The notes under the pieces: generated by a model | What the model was told of the DNA's origin: nothing | Database searches by the model: none | The model's input: only the letters and a program-made list of their open reading frames with translations | Made by a program: the position numbers and the translations under genes | Source of the DNA: Pseudogymnoascus verrucosus | Taxonomy: Eukaryota | Length of the DNA: 64,000 nt | Assembly (NCBI GenBank): GCA_001662655.1 | Contig: KV460236.1 | Direction: 5' to 3' (one strand) | Shown here: piece after piece, positions 1 through 64,000 of the stretch | Position numbering within the stretch: the stretch's first letter is position 1 | Layout: each line of letters opens with the position of its first letter

Positions 1-248
1 ATATGTCAAGACAACGCACACATATCAACCCCTTGAATTGTCCACTACCCTCGAAGTAAATTTTACCATGGCAGGAGCCCAAACTCTCCAATAACATTTG
101 TGACGAATATCCACTTGTTACTTTGGCTGTAAGGTGGATATCTTCGAAGACAAAACCCTTGCCTCCATGAAATCGGGCATCTACCTGTTTGCTGGCCGAC
201 TGGCTGAACGCAGCCTCTCAGCACCACCGGCGTAACGCGCCTGCTGCG

Positions 249-3200
249 ATGATCTGGTACTTCCTATACCCGTTCAGAGGGTGAGCACTACATCCCAAGC
301 AAACTGCATGCTATTGTTTGGAACCTAACACTTATATCAGGACGACTGAACCTCCGAGTCTTAGCCCCGCACATCCCCTTCGGCGCAGTTTCACACGATA
401 TGGACGAGAAGCTTCTCGACACCCAGTCATTACGATATTGATATCAGTAGCATTAGCGACATGTTTAATATACCCATTTCCATTTCTCTACACGAACAAC
501 TTCACAAATGGCGCCTCGAACTTACCCCACCATGTTTGGACCGCTGCGCAACCAGTACAGGAGAACATGGGCACCGAACCAGATGTTGTCATGAGATCTA
601 TATGGGTCCACGGGAGCTATATGAAAGCGCTGGGACGGGATGTGCTACTAGCTGGACTGGAGATCCAGGATGCATTGCTGGGGCAAACGATCAACTTCAA
701 TCCCAAGCTATCCGCTGGGCTCGGAAAGCCTGTGGGCCATGATACGCCCCTCAGCTTAGAAATGCGAGACTCCTTTCATGCTATCAATGGTCTCAGTGAG
801 CAGTCGTGGTTCTTTCACTCCCCGCTTCTGTACTGGTCCTGCTCTCCAGAAGCCATCGCCGAAGATGATGACATCGTTTCTACAATTAATGAAAGTTCAC
901 AGCGCTCCACGTCAGTCAATGTGACTCTCAGACACTCGATTGTGTTTAGTGGCAAGCGCTTCGAAGACCACCGCCTGGTAGCTGCTGATGCTCTGGTCAT
1001 AACCTTGGTCCACAAGCTAGACTCTCCTGTTGGCCGGCAATGGGAGAGGCAGGCCCAAGCATTGGCACAGTCATCGACAAGCCCGTGGCGCATGTATCCA
1101 CGCGATGGACGCGTAAACAATAGCCAAGTTTATGAGTTCAAGTTCCAACCACTGTCGGTTCAAGATGATATATTCCTTGCAATCGCGTATAGCATTACAG
1201 TAATCTACTTCTTGCTAAGCCTGACGAAGCTGCGAGCGCTCAAGTCCCGCTTCGGTTTGATGCTCACTGTCGTCGCGCAAACGGTCATATCTATCATGGG
1301 AAGCTTCACAATTTGCGCCATCCTGAAGATTGATGTCTCAAGAATCCCTCGAGAGGTATATCCCTTCGTTGTCGTGGCGGTTGGGTTGGAGAACATGTTC
1401 CGTCTCGTAAACGCTGTTATTATAACTCCGTCCCAGAGCAAGACATCATCAAGAATCGCCGAGGCCCTTGGCCAGGCAGGCCCTATTGCGTTGGCTGGCG
1501 TCGGCCAGGATTTGCTGATCCTATACCTCCTGTCTAAAGTCGTCGCGCCTGGTGTTGCCGCCTTCTGCATCTTTGCAGCAGTTGCCTTGATCTTTGATTT
1601 TGTCCTGCTACTTACCTTCTTCGTGGCCGTCCTGAGCGTCGATGTCCGAAGGACGGAGCTGAGCGACTCCTTGGAAACCGTGAAATCCCAACGCAAAAAA
1701 CTCGGTGCTGCAAAGCCGAAGAGGCACAATGCATGGGTGAATGCCGTTCTCAGCGGCAAGACTCCGATTTCTACACGCATCGCTGGAACCATTGTAATGG
1801 TCTGCTTCATCTTGGTTTTACAAGGTCACTTCTTCGACAACGAATCCCCGCTTCGGACGCTATCACGAGCGTTGCAATTCGTTCGCCCAGATCATCAATT
1901 ATCATCACCTCCTCCTGTCTCGCAGCTATCTGTCGATATCAACCAAGCGAGGTCTCCAACGGCCTGGCTTCGAATGCAGGATCATGAGACCGCCCGGGAA
2001 GTCATTCACGTTATCAAGCCAGATACGCATAGCTACATTGCTCGCGTCTACGACCCCTTGGTATTTGTGCTTGACTCGTCAGACCGAACACCAACCAAGG
2101 CAGGTGTCCGAAGGTTCCTACCCGCTGCTTACGACTTTGCCAGGAATCAGTCAACTGTATTTGTTGTGAGCGTTCTGATAGTTGTTGCTGCCGTTTCTCT
2201 GCTCATGAATTATCTCCTCTGGAACGAGGAGGATACGAGTCATGATGACGATGGCACGATTCATAAGGAGGATCCGTTGATGACAGTTACCACACTGACT
2301 CCAGGCCATGATCTTGATGTTGTCATGCTTTCTGCCTCGCCAGACGGTGTGGTTGTTTCTGTTGGGCTAGATCGGCGCATTAGGGTCTGGGATCTACAAC
2401 AAAATGATCGGAGTCACTATATATCGCCTACTACGAATGAACTGTACCCATTTCCGATCCTTGCTATGGCAATCGATGAGCAAGCAGAATGGGTTGCGCT
2501 TCTTTCTGTGACTGGGCGATTGATGCTGTGGAATATCAACGAGAAGCAATGGGGGCCATCTGGTATTATTGGAACAGAGACTCGAGCGCCTCCTTTGTTC
2601 TCATTCAAATCTCCAAAGCCTGGAGCGATTGCTTCTTTGCTGATTGTCTGGACGAGCGGGTCATTGATAGAGGTTAACTTCCATCGTGAGTCTGCGAATC
2701 AGATCGTTGAATTGAAGCCATGGGAGGGTCTGATTTCCTCCGCCAAACAGTTTGTGGCAAAACGTAAGTTTTATCTTCATCTCGTATGAGAGATTACATT
2801 TCTGTTAGAATCACCAGCTGACACGCCTTAGCTACTACCACAGAGACAGAACCCTCTCTCCACATCGTCGTACTCACTACTAAAGGCACTATCTACCTCG
2901 CCTCCCAGCTCGACGACAAATGGGACTCTACCACCATCACACTCTTCCCCCCCTCCACCCAAAAAATCAAAGCCATCCTCCCCCTCCCCAAACTCAACCT
3001 CCTCCTAGCCATCACCGACACCACCGCAACCCTGCTCCACCTCCCCACCCAATCCACCCTCCACACCTTCACCGACCTCGACGCTCGACCCCAATCCCTC
3101 CAATGCTTCCACTCCGTCAAACGCCACGCCTTCTGCGGGCACAACGGGCTCGCGTCTTTCTCCTTGGCGTATAATAGTCGCTCGACTGGTAATCCGGTTC

Positions 3201-3748
3201 TACATACTTACTCCCCTTCCCAAGACGGCGATCTCATCTGCACCGCGCCCTCGCAGCCGTCTAGCAATCCACCTTGCAACACCTGGTCATCCGCCACCCT
3301 GACCGTACATAAAGTCCCCCACAACGGCGCCTGGCAGGCCCTCCCCTGTGGCGCCATCGTAGGCGTAACCAAACACCGCGCCTCTCGCCGCTCATCCTCC
3401 TCCGACTCCCCATCCCGGAGCAGTAGTGCATCAGGCCTCCGCCATCGTCGCGCTGGCACGCCGCGCGGTCTGAGGGGAGAGGAGACGGATGGGTGGGAGG
3501 CGTGGACGCTGGAGGCGAGGGGGGAGAGGCATAGTGTTGATCTTGCTGGAGAAGGGGGGAGGGGGGAGCAGCTGTTTGTGATGGGTGTTGAGAAGGTGGT
3601 GGGGGTGGGGAGGAGGAGTGTGGTGGTGGGGTTTGGGAATATGGTTAAGGTTGTTATGGTAGGGAATGAGAGGTTTGAGGGGGAGGAGGAGGAGGGGGCG
3701 GGGGAGGTGAGGTTGGGGAGGAGGAGGAAGGGAGGGGGAAGGGGATAG
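249..3748 (+). CDS. scp1: SREBP cleavage-activating protein (SCAP/Scp1)-like: sterol-sensing transmembrane domain plus WD40 C-terminus; exons 249-280, 341-2763, 2832-3748
   Basis: Spliced start MIWYFLYPFRGTTEPP. Multi-TM sterol-sensing segment (EVYPFVVVAVGLENMFRLVNAV, FCIFAAVALIFDF) and a WD repeat (GHDLDVVMLS...SVGLDRRIRVWD). Introns 281-340 and 2764-2831 are GT-AG and join the ORFs in frame. Confidence 0.9.
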
Positions 3749-4683
3749 AGGGGCAAGATGGCATTTTCGTGAACAGAAGGGCAAGAGGGGGTCGCATTGG
3801 GTGAAAGAGGGTGTTGATGAATGGGTTAGCATGATGGCATTTTCATGAGCGAGAGGTTAGGGTGGAGGTGGCATTGGATGAGAGATGATTTTTACGATAA
3901 TAATGCATTTATGAACATAAGAAAATACCAAAAATCAATAAACAACGAAAATACAAACATCCCTATTTTCCCCCCCCCAAACATTCATCAAAAAAATATT
4001 CCGAGACAGGAGAAAAGGAAAACCACCAACTTACCTTCCCAACCCGGCAATTATTCCACCTCAATTCTCCGCCCGCGCAAACCCCCATTGACTCACACCC
4101 AGCCGCCATCTCCAACAAAATGGCAACGAACGGCAACAAGGGCTTCTTAAATCCTATTAAATCCGACCCCTCCACAAAACCGGGACCTGCCTTACTCACG
4201 CCGCTACCCCTTCAGCATTAGTCCAGCGGATTGCTTGATAAGTTTCTCCATCTCACCATCTCGCAGTGTATCCTCGATGTCGTAATACTGCATTCGAACG
4301 AAGACGGGATGTACTAACGCCGAGATGACAAAGCAGGGAGTTATGTATCCACTGTGGTTATCTGTATTGGGGGCGATGAGGGGGATGGGGGATGTGCCGG
4401 GATAAGTGTGGTGTCGGGGTTACGGCGCGCTGGTTGTCCGCGATGGCGTAATGGGATTGGTGGGGTTTAATTCAGTGTGGGACGCGAGGTATGATGGAGG
4501 GGTTGAAGTGGGGGTTTGGGGGTGGGAGGTGCGATAGTGGAGCTTTGTTTGGAGGATGTATATATATAAACTCACTCGTATCGTGTTAACTATTCTTCAA
4601 AGCTTTCTTATTTCAAAGACATTGAATTGAACTGGGAGAATCAAGAGACAAGAAAACGAGCGACTAAACAGCAATTCGATAAA

Positions 4684-5929
4684 ATGGCAACACCTTCAAA
4701 AGAGTTCACAGCGGGGCTGGAGAGCAGTAAAGCCGAGTATGTGAATCTGGGGAAGAGCGGGCTCAGAGTCTCCGTCCCGATTCTGGGGGCTATGAGTTTT
4801 GGAAGCCGTGAGACGCTGCCGTGGGTTATTGAGGAGGATGAGGTGTGTTTACTTTCCCGTTTTTTTTCTCTCACACTTCCACTTCCCTTCTCGATTTTAA
4901 TATTTCCAATCCATTCCGTTCGCTGTGAGCACGCAATCCCCGATTCCCTTGCACCATCACCACCACCCCCCCGCATCGGACAAGTCAAGCAAGCATAGCA
5001 ACGATGAACCAAGCTAACCCCCCTACTAGGCCCTCCCCCTCCTCAAAGCAGCTTACGATCGGGGTCTGAACACATGGGACACCGCGAACGTATACTCCAA
5101 CGGCGTCTCAGAGGAGATAATCGGGAAAGCAATCAAGAAATACTCCATCCCGCGCTCCAAGCTCGTGATCCTCACCAAGCTCAACGGCGCGGTCATGGAG
5201 TCCCTCAGCGACCGCGGCGCGCTGCTCGATAGCAAGCTGTTGAAGGCTAACAAGGATTACGTTAACAACCACGGTCTTTCGCGGTCTGCGATCTTCAAGG
5301 CGCTGGATGAGAGTTTGAGGAGACTGGATACGCCGTATGTGGATTTACTCCAGATTCATCGTTTTGATGCTAGCGTGCCAATCGAAGAAACAATGGAAGC
5401 CCTCCACGACCTCGTCAAGTCCGGTAAAGTCCGCTACATCGGCGCCAGCAGCATGTGGGCCACTCAATTCGCACGCATGCAGTTCGTAGCCGAGCAAAAA
5501 GGGTGGACGAAGTTCGTGAGCATGCAGAATCACTATAACCTCCTCTACCGCGAGGAAGAACGTGAGATGATCCGGTTCTGCAATGAGACGGGCGTGGGCT
5601 TGATTCCCTGGGCGCCGCTGGCGGGGGGCGCGCTGGCGAGGAAGCCGGAGGAGCAAGGGGGGACGGAGAGGAGTAAGGGGAATGAACTTGGGGAGGTGGA
5701 TAGGAAGATTGTGGAGAGGGTGGCGGAGGTGGCGGGGAAGAGGGGGTGGACTTGTAGTGAGGTTGCGTTGGCGTGGGTGGGGAAGAGGGTGACGAGTCCG
5801 ATTGTGGGGTTTAGTAGTGTCAAGAGGATTGATGAGGCGTTGGGGGGGAGGGGGAAGGTGTTGACGGAGGAGGAGGAGGCGTATTTGGAGGAGTTGTATC
5901 AGCCGAGGAGGATTGTTGGGCATTCGTAG
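4684..5929 (+). CDS. Aldo-keto reductase (aryl-alcohol dehydrogenase-like); intron 4843-5029
   Basis: AKR motifs [39 protein letters not shown] and [18 protein letters not shown]-like element at ~4559-4570. Confidence 0.93.
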
Positions 5930-5999
5930 GTGTTGGGGGGAAGGGTGTGAGAAGAGAGGATAGAAATAAAAGCTGTGTTCTTTTAGTATGTCATGCAGG

Positions 6000-6740
6000 A
6001 TGTCTTCATTCTTGAGTCCGCTGTTATGAGGGATCTGCTCTCAGCTTCGCTATATTATGCTTGTCCAGTATGTTTGTTCATTCTTGGATTCCTTGTTCGG
6101 TATGGTCGTGTAGTATGCTCGTGCATTATGTTTATTCGTTATTGAGTCTCTTTCTAGATGGTCGTGCAGTATGCTCGTTCATTCTCAAGTACTATGAGGG
6201 ATCTACTATTAGTCTCGTTGTCTGATGCTTGTGTAGTATGTCTTATCATGCTTGAGTTTCTTGTTCAGTATGCTCATGCAGTATGCTCATTCAATCGTGG
6301 GCCTGTTGTTCTGTATGGTCGTGGAGAGTATGCTCGTTCATTCTCGAGTCCTTAGAGGGATCTACTATCAGTCTTGTTATCTGATCTCGTGGAGTATGCC
6401 TATTCATCCTTGAATCTCTTGTTCTGTATGGTCGCGCAGTATGATCATTCATTCTCGAGTCTGTTGAGAAAACTACCTCAATTTCGATATGCTATGCTCG
6501 TAGAGTATCTCTATTCATTCTTGGAGTTTCTTGTTCTGTATGCTTGTACAGAGTTCCCATTCACTCTTGAGTCTGTGCGAGGAATCCACTGTCAGCTTCA
6601 TATATCAAAGGCCTCATACTTGAGCCCACTGTGAGGGATCCACTGTAAGTTCCATCCATTAAAGGCCTCACTGTGAAGAAAGAGATACCTCTATCAGTTT
6701 CATAGGTCAATGGCCTCACTCCGAGACTTGAATGAGGTAA
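6000..6740. repeat. Degenerate intergenic tandem repeat array
   Basis: Recurring GAGGGATCYACT-like words (~6028, 6196, 6355, 6579, 6633) and many variants of GTATGCTCGTTCATTCTCGAGTC. No credible ORF. Confidence 0.7.
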
Positions 6741-8379
6741 GCAAGATGTTCCTGTAAAGACTTGCGGGGTAACAAGTAGCGTAGTACGAGACCGGAGGTG
6801 TGATGAGACTTGAAGTGATGGATGGCATTTCACACCCCTCTCGCCATGAAGCTATCCTATCCACAACCCTCCGGATCAGGTAGTTGCTCTCGAGTCACCA
6901 AAGCCGTCTTGCTCACACTACCTACCAACCCCAGTCCCGTGATCACCAATGTTTCACCTAAACACTCTTACTGTAAACAGTAAACCCAGAGACATCGCCC
7001 CTTCTATCCCCATCCTATCCCATCCCATACATTACCATCACAACCCCCCCCGACCGAGGTACTCTCCACCCATCCGTACCATCTACCATCCTCCCTCCGT
7101 TACGTTGCTCAACGAACGCAGGTACTGTGACAAAGAGAGGGGGTTTCGGGCAGTGCAGTCGTCACACTGGCTGGCTGATAACGCGTGATACGGGAATGAC
7201 GGCGATGAGCGAACACCCAGCCAATCAAGTGGTCTGGGCCTTTTGGATCGCTCGGGGGGGGATGGTGGTGGTGGTGTTACCCAGTGAGTGAGTGGGCGTC
7301 AAGTTACCGTGGAGTGATGCCGTCTTCGCGCAGTTTAGAGGTTCGTAGAGTAGATTCGAGTATCGACGGTATCAATATAGTTGTAAATACCCTCATATCT
7401 GCTCCAAACTGCCCATTCTCATCAATCTCGTCCCTTCATCACTCGTCGTTGCTACTGTGGATACCGCACACCCTCAATCCTGGGTCTTACGTGGGTACTG
7501 TTTGCTACTATCGCAGTAGTGACGGCAGCGAAGCTCTGACGACTCCACATCTCCCCCGGATTTCAGGTAATGAACTAGCTACATGCGGCAAGCTCCGTCC
7601 TCCTTCCTTCCCTTGCTCACGCGACTTGGACGCAACCCGGACGCAACCCCCGCTCCAGACCTGCAAACTTGCCAATCAATCGCCAATCAGATGTACAGGG
7701 TACGGTATGTATAGTATATCAAAGTATGGTACAGATAAGTAACTGTACGTATGTATGGAATGGATTATGGGTGCTTGCTCAATCAGTGGCTGTGGAATGC
7801 CAATTATGGCAGTTATTACCAGGCAAACCAGGCAAACCAGGCAGGCAGGCACCTTGAGACACTGACACACATACAGTCCCATACAGTCCCCTCCCAATTC
7901 CCCCAATCCAATCCCCTACCTTCCCATAGATCACACCCCCTCTTCCCTCCCTCTCACCTTCCCCTCTTCTGCTCCTTCCCCCCCCTCCTCCTACTCTCCA
8001 TCACTCACCTACCTCCCACCTATCTCCTCCTCCCAACCTCCCACTTCCAACCTTACACATCACATTACACACCTTCAATCAATCAAACCAAACTCAATCC
8101 ACACAACGTCAGGTACCTGAATCGTCGTAACTGCATCCTATAAACGTCACTTCTACCATCCCCCTCATTCCATCCATCTTCAACATCAAACCTCAAAACC
8201 TCAAACCCATCCTCAAGCAAGCTTCACGTTTGTTTGTCTTCTTGTCTTCACCCTATAAATACAACTTCATCTCCTTCACACCTTGATATCCATTGACTCC
8301 CCAGCGGGTCTTCAACTATCCATCAAAACCACGCAACTGCCTCAAATCCAGAGCAGTTCCATCAAACCCATCCATCATC

Positions 8380-9233
8380 ATGGCCGATATCGATAATGTA
8401 CCCCTCACGAAGGTCGACTCCGCCGTCCAGGGTCTCTCGTCGTCGCCGCCAAAGGAGAAGGGCCATCGCCGCATGAGCTCAACGGCTGCTGGAGTGTTCA
8501 ACATCAATGACTTAGGTACGTCACATCATCCATCATTCATTTCTCCAGCCTCAACTCGCCATCCGTGGCTTCTGACATCGTGATGAACTGTGCTGACAAT
8601 GAACGACAAACAGAAAAGGAAGGCACGGAACTCCTCATTGCAAAGGAGACCCAGAAGCTCAACTGGTAAGTCAAGTCGAGCCTCGCTCATTACCCCGCAC
8701 TGCATGCATACATACACCTGCCCTTGCCCACACATACCATCATCAACCTTCTCAACATAGACTAACCATGCTTCTTCCATCACAGGAGAATCAACAAGTC
8801 GCCCACAACTGTGGAGGACAAGGACTACTTAAAAAAATTCCTCACCACCCCACCGGTCAAGAAGATCGACCTACACTTCCCACTGGGACTCGAGGTAACG
8901 GCACGGAACCTGAAGGGCGTAACCATCAAGGATGCATTAGATGCAATCTACAAGCAGTTCAGGAAGAAGGTATGTGCTTGCCGGTCATCCCGGATATCCG
9001 GAATATCCATCCATCCATCCACCCACCCACTCCCCTCATCATTTCAAATAAAAGAAAACAAACTAACAACACCCCAACAGGAGGATGACGAACTCGAAAA
9101 CCCCGTCCTCGCTGGCTTCGAATGGGACAAAGAAGAGTCCTGGACCCGCTTAATCGTGCACTGCAAGAAGGAGGGCGCCGCACCCATGACCAAGAAGTCC
9201 AAGAAGAAGGCCAAGGATGGTGAAGAGGAGTAA
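8380..9233 (+). CDS. Small conserved-looking fungal protein of unknown function; exons 8380-8515, 8614-8665, 8786-8969, 9081-9233
   Basis: Three canonical introns join into one ORF (MADIDNVPLTKVDS...KIDLHFPLGLEVTARN...LAGFEWDKEESWTRLIVH) ending in a Lys-rich tail. Confidence 0.85.
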
Positions 9234-10561
9234 ATTACCCCCCTTCTGATTCCGAGCTCTCTATCCCCCCCCCGATCCCTAGCGGAGGCGGCTGGTGTGA
9301 TACATCTCGAAGACCTCGGTTCGTTGGGAACGAACGAGGTATTGATGATACGATGGGAATACTTTGCTTGCGCTGGGCTGGCTGAGCTGGCTTGAGTACT
9401 TGCACTTGCACTGGGTTTTTGATGATGATTATGGAGATGGAAATGAAAGAGTGATGAAAGGCTCTTGACTGGCCTGTTTAGCTGGTACTACTCACACAAC
9501 ACAACACAAACTTACTTTCTCTTTCCTTTTTTTACACTTGTACTAGCTAGGACAGTCGAGCTGATTAATTGAAGTCTCTCTCCTCTTTTGAGAATTTTGG
9601 GTTTTTTTCGGGGTGATGGTGATTGTGTGACTTGTGATTTGTGAGGGGGTGAGTGAGTGAGTGTTATCGTTGTCGTCGTTGTGAGAAATTTGTGTGGCTC
9701 CACATGTGCGTCTCTAGTGAGCTTATCCCTGTACGAGTATCCATAGCTTCCCCACGATGTTTGATAGAGGTGTTCGTGGGTTAGATATGGATTTTGCAAC
9801 TTGTCAGTATAGAATTTTGCTATATGAACAGTATTCCGGTGATTCTCCTGGCCTTCGAATCACCCAGTAGGCAGGCATAACTTCGTGTAGAATTGACGTG
9901 TGCACGTGACCTTTCTGACTGATATCGCGCCAAGGGATTTGTTATGGTGGTTTGGACGACGTCCAACCTCGCTCTCTCACTTGCGACGCCAACATTTACG
10001 GCGGCAAAACGAAACGCTGCTACTACACACATACGATTCCATGGATCGGAAAATCAAATGTTATGTTTGACTTTAGAGCACAAAACCAGTGCGAGATGTA
10101 AACACAACAAACGCGAAAACAATCGAAAATCACAAATATGGTGATGATTGGATGATAAGATGGTATCTTGCATACGGCTATGTAAGGAGCCAACTGAGAG
10201 ATAAAAAGCTGCGTATCTATATGCGTCCCATCGTATTTCTCCAGCGCGAGGCAAATGCAAGGTGCAAGTTGCAAGTTGTAACGTGCCAGCTAGGTAGGTA
10301 GGTAGAACCCAAAACATTCTTGCCCAATATCAGCTTCAGCAATATCAACGCCGTCACCCGCAGCTCTCAGTTCTCGCAGCCTCAGCAACTTCAATGTGGT
10401 ATCCATACAGCAAACCAACCAGCCAGCCCTTCTTCTTCTTCGGGTTGTAGCACATAACCCCATCAAACGCCGCGCGAGCAGTGATACAATATCACAACAC
10501 ACCACCACCACCCTCCTCTCCACCACCCGGACCAAACTCCTGATTAATCCACTGCACAACC

Positions 10562-13234
10562 CTATCCCTCTCCCTGCTCACACCACCACCAGCTGCCACC
10601 CCGCTTCCTCTCAGCGACCGAACTTGCACCGGTCCCGCCCCCGTCCCTCCGCCCTCCACCACCGCCACCCCCTCCTCCTCCCAATCCCCCCAACCCCTGC
10701 CCACCAGGCCCACCCGGCGGCATCCCAACACTATCCCACAAACTCCTCGGCACCTCCACCACCTCCCTCCTCCTCCCCCCGGCTCTATTAACATGCCTAA
10801 CATGCTTATAATTAGCATTAACCTTCGCCTTCAAAAAACTCGGATGCGGCTTCTGTGTCCGTCCCAGCGTCGCGAAATCACTCGTCACCTTCGCCGCATC
10901 AGAGAGTTTCGCTAGAGGTTTGGAGGCCGGGTGCATGATGGCGCGGGAGGCTTTGTCTTCTTTGTCTGTTATGGATTTCATGGGTTTGAAGCGCGGGCGG
11001 GGTGGGATGCGGGGTTCGCGGGGGGGTGGGGGGGAGGGCGAGTCGGAGGAAGGGTAGCAGCGGTCTGGACTTTGTGGGGTTGCTGCATCGTCGCCATCAC
11101 CGCGACGACGACGACGGCGTTTTGGTAGTGGAGGGGGGATACTGCGCTCGCGTTGTCTGCCGCGGGAGGGCGAGCGGGGAGGGGCGAAGGTGGATGCGTG
11201 TGAGGAGACGGAAACGCTGGACCGGGGCCGTTTGTTTGTCGCAGCGCCGGATTCAGGGGCTGTGCTTGGGCGCGCTGTTTCTTGCCGGTGCAGTGGGGAG
11301 GGTCTGGGTAGGGGCGCAGGCTGCCTGGCGCGGGGAGGTGGGGAGGGGGCGAAGCGGGAGCCGATGGAAGAATTGGATGCGCTGGATTGAGGCCGTTTGT
11401 TGGCGGGGGCGCTAGCTTCGGGTGCTGTGCTTGGGCGGGCGGTTTCCTCTCGGTGGAGGGGAGAAGGTTTCAGTGCTGCAATGGGCTGTCTGCCGCGTTG
11501 TGGTTGGCTGGATGCAGGGGCTTGCGGTCCGCGCGGCGGTTGAGTGGGAAGATCGAAGCGCGAGCCGATGGAAGTGGATGAGGCGCGGGAGTCGGGCCGT
11601 TTGCTGGGGCGAGCGCTGGCTTCGGGTGCTGTGCTCGGTCGCGCGGTTTCTTCTTGGGGGAGGCGGGAAGGCTTGAGTGCTGGAATGGGGGTTTTGGCGC
11701 GCTGGGACGGTGGGGGGGCATCTTGGGGGTCGCCGATGGAAGGCGCGGGGTCGACTAATTTCGGGGGCGACTTGTGGCGCGTGCCGGCGTCAATTGGTAC
11801 AACTGGTTGCTTGCTTTTTTGTCGCTGGCCTTGAGGGGGCTGGGGGGCAATGGTAGATTGCTTGGCGCGGTGTGATGGCGAGGTGAGGTCGAAGCGGTCG
11901 CCGATGGAAGATGCCGAAGCGATCGATTTCGGTGGGGGTTTATAAAGGGTGTTGATATGGAGGGGAACTCCTGTCTGGGTGTCCCTTTGTTGGTAGACTT
12001 GGGAGGGTGTGGGCGCGGGAGGCGTCTGTCTAGCGTGGTGTACAGATGGCGGTGGATCCAGGGGATCACCGACTGAGAACGCGGAGGTTTGTGGTTTCGG
12101 GGGTAGCTTGCGGCTCGTGTCGGGATCAAGCGGTTCCCCATGGCGCTTGTTCTCACGCCTCTGGATAGGGGCGGCTTTGGGTCCTGGGACGGGCCGTGTA
12201 GTGTTGCGAGGCGATTGTGGATCCAACGGGCCGCCAACGGAGGACGCAGACCCCGTAAATCTGGGGAATTTTCTCTGGTTTGTGTTTGAATCAAGAGATT
12301 CTTCATTCCGCTTGTCCTCCTGCCTCAATATATAGTCTGGTTTTGGCGCTAGAGCGGGCTCTCTCGCGTGGCGAGGCGGTGAGGGTGAATCCAAGGGGCC
12401 GCCAACGGAGGACGCAGACCCCGTAGATCTGGGGAATTTTCTCTGGCTCGTGTTTGTATCAAGAGGTTCTTCATTCTTCTTCTCCTCCCTCAAGATATAG
12501 TCAGGTGTTGGCGCTAGAACAAGGTGTCTAACCTGGCGAGGAGGTGAAGGTAGGTCGTAAAGGTCAGCAAGGGATGATTCAGATGCTTCCAATTTTAGGA
12601 AGTGTTTGTGGCGGGCGCTGGCAGCAGGCGGTGTCTTTGCCCGTCTGCTCTCCTGTCGGTCTCCATGCTCGGCTTTAATCGGCCTGGAGCGTTCGCGGAC
12701 GTCTTCATCCGCTGGAACTGGAGCGGCAAGAGCGGCAGCAGGGCCCGCTGTTTCCCGAGCGCGGACATGCTCGCGATCACCCGGCTCGCTGCCTTCGGGG
12801 GCGTCTTTGTCGGCCGGATCGGGAGCTGGGGGGGGGCCTGCGGCTTCCCGTCTGTGCTCCGGTTGGACCGGCTTGCTTTGTTCAGAGGCGTCGGCTCTGG
12901 CTCTGGCGGCGGCTGCTGGAGGGAAGTCAGTAAATCGGGCCGAGACAAGGCGAAGGGGGGACTTACACTGCAAGCGCTTCACCGTCCTAGCTTGCAATTT
13001 AACGTCACTTATATACCCGTGGTCCTTGATTAGTTGAAACAACTGTTTTTCAGCGCGGAGGAGGGTCGGGTCGGTCTGCCGCGGTGGTGATTTCTCTCGC
13101 AGCTGCTCAATGCAGCGGACTTGCATGCGCAAGAACTTGCTGGCTGGGTCGTCCTCGATTATTTTAAAAATTGTGTCGAATATTCTTTTTTCAAAACCAC
13201 CTTGCTCTTCTTTCCTCTTTTTCGCCTCTTCCAT
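10562..13234 (-). CDS. Large Pro/Ser/Arg-rich, probably disordered protein with ~9 degenerate ~56-aa tandem repeats
   Basis: Open frame longer than 2.6 kb; ATG in strong context (TTCACCATGG) at 13234. Repeats are also visible in the DNA (CCGCCAACGGAGGACGCAGACCCCGTA at 12231 and 12399, 168 bp apart). The true start is uncertain. Confidence 0.7.
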   Translation of the reverse strand: MEEAKKRKEEQGGFEKRIFDTIFKIIEDDPASKFLRMQVRCIEQLREKSPPRQTDPTLLRAEKQLFQLIKDHGYISDVKLQARTVKRLQCKSPLRLVSARFTDFPPAAAARARADASEQSKPVQPEHRREAAGPPPAPDPADKDAPEGSEPGDREHVRARETAGPAAALAAPVPADEDVRERSRPIKAEHGDRQESRRAKTPPAASARHKHFLKLEASESSLADLYDLPSPPRQVRHLVLAPTPDYILREEKKNEEPLDTNTSQRKFPRSTGSASSVGGPLDSPSPPRHAREPALAPKPDYILRQEDKRNEESLDSNTNQRKFPRFTGSASSVGGPLDPQSPRNTTRPVPGPKAAPIQRRENKRHGEPLDPDTSRKLPPKPQTSAFSVGDPLDPPPSVHHARQTPPAPTPSQVYQQRDTQTGVPLHINTLYKPPPKSIASASSIGDRFDLTSPSHRAKQSTIAPQPPQGQRQKSKQPVVPIDAGTRHKSPPKLVDPAPSIGDPQDAPPPSQRAKTPIPALKPSRLPQEETARPSTAPEASARPSKRPDSRASSTSIGSRFDLPTQPPRGPQAPASSQPQRGRQPIAALKPSPLHREETARPSTAPEASAPANKRPQSSASNSSIGSRFAPSPPPRARQPAPLPRPSPLHRQETARPSTAPESGAATNKRPRSSVSVSSHASTFAPPRSPSRGRQRERSIPPPLPKRRRRRRGDGDDAATPQSPDRCYPSSDSPSPPPPREPRIPPRPRFKPMKSITDKEDKASRAIMHPASKPLAKLSDAAKVTSDFATLGRTQKPHPSFLKAKVNANYKHVRHVNRAGGRRREVVEVPRSLWDSVGMPPGGPGGQGLGGLGGGGGGGGGGRRDGGGTGASSVAERKRGGSWWWCEQGEG

Positions 13235-14551
13235 GGTGAATATCCGGAGGTTTTGTATGGTTATAGGCGTAGGTGGTGGTGGCTCGCGTCGATACCTGTA
13301 TCTTTTCAGGGCACGGCGGTAAGTGGAATGGGCTATTTCGTTTTCGTTATACGTGCGAGTATTTGTAGGCTGGTATGTCAAGTGTCCGCGTGGTTTGTGG
13401 GGGTTCTTCTGTCAGTTGCTGTTAATTCACCTCAACATCACTCGGGCATTGGGTTCTGTACCTTCCTGGCGGCAGTGAATCTGACGCTTCGAGGTCTCCT
13501 TGCCGCTACCCGCGATACCCTGCTCGGTGCAATTGACGCGGAACGTACTGAAGACAACCTCACATACCGTATACCATCGGCCTTTGCTTTTGCTTTTCGC
13601 AGCTCATCCTCGCGGTGTAGTTTCTGCCACTTCACCCCCTTAAAGTTTTTCAGGTGCTTCTGCCGCTTCTCAATTTGCTCACGCTCCCAGGATGATACTC
13701 TCCGGACTGGCACACATTTTCGGTCATACTTCTTTTTCAGAGGACCTTCCGAGTGCATGGTTCTTTTGGACTCAGTTTGAGTTTGCTAGTGAGCAGTCAC
13801 TGTATCCAAAATGATTCAACTGAAAGGCTCGATCGAGTCGTACATGCTGTTCTTATATACATCGTTACATCAAAGGGGAGGCTATCTTCATATATCCATT
13901 GCCATACGCTTTATCTCTTTCTTCAATCGAGGTCATTCTATCATATTCACTTTCTCCCTTCGGTCTTCTTCGTCAATATCCCACTTTGACTTCATTGTTG
14001 TCCAACCATGCCGTCGTCAACGAGTCTAAACAATGACTCCAGACGAAGCTCCCTACCAAGATTGGACTTCAGGAACGAGTGACAGGAGACATAGCACGCA
14101 CTAATGAACTCTATTTCCGGCTGGTCCAGTTGAAAGCTTGATCGATCAATCAGGTGCGGCCATGGTAACACTAGCCATTTACCATACGTTTTCTGTCGGT
14201 CATTTTGAAAATGTCCGGGGATGCTATGGGCCGCCCTCCCATCTCACCCTTCCTCTCTTTCTCACACATCACCTCGAAAGCACTTTTGGACAAAACTGCC
14301 AATATTATTCTTCGCCAATCTATATACGAAGCTCTAAGATCACTACAGCTGCTGTTCGGCTTCTGTTTTTCAAACTCTAGTCTTCAACCAATATTATATA
14401 AGGTTGGTGTTCTCATATTCCCATCCAAACCAGTTTCCAAAGTAACGTCTAATGGCAAGACAGGAAACTACAATAGACCAAAGAAATTCTCGCCCGAGAG
14501 TTCTCATCCCGACCATCCCTCGTCCAAGAAAGCTGACACATCGTCGTCACC

Positions 14552-14995
14552 ATGCCATCTCTCAAGGCATCCAATAAATCCAAACGGAACTCCGGCGGCA
14601 TCCGCAAATCAGTGTCCCCCACACGCACCGCCCCAGTCCAGCGTACCGCTAGCCCATTCGTCTCTCACGATATCGTCACCTGTGTGTATCAGCGGGTGAA
14701 GCTCCCCGGATGGGGAGTGAACGGTTGGAAGTTGTTTACGACAAAGCATATGCTCCGGGTTGTGGAGGTGGAGTCGGAGGCTGAGGCGGTTGCGCAGTTG
14801 GCAGCTGCGTTGGAGTCGGAAATGTCGTTCTTTAGCGATGATACCGCGAAGACTGGTATTGCTGTTGAACAAGTTGAACGAGTTGAACAACTTGTTGAAC
14901 GACCCGTTGGAAGACTTCTCGGACGACCTCTCTCATTGCGGATCCCGGGATGTCGTCTTAATCATCGCGAGCCCGTGGCCATGAGGATGCGTTAA
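14552..14995 (+). CDS. Possible small orphan protein (147 aa)
   Basis: ATG in good context (CACCATGC) and an open frame; no recognisable domain. Confidence 0.3.
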   Translation: MPSLKASNKSKRNSGGIRKSVSPTRTAPVQRTASPFVSHDIVTCVYQRVKLPGWGVNGWKLFTTKHMLRVVEVESEAEAVAQLAAALESEMSFFSDDTAKTGIAVEQVERVEQLVERPVGRLLGRPLSLRIPGCRLNHREPVAMRMR

Positions 14996-15125
14996 CCTCC
15001 CGGTCTTATTCGCATCACATTCCAAGCTGCTTTAGCTAAAGCTCTTAGCTTGTGCGAGCATTTTTGTGTTGGAAAATCCACCAGCATCATTAGCATTAAT
15101 ATATTACTTCTTGTATGTTTACAGC

Positions 15126-16261
15126 TCATGGTGGACTCTCCACTACAGCGGCTTCTAAAACAGCAAACTTGTTCCTCGTGGAATCTAAGCTCGCCAATGC
15201 ATTCAAAGGAATCGTGAGGATAGGATCTGTGTGACCGATATCAACATTAAACAGGATAGGAAAGTCTGTGCCGTGACACTGGTCCAAGATCATCTGCTTG
15301 AACCCCTTCTTCTGTTCCTCGTCGTACTTGAAAGGTCTACCAACGACCAATCCACTGATTTGCTTGAAAATCCCCAAGTTGACGAGGTCGGCCATTAGTG
15401 AGCGAGTCTGCTCGTACGGCAGGGGGCCGTTGGGGGTCTCTCCTTCAGGGTTCTCGAGGATGAGGATCCGACCTTGGTAAGAGGGGAAATACTTTGTCCC
15501 CGCAAGCTGCAGAATAGAGGGAAGACATCCGCCGAAGAGGCGGCCTGTAGCTTGGCCTGGTCGGAGCCACTCCCAACCCGTGGATGGGGTCCTAAGATCT
15601 CAAATTAGCTAAACCCCGATGGAATGGCATGAGGAAAGACGGTGACTTAACACCGAAGTTATACATACATATGTCTGGGCCGCAGCTCATCGTCTCCATT
15701 ACCCCAGTCACGAAACTCCTCCGTCCACTCAATCGAGCGGGGCAGAACACCAACTGGCTCTCCTACACTCTGAAGCACCTTAAAAAAGTGGTTTAGTGTA
15801 AAATCGAGCGGCTTAGGAAATTCCCCAAACTGCGTGATGGCAGCAGGGCCATAGAACGTCTGCAGCCCCGTCTGGGTAAAGATAGCATGGTGGAGCAGCG
15901 TGATGTCCGAATATCCGCAGAAAATCTTTGGGTTCTTTTTAATAAGGTCATAGTCCAGATGCGGGAGGAGCTCATTGGCAGAGGGGCCACCGATGGTGCA
16001 GATTATGGCTTTGACCTCTGGGTCGCGGAATGCGGAATGGATCTCGTTGCAGCGGTGGAGAACTGTCTCGTGGAAGGTCAAGGGCATTGGGTCGGAGAAG
16101 AATATCTTGATGCGGTACCCTAGGCTTTCTAGGAATGTCTGCGCGCGAGAAACCCGCGAGGGGAAGACGTGGTTTAGTCGGCTGGAGGGTGATATGAAGG
16201 CGATTATATCTCGTGGCTCTAGGGCTTGGGGTAATAATCTAATGGCATTGAGAGCGGCCAT
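15126..16261 (-). CDS. Peptidase family S66 (LD-carboxypeptidase / microcin C7 immunity MccF-like); intron 15592-15668
   Basis: Motifs IAFISPSS, KAIICTIGG, KIFCGYSDIT (catalytic Ser), GRLFGGCL, ILILE (Glu) and DIGHTDP (His). The Ser-His-Glu triad appears intact after splicing. Confidence 0.92.
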
Positions 16262-16556
16262 CCCTAATTTAAAAGGGGGTATTAGATTCTGTAGTAGTCG
16301 GTGATTATCAGAGACTACCGAGGTCAAAATGATAGAAGGGGGAGAGCATTGATTTTAGACGTAGCACACAAATTAAAAAGTCATCCACGAGGTTACAGCC
16401 GCGCCCCGCTAAATTCTGCAGCCTCAGCAAGTGGCTTTATTCTATAAATATCATTACTACTACCCAGCACAGTTTTTATAAAAAGCTCCGATACTCGTGC
16501 AAACACATATCCATAAGTGTAGTATTCTAATTGCCATAGATTATTTACCCTATGAA

Positions 16557-16569
16557 CGGGGGATTGCCG
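16557..16569. promoter_or_regulatory. Candidate Zn2Cys6 site CGG-N7-CCG, ~295 bp upstream of the S66 gene
   Basis: CGGGGGATTGCCG; same spacing and similar spacer as the sites upstream of phacA and fahA. It also lies in the 3' flank of the regulator gene. Confidence 0.4.
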
Positions 16570-16655
16570 CCCAACCGCCTTCCGGCCTGGTATCTGGTAT
16601 TTAACGAAGTTTTTCCATTTTGCCCTTCCATCCTATTTAAATTCGCCTGCGGTAA

Positions 16656-19138
16656 TTAAAATAGATCTCTCAGCTGTCTGTAGAGCTCATCCTCGCCCCC
16701 AAAAGCGTTTGCTCCCCCCGCCATCCCAACCATATTCTCTCCACTACTAACCCCCCCATCATCCATCTGACTAGGCCCAGGATATCCGCCATGAAGACCC
16801 GTCCCCGCCCCCAGCGCTGCCTCGAAAAGATTCGTCATTTCGTGACTCATTTGAAACCCATTGATAGGGCTATTCTCAACCGCAGACACCGAGTGTCCGT
16901 TTCCTCCATTACTCCCCCCTCGGCCATCCTGGCCCATAAACCCATGCATACCAGAGATCTCATGGCCAGCCAATCCGGCCATCGCTAGCGCGGCGCTAGA
17001 ATGGGGATCGTCTAGCGACCCTCCTCTGGCGACAGGTGCTTGTTCCTGCTCCAGTCCTAGTTTTGGGCCTACTTCTTTGAGACCCTTTATGGTGCGCCAG
17101 AGGCGCTTGGAGACGTATGATTTTGAGCTGAAGCCGCGAACGAGCTCGAGTGCCATGTAGAATTCATCCTTGCAGACGGCGCTGAACTGCACAGGGGCAT
17201 GGCAGGAGGCGAGGAAGATGACGGCTAGTGCGGAGATGAGAAAGTAGTTGAAGCACTGTTGTTGTGCGCGGTAGATATCCGTCGTTTGGTTTAGGTGGGT
17301 AAGGGCGCGAATGCTATCTTTCGCCAATTCAACAACCGTCTGCGCGTATGACAGGTTCTCCATTATCGAGTTTGCCGAGTGCAGGACGGGGCGATAGATC
17401 AGGATGCGCATCTGGTTGCAACGTACGTATAGGAGGACCTGCAGGCGATGCATTGCGCGGCTTACAGATTGCGGTGAACCGTTTGTGGGGAGTTGCAGCT
17501 CAGGAGGGATGGCCTTCTGCCACTGCAAAATCTGGTAGTCGAGGTAGCCGATGTCTTCCTTCTTGATATCTGTCGGGGCAAGGCTGTCGAAACCTGCCAC
17601 GGAGCGCCAGACACGCGACCCAATACGGGAATATGATATCATGACACTGAGATAAGGGATCTTGACTTCCTGCGATGTTGTTAGGAGAGCAGCAGAGTGA
17701 GGGAGAGGACAGAAACTCACGGGCCCAGGTAAGCTTGGGTCAATATCCGCATCTTGCATAGCGAATGGCATGCCTGTACCAAAACTCCATCGCCGATCGA
17801 GGCAGTAGATTGACCAGAACAGCCTGACGGCATTTGCACGGCCTTCTTCATCTGGGAAATTCTTGAACAAAGAGTCTCGACGATGCAGCCCAAGCTCAAC
17901 ACACATTCTGGAGGCCTGTCCAATTACACGCCAGGCAAGAGCTCTAGTAATCAATTAGTAACGTGGACACGAGAAGCGGCGGGACTAACATACTCTTCAT
18001 CACAGTGGAAGTGATAAGTTGCCACAAGCACTACCAAGGGTATATCCTTAATTGAAACCCCCTCAGTATGGATAATATTATCTGAAGCACGTTTTGTGTT
18101 CTCATACAGCCGATTGGCAAACTCGCTCTGGCCTGAGCATTCAACGGCAGACGCTATACTCAGGACCATCTTCAAAATGTTCAAATCTTGCTCTGCGACA
18201 GGACTCGGCGACTCGGTATTGGGGTTCTGCCCATTCTTCGGAGAACCTTCTTCCATAAACCGATATTGGGCATTAGCGACTTGCGCAACCCAGTTCATGT
18301 CCAAGAATGGATACATGATGCATATTTCATCTTCGTACACCACGCATAGCCGTAGTGCCTCCTCTTTTGTTATCGACCACAGCGGATCTTTAAACGGATG
18401 CGATGGCAAAACGGCCTGTCTCATTGGCGGCGATCCTGCAGGTGTATCGTCCTGCATCCCATTCCCATCTTCTCCGCCTTCTAGACCCGGGTATCCCATA
18501 TTTTGTAGAGTGTTCTTTGCGACATCAAAACTGAATGCGGAGCTTGTCGGTCCTTGGAATCGGGGATGTTTGGGAGGAGGAGGGCGATAGGTTAAAGCCG
18601 GGCTTGTACTCTGTATGCTCCTCTGGCTCATCGACCCTGTCATCGACCCCTTATTGGGGCCGATATCTCCGCTGCGCAACGCATTGAGGTTCGCGTATAG
18701 GTTATCGATCTGTTCCTGCAGACTCGAGAGATGCGCATTCATCTGTTTGAACTCCTCCGAGTCCTTGAACCCATTCGCGCAGCAGTTAGGCGCATACTGG
18801 CATTCGAGGTTGAGGTTCCCGCACCGTTGGCAAGGTGAGTTTCCATTGCATTTGATTTTGCGGCGCTTGCATTCGTTGCTGTCAGATCTGTCAGTCGGGA
18901 GTTCCGCATTCAGCCCTTGCATTCCACAGCATTTCGAATTGCAAGGTAATCAAAATTAGACCCAGTGCGCCACGGAATAGGCGCGCGATAAGGTGTGGTC
19001 TTACCATGCGATTGAAATATAGCGATTCCGTTTTGCTCTAGGTTGCCCACCATTCTGGGGTCCAAGGTCGTCGCTTTTCCGCTTTCCTTGGTCCCGCGCT
19101 GGGCTTTCCGCACTGTCAGTGCCCCGTCGATCTGCCAT
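16656..19138 (-). CDS. Zn(II)2Cys6 transcription factor with fungal-specific TF domain; introns 18879-19004, 17944-17993, 17670-17720
   Basis: Spliced zinc cluster ACNECKRRKIKCNGNSPCQRCGNLNLEC; middle homology region ELGLHRR...FWSIYCLDRRWSFGTGMP. Confidence 0.93.
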
Positions 19139-19742
19139 GGCGTAACCAGCGACGAGGGGGAGCGGGAGGGGAGAGTCGACTAGGCTCGACAGGTCGCTGA
19201 CTTGGGTCTCGAGAATATTTTGCATGCTCACGAGCGCATCATGGGTGATTGAGGCGTCGGACAGACAAATGGTGTTGTTTGGAGACGGGAACCCGAGCGG
19301 GACCTTTGGCCCGAAGAAAGGCGGAGGAGTGTTGGGATCTACACCTGGGGGTGGGACTAAAATACTGGGGTAGCTTGGCGCAAAAGAAATTATAGGCCCA
19401 TTATAAAAACCGCATTAACAACCAGTTCAAAGTTGTCAGCCTCGAATTAATACAAAGACTGAATTGAATGTATGAATATTTGCGCGTAGAGTATGCGAAG
19501 ACAACATAAAGACCTCAGATTAAGATAATTTTTGCTTATTCAACCCATAACAGTAACGGTCTATTTACATTTAACTGCACACCCAGGGTATAAGTATTTG
19601 AGCCTACTGTGAAAAGGAGTGTCGAGGCCGTGACTCGACATGAAATTCCCTCAACACTGTAACTGCAAATCTTCTGGAAACGTTGCCACCGAACGGGCAG
19701 TTTGGAAAACATCCCCCCAACTCCTTTATCATGCCCCAATCA

Positions 19743-21422
19743 TCAGGTAGACAAGTGTCTCGTCTTATCTTCGCTCTCTTGGATCCACTGCTTGAGTGAT
19801 TCTGAGTCCCTGGCGCGGAAACCACACTTAAATGGCTTTGGTTCAGTTGTCAGAGACGTTGGAATAGCGTTGCATCCCAACGCATCCAGGATAGGAAGAT
19901 CCTCTGGCTTCTGAGCCGGATCAATGTGGAAAGCCATTATCATGCGGACAAACGCGACGTATAATTCGCGGTTGGCAAGGTGCGAGCCAGCGCACATACG
20001 AGATCCAGCACCGTAGGCAAAGTGAGGAGTGCCACCGGAACCCTCCAGATTGTCGAGATAGCGCTCAACGGAGAATTCCTGGGGACTCTTGAAATGAGTC
20101 GCATCATAGTCTGCGGCCCATGCGTTCATGTAGAAGGTTGTTCCGGCAGGGATGACTGCATTTTCGTACTTGATGTCCTTGATGCTCGTTCGTGGCAGGC
20201 AGATGGGAATGACGATGAAGAAGCGAAGCACCTCACGAACGAAGGCGGTGACATAGGATACCTTCTCCTCCAAAATACACTTCTCCCAGGCATCTCCATC
20301 GGGGTATACTTTCATAATTTCGTCGTAGGCACGTTTTTGGATTTCTTGGCCGTGAGGTGACGAGAGGTATGCGATTCCCATAATCAAGTTCCCTGGCACG
20401 GTATCGAGACCTGCAGAGACCATGGTAAGACAGATTGACTTGATCTCGTCTGTGCTAAGCTTCGCTTCCGGGTCTTTGAGAATCTGTCATCGTAATGTTA
20501 GTAATATTCCAAACGTTTCGTGGTTGGTGGTTCTAAACTTACGTTGCCAGTAATGCAAGGCTTATCAACTCCTCTTTCGATCTCGCCCTTGAGCCTAGCC
20601 AGTAAAAAGCTCAAGTACTTGTCTCTGCGCTCTCTGTACTCTTTCGGTCCCTTGCTGCTGCTTGGCCACAACCTCATAAGCGGAATGTAGTCCTGCCAGT
20701 TGTTGCTAGTACTTCTGAAGTTGCTCACGACTCTCTCAACGTGACAAATCTCTTGCAGCAGTTCATCGTCGATTTTCCCGTCAATTCTTGAGCCATAGTT
20801 GAGTGTCAAACTTGTGTTCAGGGCAAATCTCTGGAAGTATGCAATGGGATCAATATCGACAGTGCCGTCCTTGGAATCCTGGAAGATTTCTTTGATGGAT
20901 ACGTTGCATTCGAGGTCAAGAATTGGCATGTAGGATTGGACAGCTGGGCGGTTTAGAGCAGTGGCAGCAGCCTTGCGACGGTTTTTGCATGACTCGTCCC
21001 ACGGGGATGTCCCGACAGTGAAACCTTGCGAGGAGGAGACGACCGTGTGAAAGGTGTGAAGAGTAGGGCGGGAGATGAGAGCCGACTGGTTCGTGATCCA
21101 GAGGTGGCGAACAGAATCGAAGGTATTGGCAAATACAATTCTCTGAAGCAGGTTAGATTCCAACACATGGAATTGAGAGTTCAACGGAGAACACTAAACG
21201 TACCCTGTTGCCTAGGCGGACTTGGAACACCGGGCCATATGTCTTCGAGTAATTGTATGCCGCTGTAGCATGATCGCTGCCGAATTTAAGGAGAGAACCA
21301 AACAGAGGAAGTCCAGGAACCTCAGGTAGGTTCTTAATTTTGGGCGTGTCGGTGTGGTTCAAGTATTTAACAAATAAATATATCACAGCGGCAATCGCAA
21401 TGCCGACAACTTGGTAACCCAT
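19743..21422 (-). CDS. phacA: Cytochrome P450 phenylacetate 2-hydroxylase (CYP504A-like); introns 21143-21203, 20484-20542
   Basis: CYP504 signature QSALISRPTLHTFHTVVSSSQGFTVGTSPWDESCK, I-helix SAGLDT, EVLR, and heme motif FAYGAGSRMCAG. Confidence 0.9.
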
Positions 21423-21589
21423 TTTGGAGGAGATCTTCGCAGGCGGTAGATACAAAAAAAGATGCAAGTAAAAGCTCCAGAGCTGCTGTCGCCTTCTTAT
21501 ATAACAATACGAGGGGAAAACGACCGTATATATTTATGCCTTGAATTGGTTGGAGTTACCGATGCTAAATTGGTTTCTGGGGAAGTAGG

Positions 21590-21602
21590 CGGGGATATTC
21601 CG
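21590..21602. promoter_or_regulatory. Candidate Zn2Cys6 site CGG-N7-CCG, ~170 bp upstream of phacA; overlaps a CreA-type GCGGGG
   Basis: CGGGGATATTCCG (reverse complement CGGAATATCCCCG). Further GCGGGG sites at 21811, 21854 and 21865. Confidence 0.5.
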
Positions 21603-21992
21603 CGGGCGCTTCTATGGCCCAGTGTATTTCAATCTCACTAGATCCTCGTTCACTCAAAGCTTCAATAGACATGAATCTCGAATTACCGAGAGACATCCGG
21701 CATTTATATGCCACGTTGGTGAGCTGTCGACGCTTCAACGTGCATTTAGGAGCAGGTTCCGCGTTTGGATGACGGTGGGCACGGAATAGGTGCGCTACAT
21801 ATTCCCAAATGCGGGGTACTAATTTTCAGCGGAGTGCCGTACCTTACGAACGTGCGGGGAGAATGCGGGGCCTTCAGTTTCGGAGTTCATCACAGCAAAC
21901 AAGTCCGCGAAAAACAATTGAGGCATTAGTAATGGAATTTATTTGATTTTTAGCCCTAAACTATACGAGGCACGAGATATCTAGTTGCTGAC

Positions 21993-23394
21993 TTATTGTT
22001 GGAGAGGTGGGGCAGGCAGGATGGTGCCCACGCATTCTCCAAATCCTACAAGCTGGCCATTCTCAACCCCGCACGCCCCACGAATAGTAACAGTGTCACC
22101 ATCGACGAGGAATTTGCGAACTTCTCCGTTGGAAAGCTTGACCTCCTCTTTACCAGCACGGTTGATCTCGAGTAAAGACCCCAGAGTATCGCGCTCAGTA
22201 CCAGAAATGGTACCAGACCCAAGGAGATCACCAGTGTTCATTGGGCAGCCACCGACGGTGTGGTGGGCAAGCATCTGGGGGAACGACCAGAGGAGGTTTG
22301 CTGCTGTGGTCTTGGAGATAGTTGTGTTCGTTCCGTCCGATGCTTCAATATGTTAGCCAATGCCATAAATGTAGAAACCGGGATATTCTTACTGGTTAGG
22401 TCAACCTCAAGCTTAATATCGTACGCACGATTTGCTTGTGGGTCCTTCAGATATGCGGTCAACTCGGTAGAGTTCTCCAGAGCCTTTGTTCTGAAAGGCT
22501 CCAGGGCATCCATGAGGACGACCCAAGGGGAGATCGATGTGCCGAAGTTCTTGGCATTGAATGGTCCCAGTGGGACATACTCCCACGTTTGAATATCTCT
22601 TGCAGACCAATCGTTCATAAGGACAAGACCGAAGAGGTTATCTTCCGCTGTGCCAACTGGTATCGGCTCGCCCTGCTTGTTTGGCGTGCACACAAACGCA
22701 GCAAGCTCCAGCTCAATATCTAGCCTCTTGCATGCGGTATAGGTCGGTTCGTCAGGCTTGGATGGATCAAGGATAACTTGGCCGTTAGGTCTGCGAATTG
22801 GTGTTCCGGAGACCACAACAGACGATGCACGCCCATGGTATCCAACTGGGAGATGAGTATAGTTCTTTTGGAGGGCGTTGGCTGGACCGCGGAACATAGT
22901 TCCAACCTAGAACTTTGTTAGAGAGCTTCAAACCTTCATATTTAGAAGTTTCTTACGTTGAATGCATGGTTAATGCCGGCGAAAAAGTCGGTATAGTCGC
23001 CAATTTGCATTGGCAAGTGAAGCTTGGCCTTGCTCCTGGGAACTAGAGCCTCCTTCTTGAGCTCCTCGTTGTCCTTGAGAACCTTTGATGAAGCGCTACC
23101 TTCCGAAAACACGTCTTGGAGGTATTCACGAACTTGCTTGTGTACTGGGCGACCAAGCGCTGCGAATGAGTTCAGGGTTGGCTCTCCAAACACGGACAGC
23201 TTGTCTTGGATGGAAGGAAGCCCAGAGAATCCGCCATTCTTTGCGAAACACTGCAGATCCAGCGCGTAGTCACCAATTGCAACTGCTGACCTCTTCTGCT
23301 CTTGTCCCTCTGTGCTGATGATCCCGAAAGGGATATTTGCTATGGAGAAGTGAGAATCCGCTGGGATCTCCAGCCAGCTCTTTGATGCGACCAT
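21993..23394 (-). CDS. fahA: Fumarylacetoacetase; introns 22907-22956, 22343-22392
   Basis: Motifs SHFSIANIPFG, IGDYTDFF, HLPVGYHGRASS, LDIELE, LMNDWSARDIQ.WEYVPLGPF and GDLLGSGTISG. Confidence 0.95.
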
Positions 23395-23579
23395 TTTGAA
23401 GATGTTTTTGAGTCCTTTAGTTGCCACGATTGTTTATACGCAAAGAAGACAATGGACAAGAGAATAGATGAAGATTATTTGCAGAAATCACAAAAGAGGA
23501 GTATGCAGGAGAGCTTACATTTGTTCAATATATCGGGCGGGTATAGAAGGGACAACAAATAATGCGGCATGACCCCGCT

Positions 23580-23592
23580 CGGAATTCCTCCG
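23580..23592. promoter_or_regulatory. Candidate Zn2Cys6 site CGG-N7-CCG, ~185 bp upstream of fahA
   Basis: CGGAATTCCTCCG, 10/13 identical to the reverse complement of the phacA site. Flanked by CCCCGC (CreA-type) at 23573 and 23611. Confidence 0.5.
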
Positions 23593-23991
23593 CGGTAATC
23601 GGACCAGCTGCCCCGCATACGTCACTTGTGTGCGGTACGGACCCCTGGATCCTGATTGGCTAGCATCCTCAGCTTCAAAAAACCTTAATTGTTGCGTCTT
23701 GTTGTTTTTGGAGAAACGATTAAAATAACGAAGCCGATAACCGGAGATGGAGACCCCAATTATGGAAACAGAAGGCTCTATTTTTGCGTGACGTTTGACA
23801 CAGCTTGGTGGCGATTGCCAGACTGCCTCAAAAGCAATTCACGGGCAAGATACGGTGCAATTGGAGAAAATTGTTTGCTAGGAAACGTGCATTTCAAAGA
23901 CCTGGCGGAGTAGAAAAGACCGCACCGGCCCACTTGGGCAGGGTCCTAGATCACCTCCAAATATCCTGGAGCGAATGAGCTCAACGGAACA

Positions 23992-25418
23992 ATGCACTAC
24001 ATTCGTTTCCTCAAGCCTCCGCAGATAACCCGGGATGCCAAAGTACCTGACCACCACATACTTTATGCCAAGATAACCGTCGTCAACGACTTGGGAGAAA
24101 GCTTCTTATGGTGCGATATACCCATCGAGGCTACCATTCGGGACAGCAATGGCGTGACCGTCGCCACGCAAAGCCTTGTGTGGAAGTGCGAGAAGAGACA
24201 GCTGGAAGTGAGGCTAGCATTGAGCGAAAAGAAGGCAAGAAAGGAAAAATATAAGCCACCTTATCAACTCAGCGTGTGGCCTTCCACAGGAGACTTCACG
24301 CCTTATAACTTGGCAAAGGTGCTCAGCATAAACAGAGGGCAGACTAATCGACCAGCGGATGGCGCCGTTTTACGCGGGTTGAGCGCCACCTTCAAGGCCA
24401 CGGCGGAATCCATTCGTCCTGTAATTTACAGGCACTTCAAATTGAATGGCGGGGTCACTATGAGTATTGACGAGGATACAGGGGAAAGTATTGCGAGGCA
24501 TATATGGTACGTTTTTTTCCTACTTTCTATCATGTCGCCCTCAATATACAGAGAATCAGGCGAGTGCCGTATCAAAGCTACTCAAAATGGCCCTACCATG
24601 AATACACGCGGAAGCTATCATAATACTCTTTATATTTTCATATGAGCATTCCTTCATCCCAACCACCATCTGTACGTTTTGAGGGTCCCGTGCCTCAAAA
24701 CTCAAACCTCAGCTCTATCTCCTTCCTGCATATTACGTTCCATCTACTGAATTTCTTAAATTTGGCTCCAGTTACATATATATATTTTCTATTTCTAACA
24801 CTACATAGGGACGCTGGTGTCATCCTCTCAGCCCTCCTCGAGGAGCTAAGCCTGCCTTCCAGCACCCCCCCACCGGGTCTCCGATTACTGGGCGACCTGA
24901 TCAAAACCGTACCACAACCCTCTGTCCTTGAACTGGGTACTGGTTGCGGAATCGTCGCCATCACATTTGCACTCTCCGTCCCAGATTCTCGCATAATTGC
25001 CACCGATCTGGAGGAAGCCGCCGAAGTCGCATCTGATAATCTCGAGCAAGCCACCAACACGTCTTACATGAACCTCGATTGGTCAGAGCCACTACCACTG
25101 AGAGTTGCGCATGAGAACTTTGACTTGATCCTGGTGGCGGACTGCACATACAACCCAGACGTGGTCCCCTATCTCGTCTCAACGCTAGCCAAGTTGATCA
25201 AGAAATCACCATCGGTGTTGATATGCCTGGCCATGAAAGTGCGCCATGCCAGCGAGGCGGTATTCTTCGACCTCATGAAGGAGCACGGCATTGTGCAGGT
25301 TGGTAAACACAGTGAGAGGGTGGGGAACTTGGGCGACGAAGACGAATCCGTCGATATTTATTTGTTTAAGGGTGCAGAGGCGGCGAAGGTCTTAAAACGC
25401 GTGTCTGGTTTGGTTTAA
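23992..25418 (+). CDS. Family-16 (METTL21-like) SAM-dependent protein methyltransferase; intron 24507-24808
   Basis: MHYIRFLKPP start, spliced GESIARHIWDAG, motif I VLELGTGCG, and DLILVADCTYN (DxxY). Confidence 0.9.
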
Positions 25419-27100
25419 GAAAAGACGTCATTTGTTTTGATGTTGTTGGTTTGGTTTTCGCGGAGATGAGACATACGCGTGTGTTAGACGGATACCCTTT
25501 CTATTGATTGATAGACTCGGATCAGATGATGATGCATGATACCTAAGAAATTAAACTTTGATATTAGTCTTGCTTCGATCCGCTTCTGTTCATTGAAATC
25601 AATAATACACTGTGTGTCAGAAAACGGTGACCATATGCGGCAAGATGAAAGATGGTAATTATATTGGCATTTAGGACGCGTGATTGCAGACGCAGTACTT
25701 CTGCCTTCAGAAGTTCTATTCGGAGTACTACGGTGACAAATTACAATATATGTATCGTTCAATTATGAAGGCTTTTCCGAGAATCCGAAGGATGAGCTGA
25801 ATCTCTCCTATTGAAGCTTGCGTAAGGCAACATACTCAGCCATGGCAAATAACTACATGGGGAATATAATAGTACACGGAACAAATACAATTTATACGTC
25901 GTAATATACTTACGAAGCGGTCGTAAGATGTGCAACCCTCCTCGGTGCCTTCACATCCACCGTCGTCGATGTCTCGCCTCGATATCCCAAGTACCAGTAC
26001 CTTTGCATCTGCGATGCACATCCCAGTCCATGCGCGTCATCCCACCACCACCTCACACTCTATCCCAGAAAAGGCATTAACTGCGCGCGTACCCTGCCAC
26101 TCAACCACCCCCCCTCTTCAATTCTGGCTGAACACAGGCGCTTACTACACTGCAGTATTACTAGCACATCATCACCAAGTCGGCCAATCGCACGTTCCGT
26201 CTTATCCCAGCCATCCGCTTTGTTTCTCAGAGAAACAATCCAGATCACATCGAGCAAGCGGTGTTCTTGACCCCGCCGCACGGCCAGATGCGCGTCCACA
26301 ATTTGCGGGGTACGGTGCATCGACGAGTTGGTTGATGCCTCCAGCGAGCGCGACGCGGTTGGAAGCTCCACGCACACTTTGACCCGCCCAACAACCGCAG
26401 CCCCCAAACACAAGTTACGAGCTGACGATACTCCAGCCCTCCAGCCCTCGGAGGAATACTAGAAGCTGACGCCAACATGTAACCCGAAATCTTGCCCCCA
26501 AACAGGCAACATCACAATTGCGCCGTCCGTTGGTAGCACACCCGCTCGCTGAAGACATGGCGTACGCAGCGCAACTTACCTTACTCTATCCGCGGCCATG
26601 CACACACACTCCGAACCCCGCGATCTCCCCACGCATCCAACCAACCACAACAATCCCCCCCCCAAGCAGGCAGGTCAGCCACCGTCACCCACCCAGGGCC
26701 CCCATGCGCTGGTAGCATGGCGCCAATGTGCTTACAACGTGCTCAGCGCCGTCATCCAGCAGCCATGCACCCTGCCACGGAATGCATGGCTGTATTTATA
26801 ACAGCGCGCAGTCATAAGCCACAGCGGCAATAAGCCCCGGGTCCGATCGGCGTGGAAGGAGGAGGTGTTCGCAGGACCGCTTGGGCGGGGTGTGCGGATC
26901 GGCGCGGTTTACCCCTCCAGGAGGTCGTGGGGTGGGCTCCCGCGCTCTGTGCGCACTGTGCCTGCGCTTTGTCTGGCTAATTGGAGGGTGTCCTTGGTGG
27001 TGGGTGATGCATAGTGGAGTACTCTATCTTGATGCTCAGAAGTGGATAAGGTAAATGTCGGAGCTATGAGATGAGATAGGTCTCCGCAGATAACAATCCA

Positions 27101-27172
27101 GGACCGCTGGCGCAACGGTAGCGCGTTCGCCTCCAGAGCGAAAGGTTATCCGTTCAAATCGGGTGTGGTTCA
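27101..27172 (+). tRNA. trnW: tRNA-Trp (anticodon CCA), intronless
   Basis: Folds to a cloverleaf: acceptor GGACCGC/GTGGTTC, D stem GCGC/GCGC, anticodon arm TTCGC-CTCCAGA-GCGAA, T arm ATCCG-TTCAAAT-CGGGT. Confidence 0.95.
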
Positions 27173-27222
27173 AAACCTCATCATAAAACCTCTTCTATGA
27201 TTCAAAAACCTGGTATTCTTTC

Positions 27223-27238
27223 TTTTTACATTTTTTTT
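27223..27238 (+). terminator. Probable Pol III oligo-T terminator of the tRNA
   Basis: T5 and T8 runs ~50 bp downstream of the tRNA. Confidence 0.55.
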
Positions 27239-28361
27239 CTTTGCGACGATAGCCGTTGTCGACGTGGCACCTTCCCTCGGTTTAATGGGATGGGATGGCC
27301 AATGGGCCTGGTTGTGTCCAACTTTCCTTTTTCGATTAATAGAGCGAGCTCCTTATAGGGGCGGGCTTTGGGTGTGGTGGAGGGGTTGGGTGTGGAGGGG
27401 TGCGCGGGCCGCCGCCCAATGCCAACTATGCCCAGGTGACCCCTCCATCCCCGCCATCGCCTTTTCAACCCCCCATCTCATGTCTTTGCGACGACCGAGG
27501 TGGAAGTAGCATTTTAGATTACTGTAGTTAGTTCACTGCGAATGGGACTGGGAAATGGTTTTGCTCGAGAAGTCTTCAATACTCTCGATTCTAGCTACGA
27601 TTGATAAAAATAAGAAGGGGTATATCCACCGCCAAATAGGCCTCCGACCAGCGCGTCCCGAGTGAAAAATACGATTACAATGGCAGATCCATGCCATAAT
27701 GCACCATCCATCCATCCCAAGAATCCAAGTGTTGCCTCCTGTGCCTTTCCGTTCCAAATTCCAAAATCTCTGACAAACAAAAATCCCAAGTCTTAAAACA
27801 AAATTCGCCGAGTTTCGCCTTCCTGACGAAAGCCCCGCGCATTACGAAGGAGAAGAGCGTACCATAAACGCTGCGCCTTCCAGTACTCGATAAACTTTTC
27901 CGATCCTCCCCCCCGTCCCGTCCCGTACCGTTCCCGTCCCATTCTAATTTCTCCTCCCTTTTCTCTTCTCTTTCTTCTTAGTTTTCTTGATTCTGTGTCC
28001 TGGTATCAATCCGTCGTCCGAATTCCCTTGAAAAGCCCGTGCGTGTCTAGATCGTATGCCGTGGTATCAAACCGGAAAAACATGCATAAGAGAAACGCCA
28101 GTGCCAGGGTTGCCCCATTACTTTACTTGGATGACTGATAGCTGGAAATATTTTTGGGAGACCACAGTGAAGTGATCTCGGGTATATGGGTATAATGCGT
28201 TGTTGACTATAACCGGCCCGCTGTAGCGCGTGCGATGTATCTGTTGTACCATCGTTGTACAAAACGAAAGGTATGTAAATGAGGTATGATTGTAGTGAGG
28301 TGATGTAATGTGCCGTGTATGTTGATGTATGTGGTGGGCCCAAAGAGGCGTGTTGGTGAAC

Positions 28362-29576
28362 CTAAGCAGTAGGGTAGAGCAAAATGTCCTCGCAGTTGGC
28401 GTCGAAGCGGAGGTTCCATAGTCTGATGCTGGCCATAAACTTCTCGGTGTGGTCAAGCTGACGGTCACGGCCAAAGATGGAGTCGACGAACTCAACGCCG
28501 GAGTTCTTGCCCAGGAGCGGTGGCTCCTTGCTCCCGAGCCTCTTGCCGACCTTAAGCATGGGTCCCTCACATGCCTTAAGGAGCTTCTTGAGTTTATCCA
28601 TGAGGCGTTCTCCAGACTCGATGAAGTCGTTGATCATGAGACGGTTGTCCTCTGATCTGATCCTGGGCATGCACTCCTCGGAACGTTTGACCTTCCCGGC
28701 CAACTGGATAAGGAGAAGCCATAATTCACCGGCCACATCGGAGATGGGCGTTGCGGGTCCATGGCGGTATACAGTCCAGTCATAGATCCATTTTCCAAGG
28801 GAGTTCGCGTCGAAGACGCTGCCAAGGAGCATAATAGGTTCCTCCGTGGGGTCCCAGTTCTTCAGAGAATATCCGGCAGGAATGTGGTGCGCCCTCGCAT
28901 CTGCCTCCGTGGCCTTGGGAATGGGTGGTGGTGGCTTCTTGGCTGAGCTCGAAGGGCGGTTTGCCGTCGATGGTCGTTGTGGTGTAGATGCCGATGCTCG
29001 GCGAGAACGTCGAGGTGTAGTTTCAGTGTGTCGTTGAGTCGGCTCAGCAATGATGACAGGAGTACCGTCTCTGTCATAAGTGAAGCCCTGCGGATAGTAG
29101 TGATTAGTTTCACGACTACGACGATAATATGTTTGCTTCGTGCGTCGACCACCGGGAATAATATAGATATCACCGTCGATATTTATCAACTCGTCTTCGT
29201 CGGAATCCCCATAAGAGGCTCGATACGACTGAGTGAACCGCGGGTTTGGAAACGACCAAGTCTGGCTCTGACCATGCTTGTTGTGGGTATGATGATGCGT
29301 CTTCCGCGTTTTGTCACTCACATATTCGGCTTCACCAAAGGGCGACGCAACACCGGTCCTGGTAGAATAGCGTCCAGAACTTGAGTATCTTGGTGATGGG
29401 TATGATGCGCCCGGGGAGCTGTGGCCGTGACCGTAGTCGTGACTGGCGTGTCGAGAGTGCGAATAGTGACGCGGTGAAGGAGCGGCCTGTTGATAAAAGC
29501 CGCCGTGTCGTCCTAGGGGAGATGGAGAGGGAGTCCCTTCCGGGTATCCGTGGTATGGTGGCGAAGCGTATGCCAT
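28362..29576 (-). CDS. Conserved filamentous-fungal hypothetical protein with a low-complexity N-terminus and a conserved C-terminal domain
   Basis: 404-aa intronless ORF with block GYSLKNWDPTEEPIMLLGSVFDANSLGKWIYDWTVY...SIRLWNLRFDANCE. Confidence 0.85.
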   Translation of the reverse strand: MAYASPPYHGYPEGTPSPSPLGRHGGFYQQAAPSPRHYSHSRHASHDYGHGHSSPGASYPSPRYSSSGRYSTRTGVASPFGEAEYVSDKTRKTHHHTHNKHGQSQTWSFPNPRFTQSYRASYGDSDEDELINIDGDIYIIPGGRRTKQTYYRRSRETNHYYPQGFTYDRDGTPVIIAEPTQRHTETTPRRSRRASASTPQRPSTANRPSSSAKKPPPPIPKATEADARAHHIPAGYSLKNWDPTEEPIMLLGSVFDANSLGKWIYDWTVYRHGPATPISDVAGELWLLLIQLAGKVKRSEECMPRIRSEDNRLMINDFIESGERLMDKLKKLLKACEGPMLKVGKRLGSKEPPLLGKNSGVEFVDSIFGRDRQLDHTEKFMASIRLWNLRFDANCEDILLYPTA

Positions 29577-32500
29577 CTTGTGTTTAATCCATTCAATATA
29601 CTGCGAACCCCGACCGAAAAACCGAAAGAAAAAAGAAAACGAGAGAGCTCCCTATCAGGCGCTCTATCCAGAATCGTAAATATATGGGTTTGTTGTGTTA
29701 TAATCCGTCACCGAGGTATCTTGTCGGGTAGAGGGATGGAGAGAGACAGTTCGCTGACTTGGAACATAGCAGAGGTCGTGATATCGCGATACTTTCGGGC
29801 TTCTTCGAGAATCTTCTGGAACGTTGGACCGGAGTTGATCCAACTATTTCGTCGATTTAGGTCGCTTTGATTTCGTTAACGATGACTATACGTAGTCGAT
29901 ACAGATTTTGTTTGCTGGTGGCAAAGAAGTCAAAATGGGAGAGGTTGGTGGGTGTGGGCAACAGGGCCGATATAAGTAGGTAACCGACGAACATTCGTGT
30001 GTGTGCGGGCGCGGGTTGTGGGCAATAGTGGGCTTGAGGGGGAAGTGGACAAGTGTGGATGACAGGGAAGAGTGCCCACTATACCTTCCCACTAAATTTT
30101 GTACTGCCAACAAGTTCTAGTGTGGATTTTTGGACCGGGGGGGCTGAAGGGGGGCCGCCAATGTACACCACGGTTATATGGGTCGCGGGTACGGAGGATT
30201 TCCCACGACTTACTGATGACTCCACCAGAACGATACCTTGCGCCACACGGTTAGTTGCTGCTGCATAAATGGCAATGTGCGAAAGTAACTCTACTGAAAT
30301 ACAACTTCCTGAGAGAAGGTACGAAGTACACGAACTTCCTGGGATCAAAAAGAGAGGGGCTGACGGGGTTGAGTACAGGATGAATGGATGATTTCCAAAT
30401 AAACCTACTCGAAGCAAGTCTAGCCGTTGAACTCGCACATATTCGCGCTCATTCGAAGTAGGATTCGACTCTCTGTCCAACTTGTCGCCCAGGACCATGC
30501 ATTACTTTGGCAATAAGAGTTGGGGGCGACCCCCTACACAGATCGAAAGTAGGTGTACATTTGGTACGATCAACAAAATGCCTCAACTGCGTGCGAACAT
30601 ACATACCGACAATTCACTCGTACTATGGCAAAGAATGCGAGTGTCTGCGCCTTCTCGGGTACATCTGTGAGCCGGGCGGGCCCTCAGACCGAGTCAGATA
30701 ATTTCGTGACTCTTGTGTTATGTATCCGGCGGCACAGCGTGTTGTTGTCCGTGCCCCTTTATGAGACAGCGGCGTTGGGGCAAGGGGGAAATCAGAGGCC
30801 TTTTCGACAAATGACAGGGAATATGACTGGGAATGTTTGATTGCGATGAGGAGACAGGAGAAGAATTTTGCAATGGCACTCTCCGAGCATCAGATTATGT
30901 TCCCCTATAGGGACGGAAATGACGTCTCATTCGTCTTGTAGTGGAAGGAGCATGGGCCAGATGGAATCGCGGCGAAGAAAGCTGCCAAGGGCAGGTACGC
31001 GGTCCAGCACAAGTTATGTGCCACTGGCGCACATAACTTATGATGCTAAACCACTAATTGAATCCGGGTCGTTCACGATGCAGTCAAGTCGACGCGTTGC
31101 GGCTATTCATTCTGCTACTCCTTTTCAAGTCACCGGCAGCCAGATCCAAACCTTGTTTTGAAAATAGACGCGGAGGCGATTCTCCCAAGTTACTGGATCC
31201 AGCCCAAGCCAATCCGCTCGTAGCCTAGAGGCTGACGGTGACTGCGTGACTCCTCTGTGATCCAGTAGGGCACACGCCTGGGAACATCTTTAAGAACGGT
31301 GGCTGCCTGTTACTCTTGTTTTTGTCTACATTCAGCTGAACGTGGCTGAAGAACTAAAAACCCGATATATGTTGGGCATTATGAGCCATAGAATGAATGG
31401 CGCAGCATTCAGTCAGTTGTCAAGGGCTGGCTACTTCGGTCATATTCAGCTCCGTTCGCATTTTGCAATTACGGATTCTTGCAAACCCTCGCTGTCGCAC
31501 TCTGATGAGCTTTCTTGATTATGGGTTGGGCATATTTTATCCTTCCTCTTTATCCAAGCTAAGCCACAGTGCGCTCAGCGATCTTACCACCCCTTGCTCG
31601 CACAAATACACGTCGTTGAAATTTTCAAAATCCTACCCTCGTCGATTTCATGCGAAACCTCTCACCGTTCTTTTGGATGGCTTCATTGTTACCCAGTCAG
31701 GTTGAGACACAGTCACCGCCTCGATCGGCTTACAAGCGTTATCGTTTCCCTTTCATCTGAGTGGATGATACTGCACACTACGGAGAATGTGCTAGGCACA
31801 AATTGTCATCAAATTCAGCTGGCTAATACGTATGTGGGTGGAGAAGGGCTTCTTTTACCGCAACATTCTATTACGGGCCACTGGGATAGTTAGCCATCAT
31901 GCAGAAGGGTTTCTTGGGGCGCTTCCGACTCACCCAGGTCTTCCTGCGCTGCCCCGCTATGGACACTACGGTCCGTTACTGCAGGTCTCCGTACCACGTA
32001 TCTGAATGTATCCGTGCCGGCGATCCTACACCGACTCCACAAACCTCTCCCGAGGGAAGGCAAGATGGTAACATGATACAACGTCGCTCGCAACATTTCA
32101 CAACACTGCATTTTACACTGCATGTTACGAGAAAAGGACACGATGTAAAAATACGTGAAACCACACATAAGAAGCAAACATATACAAAGTCTCGCCCCTA
32201 TCTTTGTGCCACTTCCGGCGGGGGCAGCACAATAATTTGTTGTTCCTTTCGGTGACTTGTACTTATTTCCGTGGGTGTGGTAAGACCCCTGCGCTCTCCA
32301 GCGTCGCATGGACTTCGGACCCTAGTTCCCGATTCAGAGAGTGGGTACAAATCTCGCTTTCTTACCTCTTGGTAAATTGCTTTGCTCATCTCAAGTGAGA
32401 CGAGCAGGGAAGAAATTTTCACTGGTATATCTGTTCGCAGATTTGTTGGATATAGGATTAAAATAGGAGACTGCGCAAAGCGATTTGACAAGAGGAGGTG

Positions 32501-34636
32501 CTACATCTTGTCTCTGGGAGACTCATGTGTTGGCCGAGAGGTCCGGCTTGCCAATAATATCGGGCTCTTTGGGGGGGGGCTGCTCTTATTCGTTGGTTGC
32601 CTTCCCCCTTGTGAGTGTGCCGGCTCGCACTTGTTGGTTGTGAAATGCACGTCGAACCCCGGACGACTACAAGGAAGAGCCAACATCCAAACGCCAGCCA
32701 GTCGCCTGCAGCGTTCCGCAGCGCTTGTGCATGCAGCCAGATAGCGGCCGATAATAGCGACGCAATGCAGCAATAACAGCCAAGGGATCAAATCTCTTGG
32801 GCAGCCATGCTTGCTTTGTAGGCACTGGAGTCCGATACACGTGTCCTTGTAAGGCTTTACTCTTGTAAATGACGTCGTCCTGCGCGATTCTTTAAACTGT
32901 GCGTTTGAAGCTCGAGCCCTCGAGCTTCATGTGCAGCAAGCCCTACCGGTTCGCACTTCTTGTTTGCATCGACGATCAACTGTCCCGCCGGCCGGCCGGC
33001 GGCGGGCGGTTCTGGATGAGACAGCGCCAGAACGACCTTAGCACTCTCCACCCTGCCGAGATATGTGTTACATTCTGTGCCACGCTGCGGCGGCCGCTAA
33101 GTACAGTCCGCTACACCCTATTCCTTTTTTCGCGCATATCACAAAAGCCATTTTGTGATATGTGGGATGTGACCGCTCGGCGCGTCCAATCATTCTGGCC
33201 AGACCGTCGGACGCGCTTCGCCATTTACAGCCAACCAATAACGAGACGATCGCAACCGATGTCACTGACTGAGGCTCTCCGATCAATCGCCAACGACGCT
33301 GTGGAACTTCAGAAGAGGACCAAGAATTCGCCCAGGCGTCTTGCACGCGGTCGCCGGCGCCTAAAGGGAATTCTAGGCAACAGCTTTGGGACATTCCCCG
33401 AAACTGTTTCATAGCCAGGGCTTTTATTGACTCATTATGGCATTGCTCGGACGGCGCGGTTGCCGAAGGCACCGCGGCCGACATTGGCTGTTCGCTGTCG
33501 TCGGTGAGGCGCCACACCTCACGGCGGTGTCCAATAGGCGAAATAAATCAGAGGTTACGAATGTAGTGGCAACGAGCAAGTTTGTCACTGGTTAAAGGTA
33601 GAAGTATAACTGCAAATCAAACGAGACAACTGAAGGTCAAGTGACGCCTGAGTCACGTGTACTGTCTCCTTTATATTCCCTCCTTGCTCGCCACTATTTT
33701 CCAAGGATAGCAGTGGAAGAGGTGACGAAGAGGGATGGGCCTCGTAGTGGCGATAATCTCCTGACCAAAATTGTTGCTCACTTCCTGGAGATGAAACATC
33801 ACAAGTCGAATTTGAGGCTGGGGATCCTCGCTTTTGCCTATGTAAGTCATTTTATACGTCGTGGTCGCTCTCAGACCTTTCATAATATTCGCGGTATCTG
33901 TACAAGGTCCGTTTACTTGAGTCATAGGCTACGGAAGTGAGGATCCATCGCTTTTGCAAGGGGATTCAGTGGGTGTGGCAAATCTCATTCACGGCAGCCT
34001 GGTGTTTTTTGAACTGCTTACTTGTTGCTCAACCGTCTATGGCTCTTTCTGGTCCTGCTTATCTTTACCGGGGCGGACATTTAATAGAAAGGCCTCGGCG
34101 GCACATGCAACGGGGATTTTCTACCTGCACACCTATCGGCAGCCCTCGTATGCAGCTCCGGGCTTCCGTGGAGGTGTTGGCAAGGGACAATGCGTACTCT
34201 AGATCAGCGGGCGGCATCAACTTGCCTCCGGCGTCTACCCTGTGTGGCGGATATGAGAGAGGGCGGGTTCCAGTTACTGCCGGCGTTGGGCCCCGTCGTG
34301 ATTCAGTCTAATCTCTGACACTCTCTTGGCTACGTCTGAATCCCCTAGCCCTTTTGGCCAAATATAAATGATAGCTTATGTTTCTTACATTTCTAAATCG
34401 TTCACGAAAGCTGGTATTTCCACACGGCAGGAAATGGCAAAGGAAGATAGAGGCCGATTCTTAGATGAAGCTTTTGATATTTCAAAATCTTATTTCCTCG
34501 CTCATCCAATTGAAGAGTTGATCCTTCTCGATGGTCTTTCCCTTCTATAGTACGATAGATAGGTTCCACTTCCGTCTTGCCTTCATGCACAATTTGCATC
34601 TTCCAACCTGGCCACACGTAGGTACATACAAAAGAG

Positions 34637-35458
34637 TCATCGCCTCTGCCAATTTGAAGTATTATCACCTGACATATGGTCGTCGTCATTGGTGGCTATA
34701 TTCCTTTCAATAGAATTTATTTCCTGGATGATGTCCTCTGCAGAGTCATACTGCTTCAGCCAGCACTTCAAAGTGACAGAACTGCAGGCATGGATGTCTT
34801 GTGGGAACTGCTGGTTTGTAAACCTGTCTACAACCTCATCGTGCCACCCTTCCGCCCCGTCAATAATATCAGGGAAAACAGCGTGGCCCATCATGATAAA
34901 GTATAGAGTAATATCTGCTTCAAAAGGGTCGTCTCGAGGGAGGTAGAATCTGCATGGCTCACCACTCCCGCCATCCAGAAGTACTTCTCCTTGCTCTGAT
35001 AGAAGTTTTCCTTGAAAATCTGATAGTTTAAGATGTAGTCCTATATCGAGGAGAAAATTTGTAGGCTGGATATCGCAGTGAAGCACCCTCTTCGAATGGA
35101 CATATGCAACTGCCTCAGCAGCCCCTCTACACCAAGATAATCGCTGCTGGATCGAAGGGGTCGGATTGCCTGATTCGAGCAGATAATAGGCTAAGCTCCC
35201 ATTTGCAGCGCGCTCTAAGCAGAGTGCGCTATCCGAGAAGCTTTTCAATAATATAATCCGAGGATGGGGGCTGACTATTTGGAGAAGCTTTCTCTCAATC
35301 TCGAGCCGGCTCACATCTCCTGTAGGAGAAAGTGGATATTTAAGAACAGTAGACTCATCTAGTTCTCCAATAAACGCACTGGTTCCTGTGGCAATGACCC
35401 GTTTCACCCCCGTAGGACAGTATTGGTGGTATACAACCACCTCTGCATCAAGTTACAT
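34637..35458 (-). pseudogene. Protein kinase pseudogene (small accessory fungal Ser/Thr kinase)
   Basis: Kinase motifs ATGTSAFIG, VLKYP, HCDIQPTNFLL and LSDFQG are present. The in-frame ATG at 35458 is followed immediately by TAA, and subdomain IX (DxF/WxxG) is absent between PFEADI and TLYFIMMG. Confidence 0.75.
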
Positions 35459-35933
35459 GGTTGAAGTTGAAGGCGCCAACTTCTATCAATAGCTGGTTCA
35501 AAATAGGGAGGTGTTAGCGTTACAGGTACGTCTGGAAGTCTGGAAGTGAGGGCGATTATAGGGACCTTGGGAAACCATAACAAACTGTGGTACTTGGGCG
35601 CATTGGCTTGTACAATCACGTAACTACGCGCGATGGATCGTTCCGCGACGTATTCATTCGAGTGCAGCAAACATGCTGCACTTATCATTGGTTGAGAATG
35701 CTGTGGCTCTCACATGAGCTCTTTGTTGCGGTAGTCGCCTCAACTTAGGCAGGAACACAGCCTCAACCAGCCTGCTTTTGGTCAGAAGTTTGGATATACT
35801 CAATTGGAAAATTGTTTCCTACGCTCACAATTTCTAAAACGACGATGCGCTGTTTATTTATTGGAGTAAAGTATAAAAGATAAATCTACATATAAACGTT
35901 TTCAGTAGCCTTAACGCTTCCTGGTACACAGTC

Positions 35934-36980
35934 TCAAAGGTATGGCTTTCCTCCTGTATGAGAGATAAAGGTGCCTGCGTAACCACCGTCAACAGTAGCC
36001 TTGTTCACGAGAGCCAAGACCGATTTGACACTGTCTTCTGTCTTCTGAGGCCCTTCAAAGGTGGGTGAATACTGCTTAAACTTCCCAAACATAGCCATGG
36101 CCAGCTGTCCCTCCTCCTCGGTTTCTATGAAAACGTTAGCAAAAAGCATACCATTTTAGTTATCAAGACGACTACACACCAATTTGAAGACTGCCAGTGT
36201 TGACAGCACCGGGGCATATAGCCATGCAGAGGACACCTTTCTCACGGTATATAGCGCTGAACTTGGCCACAGCCATATTAAGAGCTGCCTTGCTTATTGC
36301 ATAAGATGTGGCTTGGAATATATCGGCCTTGAGTGTCATCTCAGGGTCCGACATGCCCGTGGAGATGGCAATCACTTTCTTTGCCCGACCTCTCAAAATC
36401 AGGGGCATGAAAATATTGAATAGATGGATGGCGCCGATGGTATTGATTCGGAAGTGGTCAATCAAATCTTGTTCAAGGGCTCCTGGGTCGCTGCTCCTGT
36501 GAAAGAATTAATCCCAAGCCAATTATACCGGGAGTATTTGTCCCTCTGCCTATAACTTACAGAGTATCAAAGCCAACCAAAGCAGTCTTAGCTTGGAGTG
36601 CGGCATTGGCTATGATATAATCAAGGGCGCCATTCGTTTTCTCAGATACAAACTGAGCTGCTTTCTAGAAGAACTTTGATTCAGTTTTGACCTCAGTTTT
36701 ATTGATCACTCAGTAGCTCACCTCCAATGCCACATAGTCCGTGGTGTCGGCTTGAATGATGTGAATATTCTCCCGGCCTATTTCAGCGGCAACCTTGGAC
36801 TCGGTGGCTGCTTTGTTGCGGACGAGGCCAAAGACAGTATTGGCAGGGTTCTCAGAGAGCTGGCGGAGGAACTCGAACTAGATGATGGATTTTTTTATTA
36901 GTAAAGAGTCTTGTACATGGAGCAGGGCAAGAGCGTACACCAACGCCACGAGAGACTCCAGTAATCAAGTAGGAAGACAT
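35934..36980 (-). CDS. Short-chain dehydrogenase/reductase; exons 36939-36980, 36722-36877, 36561-36664, 36180-36496, 35934-36124
   Basis: Spliced MSSYLITGVSRGVGFEF (TGxxxGxG), DYIIANA, catalytic YAISK and ICPGAVNT; four canonical introns. Confidence 0.9.
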
Positions 36981-37329
36981 TGGTATGGAAATCTTATGGT
37001 TTATAAAACTGAGATTTCGAACTTATGAAAACTGAGATTGATCGAAGAATGATTTTAAGATGTAGTTCTGAGAGTTGATGGACCAAGAAGAGCAGCAATA
37101 GTGCGTGTATTTATATCGATTTGGATCCATCCTTAGAGCATCGTTTGCTTCCTTTCTGATTTCAAATTCGTTACTTTTCGTTATAATTTGTCAACCAGCT
37201 TATTTCACCAGCCGCCTTGTGATGGTCCATGTGTAGATTCTCTAAAACCAAGGGTCTACTTTAAATTGCCAAGACACAGAAAAGTTGCAGCTTTTCTAAA
37301 AGAGGAAGATAAGCGAGAGTTAATAAGAG

Positions 37330-37608
37330 ATCGTGCTAGAATGCATTAAGTTACCCCTCTCCACCGTGCAGCGCGTTTGTTCCAAAGGGGAGAAATGGCA
37401 ACTTTTTTGTTGATGCTTAACAATTCTCAAATCGCGCTAGAATGCATCAAGTTACTCCTCTCCACTATGCCGCAGCATGGGGGTTCTGACGCCCTTTCTT
37501 GGCAGGCTTCCGCCGTCCGGGGCACGATAAGCGCATTTGTCATCTCTCATTTCTTGAAGCCAAAAGGGAAAAATGGCAACTCTTTCGTTGATGCTTAACA
37601 ATTCTCAA
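37330..37608. repeat. Local duplication in the SDR/TF divergent promoter (A-B-A'-spacer-B')
   Basis: A 37330-37364 matches A' 37431-37465; B 37382-37430 matches B' 37560-37608; only a few mismatches in each pair. Confidence 0.85.
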
Positions 37609-37651
37609 CTTGCTCAGTTAAGAAATCGGAGAAGATACAAATTGGTCCACA

Positions 37652-39559
37652 ATGCATGCGAATGAGTGCTGGGCTTGCAGAGGTACCGTCCCTGTCTAAG
37701 TGATTGCATCTAGGGGCTAATTACTCAAGCGCTACAGACTCCAGAGCAGCTTGCAACCGCGTACGCCCACGTTGTTCAAAGTGCGCCAAGTCTAATAGAC
37801 CATGTCAGTATGGGTTGCGGCTGTCGTGGCCAAAGGCTACCAACACGAAACGGAGCTTGACCCATTCCATTCAAGATGTATTTGGGGTTGCAAAAAGTTC
37901 CTCCCAGACGAGATTTATTAATGCTACATCATGGGATATTCAGCTCCACGATTACCTGCGGATGAATCAAGGTTTACTCACTCGCGGAATCTGCATATAA
38001 CTCAACTAATGCTTCAGAGATAGGACTTAGTAGATACGAGGGGTTTGTCTTTCAAAAACTCGATCCGCCTATGGCGCTATCATGGCTCCCAATCAACCTG
38101 GGTTATGAGGAAAGAGAACTTCTTGATCACTGTAAGTATAATACTACCTATAGAATTTTACCAAGCTAACACCTACAGTTATATGTACGGCGCCTTCCAC
38201 ACTGGCCATTTTCGAACCTGACAAGAACGAATTCTTGGGTCTCTTGGTGCGTCTAGCCCTTCTAGACAGTTCACCATCCTCTTCGGCTGTGTTACAATCG
38301 GCGTTGGCGCTCTCGTCGCTCCACCGGCATGGTCTGCAAGCAGATGTTTTTCAGTTCAAGGCTCGCTCTCTCCGCACACTGATCACATCTTACGATCACT
38401 GTCTTGAAAGTCAGACGGTAGTTCAACATATTGCGGCTTGTATGATACTGTGCCACCTTGAGGTATGTTCTAGTTTGGGTCTATGTCTTCTTTTGAACAA
38501 ACACTCACTAGCGCTCAAGATGCTTGGAATGCCAAATGCACTTCCCCTGTGGTTCTGTAAGTAACGTGTGGTTTATTTATTTATTCTTGCCTAGCCCAGA
38601 ACGATTATCCGGCCTACTGTGTTAGTTCTTCTGTTACCCATTCATGAAATGGGTGGCCTGATTCTTCAAAGACATTGCTAAACTAGATTTTGCATTTTAG
38701 GCCATTTGATTGAAGCTAAAAATTTAATCGACAACGTCGGTGTTATCAACCAAAATTTTCAAGGCGAATTTTCCAGACTTCTAGACTGGGTAGAGTATCA
38801 TATGGCTATGAGCCGGTTTAGCCTCCGACACTGGTATATAAATGTAGAGCCTATTCAAGAAATTGGAAATATCGCACCTGTGGAACAGGAAACTTGCCTA
38901 ATACAAAAGGTTAGGCTGAAGAATATGAAAATCCATGTCTGCACCATTATCTAGCTAATAAGAGATAGGTTAGAGCTGCTTCGTACGGCTCACATGAAAT
39001 TCTTCAATATCTCCATGTCACATTCGAGATGATTAAAAAACCAACAGACTCGCTATACCACAGCGACGAATACGAAAATTCTTTGCGTTGCCTCGAAAAC
39101 AGGATAACCAGTATTGTCCTATTGGCACCAGAAGGTATATCTGATACGACGTCCAGCTTGGGCACAGCCTGGGTGGCTACAATGGAGCTTTTCAAACTAG
39201 CTGCTATAATTTACCTCAAGAGAGCATCGCGGAACTTTTCAGGAACCTCGCCTCAAATTGACGCAATAGTTGAGAGGGCCTATATACTTCTCGACGAATT
39301 GGAGACCTTCAACCCGGCCTTTCCACTGCTGATTATCGGATGCGAGGCTCGGAGAGATGGGCAGAGGATGAGAATTCTAGAGCATATTGAAAGAGCAATG
39401 AAGGCCTCAAGTTTGAGGAGCAGGAGCATGCTTGGACTGCAGAATATTATCCAGCAAATATGGGTGCAGGACGACCTTGCTGTTGATTATGAGCTAGACT
39501 ACTTGAATAAGTTGGATGCTGTAATAACTTCTTACCGCATTATGCCGAGTTTTGTTTAA
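37652..39559 (+). CDS. Zn(II)2Cys6 transcription factor (Fungal_trans_2 type); exons 37652-37682, 37738-37971, 38018-38131, 38179-38462, 38520-38556, 38701-38909, 38969-39559
   Basis: Spliced CWACRDSRAACNRVRPRCSKCAKSNRPCQYGLRLSWP; C-terminal FPLLIIGCEAR...QQIWVQDD. The frame is continuous over six GT-AG introns. Confidence 0.85.
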
Positions 39560-40039
39560 TATAGGAGCCTCTCTAATTTGGAATACGATGGATAATAGGA
39601 GATCTTTTCTGTGAGATGCTGCTTCGTGGATTCGAGTATACTTCATACCGGATCATTATAAAAACTCTTATTTACTCGTGTTATCACCCCAGTGAACTCA
39701 CAAACTATGTAATCTCAGTGATGGTGTTCGCCCCTCAAATTCTTGCTAGTAGCGTTCTCGCACCCTTCAAGGGTCTGTTTTCAACCCTCTATTGATGTAG
39801 CAATGCGACTTTTGGCTTCTTACGTGTAAGTAGTAAAGAGAATTCTGGAGAAGACATACAAAAGGCAATAACTAACTGGAAAATAGTGAGCATTCATCTA
39901 TCCGGGCTACAGTGATACACTTTTACGTTCAGGCTCAAACACTACGCGATCGGGACGTCCCATTACTCTCTAACGTAGAAGAGAGGACATTAGCACGATG
40001 AATTACACGAGTTACCAGTACTGCCCTCCCAGAAACACC

Positions 40040-40222
40040 TGTCAAATCAATATCCTACAATTAAAGGAACGAATTCTCGCTAATTAGAGTCGTTGCGGCG
40101 GCATCAAGAGGCTACATATGAGAAGATATCGCAGCGGTTTGGCAGTTTGACGAAACGAACCAGAACTCGAGAACGCGTATAACATGAATGAGACAGGATT
40201 TGTAGTGGGAACGACGCAATCG
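40040..40222 (+). mobile_element. Degraded pogo/Fot1-like DDE transposase fragment
   Basis: 40169-40222 translates ENAYNMNETGFVVGTTQS, matching the Fot1/pogo 'YNMDETGF..G' motif with D->N. Upstream sequence contains stops and frameshifts. Confidence 0.7.
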
Positions 40223-40466
40223 GAAATTTAGTGGAACGCTCGGGAGCAACCTATGTATGTGTCCGGCTCACGCCCGCAGGTCTTATGCCCATTACGCTCG
40301 AAAGCCCCCCACACCTCTAGAGACTGCCGCTCGAGGGAGCCGAGCGCCTCCCACGCCCCGCGGTCTCCAGAGCAGGGAGACTCGGGAGATTGGCCGGATT
40401 GGCGATCATCCAAGGTCTCCAGAAATAGTGGGCTCTGGGGAGTGGCCGGAAGCGCAATGAAGGACA

Positions 40467-40975
40467 TATTATTATATCCTAAAGGACCATTGGGAGCTCC
40501 TAGCCTCACTGCCTAGTTGATTTATTCGATTGCAGCTATTTAAGCCGTTCTGCTGTTTCTCCATTTTCGTTCATAGTTATCTATAGATCTAATGACTCTG
40601 AACTTGTCAGACCTTTCCTAGCCTGCCCTTACTTCTATATACAGATTTTACTCGTCTACACTACGTATATTTAAGTACTGTGGATGGACTGCCCGGAATT
40701 GCTTTAGGATAACCTTGGCTGCTTGATGAGCTGCAGAAAGCGTTCGCTTCGACGCATGAGGCCTACCTACCCACATCCGGTGTCGCTCGTTCTCTACATT
40801 CCAAGAGGATGTGTCGCACCGTCTGTCGCCAGTAACTGCATTGGCATCATCTATGTCGGCCTTGTTGATGGCCTAGAGGTAGGCGCGTTGCTGATCTTTT
40901 CTGTGTGATGACCGAGGTGATCGGCCTTTGTATACCAATATGTGTGGTGAGTCGGTAAGAGGTAGTGATTTGTCT
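40467..40975 (-). mobile_element. 3' fragment of a non-LTR (Tad/LINE-like) retrotransposon, frameshifted
   Basis: Minus-strand pieces ITSVITQ, AYL*AINKAD, CQCSYWRQTVRHILLEC (CCHC finger typical of the LINE ORF2 end), ERHRMW, QAAKVIL, QFRAV and STVLKYT* (stop 40661-40663), then a 3' UTR ending in TAATAATA near 40467. Confidence 0.75.
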
Positions 40976-41643
40976 ATGTATTCCGTTATAGAGTAGTACT
41001 ATTGCAGCAGCACCAAATGATAGTTAATGCCGCTTCCACCACTGTACAGTCGCTTGCAAACCCGGCTTCCCCTTCGTGTGTGCAAGCTGCTCGATCTTGT
41101 GCCTTAGTTGTGACTAGGCAATCTAGCCAAGTATGGATAAGCGCAAGTTACTCGATCATATCACTTGAAAAAAAAACTGCCACTGCATCAGTAAGGTGTC
41201 AGTTTTTTTCCAAATCCTTCAAATACGTACCAGAATTAGTCATATTTGTAGCTTTAATCATCATGGACCCAAATCTCGCTCTTTCCCAGCTCTGCCTAAT
41301 CCATGAAATGATATCTGACACGAAGGTCTACATTTGCGAAATGGCTGTTCTGACCGTGTGACCCTACCGTAGTTATATCTTGGGTTCGATTCCTTCGCTT
41401 TTAGTTCTATGGCGGGACTTCAAAATTCCATCATAAGGATGATGTCATCCCATCATAGATAGTGTTGCAAATTATCTTTTATGAGTGACCCAACCTTCTC
41501 AAAGATAAAAGGAAAGAAGCTGCAAGTATTTAATCAGAGCCTAAACCCTAGAGGTGGGTGGGAGTAAGACTATATTATTATAGTGATGAAAGGTATTCTA
41601 ATAAGGTATTAGAAGTAGACTACAGACTAATGTAACCAAGAGC

Positions 41644-44600
41644 TTAAGTAATAGAAGAAAGCAGCTTCACTACTCCCTCATGCCCATTCTCTGCAGCCAA
41701 CGAGAGTGGCGTCCCGCCACCGCTATCTGTAGTCTCTAGCTTAGNNNNNNNNNNNNNNNNNNNNNNNNNNNNNNNNNNNNNNNNNNNNNNNNNNNNNNNN
41801 NNNNNNNNNNNNNNNNNNNNNNNNNNNNNNNNNNNNNNNNNNNNNNNNNNNNNNNNNNNNNNNNNNNNNNNNNNNNNNNNNNNNNNNNNNNNNNNNNNNN
41901 NNNNNNNNNNNNNTTAGCGCCCTTGTCAAGCAGCAGCTTCACCACTCCCTCATGCCCATTCCCTGCGGCCCACGAGAGTGGCGTCCGGCCACTGCTGTCT
42001 TCAGTCTCTAGCTTAGCGCCCTTGTCAAGCAGTAGCTTCACCACTCCCTCATGCCCATTCCCTGCGGCCCACGAGAGTGGCGTCCGGCCACTGCTGTCTT
42101 CAGTCTCTAGCTTAGCGCCCTTGTCAAGCAGCAGCTTCACCACTCCCTCATGCCCATTCCCTGCGGCCCACGAGAGTGGCGTCTGGCCACTGCTGTCTTC
42201 AGTCTCTAGGTTAGCGCCCTTGTCAAGCAGCAGCTTCACCACTCCCTCATGCCCATTCCCTGCGGCTGACGAGAGTGGCGTCCGGCCATGGCTGTCTTTT
42301 GAGTCGATGTTGACTATGTCGGAGTTAAGTAGCGACTTGACGATGGCCTTGTGCCCGTCCCGCGCGGCTAGTAACAGCGGCGTCCGGCCCTCTTCATCTA
42401 TTTCATTCGTGTTTACTACATTGCCTTTGAAGAGCCTACGCAGTAGGTCGTACATAAGTGACTCTTGCTCCGAAATGCAAAAGAGGTGCTGCAGCCAATA
42501 TGCCTTTGCATATGAATGAAAGTGGAACTCATCCGCTAATTGAGGACTGACAAGCTTGCTTGTTTCCGCAAGAGTCTTTTCAATGTTGAAGTTAGGTTGC
42601 TTCCTAGACTTCAAAAGCTTTAATGCAAGACTTTGAACACTGCTTGGTACGTCTAGTGTTGAACGAACGATTTGGGATGGCGCTGATGCGGTCATTATTT
42701 GCTGGACTACCCTAGTAGATAGCTGGGTTCCAAAAACGCCATAATTGAGGTAGGTGACAATAATGTTTGCTATTGTTCTGTTTGCGCTATCAATTGTGAT
42801 TCCTATGTTAGCTGAGTCTTTAAACCCGCTAAAGAGAAATTGCTTAACGCTATGGTGCACGAGTCGTATGGTCTTCTCCTCTTCATCGATAGTAAGGAGG
42901 CTTCCGCAGCAAGTTAATGTTGAATGTATGTCATTAAGACGCCTTGAGGGGTTCCAAACAGCGTCGCCAGGGACAACGCTTAAGGCATCTCGAAGTGCTT
43001 CTGCTGTTAAGGGACGGCAAGCTATAGTTATAAGCTCTAATATCCGTCTCTGATACGGCTTTCCATATTGTTCTGATTTCCGTAGAATACGAAAAAATGT
43101 TTCTGAGAGATCCTTGGGAAGATCCGCTAGAGCCTGGCGAATAGCATCATCTGTTTTCATGTTGCATAAGGACTCGATTTGTAGAGCTACCCAGAGAAAC
43201 ATTCCCTGGGATCCTTTAATGAGGGCGTCTTGGATTTCTAGTATAAGCATAGGATTTCCTATCACTAGCCTTTTAGACTCTATGCGACTCTCTAATTCTG
43301 CTAAGATGAATGCGTCAATATCAGGGTTATCATCTGGAATTGATGTAACCTGGGCGTTAATGAACTGCTCTAGGCTCAATTTCAAAACGTTGCTAGGATC
43401 GAGTCGGACTGATACACATACAAGTAGTGAAAATGTCTTCTGAAACTTCCAGAGCTGTTTGATTAATATGTCTCTTTCAGCTGGGTCACATTCATCCAGC
43501 CCGTCAAGGACGAAGTACGCTCTTGACGTAGGTGGAAGAGAGTGTTGGAGTAAGCTGAAAATCTCTTCGAAATCCAGAGCAAGATCAGTAGTGGTCTTAT
43601 CAATGAATCTCGCTACTATCGCGAGATCTGCTATTAGGCGCAACAATTGTCGGGCTAGAGAACCAATGACTGTCCGCGCTTTCAAACTTTCTAGAATGTC
43701 GTGCCGGCAAAAGAAGTAAGCAACCGTAACATTCTTACTTCGACAGTTAAGATTTAGATCATCAATTAGGTTAGCTAGCAGAACGGATTTTCCGGATCCT
43801 AGCCCGCCCGTACATATTAGTGTACAGGAAGATTTTTGACCTTTCCAGTCCTTATATGCGACAATTTGGTTGAGTAGAGTTGTGTTTCCGATCTTTCGCG
43901 TCTGCTTCCATGTCGTCTCATAATCATATATAGAGCAGGAATCGAGGACCCGTACGTTTGTCTTTAGCTTTTGCCGAAGCGATACAGATTCAGAAAACTT
44001 GCTAGAAAAAGCTCTGAATTTAGAGTTATCTTGGGCTTCCTCCTTAATCATTTTTGTCGTTAGCAGGGTCGCCTCCTCTTTAATCTCATTCGCCCAGCGG
44101 TCGAGATCAGATTGGTATGTTTTCATGTCTGAATCACTTAGAGTAGATGCAAATTGCGCTAAGGCGGACTTCTGTGTAAACTTTAACGATTGATGGCAAA
44201 GATGAACCACCACAATGAAATATTCGTGCAGGTAGGACTGCATTTTCTTAGAGCGCGGATATAGCAATGCCATCATCTGGTAACGAGGGGCCGAGCGACC
44301 AGCGGTCATAAGGAGTTCTGATAACTTTTCCAGATAGGAAGTGAAGTTTGCAATTGACTACGAAGATTTTAGTACAAGATGCAGCTAAAGATGTCAAGGG
44401 TTACTGACAAGCAATGACATTCGCACCAACGACCAGACACCGCAAGCGATTAGATTCTGTGACCCGCCTATTATAACATCACCAAGCGCAGCGAATTGCT
44501 GAACGCCGTGCAGAAAACTGATCAGCCGAGGCGCAAAACAACGTCTGCAACCAATCTTTCTAGTAGCGTCTCCAATTTCAGCTATGAGTTGGTCAACATC

Positions 44601-44759
44601 GCGGGGATCTGGAGGGGAAGCGTGCGATTGAGATCTGTAGGTAGCTTTCTGGTCACTCGGGAGGTCAGCAACAAACTGCGACACGGCTTGCGCTAGACGA
44701 ATTTCGGACTTTAGCGGCGAAGCTTTTGAAAATACAATAGACATGGTGGTGGGTGACAT
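41644..44759 (-). CDS. Fungal NLR-like protein: N-terminal helical domain, NACHT NTPase and ankyrin repeats; intron 44358-44408; interrupted by an assembly gap
   Basis: Walker A GGLGSGKS, Walker B YFVLDGLDEC, GMFLWVALQI and VHHSVKQFL. At least six ankyrin repeats; the last, beyond the gap, reads KLETTDSGGGTPLSLAAENGHEGVVKLLSSIT*. Start may be 44759 or 44744. Confidence 0.9.
41660..42390 (-). repeat. 99-bp near-identical tandem repeats encoding ankyrin units
   Basis: Unit ...AGCTTCACCACTCCCTCATGCCCATTCCCTGCGGC... recurs every 99 bp. Confidence 0.95.
41745..41913. other. Assembly gap (N run) inside the ankyrin array
   Basis: Run of Ns; both flanks stop at the same repeat position (TTAG). Confidence 0.99.
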
Positions 44760-45033
44760 TCTAAAGGCACTACGGATAACGTCGCACATCAAGCAAAATC
44801 GCATATATTCCTAGAATAATTATGTGGGAAGATAGAAGCTAAGTAGAGGTTGATTGGGATGAGCTGATAAAAGGCGTCAGGTGCTGCATGCACAGCCACA
44901 ACGAGGTTTGAACAGTGATTGGTGTAGCTGTCGTTAAAATTGGATGTTGAAGGATTGGGCAGCAATACTTGAGGCTGATGATTTATTGTCTATCGCTTAT
45001 TCTGCCAATGACTGATCGCGTTTATTAAGCGGT

Positions 45034-45117
45034 GCCGCAATGTGTAACTATTTACTTGCTGAGCCGCAATGTGTAACTGAGTTACACATTGCGGCTCAGC
45101 GGCTCAGCAAGTAAATA
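45034..45117. repeat. Long inverted repeat (~30-bp arms, 1-nt loop) with a partial direct copy; possible transposon/MITE footprint
   Basis: TATTTACTTGCTGAGCCGCAATGTGTAACT-G-AGTTACACATTGCGGCTCAGC[GGCTCAGC]AAGTAAATA, plus an extra GCCGCAATGTGTAACT at 45034-45049. Confidence 0.9.
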
Positions 45118-46733
45118 CACCCCGGATCGTTTATCTATGAAAATTGAGCGAAAATCATCAACAATCAGTAGTTGGCGATGAGGGACCTGCAGACTAGCAA
45201 AATTGATTGGCATACAGAATCTCGCCATGTGGGCTGCAACCTTCTGGCGCCTCCCGGGCAATCAATGGTGCTGTGACTGTGAGACAAATGACGTGTTGGC
45301 CGCTGAAGACCTAATACTTTCTCAGTCAAAGTGCAGTTCACAATATACTTCATTGCGATGCCCTAACATCACAGGAACTGTTGATATCAGGATAAAATAA
45401 CATAAATGTTCAAGCATCCTCTATGGCATATTGCACGCCCAGCAGTGTCGGCCACCTCGCAGGTGGTGAGTTTCTTGTAAACATACCATGAGTAAAATCA
45501 TGCCGGGAGGGAGCAAGATTCGGGGCTATGGTGTGGAATATAAAGTGCTGTAGTGTAGGTACCGCACGGATATGATTAACATACAATTGTTATAACGTTG
45601 ATGTGACTGAGGCATAATGAGACAATTGGCGCAATTATAGTAACCGCATTAGGACACTAGGTTCAAAAAATGCAGGGGGAAGCCAGTTTTGCAAGCGACT
45701 GTACATGCATCATGTTGTTTTGAGTGCTGCTTTTTGGATATTTATCACTGCGGGTGGATGGCGCTGTCCACCAAGGTGATACAATGTGCTGTTAGAGCTG
45801 CTTCAGCAGACTGAGCTGGTAGTTGCGGTTGGAGCGCTAGAAATGACTCCTTGATGCAGCTATAGTCGACCTAAGGTCAGAAACTTGGAATGATATTTTT
45901 AGTGATGATCTCAAGTCTAATAAGTGGCTCCCGGAACGTCTAAAACGGTCCCCCTAGTGTAATGTTTTAAACGTAGCAAACGGCTCCTCGAAATCAATAC
46001 TCGGCTCCAAGGTTGAATACTTGAGCTGGACAGCTATTGCGTTCGTTTATGGCTTGAGAAGCGGCCGGAATTCTGCGCTCTCCGTCTGTTCGCAGTTCAG
46101 TGATGGTGTTACGGTGGCATAAAACAGCACCGGAAGCTGCTGGATTCAGCAGCCCAAACACCACCACTTAGACTAAACTTGTAAACTCTATACGAGGGGT
46201 CTTTTGTTATCTGGAAGATATATATTTGAGATATTTTCCTTTCCTAATTTTATTTATTTTAAATGCCAATATATATTCTTACTTATGTTATGGTAACACA
46301 CATTCATTAATTTTGGTCGCACGGAGAATATATTAACGAACTCCAGTATCTAACTGCCGACCTATATGTATATTATGCCACTAAAGTAAACTATCGGCCT
46401 CTCTATAATTCACGTTAAAATTGTATGGGTCTCATTATAAGATAGAATCCGCACCATTTTATATACCCCGCTACTCGGGGTAAATGGCCCCGGCAAGTGA
46501 CCCCGGCCCGCCATTGCGGTCGCGGTTAAGTTCCGCATTCGGTATTCTCCCCACTTATCCAGGGATATTTTGGAAAGGCGGAGTAAATATGGGGGATTCA
46601 TCCAGGTTACCCCACACGAGCAGCGATATAAAAGGGTAATGAGGGAAAAGTAGCTATCTGTAATATGCAACATATATCTGCAGCCAACAATTCTGTAACA
46701 ATCCTACCAGGCCTCCCAGTCCATTGAACAAGC

Positions 46734-47951
46734 ATGTCTCCCAATCACCCTCCAAACCCGCAGTCAAAACCCCCCTTGCAATCTATAATCAGCTGTCACG
46801 ACTTCGAGCATGCAGCTTCAATCTCGCTAGCCCCGAAGACATGGTCCTTCTACTCATGCGCCGCCACGGATCTGGTAACCCACAAGCTGAATAGCAGCAT
46901 ATACAACCAGATCCTCTTTCGCCCCCGCACAATGACCGATGTCTCCACCGCCGACACGTCAACCTCCATCCTCAGCCGCCGCTCCACTCTTCCGCTCTTT
47001 TGCGCCCCTGCCGCTCTCTCAGCAATGGTGCATCCCGACGGGGAACGGGCCCTCGCGCGCGCGTGCCAGAAATCCGGCATCCCGCAATGCGTCAGCACCA
47101 GCGCGTCGTTCCGGGTAGAAGACATCTTCGCGTCGATTTCCCAGCCGCCAGTGCTGGATACGCCGCCGCCTGCTCCAATGACGTTTTTCTTCCAGCTGTA
47201 TGTTGATAAGAATCGCGCGAAGTCGGAGGAGTTGCTGAGGACCGCGGAGAGGCTGGGGGCGAAGGCGGTGTTTGTCACGGTGGATGGGCCGGTGCAGGGG
47301 AAGAGGGAGGCGGATGAGAGAGTAAAGGCGGACAGGGAGTTGGTGTCGCCGATGAGTGGGACGAGGGCGAAGAATGATGAGAAGAAGGGGAATAGTATTT
47401 CGAGGGCGATGGGGTCGTATATTGATCCCACGCTGAGTTGGAAGGATGTGGAGTGGCTGAGGAGGAGTACGAAGTTGCCGATTATTTTGAAGGGGATTAT
47501 GACGGCGCAGGATGCGGTGCTGGCGATGGAGCATGGGATTGATGGAATTGTGCTTAGCAACCATGGTGGTAGGAATCTCGACACGACCCCGCCTCCGATG
47601 TTGGTTCTGTTGGAGATTCAGAAGAATAGCCCAGAGGTCTTGGACAAGGTGGAAGTGTTTGTTGATGGGGGTATCAAGCGAGGAACAGATATCTTTAAAG
47701 CATTGTGCCTTGGAGCAAAGGCTGTCGGTATTGGACGGGGCTTTCTTTGGGCACTTAATTATGGAGAGGAGGGCGTGGAGAAGTTCATTGATATCTTGAG
47801 GGATGAGCTCGAGACTACGATGAAGCTTTGTGGGATTACGGATCTGAGCCAGGTTCATCCGGGTCTGGTGAACACGCTCGCTATTGACCATTTGGTACCT
47901 AGTGGCGAGGGGCATCCGTATGCGAAGTGGAGGCCGAAGGCTAGGATATAG
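46734..47951 (+). CDS. FMN-dependent alpha-hydroxy acid dehydrogenase (flavocytochrome b2 / mandelate dehydrogenase-like) without a cytochrome b5 domain
   Basis: Motifs FFFQLY, VTVDGPVQGKRE, ILKGI, SNHGGRNLD and DGGIKRGTDIFKALCLGA; intronless. Confidence 0.92.
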   Translation: MSPNHPPNPQSKPPLQSIISCHDFEHAASISLAPKTWSFYSCAATDLVTHKLNSSIYNQILFRPRTMTDVSTADTSTSILSRRSTLPLFCAPAALSAMVHPDGERALARACQKSGIPQCVSTSASFRVEDIFASISQPPVLDTPPPAPMTFFFQLYVDKNRAKSEELLRTAERLGAKAVFVTVDGPVQGKREADERVKADRELVSPMSGTRAKNDEKKGNSISRAMGSYIDPTLSWKDVEWLRRSTKLPIILKGIMTAQDAVLAMEHGIDGIVLSNHGGRNLDTTPPPMLVLLEIQKNSPEVLDKVEVFVDGGIKRGTDIFKALCLGAKAVGIGRGFLWALNYGEEGVEKFIDILRDELETTMKLCGITDLSQVHPGLVNTLAIDHLVPSGEGHPYAKWRPKARI

Positions 47952-49074
47952 AGTGCACGCTTCCTTCTTGTATTTTCTATGAGAAAATATTAGGCATTGG
48001 TGAAGGGACAAATTTCCTGGTAGCAACAATGCTAATGGCCGCTCAGGATGTGACAATGGCCGCCAATATCATACACGGACCTATTGGCATATTGAAGACT
48101 TATAGCTCTCTCTCATGAGTATAGTATATTTCGATACCGTGGTTATTGAGCCAAAAAAATCCATCCAAATACTCTACTCTATCTCCTGAAATGATATCCC
48201 TCCAGTAAGGCATCGGCTATTTTGGATTACTAACAATTTACTACTGTATACGAACCCGAGACTCGGGTCCATAATGATCTGCGTTGACAGGTGGTGGGGA
48301 TAAATCCCTCGAACGGGCTAACAATGCGCCGATAACCTGTCAGACAGATTAAAGAAGGGATCAATACAGGGGTCATATCAGAACCACAAAAAACAGACAG
48401 AATTGACAGAATGGCGTATTTCGACTTTGAATCCGAACAACAAAGACTTTCAAACATCATGAAAGTAGTCTCCCATAAAGTGCATTTCAAATGCCAAGCA
48501 GTTTCCCTTGGCCGCCCCTCTCTCTAATGGCAACTAAGAAAAGTATACATGGGACAGCCCAGAAGCTTGTCATTTCCCAGTTGGGCGACAGGAGCAGAGA
48601 TCTGCATTACAACAAAGCCCTCTCCCGCTTAAATTACTTCAATCAGATAGTTCTACGCCACCGGAGCTTCCTAAACCCATACACCCATCCGGACACGGGC
48701 AAGCTCAGCAAAATATCGAAGCAAACCTTACATGATCTCCCCCCGTCTCTACGCGAACCTACCATGGCGACGCTGGAGGCCGGGGACTCTAAGCCACCTA
48801 TTTAACTTCGTGTGAACTCGGGCTGGCTACTGTGATAGGTGATTCTTATACACGTGCACTGAGACAATGAGGTGTTAAGTGCCCGCACCCGCACGCGCAG
48901 GTGACGGATGTGGAGATTTGTGGATGGAGAATTTTGCTTATATCAAAGTGCCATCTCGCGGGGAGCCTTGCTTGTGTGGACTCCTTTTCCGAGATAAAGT
49001 TTGCACGCTTCAACGTCTAGCCACCTCTTCACCTCGTTGGTTTCTAGACCGCAACAAAGACAGAAAACGCAGCC

Positions 49075-50328
49075 ATGGCGCGCCTTCGTATTTTAGGGGC
49101 TGTGGCCTTCTTGCTCCTGCAGGTTGCAAGATGCGACGATTCCCCTGTGTCGCGCGACTACCCTCTTGTTCCGGGTGAAATTGAGGGAACACCGCCTATC
49201 AAGTATTCGCCTCCAGCTGGCTCCATGCCCCTCAATGGCCGAGAGCTGGTTTCCGAATGGTCCAATACTGGCTTCCTCTCCAAGCGTTATTGTGTGGACG
49301 CTGGATACGTACCGTGCTCTGGTGAGTTTAACACTCCCAATAACCCTCGTGGGTGATGTTGTCGCTGTAGAAGAGCCAAGGAGTAGAAGATCCAAAGCTG
49401 ACACCTCTCTCCCACAAGACACCGGATGCTGCCCTTCTCTAGGACAGTGCTGTCCCGGCTCTCCCTACTGCAAAGCCCAATCGAACGGCGTCTGCTGCGG
49501 CTCCACGGGCGTCTGCCCCGGCGGCTTCGAGTGCAACTCCATCTGCCGCTGCGTCGAGACCGGCGGGAGCTGTTGCGCGGACGGGCGATACTGCCAGGCA
49601 GGACACTCGTGCTGCTACTCCGGCTGCGTGCCAGACGGGGGACAGTGCTGCTCTAACGGGCAGATGTGCGATGTGGGGAATATCTGCGTTGTTAATTTGA
49701 GCAATGGGCGGTACGGCTGCTGCACTGATCTGAGCTGTACGGCGTATGTGGAAAGCGGGAGCACGATCGCTTTGACGCATTCGACTCCGGTGGTTACGAC
49801 GGAAGCTCCGCGAGTCACCCAGACTGTCGATTCGGGCTATGTCTATTACTACTGGACTTTCACTTGGTATGGTGTCCCGTTCTCACCCAATTCTGCGCTC
49901 TTGTACTAACAGTTCCTAGGTCGTACTACTCCTATTACTACACCTACATATACCAGGTAACGACGCTGACCACGACATACGTGACAACGACAACCATAAT
50001 CTCCGCCTACGAGTCCGACAGCGCAGCTGCCACTTCTGAGCTCAACCGAATCTCTTCCAAGTACTTCAGCACGGGATTCCCCACGCCGACAGATGCTACT
50101 ACCGCGCTGGCTGCCACTACCAACGCGAACACGCCCTCGGAGACAGGGTCTAGCGGAAACGACGGAAATAACGGCGGTAGCCTCCCTGGCGTTGGCATTG
50201 GTGGTGTTGGCGGGGGCGGCGGCTCTGTTGGGGGAGCGGGGATGGTGAAGAGCAGTTTGCCTACGCTGACCTTGTGGGCGTTTGCGATGGGGGCAGTGGC
50301 TGTTGGGACCGGGATGCTGTTACTGTGA
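49075..50328 (+). CDS. Secreted Cys-rich, probably GPI-anchored cell-surface protein; exons 49075-49321, 49419-49866, 49920-50328
   Basis: Signal peptide MARLRILGAVAFLLLQVARC, KR site, repeated CC-x-x-G-x-x-C units, Tyr-rich block, Ser/Thr stalk and a hydrophobic C-terminus. Confidence 0.85.
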
Positions 50329-51788
50329 TGTCCTGGAAAAGGAAGATTGTGTATACCATGCAAGGCTATGAGTTGTGGATGCGGATGCGGAGAGAGGAAG
50401 CCGCTCGGATCTAATGGCTAGGCGGGGGAGGAGTTGTATAGTAGACGCCGTAGGCGTATGGAATGGGCCCGAGGGATGACCAATGATACCAACGTTTCTA
50501 TGATATATTGCGTATAGGTTGTTGGTTTGGGGGCTAACATGCACCAGAGCAATAAGAGCTGCGGTTATATCTAGATATAGATATGCAAACCAACCCGCGA
50601 ATCCTACCCCCACTATCGATGTCTGTCAATTAGTCTGCCACATGGGGTGCATGGCAACATCCTCTTGGCGACTGGAATCCTATTTCCCCGACCTGACCCC
50701 GTGGGGGTCGTTGGTGTTAGTGGGAGGATGTTAGTCTCTAATATTTATAGAAAACGCAAAAGGACAAGACATGTTGCACATGTAAAGGATGATAACGAAT
50801 CGAGTTATTCCGGGCAAATTAGGCACCTTCCATTGGTTCTGGGGCTAGCTGATACGGATTTACTGGCTGAAGAATCCCATGTTGGACGCCCAGCACACGT
50901 TTTGTGGCAGTGACCAAGTCCCAACGCTAATCCCTGCCCAATTCTGCAGTACCTGGTACCTGTCTCAGCGACAACGGACCAATCCCGCAAGCTCTCCCGT
51001 CTGTTCTCGTCAGCACGACCCATTTTCAGCCTTGTCGACATCCAATACAGAGCGGCTTCGCCGAAGTCTATCGATCCTTTCGGTCGACAGGCCTGGGTTG
51101 GCTTGAAGTTCGGATGATGGATGACGGACGGGTAAGCAGCTTAGCATACGAAGCAGTCGTCCCATACGCCGGAGTTACGAGGTGTAAGCACTGTATGTAA
51201 AAGAGCTGAACGTCAGGAACCAGAGTTGCGATATGGTACCACACAACCACGACCTGATCGGCATCCCTGGGTGTGGTGGACACCAAGATATTACCTGTTC
51301 CGGACAACACTCCGGATCCCTTCACAAACGCACAAACGCACAGCCTCGGTCTGTCCCGCGGGTTGGCTTGCGCCCCAAGAAGCTGAATCGACCATACTCT
51401 TTCAGCCCCAAGGCTGCTGTAGTACTTGGACACATGGAGACTGGGCTCTTTGCTAGTGTATGCAGCATGCAATTAGAAGAGCAGCCTTGTGGGGCCGCTG
51501 TAGAATTGATGGAGGGGTGGTTCTCTAGGATGGGAGGTCACGGCTGCCTCAAAGATGGTAGATATCCGCTCTCTCTCTTTCTTGTTGGTGTTTCTTTTCC
51601 TTTTCCTTAGTATATACTTATCTGCGAATTACTTCATATCTTAAGCTCTCGTATGCGAACATTTTCCGGCGCATAGCTTCGATTCCCTGGAGCAACCACT
51701 GAGACTGTGATCGGGCTTTCTCGTGAACAGGCGCATGGTATTTTCTATTACGAAGCAAGAACCAAACCCGGCCAGTCATCAAGGCAAA

Positions 51789-54700
51789 ATGTCTAATACT
51801 AATGGAACAAACGGTTCCAACGGTGCCCATCGTGTCAATGGAGCCAATGGTGCTAATGGCAAACACGAAATCCCCCCCGTTAGTAAACCACATCGTGTCG
51901 ACTTTGCGCGCACGACGAGCAGAGGACCGCCCATTGACACGACCTGGGAGCGTGTGAACTCCTTCCCTCTCCCACCACATACGGCAACTCCTGGCGGCCC
52001 GACAGCAAGATCCCAAGCCAAGGTTCGATCCTACGGACAGAATGAAGACCCGAAGTGCTTCCCGAGGATATCAAAGCCTGTCGAGCTCCTGAGAACGAGC
52101 TATGATGTGCTAGTGATCGGTTCGGGATACGGGGGTGGAGTGGCCGCTTGCCGCATGGCAAGGGCAGGACAGACTGTCTGTTTGCTAGAACAAGGAAAGG
52201 AGAGGTGGCCGGGAGAGTATCCTAGCACGCTTCTCGAGGCTACGAAGGAGCTCCATATCTCGGGCGAAGTGCCGAGCGTTATATCAAAACCGAAAATGAT
52301 TGACAAGGGTGATCCCACGGGATTATATCACTTGATTATGGGCGAGGGCCAGAATGCCTTCGTCGGGAATGGACTTGGAGGAACGAGCCTCTTGAATGCG
52401 AATGTCTTCCTCCGAACAGACGATGGAACTATGGGCCTTCACAACTGGCCGCCAGAGCTTCGAAAGCCGGGCGCATTGAACGATTACTACGAACTAGCTG
52501 AGAAAATGCTCGAACCTCAAAAGTATCCTGATGAGTGGCCTGAACTGCCGAAGCTGAACATGCTCGAGACACAGGCCAACCACCTCGGATGGGGAGACAA
52601 GTTCCGACGCGTCCCCCAGACCACTCGCTTCTCTGCTGGAGCGAATAGCACTGGCGTGGAGATGAATGCTTCTGCGTTGACGGGTCAAGATACCACGGGC
52701 CTCAATGATGGTAGCAAGTCCAGCACACTCGTCAACTATCTTAGTGACGCATGGAACTGGGGTGCTGAAATGTTCTGCGAATGTGAAGTCCGGTATATAA
52801 AAGAGCATCCCGATGAGGGGTATATCGTCTACTTCGCATGGCATGGCAGCGGCCGTGGAGCCTTTACTGAGCACTTGCATGAAGATCTCATGTGGGTGCA
52901 CGCCAAGAAGTGCGTCTTCCTAGGAGCCGGATCCCTTGGGACAACAGAGATTCTGCTCCGAAGCAAAGCCATGGGATTATCAACGAGCTCGACTTTGGGA
53001 ACTGGGATGAGCGGGAATGGCGACATCCTCGCTTTTGGATACAACTGCAATGAGAATGTGAATGCGATTGGTAGAGAATTTCCGTCGCCGTACCATCCCA
53101 TTGGGCCCACGATTGCTGGTATAATTGATTGCCGTGAAGGCCACGAAAATCCGCTTGATGGCTTTGTCATTGAAGAGGGAGCAATTCCAAAGGCACTAGC
53201 TCCATTATTTCAAGTCATGCTTGAGTTGATGCCGGGTACTGCTCATCACGATGTCAGCCTGATTGGTAATGTGAGGAGCAAGCTTGCGAGTATAGGGAGT
53301 CACATACTTGGCCCTTATTACCAGAAAGGTAGTGTTGAGAAGACCATGGTTTATCTCGTTATGTCGCATGATTCAAACCAGGCCATCCTTTCTCTTAAGA
53401 ATGATAAGCCTCTATTGAAGTTCCTGGGCGTGGGAAGGTCGGATCATGTTGAGTATCTCAATGATATTTTGGCGCAGGCTACGTCTGCTGTAGGGGGCAC
53501 ATTTGTGAATAGCCCATTTTACGCTGCTCTTGGAAAGCAGGAAATTACTGTACATCCTATTGGGTAAGAATATCTTGCTATAAATTGGTTGATCGGACTT
53601 ACTAACAGGAAATAGGGGAGCATGTATGAGTAGCTGTGGCACAGGGAGAACCGGCACAACGAACCATTTTGGGCAAGTGTTTAAAGGGAATGGTAAAGAG
53701 ACCCATGAAGGGCTCATTGTTACCGATGGAGCAATTGTTCCAACGGCTCTGGGCGTCAATCCCCTCGCTACTATCACCGCCCTTGCGGAGCGCTCGGTAA
53801 AGTATACGGCAGATAGAATGGGTGTGACCATTGACTATGATACTAAGAATGGTGCGTTCATTTAAAATCAAATCCGCAGAGGGATTCATCAAGCTAACGT
53901 TCTTAGGTCTTCTCGATCTCTTCGGATTCCCAAAACACGTAATTACTGGAGACGATAGCATCGTCAATGCCGAAAGTCTCATCGAAGAGACTGCAGCAGG
54001 AAAAGTGAGCGGCTTCGAATTCTCCGAAGTCATGTCCGGATTCATCCACTTTGGCGAAAACATGGAAGGAGACCGAACAGACGACTTCGAAGTTGCAGCT
54101 CGCACCGGGCGAGGACTATGCGAGGGCGCGAGGTTCTTCCTGAGCGTCAAGGCATGGAATACCCATACGATTGTCCGTCGCCCTGACCACTCGGCAATGT
54201 TGACTGGAACACTCGTCTGCGCTGGTCTACCAGGGAGCCCCTTTATGATAAAGCGTGGCGATTTCGGACTTTTTTCGGCAAATCAGTCAATATCGGGGAC
54301 TAAGAACTTAACCTACAGCTTTCAGATGATAGGAACCGATCGCGAGAAGTACCAGTTTGAAGGGTTTAAAACGGTTAACGCCGGGGTAGTGCTCAACCCG
54401 ATTGCGCTCTGGAGGGCAACTTCTACTCTCTATGTCACCATCAAGCGACTCAACGGCACCGTCATCGGGCGCGGCATACTCCACATCAAGCCTACAGATT
54501 TCCTATCCGAAGCACGCACCCTCACACCCACCGGCGACGGCCTCATCGCCAAAGCCACCTCCACCATATCCTTCCTCTCCTACTTCGCCAAGCAAGCCGC
54601 CTCCCTCTTCTTCACCCCCTTCAGCCCCCTCCAGTACCCCTCCCACACCCCCCGCGGCTTCATAAACACCTGCACCTCCGACGGCGCCATCGCCGTGATC

Positions 54701-55840
54701 GCCTCCGACGGCGTAAAGACATACATGAACAAGTGGGAATCCACGCACCCTGACCCCGCCTACCCGGTGCACGACCTCTTCATGGTCCCCGGCGCCTCGG
54801 TGGACCACCAGATCTTTAGTCTGCAGACGATTCCGAAGAACGCGGTGCAGTATTTTACGGAGAGGGGGTATCGCGTTTGGGTCCTTACGCATCGGATTGG
54901 GATGAATATGCAGCCGACGGATAAATGGACGACGTTTGATGCGCGTCTTGATATTCGCGCTGCGTTGGCGTATATCCGTAGCGTCTGCGGGAATCGCAAG
55001 ATCTACACTATTGCGCATTGCATGGGCTCCGTGGCGCTGGCATCGGGGATGCTGGACGGGACGATACCAGTAGAGTGGATCAAAGGGCTGTCGTGCTCGC
55101 AAGTCTTCATGAATCCGCAATGGGCGCGGATTAACATGGCCAAGGTGATGATGCCATTCGATCTGACGCGCGCGTACCGGCTGCTGGGCGGGAACTGGTT
55201 CAGTTGCTCGAGTAGCGAGGATGATACGCTGGTGCAGAGGGCGATTGATCAGGTGCTGAGGTTTTATCCGGTGGAGCCGAGGGAGATGTGTAATAATGTT
55301 GCGTGTCATAGGACGTCTTTTGTTTTTGGGAGGTGAGCTATAACCCCCCCCCCTTCTACCCCTTTTATCTATCCTTGGAGGAGGCTGGCAGCTAACCAAC
55401 GACGCAGATGCTGGAACCACGCCAACCTCAACGTAGCAACCCACGCACAAACCCACCGCTTCTTCGGCGGCGTCAACATGTCCCTCGAGCACCTCCTGAT
55501 GTCGATGGGCGAGCACGGCCACGTCACTACCAACTTCCCCTTAGCTCAGAAACTTACCACGCCTACGAACTTGCGGCGCCTGAAGGGTCTCCCGATTTTC
55601 TTGTTCAGTGGCGCGGATAACCATGTGCTGCAGCCGGAGAGCACGCTGACGACGTATGAGACGCTGAGGGATATGTTTGGGGGGGAGAACTATGAGAGGG
55701 TTGTTATTGAGGGGTATGGGCATTTGGATTGTTGGATGGGGACGAGGGCGGAGAGGGATGTTTTTCCGGTTATTGGGGAGAGGGTGGAGAGGGTTTGTAG
55801 GGGGAGGGGGGTGGGGAAGGAGGAAGGGGGTGGTGTATGA
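51789..55840 (+). CDS. Cholesterol-oxidase-like GMC flavoprotein fused to a C-terminal alpha/beta-hydrolase; introns 53564-53615, 53852-53906, 55333-55407
   Basis: Oxidase part: DVLVIGSGYGGGV, GNGLGGTSLLNAN, VHPIGGACM, TDGAIVPTALGVNPLATI. Hydrolase part: IAHCMG, FSGADN, GYGHLDCW. Alternative start at 51735. Confidence 0.88.
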
Positions 55841-56339
55841 AGAGTTTGGGGGTGGGGGGGTTAATGGGCGGAGGGAGTTTGGAGTTTGGGATTCTTGGGC
55901 TGAAGATTTGAAGGTTTATGAGACTCTGGGATATAATTGGGGGACGGAGTTTGTCTTTGCTCCTATTATGGGAACTGAGTATGTGAGTTATTGATATAAT
56001 GATGGATAAGGACGTGTGTTATGATATTTTAATGCAAGCAGTGGCAGGACCACAGCCGTCGAATTAATTTTCATTATGTCGACTTCACCGTCTCTATGTA
56101 ATCTAACGTGAACCAAAGAAAGAATAAAAGCATGTATTCTCTCAGTATCTGCTATGTCTTCAAGATAACCTCCAAGCCACCTCATATTCAAGCAAAATCA
56201 ACGCTAGAAGTGATAAATGCAAAACCCCATACTCCCCTCATCATCAAATCATCAAATCATCACCATCGTCATCGCATCCAACTCCCCCGCATATCACCAT
56301 CACCTCTTCCCCACCCCTCTCTCCTCCCATACCCCAAGC

Positions 56340-56862
56340 TCAATTATAACTCCTCACCGCCGCCGCAGCATCAGCATCCCTCCGCGCAACCTCCTCCCTA
56401 CTAACCTCCTGCAACGTATCCGTCCTCCTCTGCATCTTCTGCGCGTTTAGCTGCTGTCCTAATTTCCCCGTCGGTTTCGCTGCTGCTTTTGCGCGGGCCT
56501 GTTATCATTAGCCTGTATCCCCCATATCTCCCCCATACCCCATCCCCATCTCCCATCTCCCGTCACGCACTCCCCGCCCCCCACACTCTCACACCACCAC
56601 ACCACACAAAAACCAAAGCGCAAACGGGGAAACAAAGCAAAAGAATATCTCATACCTCAGCAGCATCAGCAGCATCCCTCCTCGGATCCCCCCCCGGGCC
56701 CCCTCCCCCCGCCGCGCCCCCACCAAGTCGTCGCGGCGGCCCAGCAGCGGTCTTAGCAGGAGGTCTGGAAGTCGCGTTCTGTGGAGGGGCGGAGGAGAGG
56801 GTGCGGCCGGGGGTGGAGAAGGGGTCGGGGGATTTGGATTCGGATCCGCAGAGGTTGCCCAT
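56340..56862 (-). CDS. Small N-acylated protein, SVIP-like (putative Cdc48/p97 interactor); intron 56499-56655
   Basis: MGNLCG N-terminus (myristoylation/palmitoylation type). The spliced RRDAADAAEAR fits the VIM consensus R-x5-AA-x2-R; the protein ends ...AAAAVRSYN*. Confidence 0.75.
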
Positions 56863-57429
56863 TTTTGATGTTGTTGTTGTGAGAGATGAAGAGGAAGGGA
56901 GGTGGTTGAGGTAGGGTGGATGGATGAGGATGAGGGGGGTGGCGTGGTGAGGGCGGGGAAACTGGGGGCGGGTGGTTTGGTTTCCTTCGGTTATGGGTTT
57001 AATATGGGAATGGAGGGGATGATGAAGGCAATTGAATGACTCTTTACGCGGTGTATTTGCGTGTTTGTTAAGTGGTGATGGGAGCAATCGCAATGCAATG
57101 GAGGTGTTGTGGTGGTGTAGTCGTGTGCAGTGGGGCTTAGAGTCTTGGAGGTTGGAGGTTGGAGCTCCTGGCGGTTTTTCCGGCCCGGGCGGAGTTGGTG
57201 GTGTAGTAGTAGAGGATGGAGCTATGGGCAAATTTATCCAGGCTTGGCCTTGGCCGGTAGATGGTGGAATAAATGGCGGCTACTAAGGGTTACTAAGGGA
57301 TTTTAGACGGATGGGTTTGATTGATGATTAAGCTTGATGGATGGATTCTTTAAAATTAATAGAACGAATAGGATATAATCGTAAGTTATTACACTATTAG
57401 TATAGATAGCTATGGAAGGACACTATGGT

Positions 57430-57880
57430 TGCTAATAGTCGTAGCTGCTATAGGGTCTTCTTCTACCCTGCGGACCCCTCTATACCTTTTAGAGTGTACC
57501 CTCCGTTATACCCTTCCTTGCTATAGCACATGATCGTAGGAAGATATTTGCACTATTAATGCCATACCATATAACAAACTACTGTGCTCTAGTTAGTTGC
57601 AGCTGTTATAGGTAACCATTGGTAGGGTAGGGTCTTTCTTCTACCCTCCGAACCCCTCTATACCTTTTAGAGTGTACCGTCCCTCTACTACACCCTTCCT
57701 TGCTATAGAACAGGATCGTACGAAGATATCTGTTCTGTTGATTCAATAACAAACTACTACCACTCTCTAGTTAGTCGCAGCTGTCATAGCTAACCATGAA
57801 GTTTTTCTCCTTCTAACCCTCTAGACCCCTCTATATCCTCATGTATTGCTAAACCCTCTAACACCCTCTACTATACCCTT
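57430..57880. repeat. Degenerate tandem repeat, ~160-180-bp unit, about 3 copies
   Basis: ACCCCTCTATACCTTTTAGAGTGTACC at ~57474 and ~57652; TAGTYGYAGCTGYYATAG at ~57436, 57594 and 57772. Confidence 0.8.
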
Positions 57881-57934
57881 CTTTACTCAGCTCGGTAACT
57901 TCTACGGCAACAGTACGTACCCTAAATTTCGGGC

Positions 57935-58475
57935 ACCTTGGGGTTTTTCCACGCTTTCGCTCTATCTATTATCTAATCACGCCCGAATTTTTATTTAAAG
58001 TCCTCTGATTGGTCAAACCCACCCCTCAGCGTCAACCTCCAAGGTAATTTTCCAATCCGCTACACCCCTTCCGGTAAAGCCGGTCCTCGCTTCTACTTCC
58101 CCTTTCGTCATCAACGGCTCTGATTTGTACTGTGCTGCACTAAGTAACCTTGTGGGTTGGGGCCACTGGGAAAAATCGTGAATGAAGACCTTTCTCGATG
58201 GTCCCCCGCGCGAAACTTCTCACCACCACACTTCCCGAGCGAAATCTTGTTGTTTTGTCCTTTGCCTGCACCTCGAAGATCCCTCCCATCTATTTTAGAT
58301 TCACATCGAAACAACATCTTGCCCTTCTTGTCTACTGATATACTTCTCATTTGACACTCGACACCCTCGACTCGGTGCGCGCTATCTGCGTTATCCCACC
58401 GCTTCCGATAGTAACCTTGATGGGTTTGAGCCTCGACCTTTGATCCCGACCTCGAAACCCCTCTCAGCTACCTTG
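57935..58475. promoter_or_regulatory. Cluster of zinc-response motifs (CAAGGT/ACCTTG; ZRE-like ACCTCCAAGGT) upstream of the Zap1/ZafA-like gene
   Basis: ACCTTG at 57935, 58147, 58414 and 58470; ACCTCCAAGGT at 58035-58045. Confidence 0.7.
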
Positions 58476-58485
58476 CGAGCTGCGA

Positions 58486-60398
58486 ATGGGAGCAACTCCG
58501 TTCCAGGCGCTGCTTGGGTAAGAAACTCCCTCTGCATTTTTTAATCTTGTCGCCAGTCGCGTGTCGTTTCGCTCGTGGGGGGTAACAGACCGCTAATGAC
58601 TCTACAGGCAGCTCGAGATAATGAACGACAACCGCGCCTACAACCCGTCGTCGGGAGGAAATATGGACATGATGTTCTCGCAGGATGGTTCGATCGACGC
58701 GGCAGACGTCTGGGCGAACGCGTTGCCATGGGATAGCTCGTCGAATGCTTATACCCAAGCCACGAATACCGAAGCGCCGTCTCCCCATCCCACGACCGAA
58801 GATTCTTTCCACCAGTCGCACCACGACCACTACTTCGGCAGCGGACACAGCAGCAGGTCTACAATCATCTACGAGGAGAAATGCGACAGCCCAGAGTGCC
58901 ACGTTCAGGAATGTCACGAGCCCGACTGTGCGGAAGATCTCGTCGAATGCACCGACCCTTACTGCTTGCCCATTGACGCCTGCCCCGACCCAGATGTCTG
59001 TCACAGCGGGAGCACAAAATGCGCGGGGAGTCTCGAGATGGACATCGTGTCCGCAGCTGCGAGTCTGGCGGCCATGAAGCCCCCGACAATGTCGAACGGG
59101 CAATTTTACAACGGTCCGCAAAACTATGATTTTTGCGCTACGATCGCGAACGGGTACACGAGTGCCACTCACCCACCTCACTTCGGCGCCTGCATGTTCA
59201 CCAATGCCTACATGCCTTCCTACAACAATGGCGGCATGATGGGAGCGGCGCAGGACAGCGGTATGTGCCAATACATCAACAACAACAGCAATTTCTGCCA
59301 AAGTCACGAGACCTACCATAATATGGGTCCTCCCTCCTTCCAAAACTCAACCCTCCAATACGCCATGTCCCTCCGCGACCTCTCCTCCCGCTCCTCCTCT
59401 TCCCAAGACCCCTTCGCCTTCTCCACCGAACCAACCCCCTCCTCCGCATCAACCTACTCCTCCCCCCACCCCCCATCCGACGTCGCCCTCCTCACCCCGG
59501 CCTCGCAACCCGATCCCAACTTCCCCGTCCCCGTCTGCCAATGGCACGACACCCCCACCTCCACGCCCTGCTCCAAAACCTTCGCCACGAAAGCGGCGCT
59601 GCAATCGCACATCCAATCTGTGCACACCGCTCCCCTCTCCAAATCTCTTGGCTTCGTCTGCCGCTGGTCTGGATGCAGTCGTCTCTCTCTCCCAGCCGAC
59701 CGCGCAGGGTTCGCCCAGCGCTCGAAATTGGATAGACATATGCAGTCACACACTGGGCACAAGGCGTGTAAGTGCCCTGAATGCCACCACGAGTTCAGCA
59801 CCTCCCAGACCCTCGAGAGTCACATGCGCACACACACCGGCGACAAGCCATTCAAGTGCAAAGAGCCCGGATGTGACTACGAAGCTGCCCAGGCGAGTCA
59901 ATTGACGATGCACACGCGCACCAAGCATACGCGCGAGAAGCCCCTTCTCTGCGACTTCCCTGGGTGCGGACGCCGCTTCGCAGAGAGTAGTAATCTGAGT
60001 AAGCATAAGAAGATCCATGAGCCGGAGGAGGAGTGTCGGTGCGGGGTGTGTGGGAAGAGTTTTAGGCGGCGCGATCAGTTGAGGCGGCATTTGAAGATTC
60101 ATGTTCGCAAGGATGGGTTGAGTGAGGTCGGGGCGAGGAAGGCGTTGGGGGGGAAGAGGGGGGAGGAGATGAGTGAGACGGGGAGTCAGTTGCTCAGTCC
60201 GAGTCCGAGTGTGCCACCGGGAGGGGCGGGGATGGAGATGGAGTTTAATGAGGAGGCACGGATGGGGATGGATATGGAGATTGATGGGGGGTCGATGATG
60301 GTATGTTAGCCTCCTGCTTTTCTGTCCTCACAGTGTGCTAACAATAATAGGCCTCACAGCAATCAATGACAGCCCAATCTAACTGGGCTATGACCTGA
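58486..60398 (+). CDS. zafA: Zinc-responsive C2H2 transcription factor (Zap1/ZafA-like); introns 58518-58607 and 60301-60350; alternative start 58621
   Basis: His/Cys-rich acidic N-terminal region; six C2H2 fingers, the first two of the tandem CWCH2 type (CQW..., CRWSGC...); finger FAESSNLSKH as in Zap1. Confidence 0.8.
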
Positions 60399-61448
60399 TC
60401 TCCTCACTTTTTATCTCACAACACCACCACCACCACCATCACATCACATCACATCACACCAACACCAACACCAACACCTTCACCACCACGATTCAGCGAG
60501 CACTTGCAAGCATTAATCAGCCCCAAAAAGTTAGCGAAAGCGCCCCATCTGCACTATTCACGACATCATAATTGCCAGCCCGTCTATCTATTGGATGTTC
60601 TTCTCACGTGTGCGAATTTTTTACTTCGGTCGGTTTGGACAACAAAAAGCAATAATGACTCTTTTTTTGTTAAAGAGATTTTTTTCGTCTTCTTCTTGAG
60701 CAATGTTGTTATTATCTTAGACAGCGCCTTTTGGGTGTGGGAAAAATGGGATGGATGGATGGGAGGATTTTTTTAAAAGGATAGGATATGGAAAATGGGA
60801 TGGATGGACGGCCTTAGGGGATGAAAATGAAACAAGGGATGGCGGAATAGAAAAAGGGAAAGGAAAAGGAAAGAGAATGGAAAATGGGGGGTAATGATCA
60901 CGTAATCCACGCTGTTGATGAAAAGGGAAGTACTGTTTTGAAAAAAAAAGTGCGTTCGGGGAGCAGTGGAGAAGGGGAGGAGGGGATACCACAGGGTTTT
61001 ATCTTGGCCTTGTCCAATGATTTAGTAGACAACGAAACGAAAGGGGAATGAAAAGAATAGGAAAAGTTAAATCTATAAATGGCCTTGTATGCAAGTGACT
61101 TTGCGATTGAATGTTTTTTAATCACTTGGAGGGAGGGGTTGGGTATTCTGGTAGAGTAGAGGTTTGTTACTCACTCACAGTCGAACAGGAAGGGGGAGGC
61201 TGGGATAATCGTAGCGTTGATTCCTAGAAACCATGACCCGTCGAACCGCACAGTGAGAGGAGCCAAGACGAGCATTTGTAGTTGAATAACGCATTAACTC
61301 CCCGCTACATCTTCCGCGATACTATATACATCAACCGCCTCATCATAAAAATCCCCTAACCCCCCACCCTTCTCTTGCTCACCCCACTCTCTTGCATCTC
61401 CCCGAATCCCTCCTCTCCTATTAACTCATCCAGTGCCTCATCACCAAC

Positions 61449-62750
61449 CTACTGCTGAATCCTCTCCGGCGGGGGGGCGCCGATAATCTGTGTATTCTGC
61501 GGCTGCGCATCCGCGATCTCCGGGTTCTGGCGGTAGAGGACGATTTCGGATTGTTTGAAGTAGCGGCGTGCGTCTGTGTGGAGTGTTAAATTGGGGTTCT
61601 TCTACTTTTGGTTTTCCCCATCCCCGCGGGGGAAGGATTGGAAGGGAAAAAAAGGGGGGGGGAAAGGGTGGGGGGGGAAAGAACGTACCTTCGTCGATAA
61701 GGACGAGACTGAGGTAGTAGCGGGTGGAGTATTTCTTGTTGACTTCGCGGAAGGTGGGGGTTAGGTCGAAGCCACCGAGGAAGAGGCGGATAGGGATTGT
61801 TTCGCCTGTGATTGTTAGTCTATGCCCCATTATACGAATAGGAAAGCAGGATTGAAGGTAGAAAAGGACAGGTGCGCCAAAACATACCTCTCGAAGGACT
61901 CCCATCCATAATCTCAAACCTCACCAACGTCTCACTCTCATTATACTGATTCGGCGCCGTCCCCGTCGTCTCCCTCCTAATAATACTCAACTCCATATGC
62001 TTAATCTTCAACCTCACCAGCAAAAAGTAAATCCTCCCGACAATCACATCCTTAAGATGGTACTTGCTCTTACTATACTCGAACTCGATGTGCAGGCAAT
62101 CCTCGATGCCGACATCCATCTTGATGCTGCTCTGCGTCTCCGGGGGGACTTTGTAGGAGTACACCCAGATGTCCTTTTCGCGGATGACGTCGGCCATGCG
62201 GCGGGAGACGGTGACGCGCACGAAGTAGCGGAGCTTGACGTTGATGCCGTTGTAGGACTCGTATTGCTTCTCGACGTTCTTGAAGTTGAAGGGGAAGGTT
62301 TGGGGGTGTTGCAGGTCGCCGGGGGCGGCGAGCTCTTGGCCAAGGGAGAGGAATTCGTAGTGGTTGCCGCGGTCGAAGAACATCTCTACGGGGGGCGGTT
62401 AGTTATGTTGCTCAATCCATTCATCACTCCTTGAACACCGGCAGGTTCTAGGAGCGCAACTTCCGCGTGTTCCGCACATCGCAGAGCACCGATATCCATC
62501 CAACTGAACGAGAGAAAGAAAGCAAGAACCTACCAATCGTCCCTATAAACTGGACCTTAATCCCCGTATGCTCCAACCTCTTCCCATCCTTCGGCCTCAC
62601 CGTGACCGCGCCCCTCACACTCTCCTCATCCTTATACAGTGGCGCCTTCTCTCTCCGATTCTTATCAAGCTTCACATCCACCATCTGCCGATCACTCGTG
62701 TCCTCGAGCACGACGTCGATATCGACAGGCGTGCTGAAGAAGTACGCCAT
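61449..62750 (-). CDS. VPS26: Retromer subunit Vps26 (Pep8); exons 62534-62750, 61888-62385, 61689-61805, 61449-61573
   Basis: Motifs KRLEHTGIKVQFIG, VEKQYESYNGINVKLRYF, IKMDVGIEDCLHIEFEY, FEIMDGSPSRGETIPIRLFL and RRYFKQSEI. Confidence 0.97.
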
Positions 62751-63661
62751 TACGGCGGGTTTGGTGTAGAGTAAGCTCACTGTGAGATTGTTTGCGCGGC
62801 CGAGACGGTGGGAGCAGAGAGCACTGATCGATTTACTGCCGATTGGGGAAGTGGCATGGATAGACGGTGGTTGCGACGCGGAGGTTGGCGGTGGTGGATT
62901 GGAAGGGACCGTATTCGCGGCCTGGCGACGTCAAGCTTGGGGTCCCGCTAGCGTCAACCGACAAGGCTGCGGTCTTGGCGCTGATGGCGGGAGCGACAGG
63001 CACGAGAATTGCTTCGCGGGCTGGAGAGGAATAATCACGTTACTATGTGCAATTAAAAGGGATATTTATATTTATCAATCTTTTTCTTCTCAAAATCAAA
63101 TTGTGCTACTCAATTGACAAAACGAAATACATAATTGTTTGTAATGTTGCCCAATTGTATGGCGACGATTGTGATAAGGCAGCCGTTTGGCGTTGAACAT
63201 CTAAAAGACAAATAAGTTATATATAGATTCTAGCATCCATAAACAAAATTTATTCCCCTCTTTCTTCCAAGCTCACTACCGTATAGCAGCACAAATAAAT
63301 GCCGTGACTCCCAAAACTCGCTGACATAAGACCAAAATTCTCACCTCGTACCGCCCTTTACTATACACACGACGTCATCCCCACACCCCGCAATCGCCCC
63401 AAACTACCACCACCACCCTCCAACGATGTAATGAGTAATCCAACCCCAGCGCTGACAACTAAATAAACTCCAATATAACCCCATCCACCTGCATCAACCC
63501 CTCCCTCCTCCTCGTATACAGCCAGCGCCAGCCCAATTATACCAATATATAAACCACCAAACCACCCTCCGATTCTCACAATGCCACAACCCCCCCAACC
63601 ACAACAATCCCACCCCATCATCCCCAACCCCCTCTCCCACCACCACACCCCCGGCTCCAAA

Positions 63662-64000
63662 ATGGCACGCGAAGAAGACATTAAAACCTACGGCTTCGCC
63701 GCCCTCCCCCGCTCCACCGCCGCCCTGCTTGCCAGCCGCGTGGACCCCAAGCAGCCCACCGAGTTGGGGGTTGATGATATCCCGCTCCCCGATTCTCCGC
63801 TGGCTGGGAAGGTGGTGGAGTATGCGAGGAGGGAGTTGCCGGTGGAGACTTTTAATCATAGTATGAGGGTGTTTTATTACGGTATATCCCCATTTCCCCC
63901 CCTTCGCCTGTCCACTTCGCCAAAACCGGGACTGATATAAGAATGTAGGAATCGCAATAGCTCGCTTCTCCTTCCCCGAACTCCTAACCCCCAGCTGGAT
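63662..64000 (+). CDS. Cyanamide hydratase-like HD-domain protein (Cah/Ddi2 family), 5' part only; intron 63882-63948
   Basis: YARRELPVETFNHSMRVFYYG|IAIAR is characteristic of the family; the gene runs off the window edge. Confidence 0.8.

What the first reader, a model, noticed from the sequence alone, without database searches (positions are those of the whole stretch)
15126..23592. Phenylacetate/homogentisate gene cluster that appears to have recruited an S66 (MccF/LdcA-like) amide hydrolase
Seen: four adjacent co-oriented genes (fahA, CYP504A, Zn2Cys6 TF, S66 peptidase) separated by spacers of only ~0.4-0.6 kb; the S66 Ser-His-Glu triad looks intact. Known: PhacA and FahA act in fungal phenylacetate -> homogentisate -> fumarate + acetoacetate catabolism, while S66 enzymes are characterised in bacteria (murein LD-carboxypeptidase, microcin C immunity). 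I know of no role for S66 in aromatic catabolism. Inference: it may release an arylacetic acid from an amide conjugate (e.g. phenylacetyl-amino acid or xenobiotic amide) to feed the pathway, or detoxify an acyl-adenylate.
Basis: partly seen in the sequence, partly recalled or inferred. Interest (0 to 1): 0.75.

Follow-up and report, generated by a model that had tools for sequence, protein, structure and literature searches.

The report
Phenylacetate genes beside unrelated MccF-like hydrolase
A soil fungus keeps three genes for breaking down phenylacetate side by side, and the bacterial-type hydrolase gene next to them looks like a chance neighbour found there only in this genus, not a new part of the pathway.

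Summary
Four co-oriented minus-strand genes of Pseudogymnoascus verrucosus (named) lie 394, 517 and 570 bp apart: fumarylacetoacetase, a CYP504A/PhacA orthologue, a Zn2Cys6 regulator and an S66 hydrolase with an intact Ser118-Glu244-His318 triad.

The recruitment reading is not supported.
- Fumarylacetoacetase and the P450 are neighbours well beyond this genus. They are adjacent or fused in 5 species and share a contig in 6 more, of 13 compared. A similar cluster is in print for black yeasts.
- S66 sits beside them only within Pseudogymnoascus (8 of 10 named assemblies). In 6 of 6 species outside the genus, S66 and the P450 lie on different contigs. This includes Hyphodiscus, whose S66 is the sister sequence in the tree.
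- Spliced RNA contigs confirm the introns of the regulator, the P450 and the fumarylacetoacetase.

S66 belongs to the MccF (microcin C immunity) branch, not the murein LdcA branch, by sequence and by predicted fold. It keeps the adenine-stacking Trp. The nearest prokaryotic relatives lie beside tRNA-synthetase-like and methyltransferase genes.

Most likely this is an ordinary catabolic trio next to a stand-alone detoxifying hydrolase. The scan had noted MccF-like genes in archaeal cassettes before, but not this fungal arrangement.

The parts
15126..16261 (-). S66 serine hydrolase of the MccF branch (VE01_06597). Two exons, 16261-15669 and 15591-15126, 352 aa. S118/E244/H318 triad and W186.
   Evidence: Pfam. 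The model is identical to P0001. PDB sequence matches. Predicted fold with pLDDT 93.4 and fold search.
16656..19225 (-). Zn2Cys6 transcription factor with a Fungal_trans domain. Four exons, 780 aa from the ATG at 19225 (751 aa from 19138).
   Evidence: Pfam. The model is 96% identical to P. destructans VC83_02687, P0266. All three introns are seen as joints in spliced contigs of X17 and X18, and one in X13.
19743..21422 (-). CYP504A phenylacetate 2-hydroxylase orthologue (PhacA/PahA; VE01_06599). Three exons, 519 aa.
   Evidence: Identical to P0121. 68% identical to P0203, named pahA of P. chrysogenum. Both introns appear as joints in X17 and X18.
21993..23394 (-). Fumarylacetoacetase (FahA; VE01_06600). 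Three exons, 433 aa.
   Evidence: Identical to P0252. E 4.5e-127 to solved fumarylacetoacetase 9sqs. Both introns appear as joints in X13, X17 and X18.
21737..21747 (-). 11-mer AAATGCACGTT, about 315 bp upstream of the P450 ATG. It is shared with the fumarylacetoacetase promoter.
   Evidence: This is a weak, post hoc hint only.
23884..23894 (-). Second and only other exact copy of AAATGCACGTT in the window, about 490 bp upstream of the fumarylacetoacetase ATG.
   Evidence: There is no similarity beyond the 11 bases.

Best explanation
The stretch holds an ordinary fungal catabolic module followed by an unrelated neighbour. PhacA (CYP504A) hydroxylates phenylacetate on the way to homogentisate. 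FahA carries out the last step, giving fumarate and acetoacetate. The Zn2Cys6 protein between them and S66 is their likely pathway-specific activator. The S66 gene downstream is a stand-alone, probably cytosolic Ser-His-Glu hydrolase of the MccF branch. It most likely cleaves the carboxamide bond of an acyl- or aminoacyl-nucleotide-like compound, with the base or ring stacked on W186. That would inactivate aminoacyl-adenylate mimics made by bacteria, or a related small amide. It came to lie beside the module in the Pseudogymnoascus lineage with no functional tie. Shown here: gene identities, splicing of three of the genes, the synteny pattern, and branch membership of S66. Inferred: the regulator's targets, the S66 substrate, and its independence from the module.
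For: Their adjacency is conserved widely. Locus tags are consecutive in Bathelium, Pleopsidium, Schaereria and Xylographa bjoerkii, and there is one fused model in X. trunciseda. They share a contig in 6 more species and lie on different contigs in 2, of 13 species I recognised in both lists. Published work agrees. A PHA + HGD + fumarylacetoacetase cluster is described in Herpotrichiellaceae (PMC5358931, passages). Phenylacetate induces pahA, hmgA, maiA, fahA and a clustered transcription factor in P. chrysogenum (PMC2657799, passages). S66 is linked to the module in 8 of 10 named Pseudogymnoascus assemblies. It lies on a different contig from the P450 in 6 of 6 species outside the genus: Hyphodiscus, Mollisia, Scytalidium, Lachnellula occidentalis, A. 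heteromorphus and X. bjoerkii. Hyphodiscus S66 is the sister of the window's S66 in the tree (SH-aLRT 96). No P. destructans S66 appears among the 12 members of the 90% cluster or the 120 best hits, although its fumarylacetoacetase and regulator are there. MccF-branch chains match at E 1e-54 to 1e-42 over the full length, against 1e-9 to 1e-19 over part of the length for LdcA. TM-scores are 0.82-0.86 against 0.67-0.73. W186 and F183 align with W180 and F177 of B. anthracis MccF. In 6 of 8 prokaryote-like loci examined, the nearest S66 relatives lie next to tRNA-synthetase-family genes, mostly with a SAM methyltransferase.
Against: Within Pseudogymnoascus the S66 gene is co-oriented and starts only 394 bp after the regulator's stop, so read-through or shared control is physically possible. 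I have no expression data for S66 under any condition. The synteny test outside the genus rests on contig lengths and locus tags of 6 species, not on whole-genome comparison. Fungi may carry S66 paralogues. The positions that align with N210 and S238 of B. anthracis MccF are C220 and E247 here, so the acyl-group pocket differs from the characterised MccF enzymes and the substrate is open. No fungal S66 enzyme has been characterised: PMC5567314 lists the function as 'unknown in fungi'.
Confidence: 0.7

Rival explanations
1. One reading: in Pseudogymnoascus, S66 has become an accessory enzyme of the module under the same regulator. It would free phenylacetate or another arylacetate from an amide or acyl-nucleotide conjugate.
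For: S66 is co-oriented, with a 394-bp spacer directly downstream of the regulator. The linkage is kept in 8 of 10 named Pseudogymnoascus assemblies. The side-chain pocket differs from MccF (C220 and E247), so a non-aspartyl acyl group is possible. An aromatic stacking platform is present (W186, F183).
Against: The linked genomes are near-identical (proteins at least 90% identical), so the linkage is inherited, not independently kept. S66 is unlinked in 6 of 6 other species, including the sister S66 of Hyphodiscus. P. destructans keeps the fumarylacetoacetase and the regulator but shows no annotated S66. The only motif shared by the P450 and fumarylacetoacetase promoters is absent upstream of S66. 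No S66 enzyme is known to act on arylacetyl amides (my searches).
Confidence: 0.1
2. S66 is a true LD-carboxypeptidase that trims peptidoglycan fragments of bacteria, for food or for interaction with bacteria. This was suggested for fungal S66 in the literature.
For: PMC5567314 (passages) proposes degradation of bacterial cell-wall components. The Pfam family name and many database names say LdcA.
Against: Sequence and fold place it with MccF, well above LdcA. The review PMC8323819 (passages) states that LdcA cannot protect against microcin C, so the two branches differ in function. The MccF stacking Trp is kept.
Confidence: 0.12
3. S66 is a decaying or functionless leftover of an old transfer from bacteria.
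For: Its distribution in fungi is patchy and transfer has been proposed (PMC5567314). There is no annotated copy in P. destructans.
Against: The reading frame is intact and holds a canonical intron. 36 columns are invariant across 41 fungal sequences, including the triad. The fungal clade is coherent and includes chytrids (SH-aLRT 99). The model is confident, with pLDDT 93.4.
Confidence: 0.03

Closest known systems
MccF, microcin C7 self-immunity serine carboxypeptidase (E. coli; B. anthracis MccF and MccF-like BA_5613; PDB 3tla, 3gjz, 4e5s)
   Same: Same two-domain S66 fold (TM 0.82-0.86). Full-length sequence match at E 1e-42 to 1e-54. The Ser-His-Glu triad and the Trp/Phe pair of the nucleotide-binding loop are aligned.
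   Different: Eukaryotic, with an intron, and not next to any antibiotic gene cluster. Only 28-33% identical. C220 and E247 stand where B. anthracis MccF has N210 and S238, so the acyl-group specificity is probably different. Activity is untested.
LdcA, murein tetrapeptide LD-carboxypeptidase (E. coli 5z01, P. aeruginosa 1zrs)
   Same: Same peptidase family (S66) and the same catalytic triad type.
   Different: Much weaker match: E 1e-9 to 1e-19 over part of the length, TM 0.67-0.73, 19-24% identity. Fungi have no murein of their own.
Fungal phenylacetate/homogentisate catabolic clusters (PHA-HGD-fumarylacetoacetase cluster of Herpotrichiellaceae, PMC5358931; hmgA-fahA-maiA + transcription factor of P. 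chrysogenum, PMC2657799, and of Aspergillus)
   Same: phacA next to fahA, with a Zn2Cys6 regulator. The same pathway enzymes. Adjacency is conserved across classes.
   Different: This window has no hmgA, maiA or hppD. The published clusters list no S66 gene ('carboxypeptidase' occurs 0 times in PMC2657799).
Prokaryotic cassettes of a catalytic-domain-only class II tRNA-synthetase homologue, a SAM methyltransferase and S66 (metagenome loci L007, L009, L010, L014, L015; compare the agrocin 84 agn cluster reviewed in PMC8323819)
   Same: Their S66 proteins are the closest non-fungal relatives found, at 40-49% identity.
   Different: The fungal gene has none of these partners. It stands beside catabolic genes here, beside housekeeping genes in L008, and beside an NLR and an unrelated P450 in L069.

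Membership tests
Peptidase S66, MccF branch | Both S66 domains (PF02016 and PF17676) | tested here: met
   E 3.3e-35 and 2.2e-25 on the two exons.
Peptidase S66, MccF branch | Ser-His-Glu catalytic triad | tested here: met
   S118, E244 and H318 are invariant in 41 of 41 fungal sequences. S118 and H318 align with S112 and H303 of B. anthracis MccF (numbering from PDB titles).
Peptidase S66, MccF branch | Nucleobase-stacking Trp of the MccF loop (E. coli W186, PMC8323819; B. anthracis W180) | tested here: met
   W186 aligns with W180 and F183 with F177 of 3gjz (counted by hand). Position 186 is W, F or Y in 38 of 41 fungal sequences. The alignment to the E. coli chain itself was not displayed.
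Peptidase S66, MccF branch | Closer to MccF than to LdcA in sequence and fold | tested here: met
   (E 1e-54 to 1e-42 against 1e-9 to 1e-19). (TM 0.82-0.86 against 0.67-0.73).
Peptidase S66, MccF branch | Residues that hold the aspartyl side chain (E. coli N220 and K247, named in the title of PDB 3tly) | tested here: inconclusive
   The GGN Asn of B. anthracis MccF (N210) aligns with C220, and S238 aligns with E247. The equivalence to the E. coli residues is inferred from the motif and numbering, not from an alignment I saw.
Peptidase S66, MccF branch | Hydrolysis of microcin C or aminoacyl-sulfamoyl adenosines | not testable with these tools
   This needs the purified enzyme.
LdcA murein LD-carboxypeptidase | Best matches are LdcA enzymes | tested here: not met
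   LdcA chains rank below all MccF-branch chains.
CYP504A (PhacA/PahA phenylacetate 2-hydroxylase) | More than 55% identity to a named CYP504A member (P450 nomenclature rule, recalled) | tested here: met
   68% identity over 517 residues to P0203, named pahA of P. chrysogenum. PMC2657799 reports that the PhacB-type paralogue is only 42% identical to PahA.
Fumarylacetoacetase (FahA) | N-terminal and C-terminal FAH domains, and a full-length match to solved fumarylacetoacetases | tested here: met
   (E 4.5e-127, residues 6-428).
Metabolic gene cluster that includes S66 | Linkage kept beyond close relatives | tested here: not met
   S66 and the P450 lie on different contigs in 6 of 6 species outside the genus. 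For fumarylacetoacetase and the P450 the same test is met in 11 of 13 species.
Metabolic gene cluster that includes S66 | Co-regulation with the pathway genes | not testable with these tools
   No usable RNA evidence for S66 (see Tried and rejected).

The most novel reading that the evidence does not exclude
In Pseudogymnoascus an MccF-type hydrolase, whose acyl pocket has changed (C220, E247) while its aromatic stacking platform is kept, has come under the phenylacetate regulator. It would release phenylacetate from amide or acyl-nucleotide conjugates. That would be the first S66 enzyme in aromatic catabolism and the first assigned function for the widespread fungal S66 clade.
Probability: 0.08. 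Interest if true: 0.65.

Novelty: new member of a known kind. Interest (0 to 1): 0.22.

Why it matters
The catabolic part adds nothing new. phacA-fahA clustering with a regulator is already known in fungi. The useful outcomes are negative and taxonomic. Adjacency inside one genus is not evidence of recruitment. The fungal S66 proteins, usually labelled 'LD-carboxypeptidase LdcA' in databases, belong to the MccF immunity branch. If fungi use them against bacterial aminoacyl-nucleotide antibiotics, that would be a modest new piece of fungal-bacterial warfare, and it can be tested with one recombinant enzyme.

Tried and rejected
**No whole genome.** None is held for the window (error). So I could not look for hmgA, maiA, a second fumarylacetoacetase or S66 paralogues.

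**Metagenome scan with the fungal S66 alignment.** It returned 80 loci. Most have no introns and are 30-49% identical. The three most fungus-like (L001-L003) are only 1.6-3 kb long. This gave no fungal synteny. tblastn of the P450, fumarylacetoacetase and regulator against all 80 loci found a single hit, an unrelated P450 in L069 at 30% identity.

**Sequencing runs.** No RNA holder is listed. When four runs were laid, no contig of X13, X17 or X18 covered 15000-16454, the S66 gene. The DNA run X7 did cover it.

**Promoter comparison.** The P450 and fumarylacetoacetase promoters share one 11-mer in the same orientation, and it is the only exact pair in the window. About 0.15 shared 11-mers are expected between two such regions (my estimate), and the choice was post hoc. 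The flanks do not align. CGG/CCG pairs occur in all four upstream regions with no common spacing. None of this is usable as a binding site.

**Context of L021 and L035.** I dropped both. Their high G+C gave dozens of overlapping ORFs, and 62 of 182 ORFs were sent.

**Papers.** The primary MccF structure paper could not be read (not held under the ids I tried). Residue roles therefore come from a review and from PDB titles. Searches for a published role of fungal S66, for Pseudogymnoascus with phenylacetate 2-hydroxylase (0 papers) and for the five-term cluster query (0 papers) found nothing relevant.

**Regulator identity.** Whether it is the orthologue of A. fumigatus HmgR was not tested.

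**Tree.** This is the quick version. The careful search did not finish.
Full report
**What is there.** The window is fungal. One search returned a 352-aa protein, 100% identical to the first S66 exon, named VE01_06597 of Pseudogymnoascus verrucosus. Pfam on the open frames of 15126-23433 finds, all on the minus strand:
- Peptidase_S66 + Peptidase_S66C
- Fungal_trans + Zn_clus
- p450 (three pieces)
- FAA_hydrolase_N + FAA_hydrolase

I built exon models from the sequence and checked them in scripts. The S66, P450 and fumarylacetoacetase models are letter-for-letter identical to the database proteins P0001, P0121 (VE01_06599) and P0252 (VE01_06600). The regulator model is 96% identical to P. destructans VC83_02687. 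The spacers are 394, 517 and 570 bp. Four co-oriented genes at this spacing are not unusual in themselves.

**Splicing.** Four public runs were laid on 15000-23700. Contigs of three runs from two coded organisms skip exactly my introns.
- X17 and X18 show all three regulator introns, both P450 introns and both fumarylacetoacetase introns.
- X13 shows both fumarylacetoacetase introns and one regulator intron.

These three genes are therefore transcribed and spliced in close relatives. For S66 see Tried and rejected.

**The catabolic part is ordinary.** The P450 is 68% identical over 517 residues to the cluster representative named pahA of P. chrysogenum. Harris et al. report that the PhacB-type paralogue is only 42% identical to PahA (PMC2657799, passages). 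The P450 is therefore a CYP504A/PhacA orthologue. The fumarylacetoacetase matches solved fumarylacetoacetases at E 4.5e-127 over residues 6-428.

I compared the hit lists for the P450 and the fumarylacetoacetase by eye, taking species and assemblies present in both. I left out pairs from different strains or species, such as Diplocarpon, Drepanopeziza, Paecilomyces variotii, Coleophoma and Cryomyces. Of the 13 species kept:

| Relation of fumarylacetoacetase and P450 | Species |
|---|---|
| Consecutive locus tags (4) | Bathelium mastoideum, Pleopsidium flavum, Schaereria dolodes, Xylographa bjoerkii |
| One fused gene model (1) | X. trunciseda |
| Same contig (6) | Hyphodiscus, Aaosphaeria, Dendryphion, Corynespora, Delitschia (45 kb), Lepidopterella (97 kb) |
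| Different contigs (2) | Polytolypa, Arachnomyces |

A PHA-HGD-fumarylacetoacetase cluster is described for black yeasts (PMC5358931, passages). Phenylacetate induction of the whole pathway, together with a clustered transcription factor, is described for P. chrysogenum. No hmgA, maiA or hppD lies in this window.

**S66 is linked only within the genus.** The 90%-identity cluster of S66 has 12 members, 10 of them named, and all are Pseudogymnoascus.
- In 8 of these 10, locus tags, accession order or contig length place S66 beside the P450, regulator or fumarylacetoacetase.
- In 2 (VKM F-4520 and F-4518) the genes lie on different small contigs, which leaves the question open.

These genomes are so close that shared order is simply inherited.

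Outside the genus, S66 and the P450 lie on different contigs in 6 of 6 species in which I found both: Hyphodiscus hymeniophilus, Mollisia scopiformis, Scytalidium lignicola, Lachnellula occidentalis, Aspergillus heteromorphus and Xylographa bjoerkii. One search confirms that each is a single-member cluster on one contig. In X. bjoerkii the P450 and fumarylacetoacetase are adjacent while S66 is elsewhere.

In a quick maximum-likelihood tree of 68 sequences, the fungal S66 proteins form one clade (SH-aLRT 99). The window's protein is sister to that of Hyphodiscus (96), and the Mollisia group comes next. The unlinked genes are therefore its nearest relatives, not distant paralogues.

No P. destructans S66 appears among the cluster members or the 120 best hits, although its fumarylacetoacetase and regulator do. 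This suggests the trio does without S66 there. That is an inference, because the gene could be unannotated.

**What the S66 protein is.**
- Against solved structures, it matches MccF-branch chains over its full length at E 8.7e-54 to 1e-42. LdcA enzymes match only in part, at 1e-9 to 1e-19.
- A confident model (pLDDT 93.4) gives the same order by fold: TM 0.82-0.86 for MccF-type chains and 0.67-0.73 for LdcA.
- In the printed alignment to B. anthracis MccF, S118 and H318 align with S112 and H303. F183 and W186 align with F177 and W180, the loop residues that were mutated in PDB entries 3tyx and 3sr3.
- The review PMC8323819 (passages) states that W186 of E. coli MccF stacks on the adenine and that LdcA does not protect against microcin C.
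- Position 186 is aromatic in 38 of 41 fungal homologues.
- By contrast, the Asn of the GGN motif and S238 of the B. anthracis enzyme are C220 and E247 here, so the acyl-group pocket differs.
- Muszewska et al. list the function of S66 as unknown in fungi (PMC5567314, passages).

**Context of the nearest non-fungal relatives.** Of the 80 metagenome loci, I annotated the surroundings of 10.
- Two are eukaryotic. L008 carries housekeeping genes. L069 carries an NWD-NACHT gene and a P450 only 30% identical to PhacA.
- Of the 8 prokaryote-like loci, 6 (L007, L009, L010, L012, L014, L015) have tRNA-synthetase-family genes within 4.5 kb of S66. In most of these the neighbour is a class II catalytic domain without an anticodon domain, together with a SAM methyltransferase.

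This fits an immunity role against aminoacyl-adenylate mimics. It also matches earlier notes of this scan on archaeal cassettes, which I treated as a lead only.

**Verdict.** The stretch is a known kind of catabolic gene group (fahA, phacA, regulator) followed by a stand-alone MccF-type hydrolase. I put 0.7 on S66 being functionally unrelated to its neighbours. The recruitment idea is cheap to test by expression profiling on phenylacetate.

Noticed in passing
L007:1629-6331, L009:153-6228, L010:2416-6118, L014:6201-13604, L015:1082-4913: In prokaryotic metagenome contigs, the S66 genes closest to the fungal clade (40-49% identity) lie beside catalytic-domain-only class II tRNA-synthetase homologues and SAM methyltransferases. 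Some loci also have class I synthetase homologues or a radical SAM gene, and L007 has a second S66 copy. This looks like a recurrent cassette for making or resisting an aminoacyl-nucleotide compound.
   Followed up: partly
window 15126-16261 compared: No S66 protein of P. destructans appears in the 90% cluster or among the 120 best hits, although its fumarylacetoacetase (VC83_02685) and regulator (VC83_02687) are present. The gene may be lost, decayed or unannotated in that species.
   Followed up: partly
window 19743-23394; proteins P0223, P0122, P0254, P0265: Several database gene models wrongly fuse neighbouring genes: P450 + fumarylacetoacetase in Xylographa trunciseda, P450 + regulator in Pseudogymnoascus sp. 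VKM F-4520, and longer fusions up to 1722 aa. These merge unrelated proteins into one 90% cluster.
   Followed up: no
window 10565-13411 (-): A 949-codon open frame that is rich in proline and serine has visibly repeated blocks of about 50 residues and no Pfam match. It is the next gene downstream of S66.
   Followed up: no
window 41745-44357 (-): An NLR-type gene (NACHT/NPHP3_N plus ankyrin repeats) is interrupted at its 3' end by a run of 169 N at 41745-41913.
   Followed up: no
window 21737-21747 and 23884-23894 (-): AAATGCACGTT occurs exactly twice in the 64 kb. Both copies are in the gene orientation, in the P450 and fumarylacetoacetase promoters. It could be a regulator site or chance.
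   Followed up: partly

Follow-up and report, generated by a model that had tools for sequence, protein, structure and literature searches.

Penicillin production is known to lose phenylacetate to the homogentisate pathway, which also makes pyomelanin. Among the well-described fungal Zn2Cys6 activators, the spacers of Gal4, Ppr1 and Put3 are 11, 6 and 10, respectively, while the motif in the DAP-seq paper on Neurospora AMN-1 is reportedly a direct repeat. In the aspergilli, AN8079 of A. nidulans (Afu5g01700 in A. fumigatus) presumably neighbours phacA, to judge by its locus numbering. This gene is entered as a Zn2Cys6 gene in PMC10653911. Transcription of hppD, hmgA, fahA and maiA in A. fumigatus needs the regulator HmgR (PMC3203155), a predicted site for which is mentioned in PMC4374905, where the main text does not give its sequence; Aro80 recognises direct repeats of the form CCG-N7-CCG (PMC7947893). 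Harris et al. 2009 (PMC2657799) state that no motif met their criteria for these genes, and go no further than speculation on the regulator.

The region described here is a stretch of 64,000 nucleotides of Pseudogymnoascus verrucosus (contig KV460236.1), referred to as the window. Its relevant genes and sites are as follows.

15126..16261, minus strand: peptidase S66 (LD-carboxypeptidase family), a lineage-specific neighbour
16557..16569, minus strand: CGG-N7-CCG without the CGGAA half, S66 side; ortholog matrix score 11.4
16656..19225, minus strand: Zn2Cys6 transcription factor with Zn_clus (PF00172) and Fungal_trans (PF04082) domains, candidate binder
19743..21422, minus strand: phacA, phenylacetate 2-hydroxylase (P450)
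21590..21602, minus strand: element CGGAA-N5-CCG in the phacA promoter; score 16.9, kept in orthologous promoters
21748..21761, minus strand: putative degenerate N8-type copy in the phacA promoter, its last base lost
21993..23394, minus strand: fahA, fumarylacetoacetase (PF09298, PF01557); spliced contigs in a close relative
23565..23577, plus strand: second, weaker CGG-N7-CCG in tandem at fahA; score 12.6
23580..23592, plus strand: element CGGAA-N5-CCG in the fahA promoter; score 16.8, in 21 of 25 orthologous fahA promoters
46523..46535, minus strand: CGGAA-N5/6-CCG before the cytochrome-b2-like gene; score 15.3
46737..47951, plus strand: FMN-dependent 2-hydroxy-acid dehydrogenase (flavocytochrome b2 flavin domain-like), candidate regulon member

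An earlier note on this DNA had placed a CGG-N7-CCG element before phacA, fahA and S66, and all three 13-mers are indeed where it put them: 168 bp before the phacA ATG (21422), 186 bp before the fahA ATG (23394), and 296 bp before the S66 ATG (16261), the last also being 87 bp past the stop codon of the regulator. Gene starts were confirmed against full-length relatives, and contigs of one public run contain splice junctions of the factor, phacA and fahA (four of the 24 listed runs were compared). None of the pieces listed spans the S66 site and one run gave no coverage, which bears on the conservation of that site in neither direction. A fourth CGG-N7-CCG, overlooked in that note, is the tandem fahA copy, which sits 2 bp from the main site; the fahA promoters of the two closest relatives, L002 and L052, likewise have two sites, 13-17 bp apart. 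The degenerate copy at phacA lies 339 bp before the ATG, the distance of most ortholog sites. CreA-like SYGGRG boxes overlap the weak half of the phacA element (21589-21594) and flank the fahA element (23573-23578 and 23611-23616).

In the window the bare CGG-N7-CCG pattern shows no enrichment, with 12 occurrences against 14.4 expected. When the three upstream regions were subjected to 3000 dinucleotide shuffles, an inverted N7 pair was common to all of them in 0.03% of cases, a proportion that rose to 0.7% with any inverted spacing from 0 to 20 and to 8.4% with any CGG/CCG geometry, so that the window by itself is suggestive of a shared element. The similarity of spacers proposed at the outset holds for phacA and fahA, both of which read CGGAAT, but not for S66, where CGGCAAT breaks the conserved position.

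Orthologous promoters refine the element to CGGAA-N5/6-CCG, that is, inverted CGG with a spacer of 7 and sometimes 8. This sequence is found in 30 of 46 phacA and 21 of 25 fahA non-redundant promoters, against 1.3 and 0.8 in shuffles. The N5 form occurs in 24 of 46 and 17 of 25 (means of 0.7 and 0.4 in shuffles), the N6 form in 8 of 46 and 6 of 25, and one or the other in 42 of 62 promoters if shared divergent promoters are entered once. Bare N7 is present in 25 of the 46 phacA and 18 of the 25 fahA promoters, other spacings in 1-13 and 0-7; in the spacing test N7 was the peak and N8 a minor form, the remaining spacings and geometries lying at background, and 39 of 43 ortholog sites possess the CGGAA half. 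Sixteen of the 46 phacA promoters, including that of the close relative L002, are without the element, as are the few Sordariomycete loci in the set, and a MAFFT alignment of the three closest promoters proved too diverged for base-level footprinting. Conservation in orthologous promoters, which the earlier note had named as a check, was thus confirmed for phacA and fahA, the motif being kept far above shuffles. Promoter comparison shows the element to be conserved before these two genes over several fungal classes, and because of the ortholog data their sites in the window, the S66-side site not included, are clearly non-random. Our literature search in an open library found no report of such an element.

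Elsewhere in this genome, three of four unlinked pathway genes also carry the element: maiA (-240), hppD (-416) and a phacB-like P450 gene with two perfect copies (-387 and -229). Matches had been predicted at hmgA, maiA and phacB; those at maiA and the phacB-like gene were found, hppD was an additional one, but upstream of hmgA there are five half-sites and no paired element. The stand-alone hmgA promoters of other fungi are without it in four of four cases, and two divergent hmgA paralog regions of about 10 kb each contain no promoter element, their sole match lying in coding DNA; in the Eurotiales-like locus L079 the element stands twice before hmgA. Genome-wide, the background density is 603 N5 sites in 30.2 Mb, with no enrichment of the motif (108 versus 102; 603 versus 900) or of its extended form over the control (44 versus 50). 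The perfect N8 palindrome is present at 16 places, the two copies at the phacB-like gene among them, and 93 kb around unrelated Zn-cluster genes contain one element, which is background. Since there is no genome-wide excess, and the neighbours of 39 extended-motif matches are mostly coding or unrelated DNA, scanning alone cannot define the regulon. Judged by its distribution, the element is a mark of the homogentisate (phenylacetate/Phe/Tyr) regulon, flanked by CreA-like boxes: SYGGRG lies within 30 bp of it in 18 of 30 phacA and 15 of 21 fahA promoters, versus 6.0 and 4.1 expected.

It is hardly credible that these sites arose by chance or as a by-product of GC-rich CreA boxes. The chance-level frequency of the bare pattern in the window, the lack of a genome-wide excess and the SYGGRG box overlapping the phacA site are what one would expect on such an account; yet the ortholog enrichment is specific to the spacing and to AA, far beyond every shuffle, the majority of ortholog sites hold no SYGGRG, and the matches at unlinked pathway genes were predicted beforehand. 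For phacA and fahA, the ortholog enrichment and the unlinked-gene matches largely refute it. We consider the element very probably functional.

Which protein reads it is a separate matter. An unlinked Aro80/HmgR-type tyrosine regulator might do so, with the cluster factor otherwise employed or assisting, which we regard as rather unlikely. The genome does contain a candidate, unlinked to the cluster (G000:C5, about 417000-420200), putatively HmgR-like by its sequence signature. Such a regulator would account for the element at hppD and maiA here and before hmgA in L079, all three genes, like fahA, requiring HmgR in A. fumigatus and hppD being tyrosine-specific (PMC3203155). Aro80, however, takes direct CCG repeats (PMC7947893) and the present element is inverted; direct repeats built on the CGGAA half show no enrichment, and the phacA and fahA promoters of the window contain no direct N7. 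A distinct direct-repeat motif, picked after looking, exists in 7 of 46 phacA promoters (null 0.6) and would suit HmgR. Furthermore, an HmgR-like gene is found in none of 80 phacA loci, versus eight with a member of the cluster factor's family.

The likeliest binder, and probably the actual one, is the cluster-encoded Zn2Cys6 factor: its DNA-binding domain hardly varies among four classes, and linkage to phacA recurs in its family. The domain is followed by a heptad-type dimer helix, the two together covering about residues 60-150 and having Put3, Hap1 and Gal4 as their nearest solved structures. The factor adjoins phacA in six of the 80 loci, with paralogs in two more, and locus tags give the same linkage in another five named genera; the ortholog of Eurotiomycetes, again judged by locus tag, is unlinked from phacA. 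A quick tree places the two paralogs on long branches, and the one behind phacA in the Penicillium-like locus L067 has 44% identity across the aligned columns and groups apart from the clades of orthologs. The upstream region of the factor has no element, and hence no sign of autoregulation, either in the window or in seven of seven loci examined. The protein Atlas gave a name to neither this factor nor the Aro80/HmgR-like protein. In a comparison of records, the best A. fumigatus match of the window factor is XP_752205, on a 3.92-Mb contig.

The site near S66 had been offered as the main evidence that this peptidase belongs to the regulon. That argument is not supported: the CGGAA half is missing and the linkage is confined to part of one genus. 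No CGGAA-N5/6-CCG is present upstream of S66 (16262-17300), in contrast to the 39 of 43 ortholog sites with that half, and the S66 site is matched or surpassed in score by 14 of 67 background N7 sites. Promoters with a non-CGGAA N7 as their sole site number two of 62 independent orthologs, about the chance level. S66 is absent from all 80 related phacA loci, and no N7 lies within 400 bp behind the factor in eight of eight loci (visible flank 0.95-12 kb). Locus tags place S66 adjacent in at least six Pseudogymnoascus records, a point in favour of a functional low-affinity site through which S66 was recruited into the regulon in this lineage, the full claim of the earlier note; in two other records of the genus (V500 and V502), S66 and the factor are on different contigs, and neither tags nor contigs link the two in Scytalidium, Trapelia, Cudoniella, Sarea, Xylographa, Hyphodiscus and Mollisia. 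Recruitment also gains from the shuffles of the S66 upstream region, where bare N7 arose in 5.4% and a score of at least 11.4 in 0.7%, from the five of 43 ortholog sites scoring as low (leave-one-out), and from similar non-CGGAA sites that form the second member of a tandem at fahA, both in the window and in L052. We find it improbable nonetheless. LD-carboxypeptidases are not known to have a role in this pathway. The evidence on membership is about neutral and membership is unsupported; from these comparisons S66 would very probably not be a regulon member.

A better candidate is the cytochrome-b2-like gene, 25 kb away from the cluster. Beyond the phacA and fahA elements the window has just one CGGAA-N5/6-CCG, which lies about 200 bp before this gene (46523-46535) with CreA-like boxes close by. 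The methyltransferase gene divergent from fahA (23992-25418, plus strand) shares its promoter with fahA, and its synteny is limited to L002 and L052; it was left out of the member count.

We propose that, in many filamentous ascomycetes, the homogentisate regulon for phenylacetate, Phe and Tyr catabolism would have CGGAA-N5/6-CCG as its upstream activating element. A Zn2Cys6 homodimer, most likely of the cluster-encoded factor, would sit on a pair of inverted CGG halves, of which CGGAA is the strong one and the other is loose, tolerate one extra spacer base, and activate the genes in the presence of an aromatic inducer, with CreA repressing them on glucose through the overlapping or adjacent SYGGRG boxes. 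The S66 site would be a chance or weak match in the 3′ flank of the regulator, and S66 a bystander. Taken whole, this explanation is one that we favour by a small degree. More tentatively, and with slightly more doubt than belief, the factor may represent a non-HmgR Zn2Cys6 family that is conserved among filamentous ascomycetes and acts as a phenylacetate-responsive master activator of the homogentisate pathway. Its targets would be CGGAA-N7/8-type inverted sites at phacA, phacB, fahA, maiA and hppD, with side branches including an aryl-CoA-ligase-like gene, the cytochrome-b2-like 2-hydroxy-acid dehydrogenase and a Dabb protein; the family would work beside HmgR, which would use separate direct repeats, and CreA boxes next to the sites would act as a gate. 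With the element defined and a candidate factor named, the regulator question becomes testable, and the element might be used as a phenylacetate-inducible promoter part.

The type of mechanism, a Gal4-like activator at inverted CGG sites, is an ordinary and familiar one. Gal4, Ppr1 and Put3 likewise have inverted CGG halves and a Zn2Cys6 domain followed by a dimer helix; the present element differs in its spacer of 7 or 8, its asymmetric AA extension and its one-base tolerance. The HmgR (A. fumigatus AFUA_2G04262, and T. marneffei) and Aro80 regulons resemble it in having a Zn2Cys6 activator of homogentisate-pathway genes, in the overlapping targets hppD, fahA and maiA, and, for Aro80, in a spacer also of 7. 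They differ in that Aro80 sites are direct repeats (PMC7947893), not inverted with a CGGAA half, that the present element also stands at phacA and the phacB-like gene, and that the window factor is probably a different protein, its putative A. fumigatus ortholog XP_752205 being a record other than the chromosome-2 cluster gene. AN8079/Afu5g01700 is alike as the presumed phacA neighbour, a factor paralog being found behind phacA in L067; that paralog is divergent, as noted above, and AN8079 is likened by gene position. Gtf1p and Otf1p of Candida parapsilosis are also cluster-encoded Gal4-type activators, with an inverted element before the pathway genes and not before the regulator, and with SYGGRG boxes near (PMC8929692). 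Their clusters serve the gentisate and 3-oxoadipate pathways, their motifs are GGAN7TCC and GGRN10WCC, compared to GGA-N5/6-TCC for the palindromic form here, and their binding is proven by EMSA (PMC8929692), where ours is predicted from sequence.

The cluster lies in a genome of 30.2 Mb whose closest named proteins are from Pseudogymnoascus, the window being G000:C31:124001-188000, and consists of four genes arranged head to tail:

23394-21993, minus strand, fahA
21422-19743, minus strand, phacA
19225-16656, minus strand, Zn2Cys6/Fungal_trans factor
16261-15126, minus strand, peptidase S66 gene

Spliced contigs of a close relative confirmed the introns of fahA and of the factor and showed one joint in phacA. 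The CGG-N7-CCG sites claimed upstream of phacA, fahA and S66 were all found as described, along with a fourth at 23565-23577. In the window the bare pattern is no commoner than chance predicts (12 observed, 14.4 expected). Allowing for post hoc choice of the spacing, 0.7% of shuffles have some inverted spacing common to all three upstream regions, and 8.4% some common CGG/CCG geometry.

Of 163 metagenome loci found with an alignment of 40 PhacA sequences, the best 80 were taken; by best PhacA match they represent Leotiomycetes, Dothideomycetes, lichen-type lineages and Eurotiomycetes. Many contigs are short; fahA is present in 39 of the 80 and a member of the factor family in 8. Promoters with a length of 300 bp or more, capped at 700 bp, were kept (67 phacA, 38 fahA), and removal of near-duplicates left 46 and 25. 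CGG-N7-CCG occurs in 25/46 phacA and 18/25 fahA promoters, the other spacings from 0 to 20 in 1-13 and 0-7, respectively, with N8 second to N7. The consensus of the 43 distinct N7 sites is gCGGAAtnnnnCCGc, and CGGAA, in one orientation, is found in 39 of them. CGGAA-N5-CCG is present in 24/46 phacA and 17/25 fahA promoters (200 shuffles: means 0.7 and 0.4, maxima 3 and 2), and the form one base longer in 8/46 and 6/25. The earlier note had made its element depend on conservation in orthologous promoters, and one form or the other is present in 30/46 phacA and 21/25 fahA promoters, or in 42/62 promoters once nine shared divergent ones count singly, although loci that share descent are not fully independent trials. 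The original observation is confirmed, and at phacA and fahA it is both stronger and wider than first described.

The element is absent from 16 of the 46 phacA promoters (up to 700 bp), several of which belong to distant PhacA (53-63% identity); the 16 also include loci L002 (PhacA 86%) and L080 (80%), where it is missing within 700 bp of phacA. In L080, which is Eurotiales-like, it lies upstream of an AMP-binding gene that diverges from phacA. Many Helotiales-like loci have a single short promoter between divergent fahA and phacA genes, in most cases with one common element (divergent promoters: L001, L003, L005, L008, L032, L058, L063, L072, L073), whereas in the window the two genes are in tandem, each with its own copy, so that the element has persisted through rearrangement. 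A Methyltransf_16 gene (23992-25418, plus strand) diverges from fahA in the window and has the element-bearing region in common with it; this gene is syntenic in L002 and L052.

The refined element (CGGAA-N5/6-CCG) has three matches in the whole window, those at phacA and fahA and one other:

46523-46535, refined element, roughly 200 bp ahead of a flavocytochrome-b2-like dehydrogenase, the only other refined match
46737-47951, plus strand, this FMN dehydrogenase, which lacks a cytochrome domain; CreA-like boxes surround its upstream element

An aromatic 2-hydroxy acid is a possible substrate of the enzyme. The 80 phacA loci contain no homolog. An assembly gap (N run) occupies 41740-41920, where a NACHT-ankyrin gene ends.

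A scoring matrix built from other fungi only was then applied to the genome itself, the window sites scoring 16.9 (phacA) and 16.8 (fahA). The unlinked genes maiA and hppD carry the element at -240 (17.5) and -416 (17.0). A P450 44% identical to PhacA has two perfect CGGAA-N4-TTCCG palindromes, at -387 and -229; we call it phacB-like because PhacB is 42% identical to PahA (PMC2657799). Of the genome hits predicted earlier, those at maiA and at a phacB-like gene were recovered, while the hmgA promoter has five half-sites and no paired element. The Dabb gene (PF07876; L091:7042-7428) directly upstream of hmgA has a strong element at -316 (L091:6726, G000:C85:69225). Two divergent hmgA-like paralogs (L094, L095; G000:C24, C18), each clustered with P450 and SDR genes, have no promoter element. 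With 603 CGGAA-N5-CCG sites in the genome, P=0.014 for one in a 700-bp promoter and P=0.001 for at least two of four promoters by chance. Genome-wide the element is not over-represented and most matches are irrelevant, as expected of a small regulon.

The genome has the perfect palindrome at 16 positions. Among the other 14, one (N8) is found some 345 bp ahead of a 4-coumarate-CoA-ligase-like gene (L186/L202, G000:C5:21294). Another (N8) is roughly 100 bp ahead of an FAA-hydrolase-family gene (L195, G000:C28:310628), in the interval to a divergent MFS transporter, and this cluster contains Zn-cluster genes of its own; no aromatic link was seen for the remaining 12. Aryl-CoA ligases of P. chrysogenum are phenylacetate-induced (PMC2657799). 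A further strong element (L114, G000:C5:8427) is found some 185 bp downstream of an ORF recognized by eye as acetoacetate-CoA-ligase-like; this is the wrong side for its promoter, yet acetoacetate is the product of FahA.

The factor encoded beside phacA is likely, though far from certain, to bind the element, because its DNA-binding domain and linker hardly vary over four classes, in agreement with the range of lineages that carry the element, and because the heptad helix following that domain resembles that of dimers binding inverted sites. The family lies beside phacA in Leotiomycetes and, via paralogs, in L067 and L018, both with an element near -105. The factor's closest paralog is a pseudogene (L124/L104, G000:C16:33448-35665). 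It has many stops, and the AT-rich cluster in which it lies (MFS, ADH, monooxygenase, SDR) is decayed; a strong element is found roughly 400 bp upstream of it, behind a pair of GGAAATTCC repeats.

Binding by the unlinked regulator HmgR is rather doubtful. A gene on contig C5 has, judged by a signature, a putative Aro80-like zinc cluster. HmgR of A. fumigatus controls hppD, hmgA, fahA and maiA (PMC3203155), whereas the sites of Aro80 are direct repeats (PMC7947893). A direct CCG-N7-CCG motif, chosen after looking, of the form CCG-N4-WARCCG, is found in 7/46 phacA promoters (null 0.6; L015, L034, L036, L037, L042, L046, L049), two of them without the inverted element, and one copy in the hppD promoter of this genome fits it. 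This is a candidate Aro80/HmgR-type site, and the simplest picture is two motifs, inverted and direct, for two regulators. The small remaining probability falls to another factor or a heterodimer.

The site upstream of S66, previously regarded as the main evidence that this gene belongs to the regulon, does not support membership. Its score is 11.4, with C at a position that is A in 40 of 43 oriented ortholog sites. The site is found 87 bp past the stop codon of the factor, probably within the 3′ untranslated region of that gene. In favour of membership, 0.7% of shuffles of the region reach this score, 5/43 true sites do no better, and comparable weak sites stand as tandem partners at fahA. 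Against it, 14/67 background N7 sites score at least as high, only 2/62 promoters carry solely a non-CGGAA N7, the gene is in none of the 80 phacA loci (best 80 of 163; many contigs short), and 0/8 factor-bearing loci have S66 or an N7 behind the factor. By locus tag, moreover, S66 is joined to the cluster in six Pseudogymnoascus records, whereas in V500, V502 and seven other genera checked it is not. With a likelihood ratio close to one and a low prior, we consider membership improbable.

A search of the open literature found no description of the element or of the function of the factor. In PMC2657799, no motif for seven phenylacetate genes met that study's criteria. The element may already be published, because the search reached mainly open papers and the predicted HmgR site mentioned in PMC4374905 may be in its supplement.

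Within 30 bp of the element, 18/30 phacA (6.0 expected) and 15/21 fahA promoters (4.1 expected) have SYGGRG boxes, divergent promoters entering both sets; the window has one such box overlapping the phacA site and a pair flanking the fahA site. These boxes may be bound by CreA in competition with the activator. The same pairing of element and SYGGRG boxes is described for the Gtf1p/Otf1p promoters (PMC8929692).
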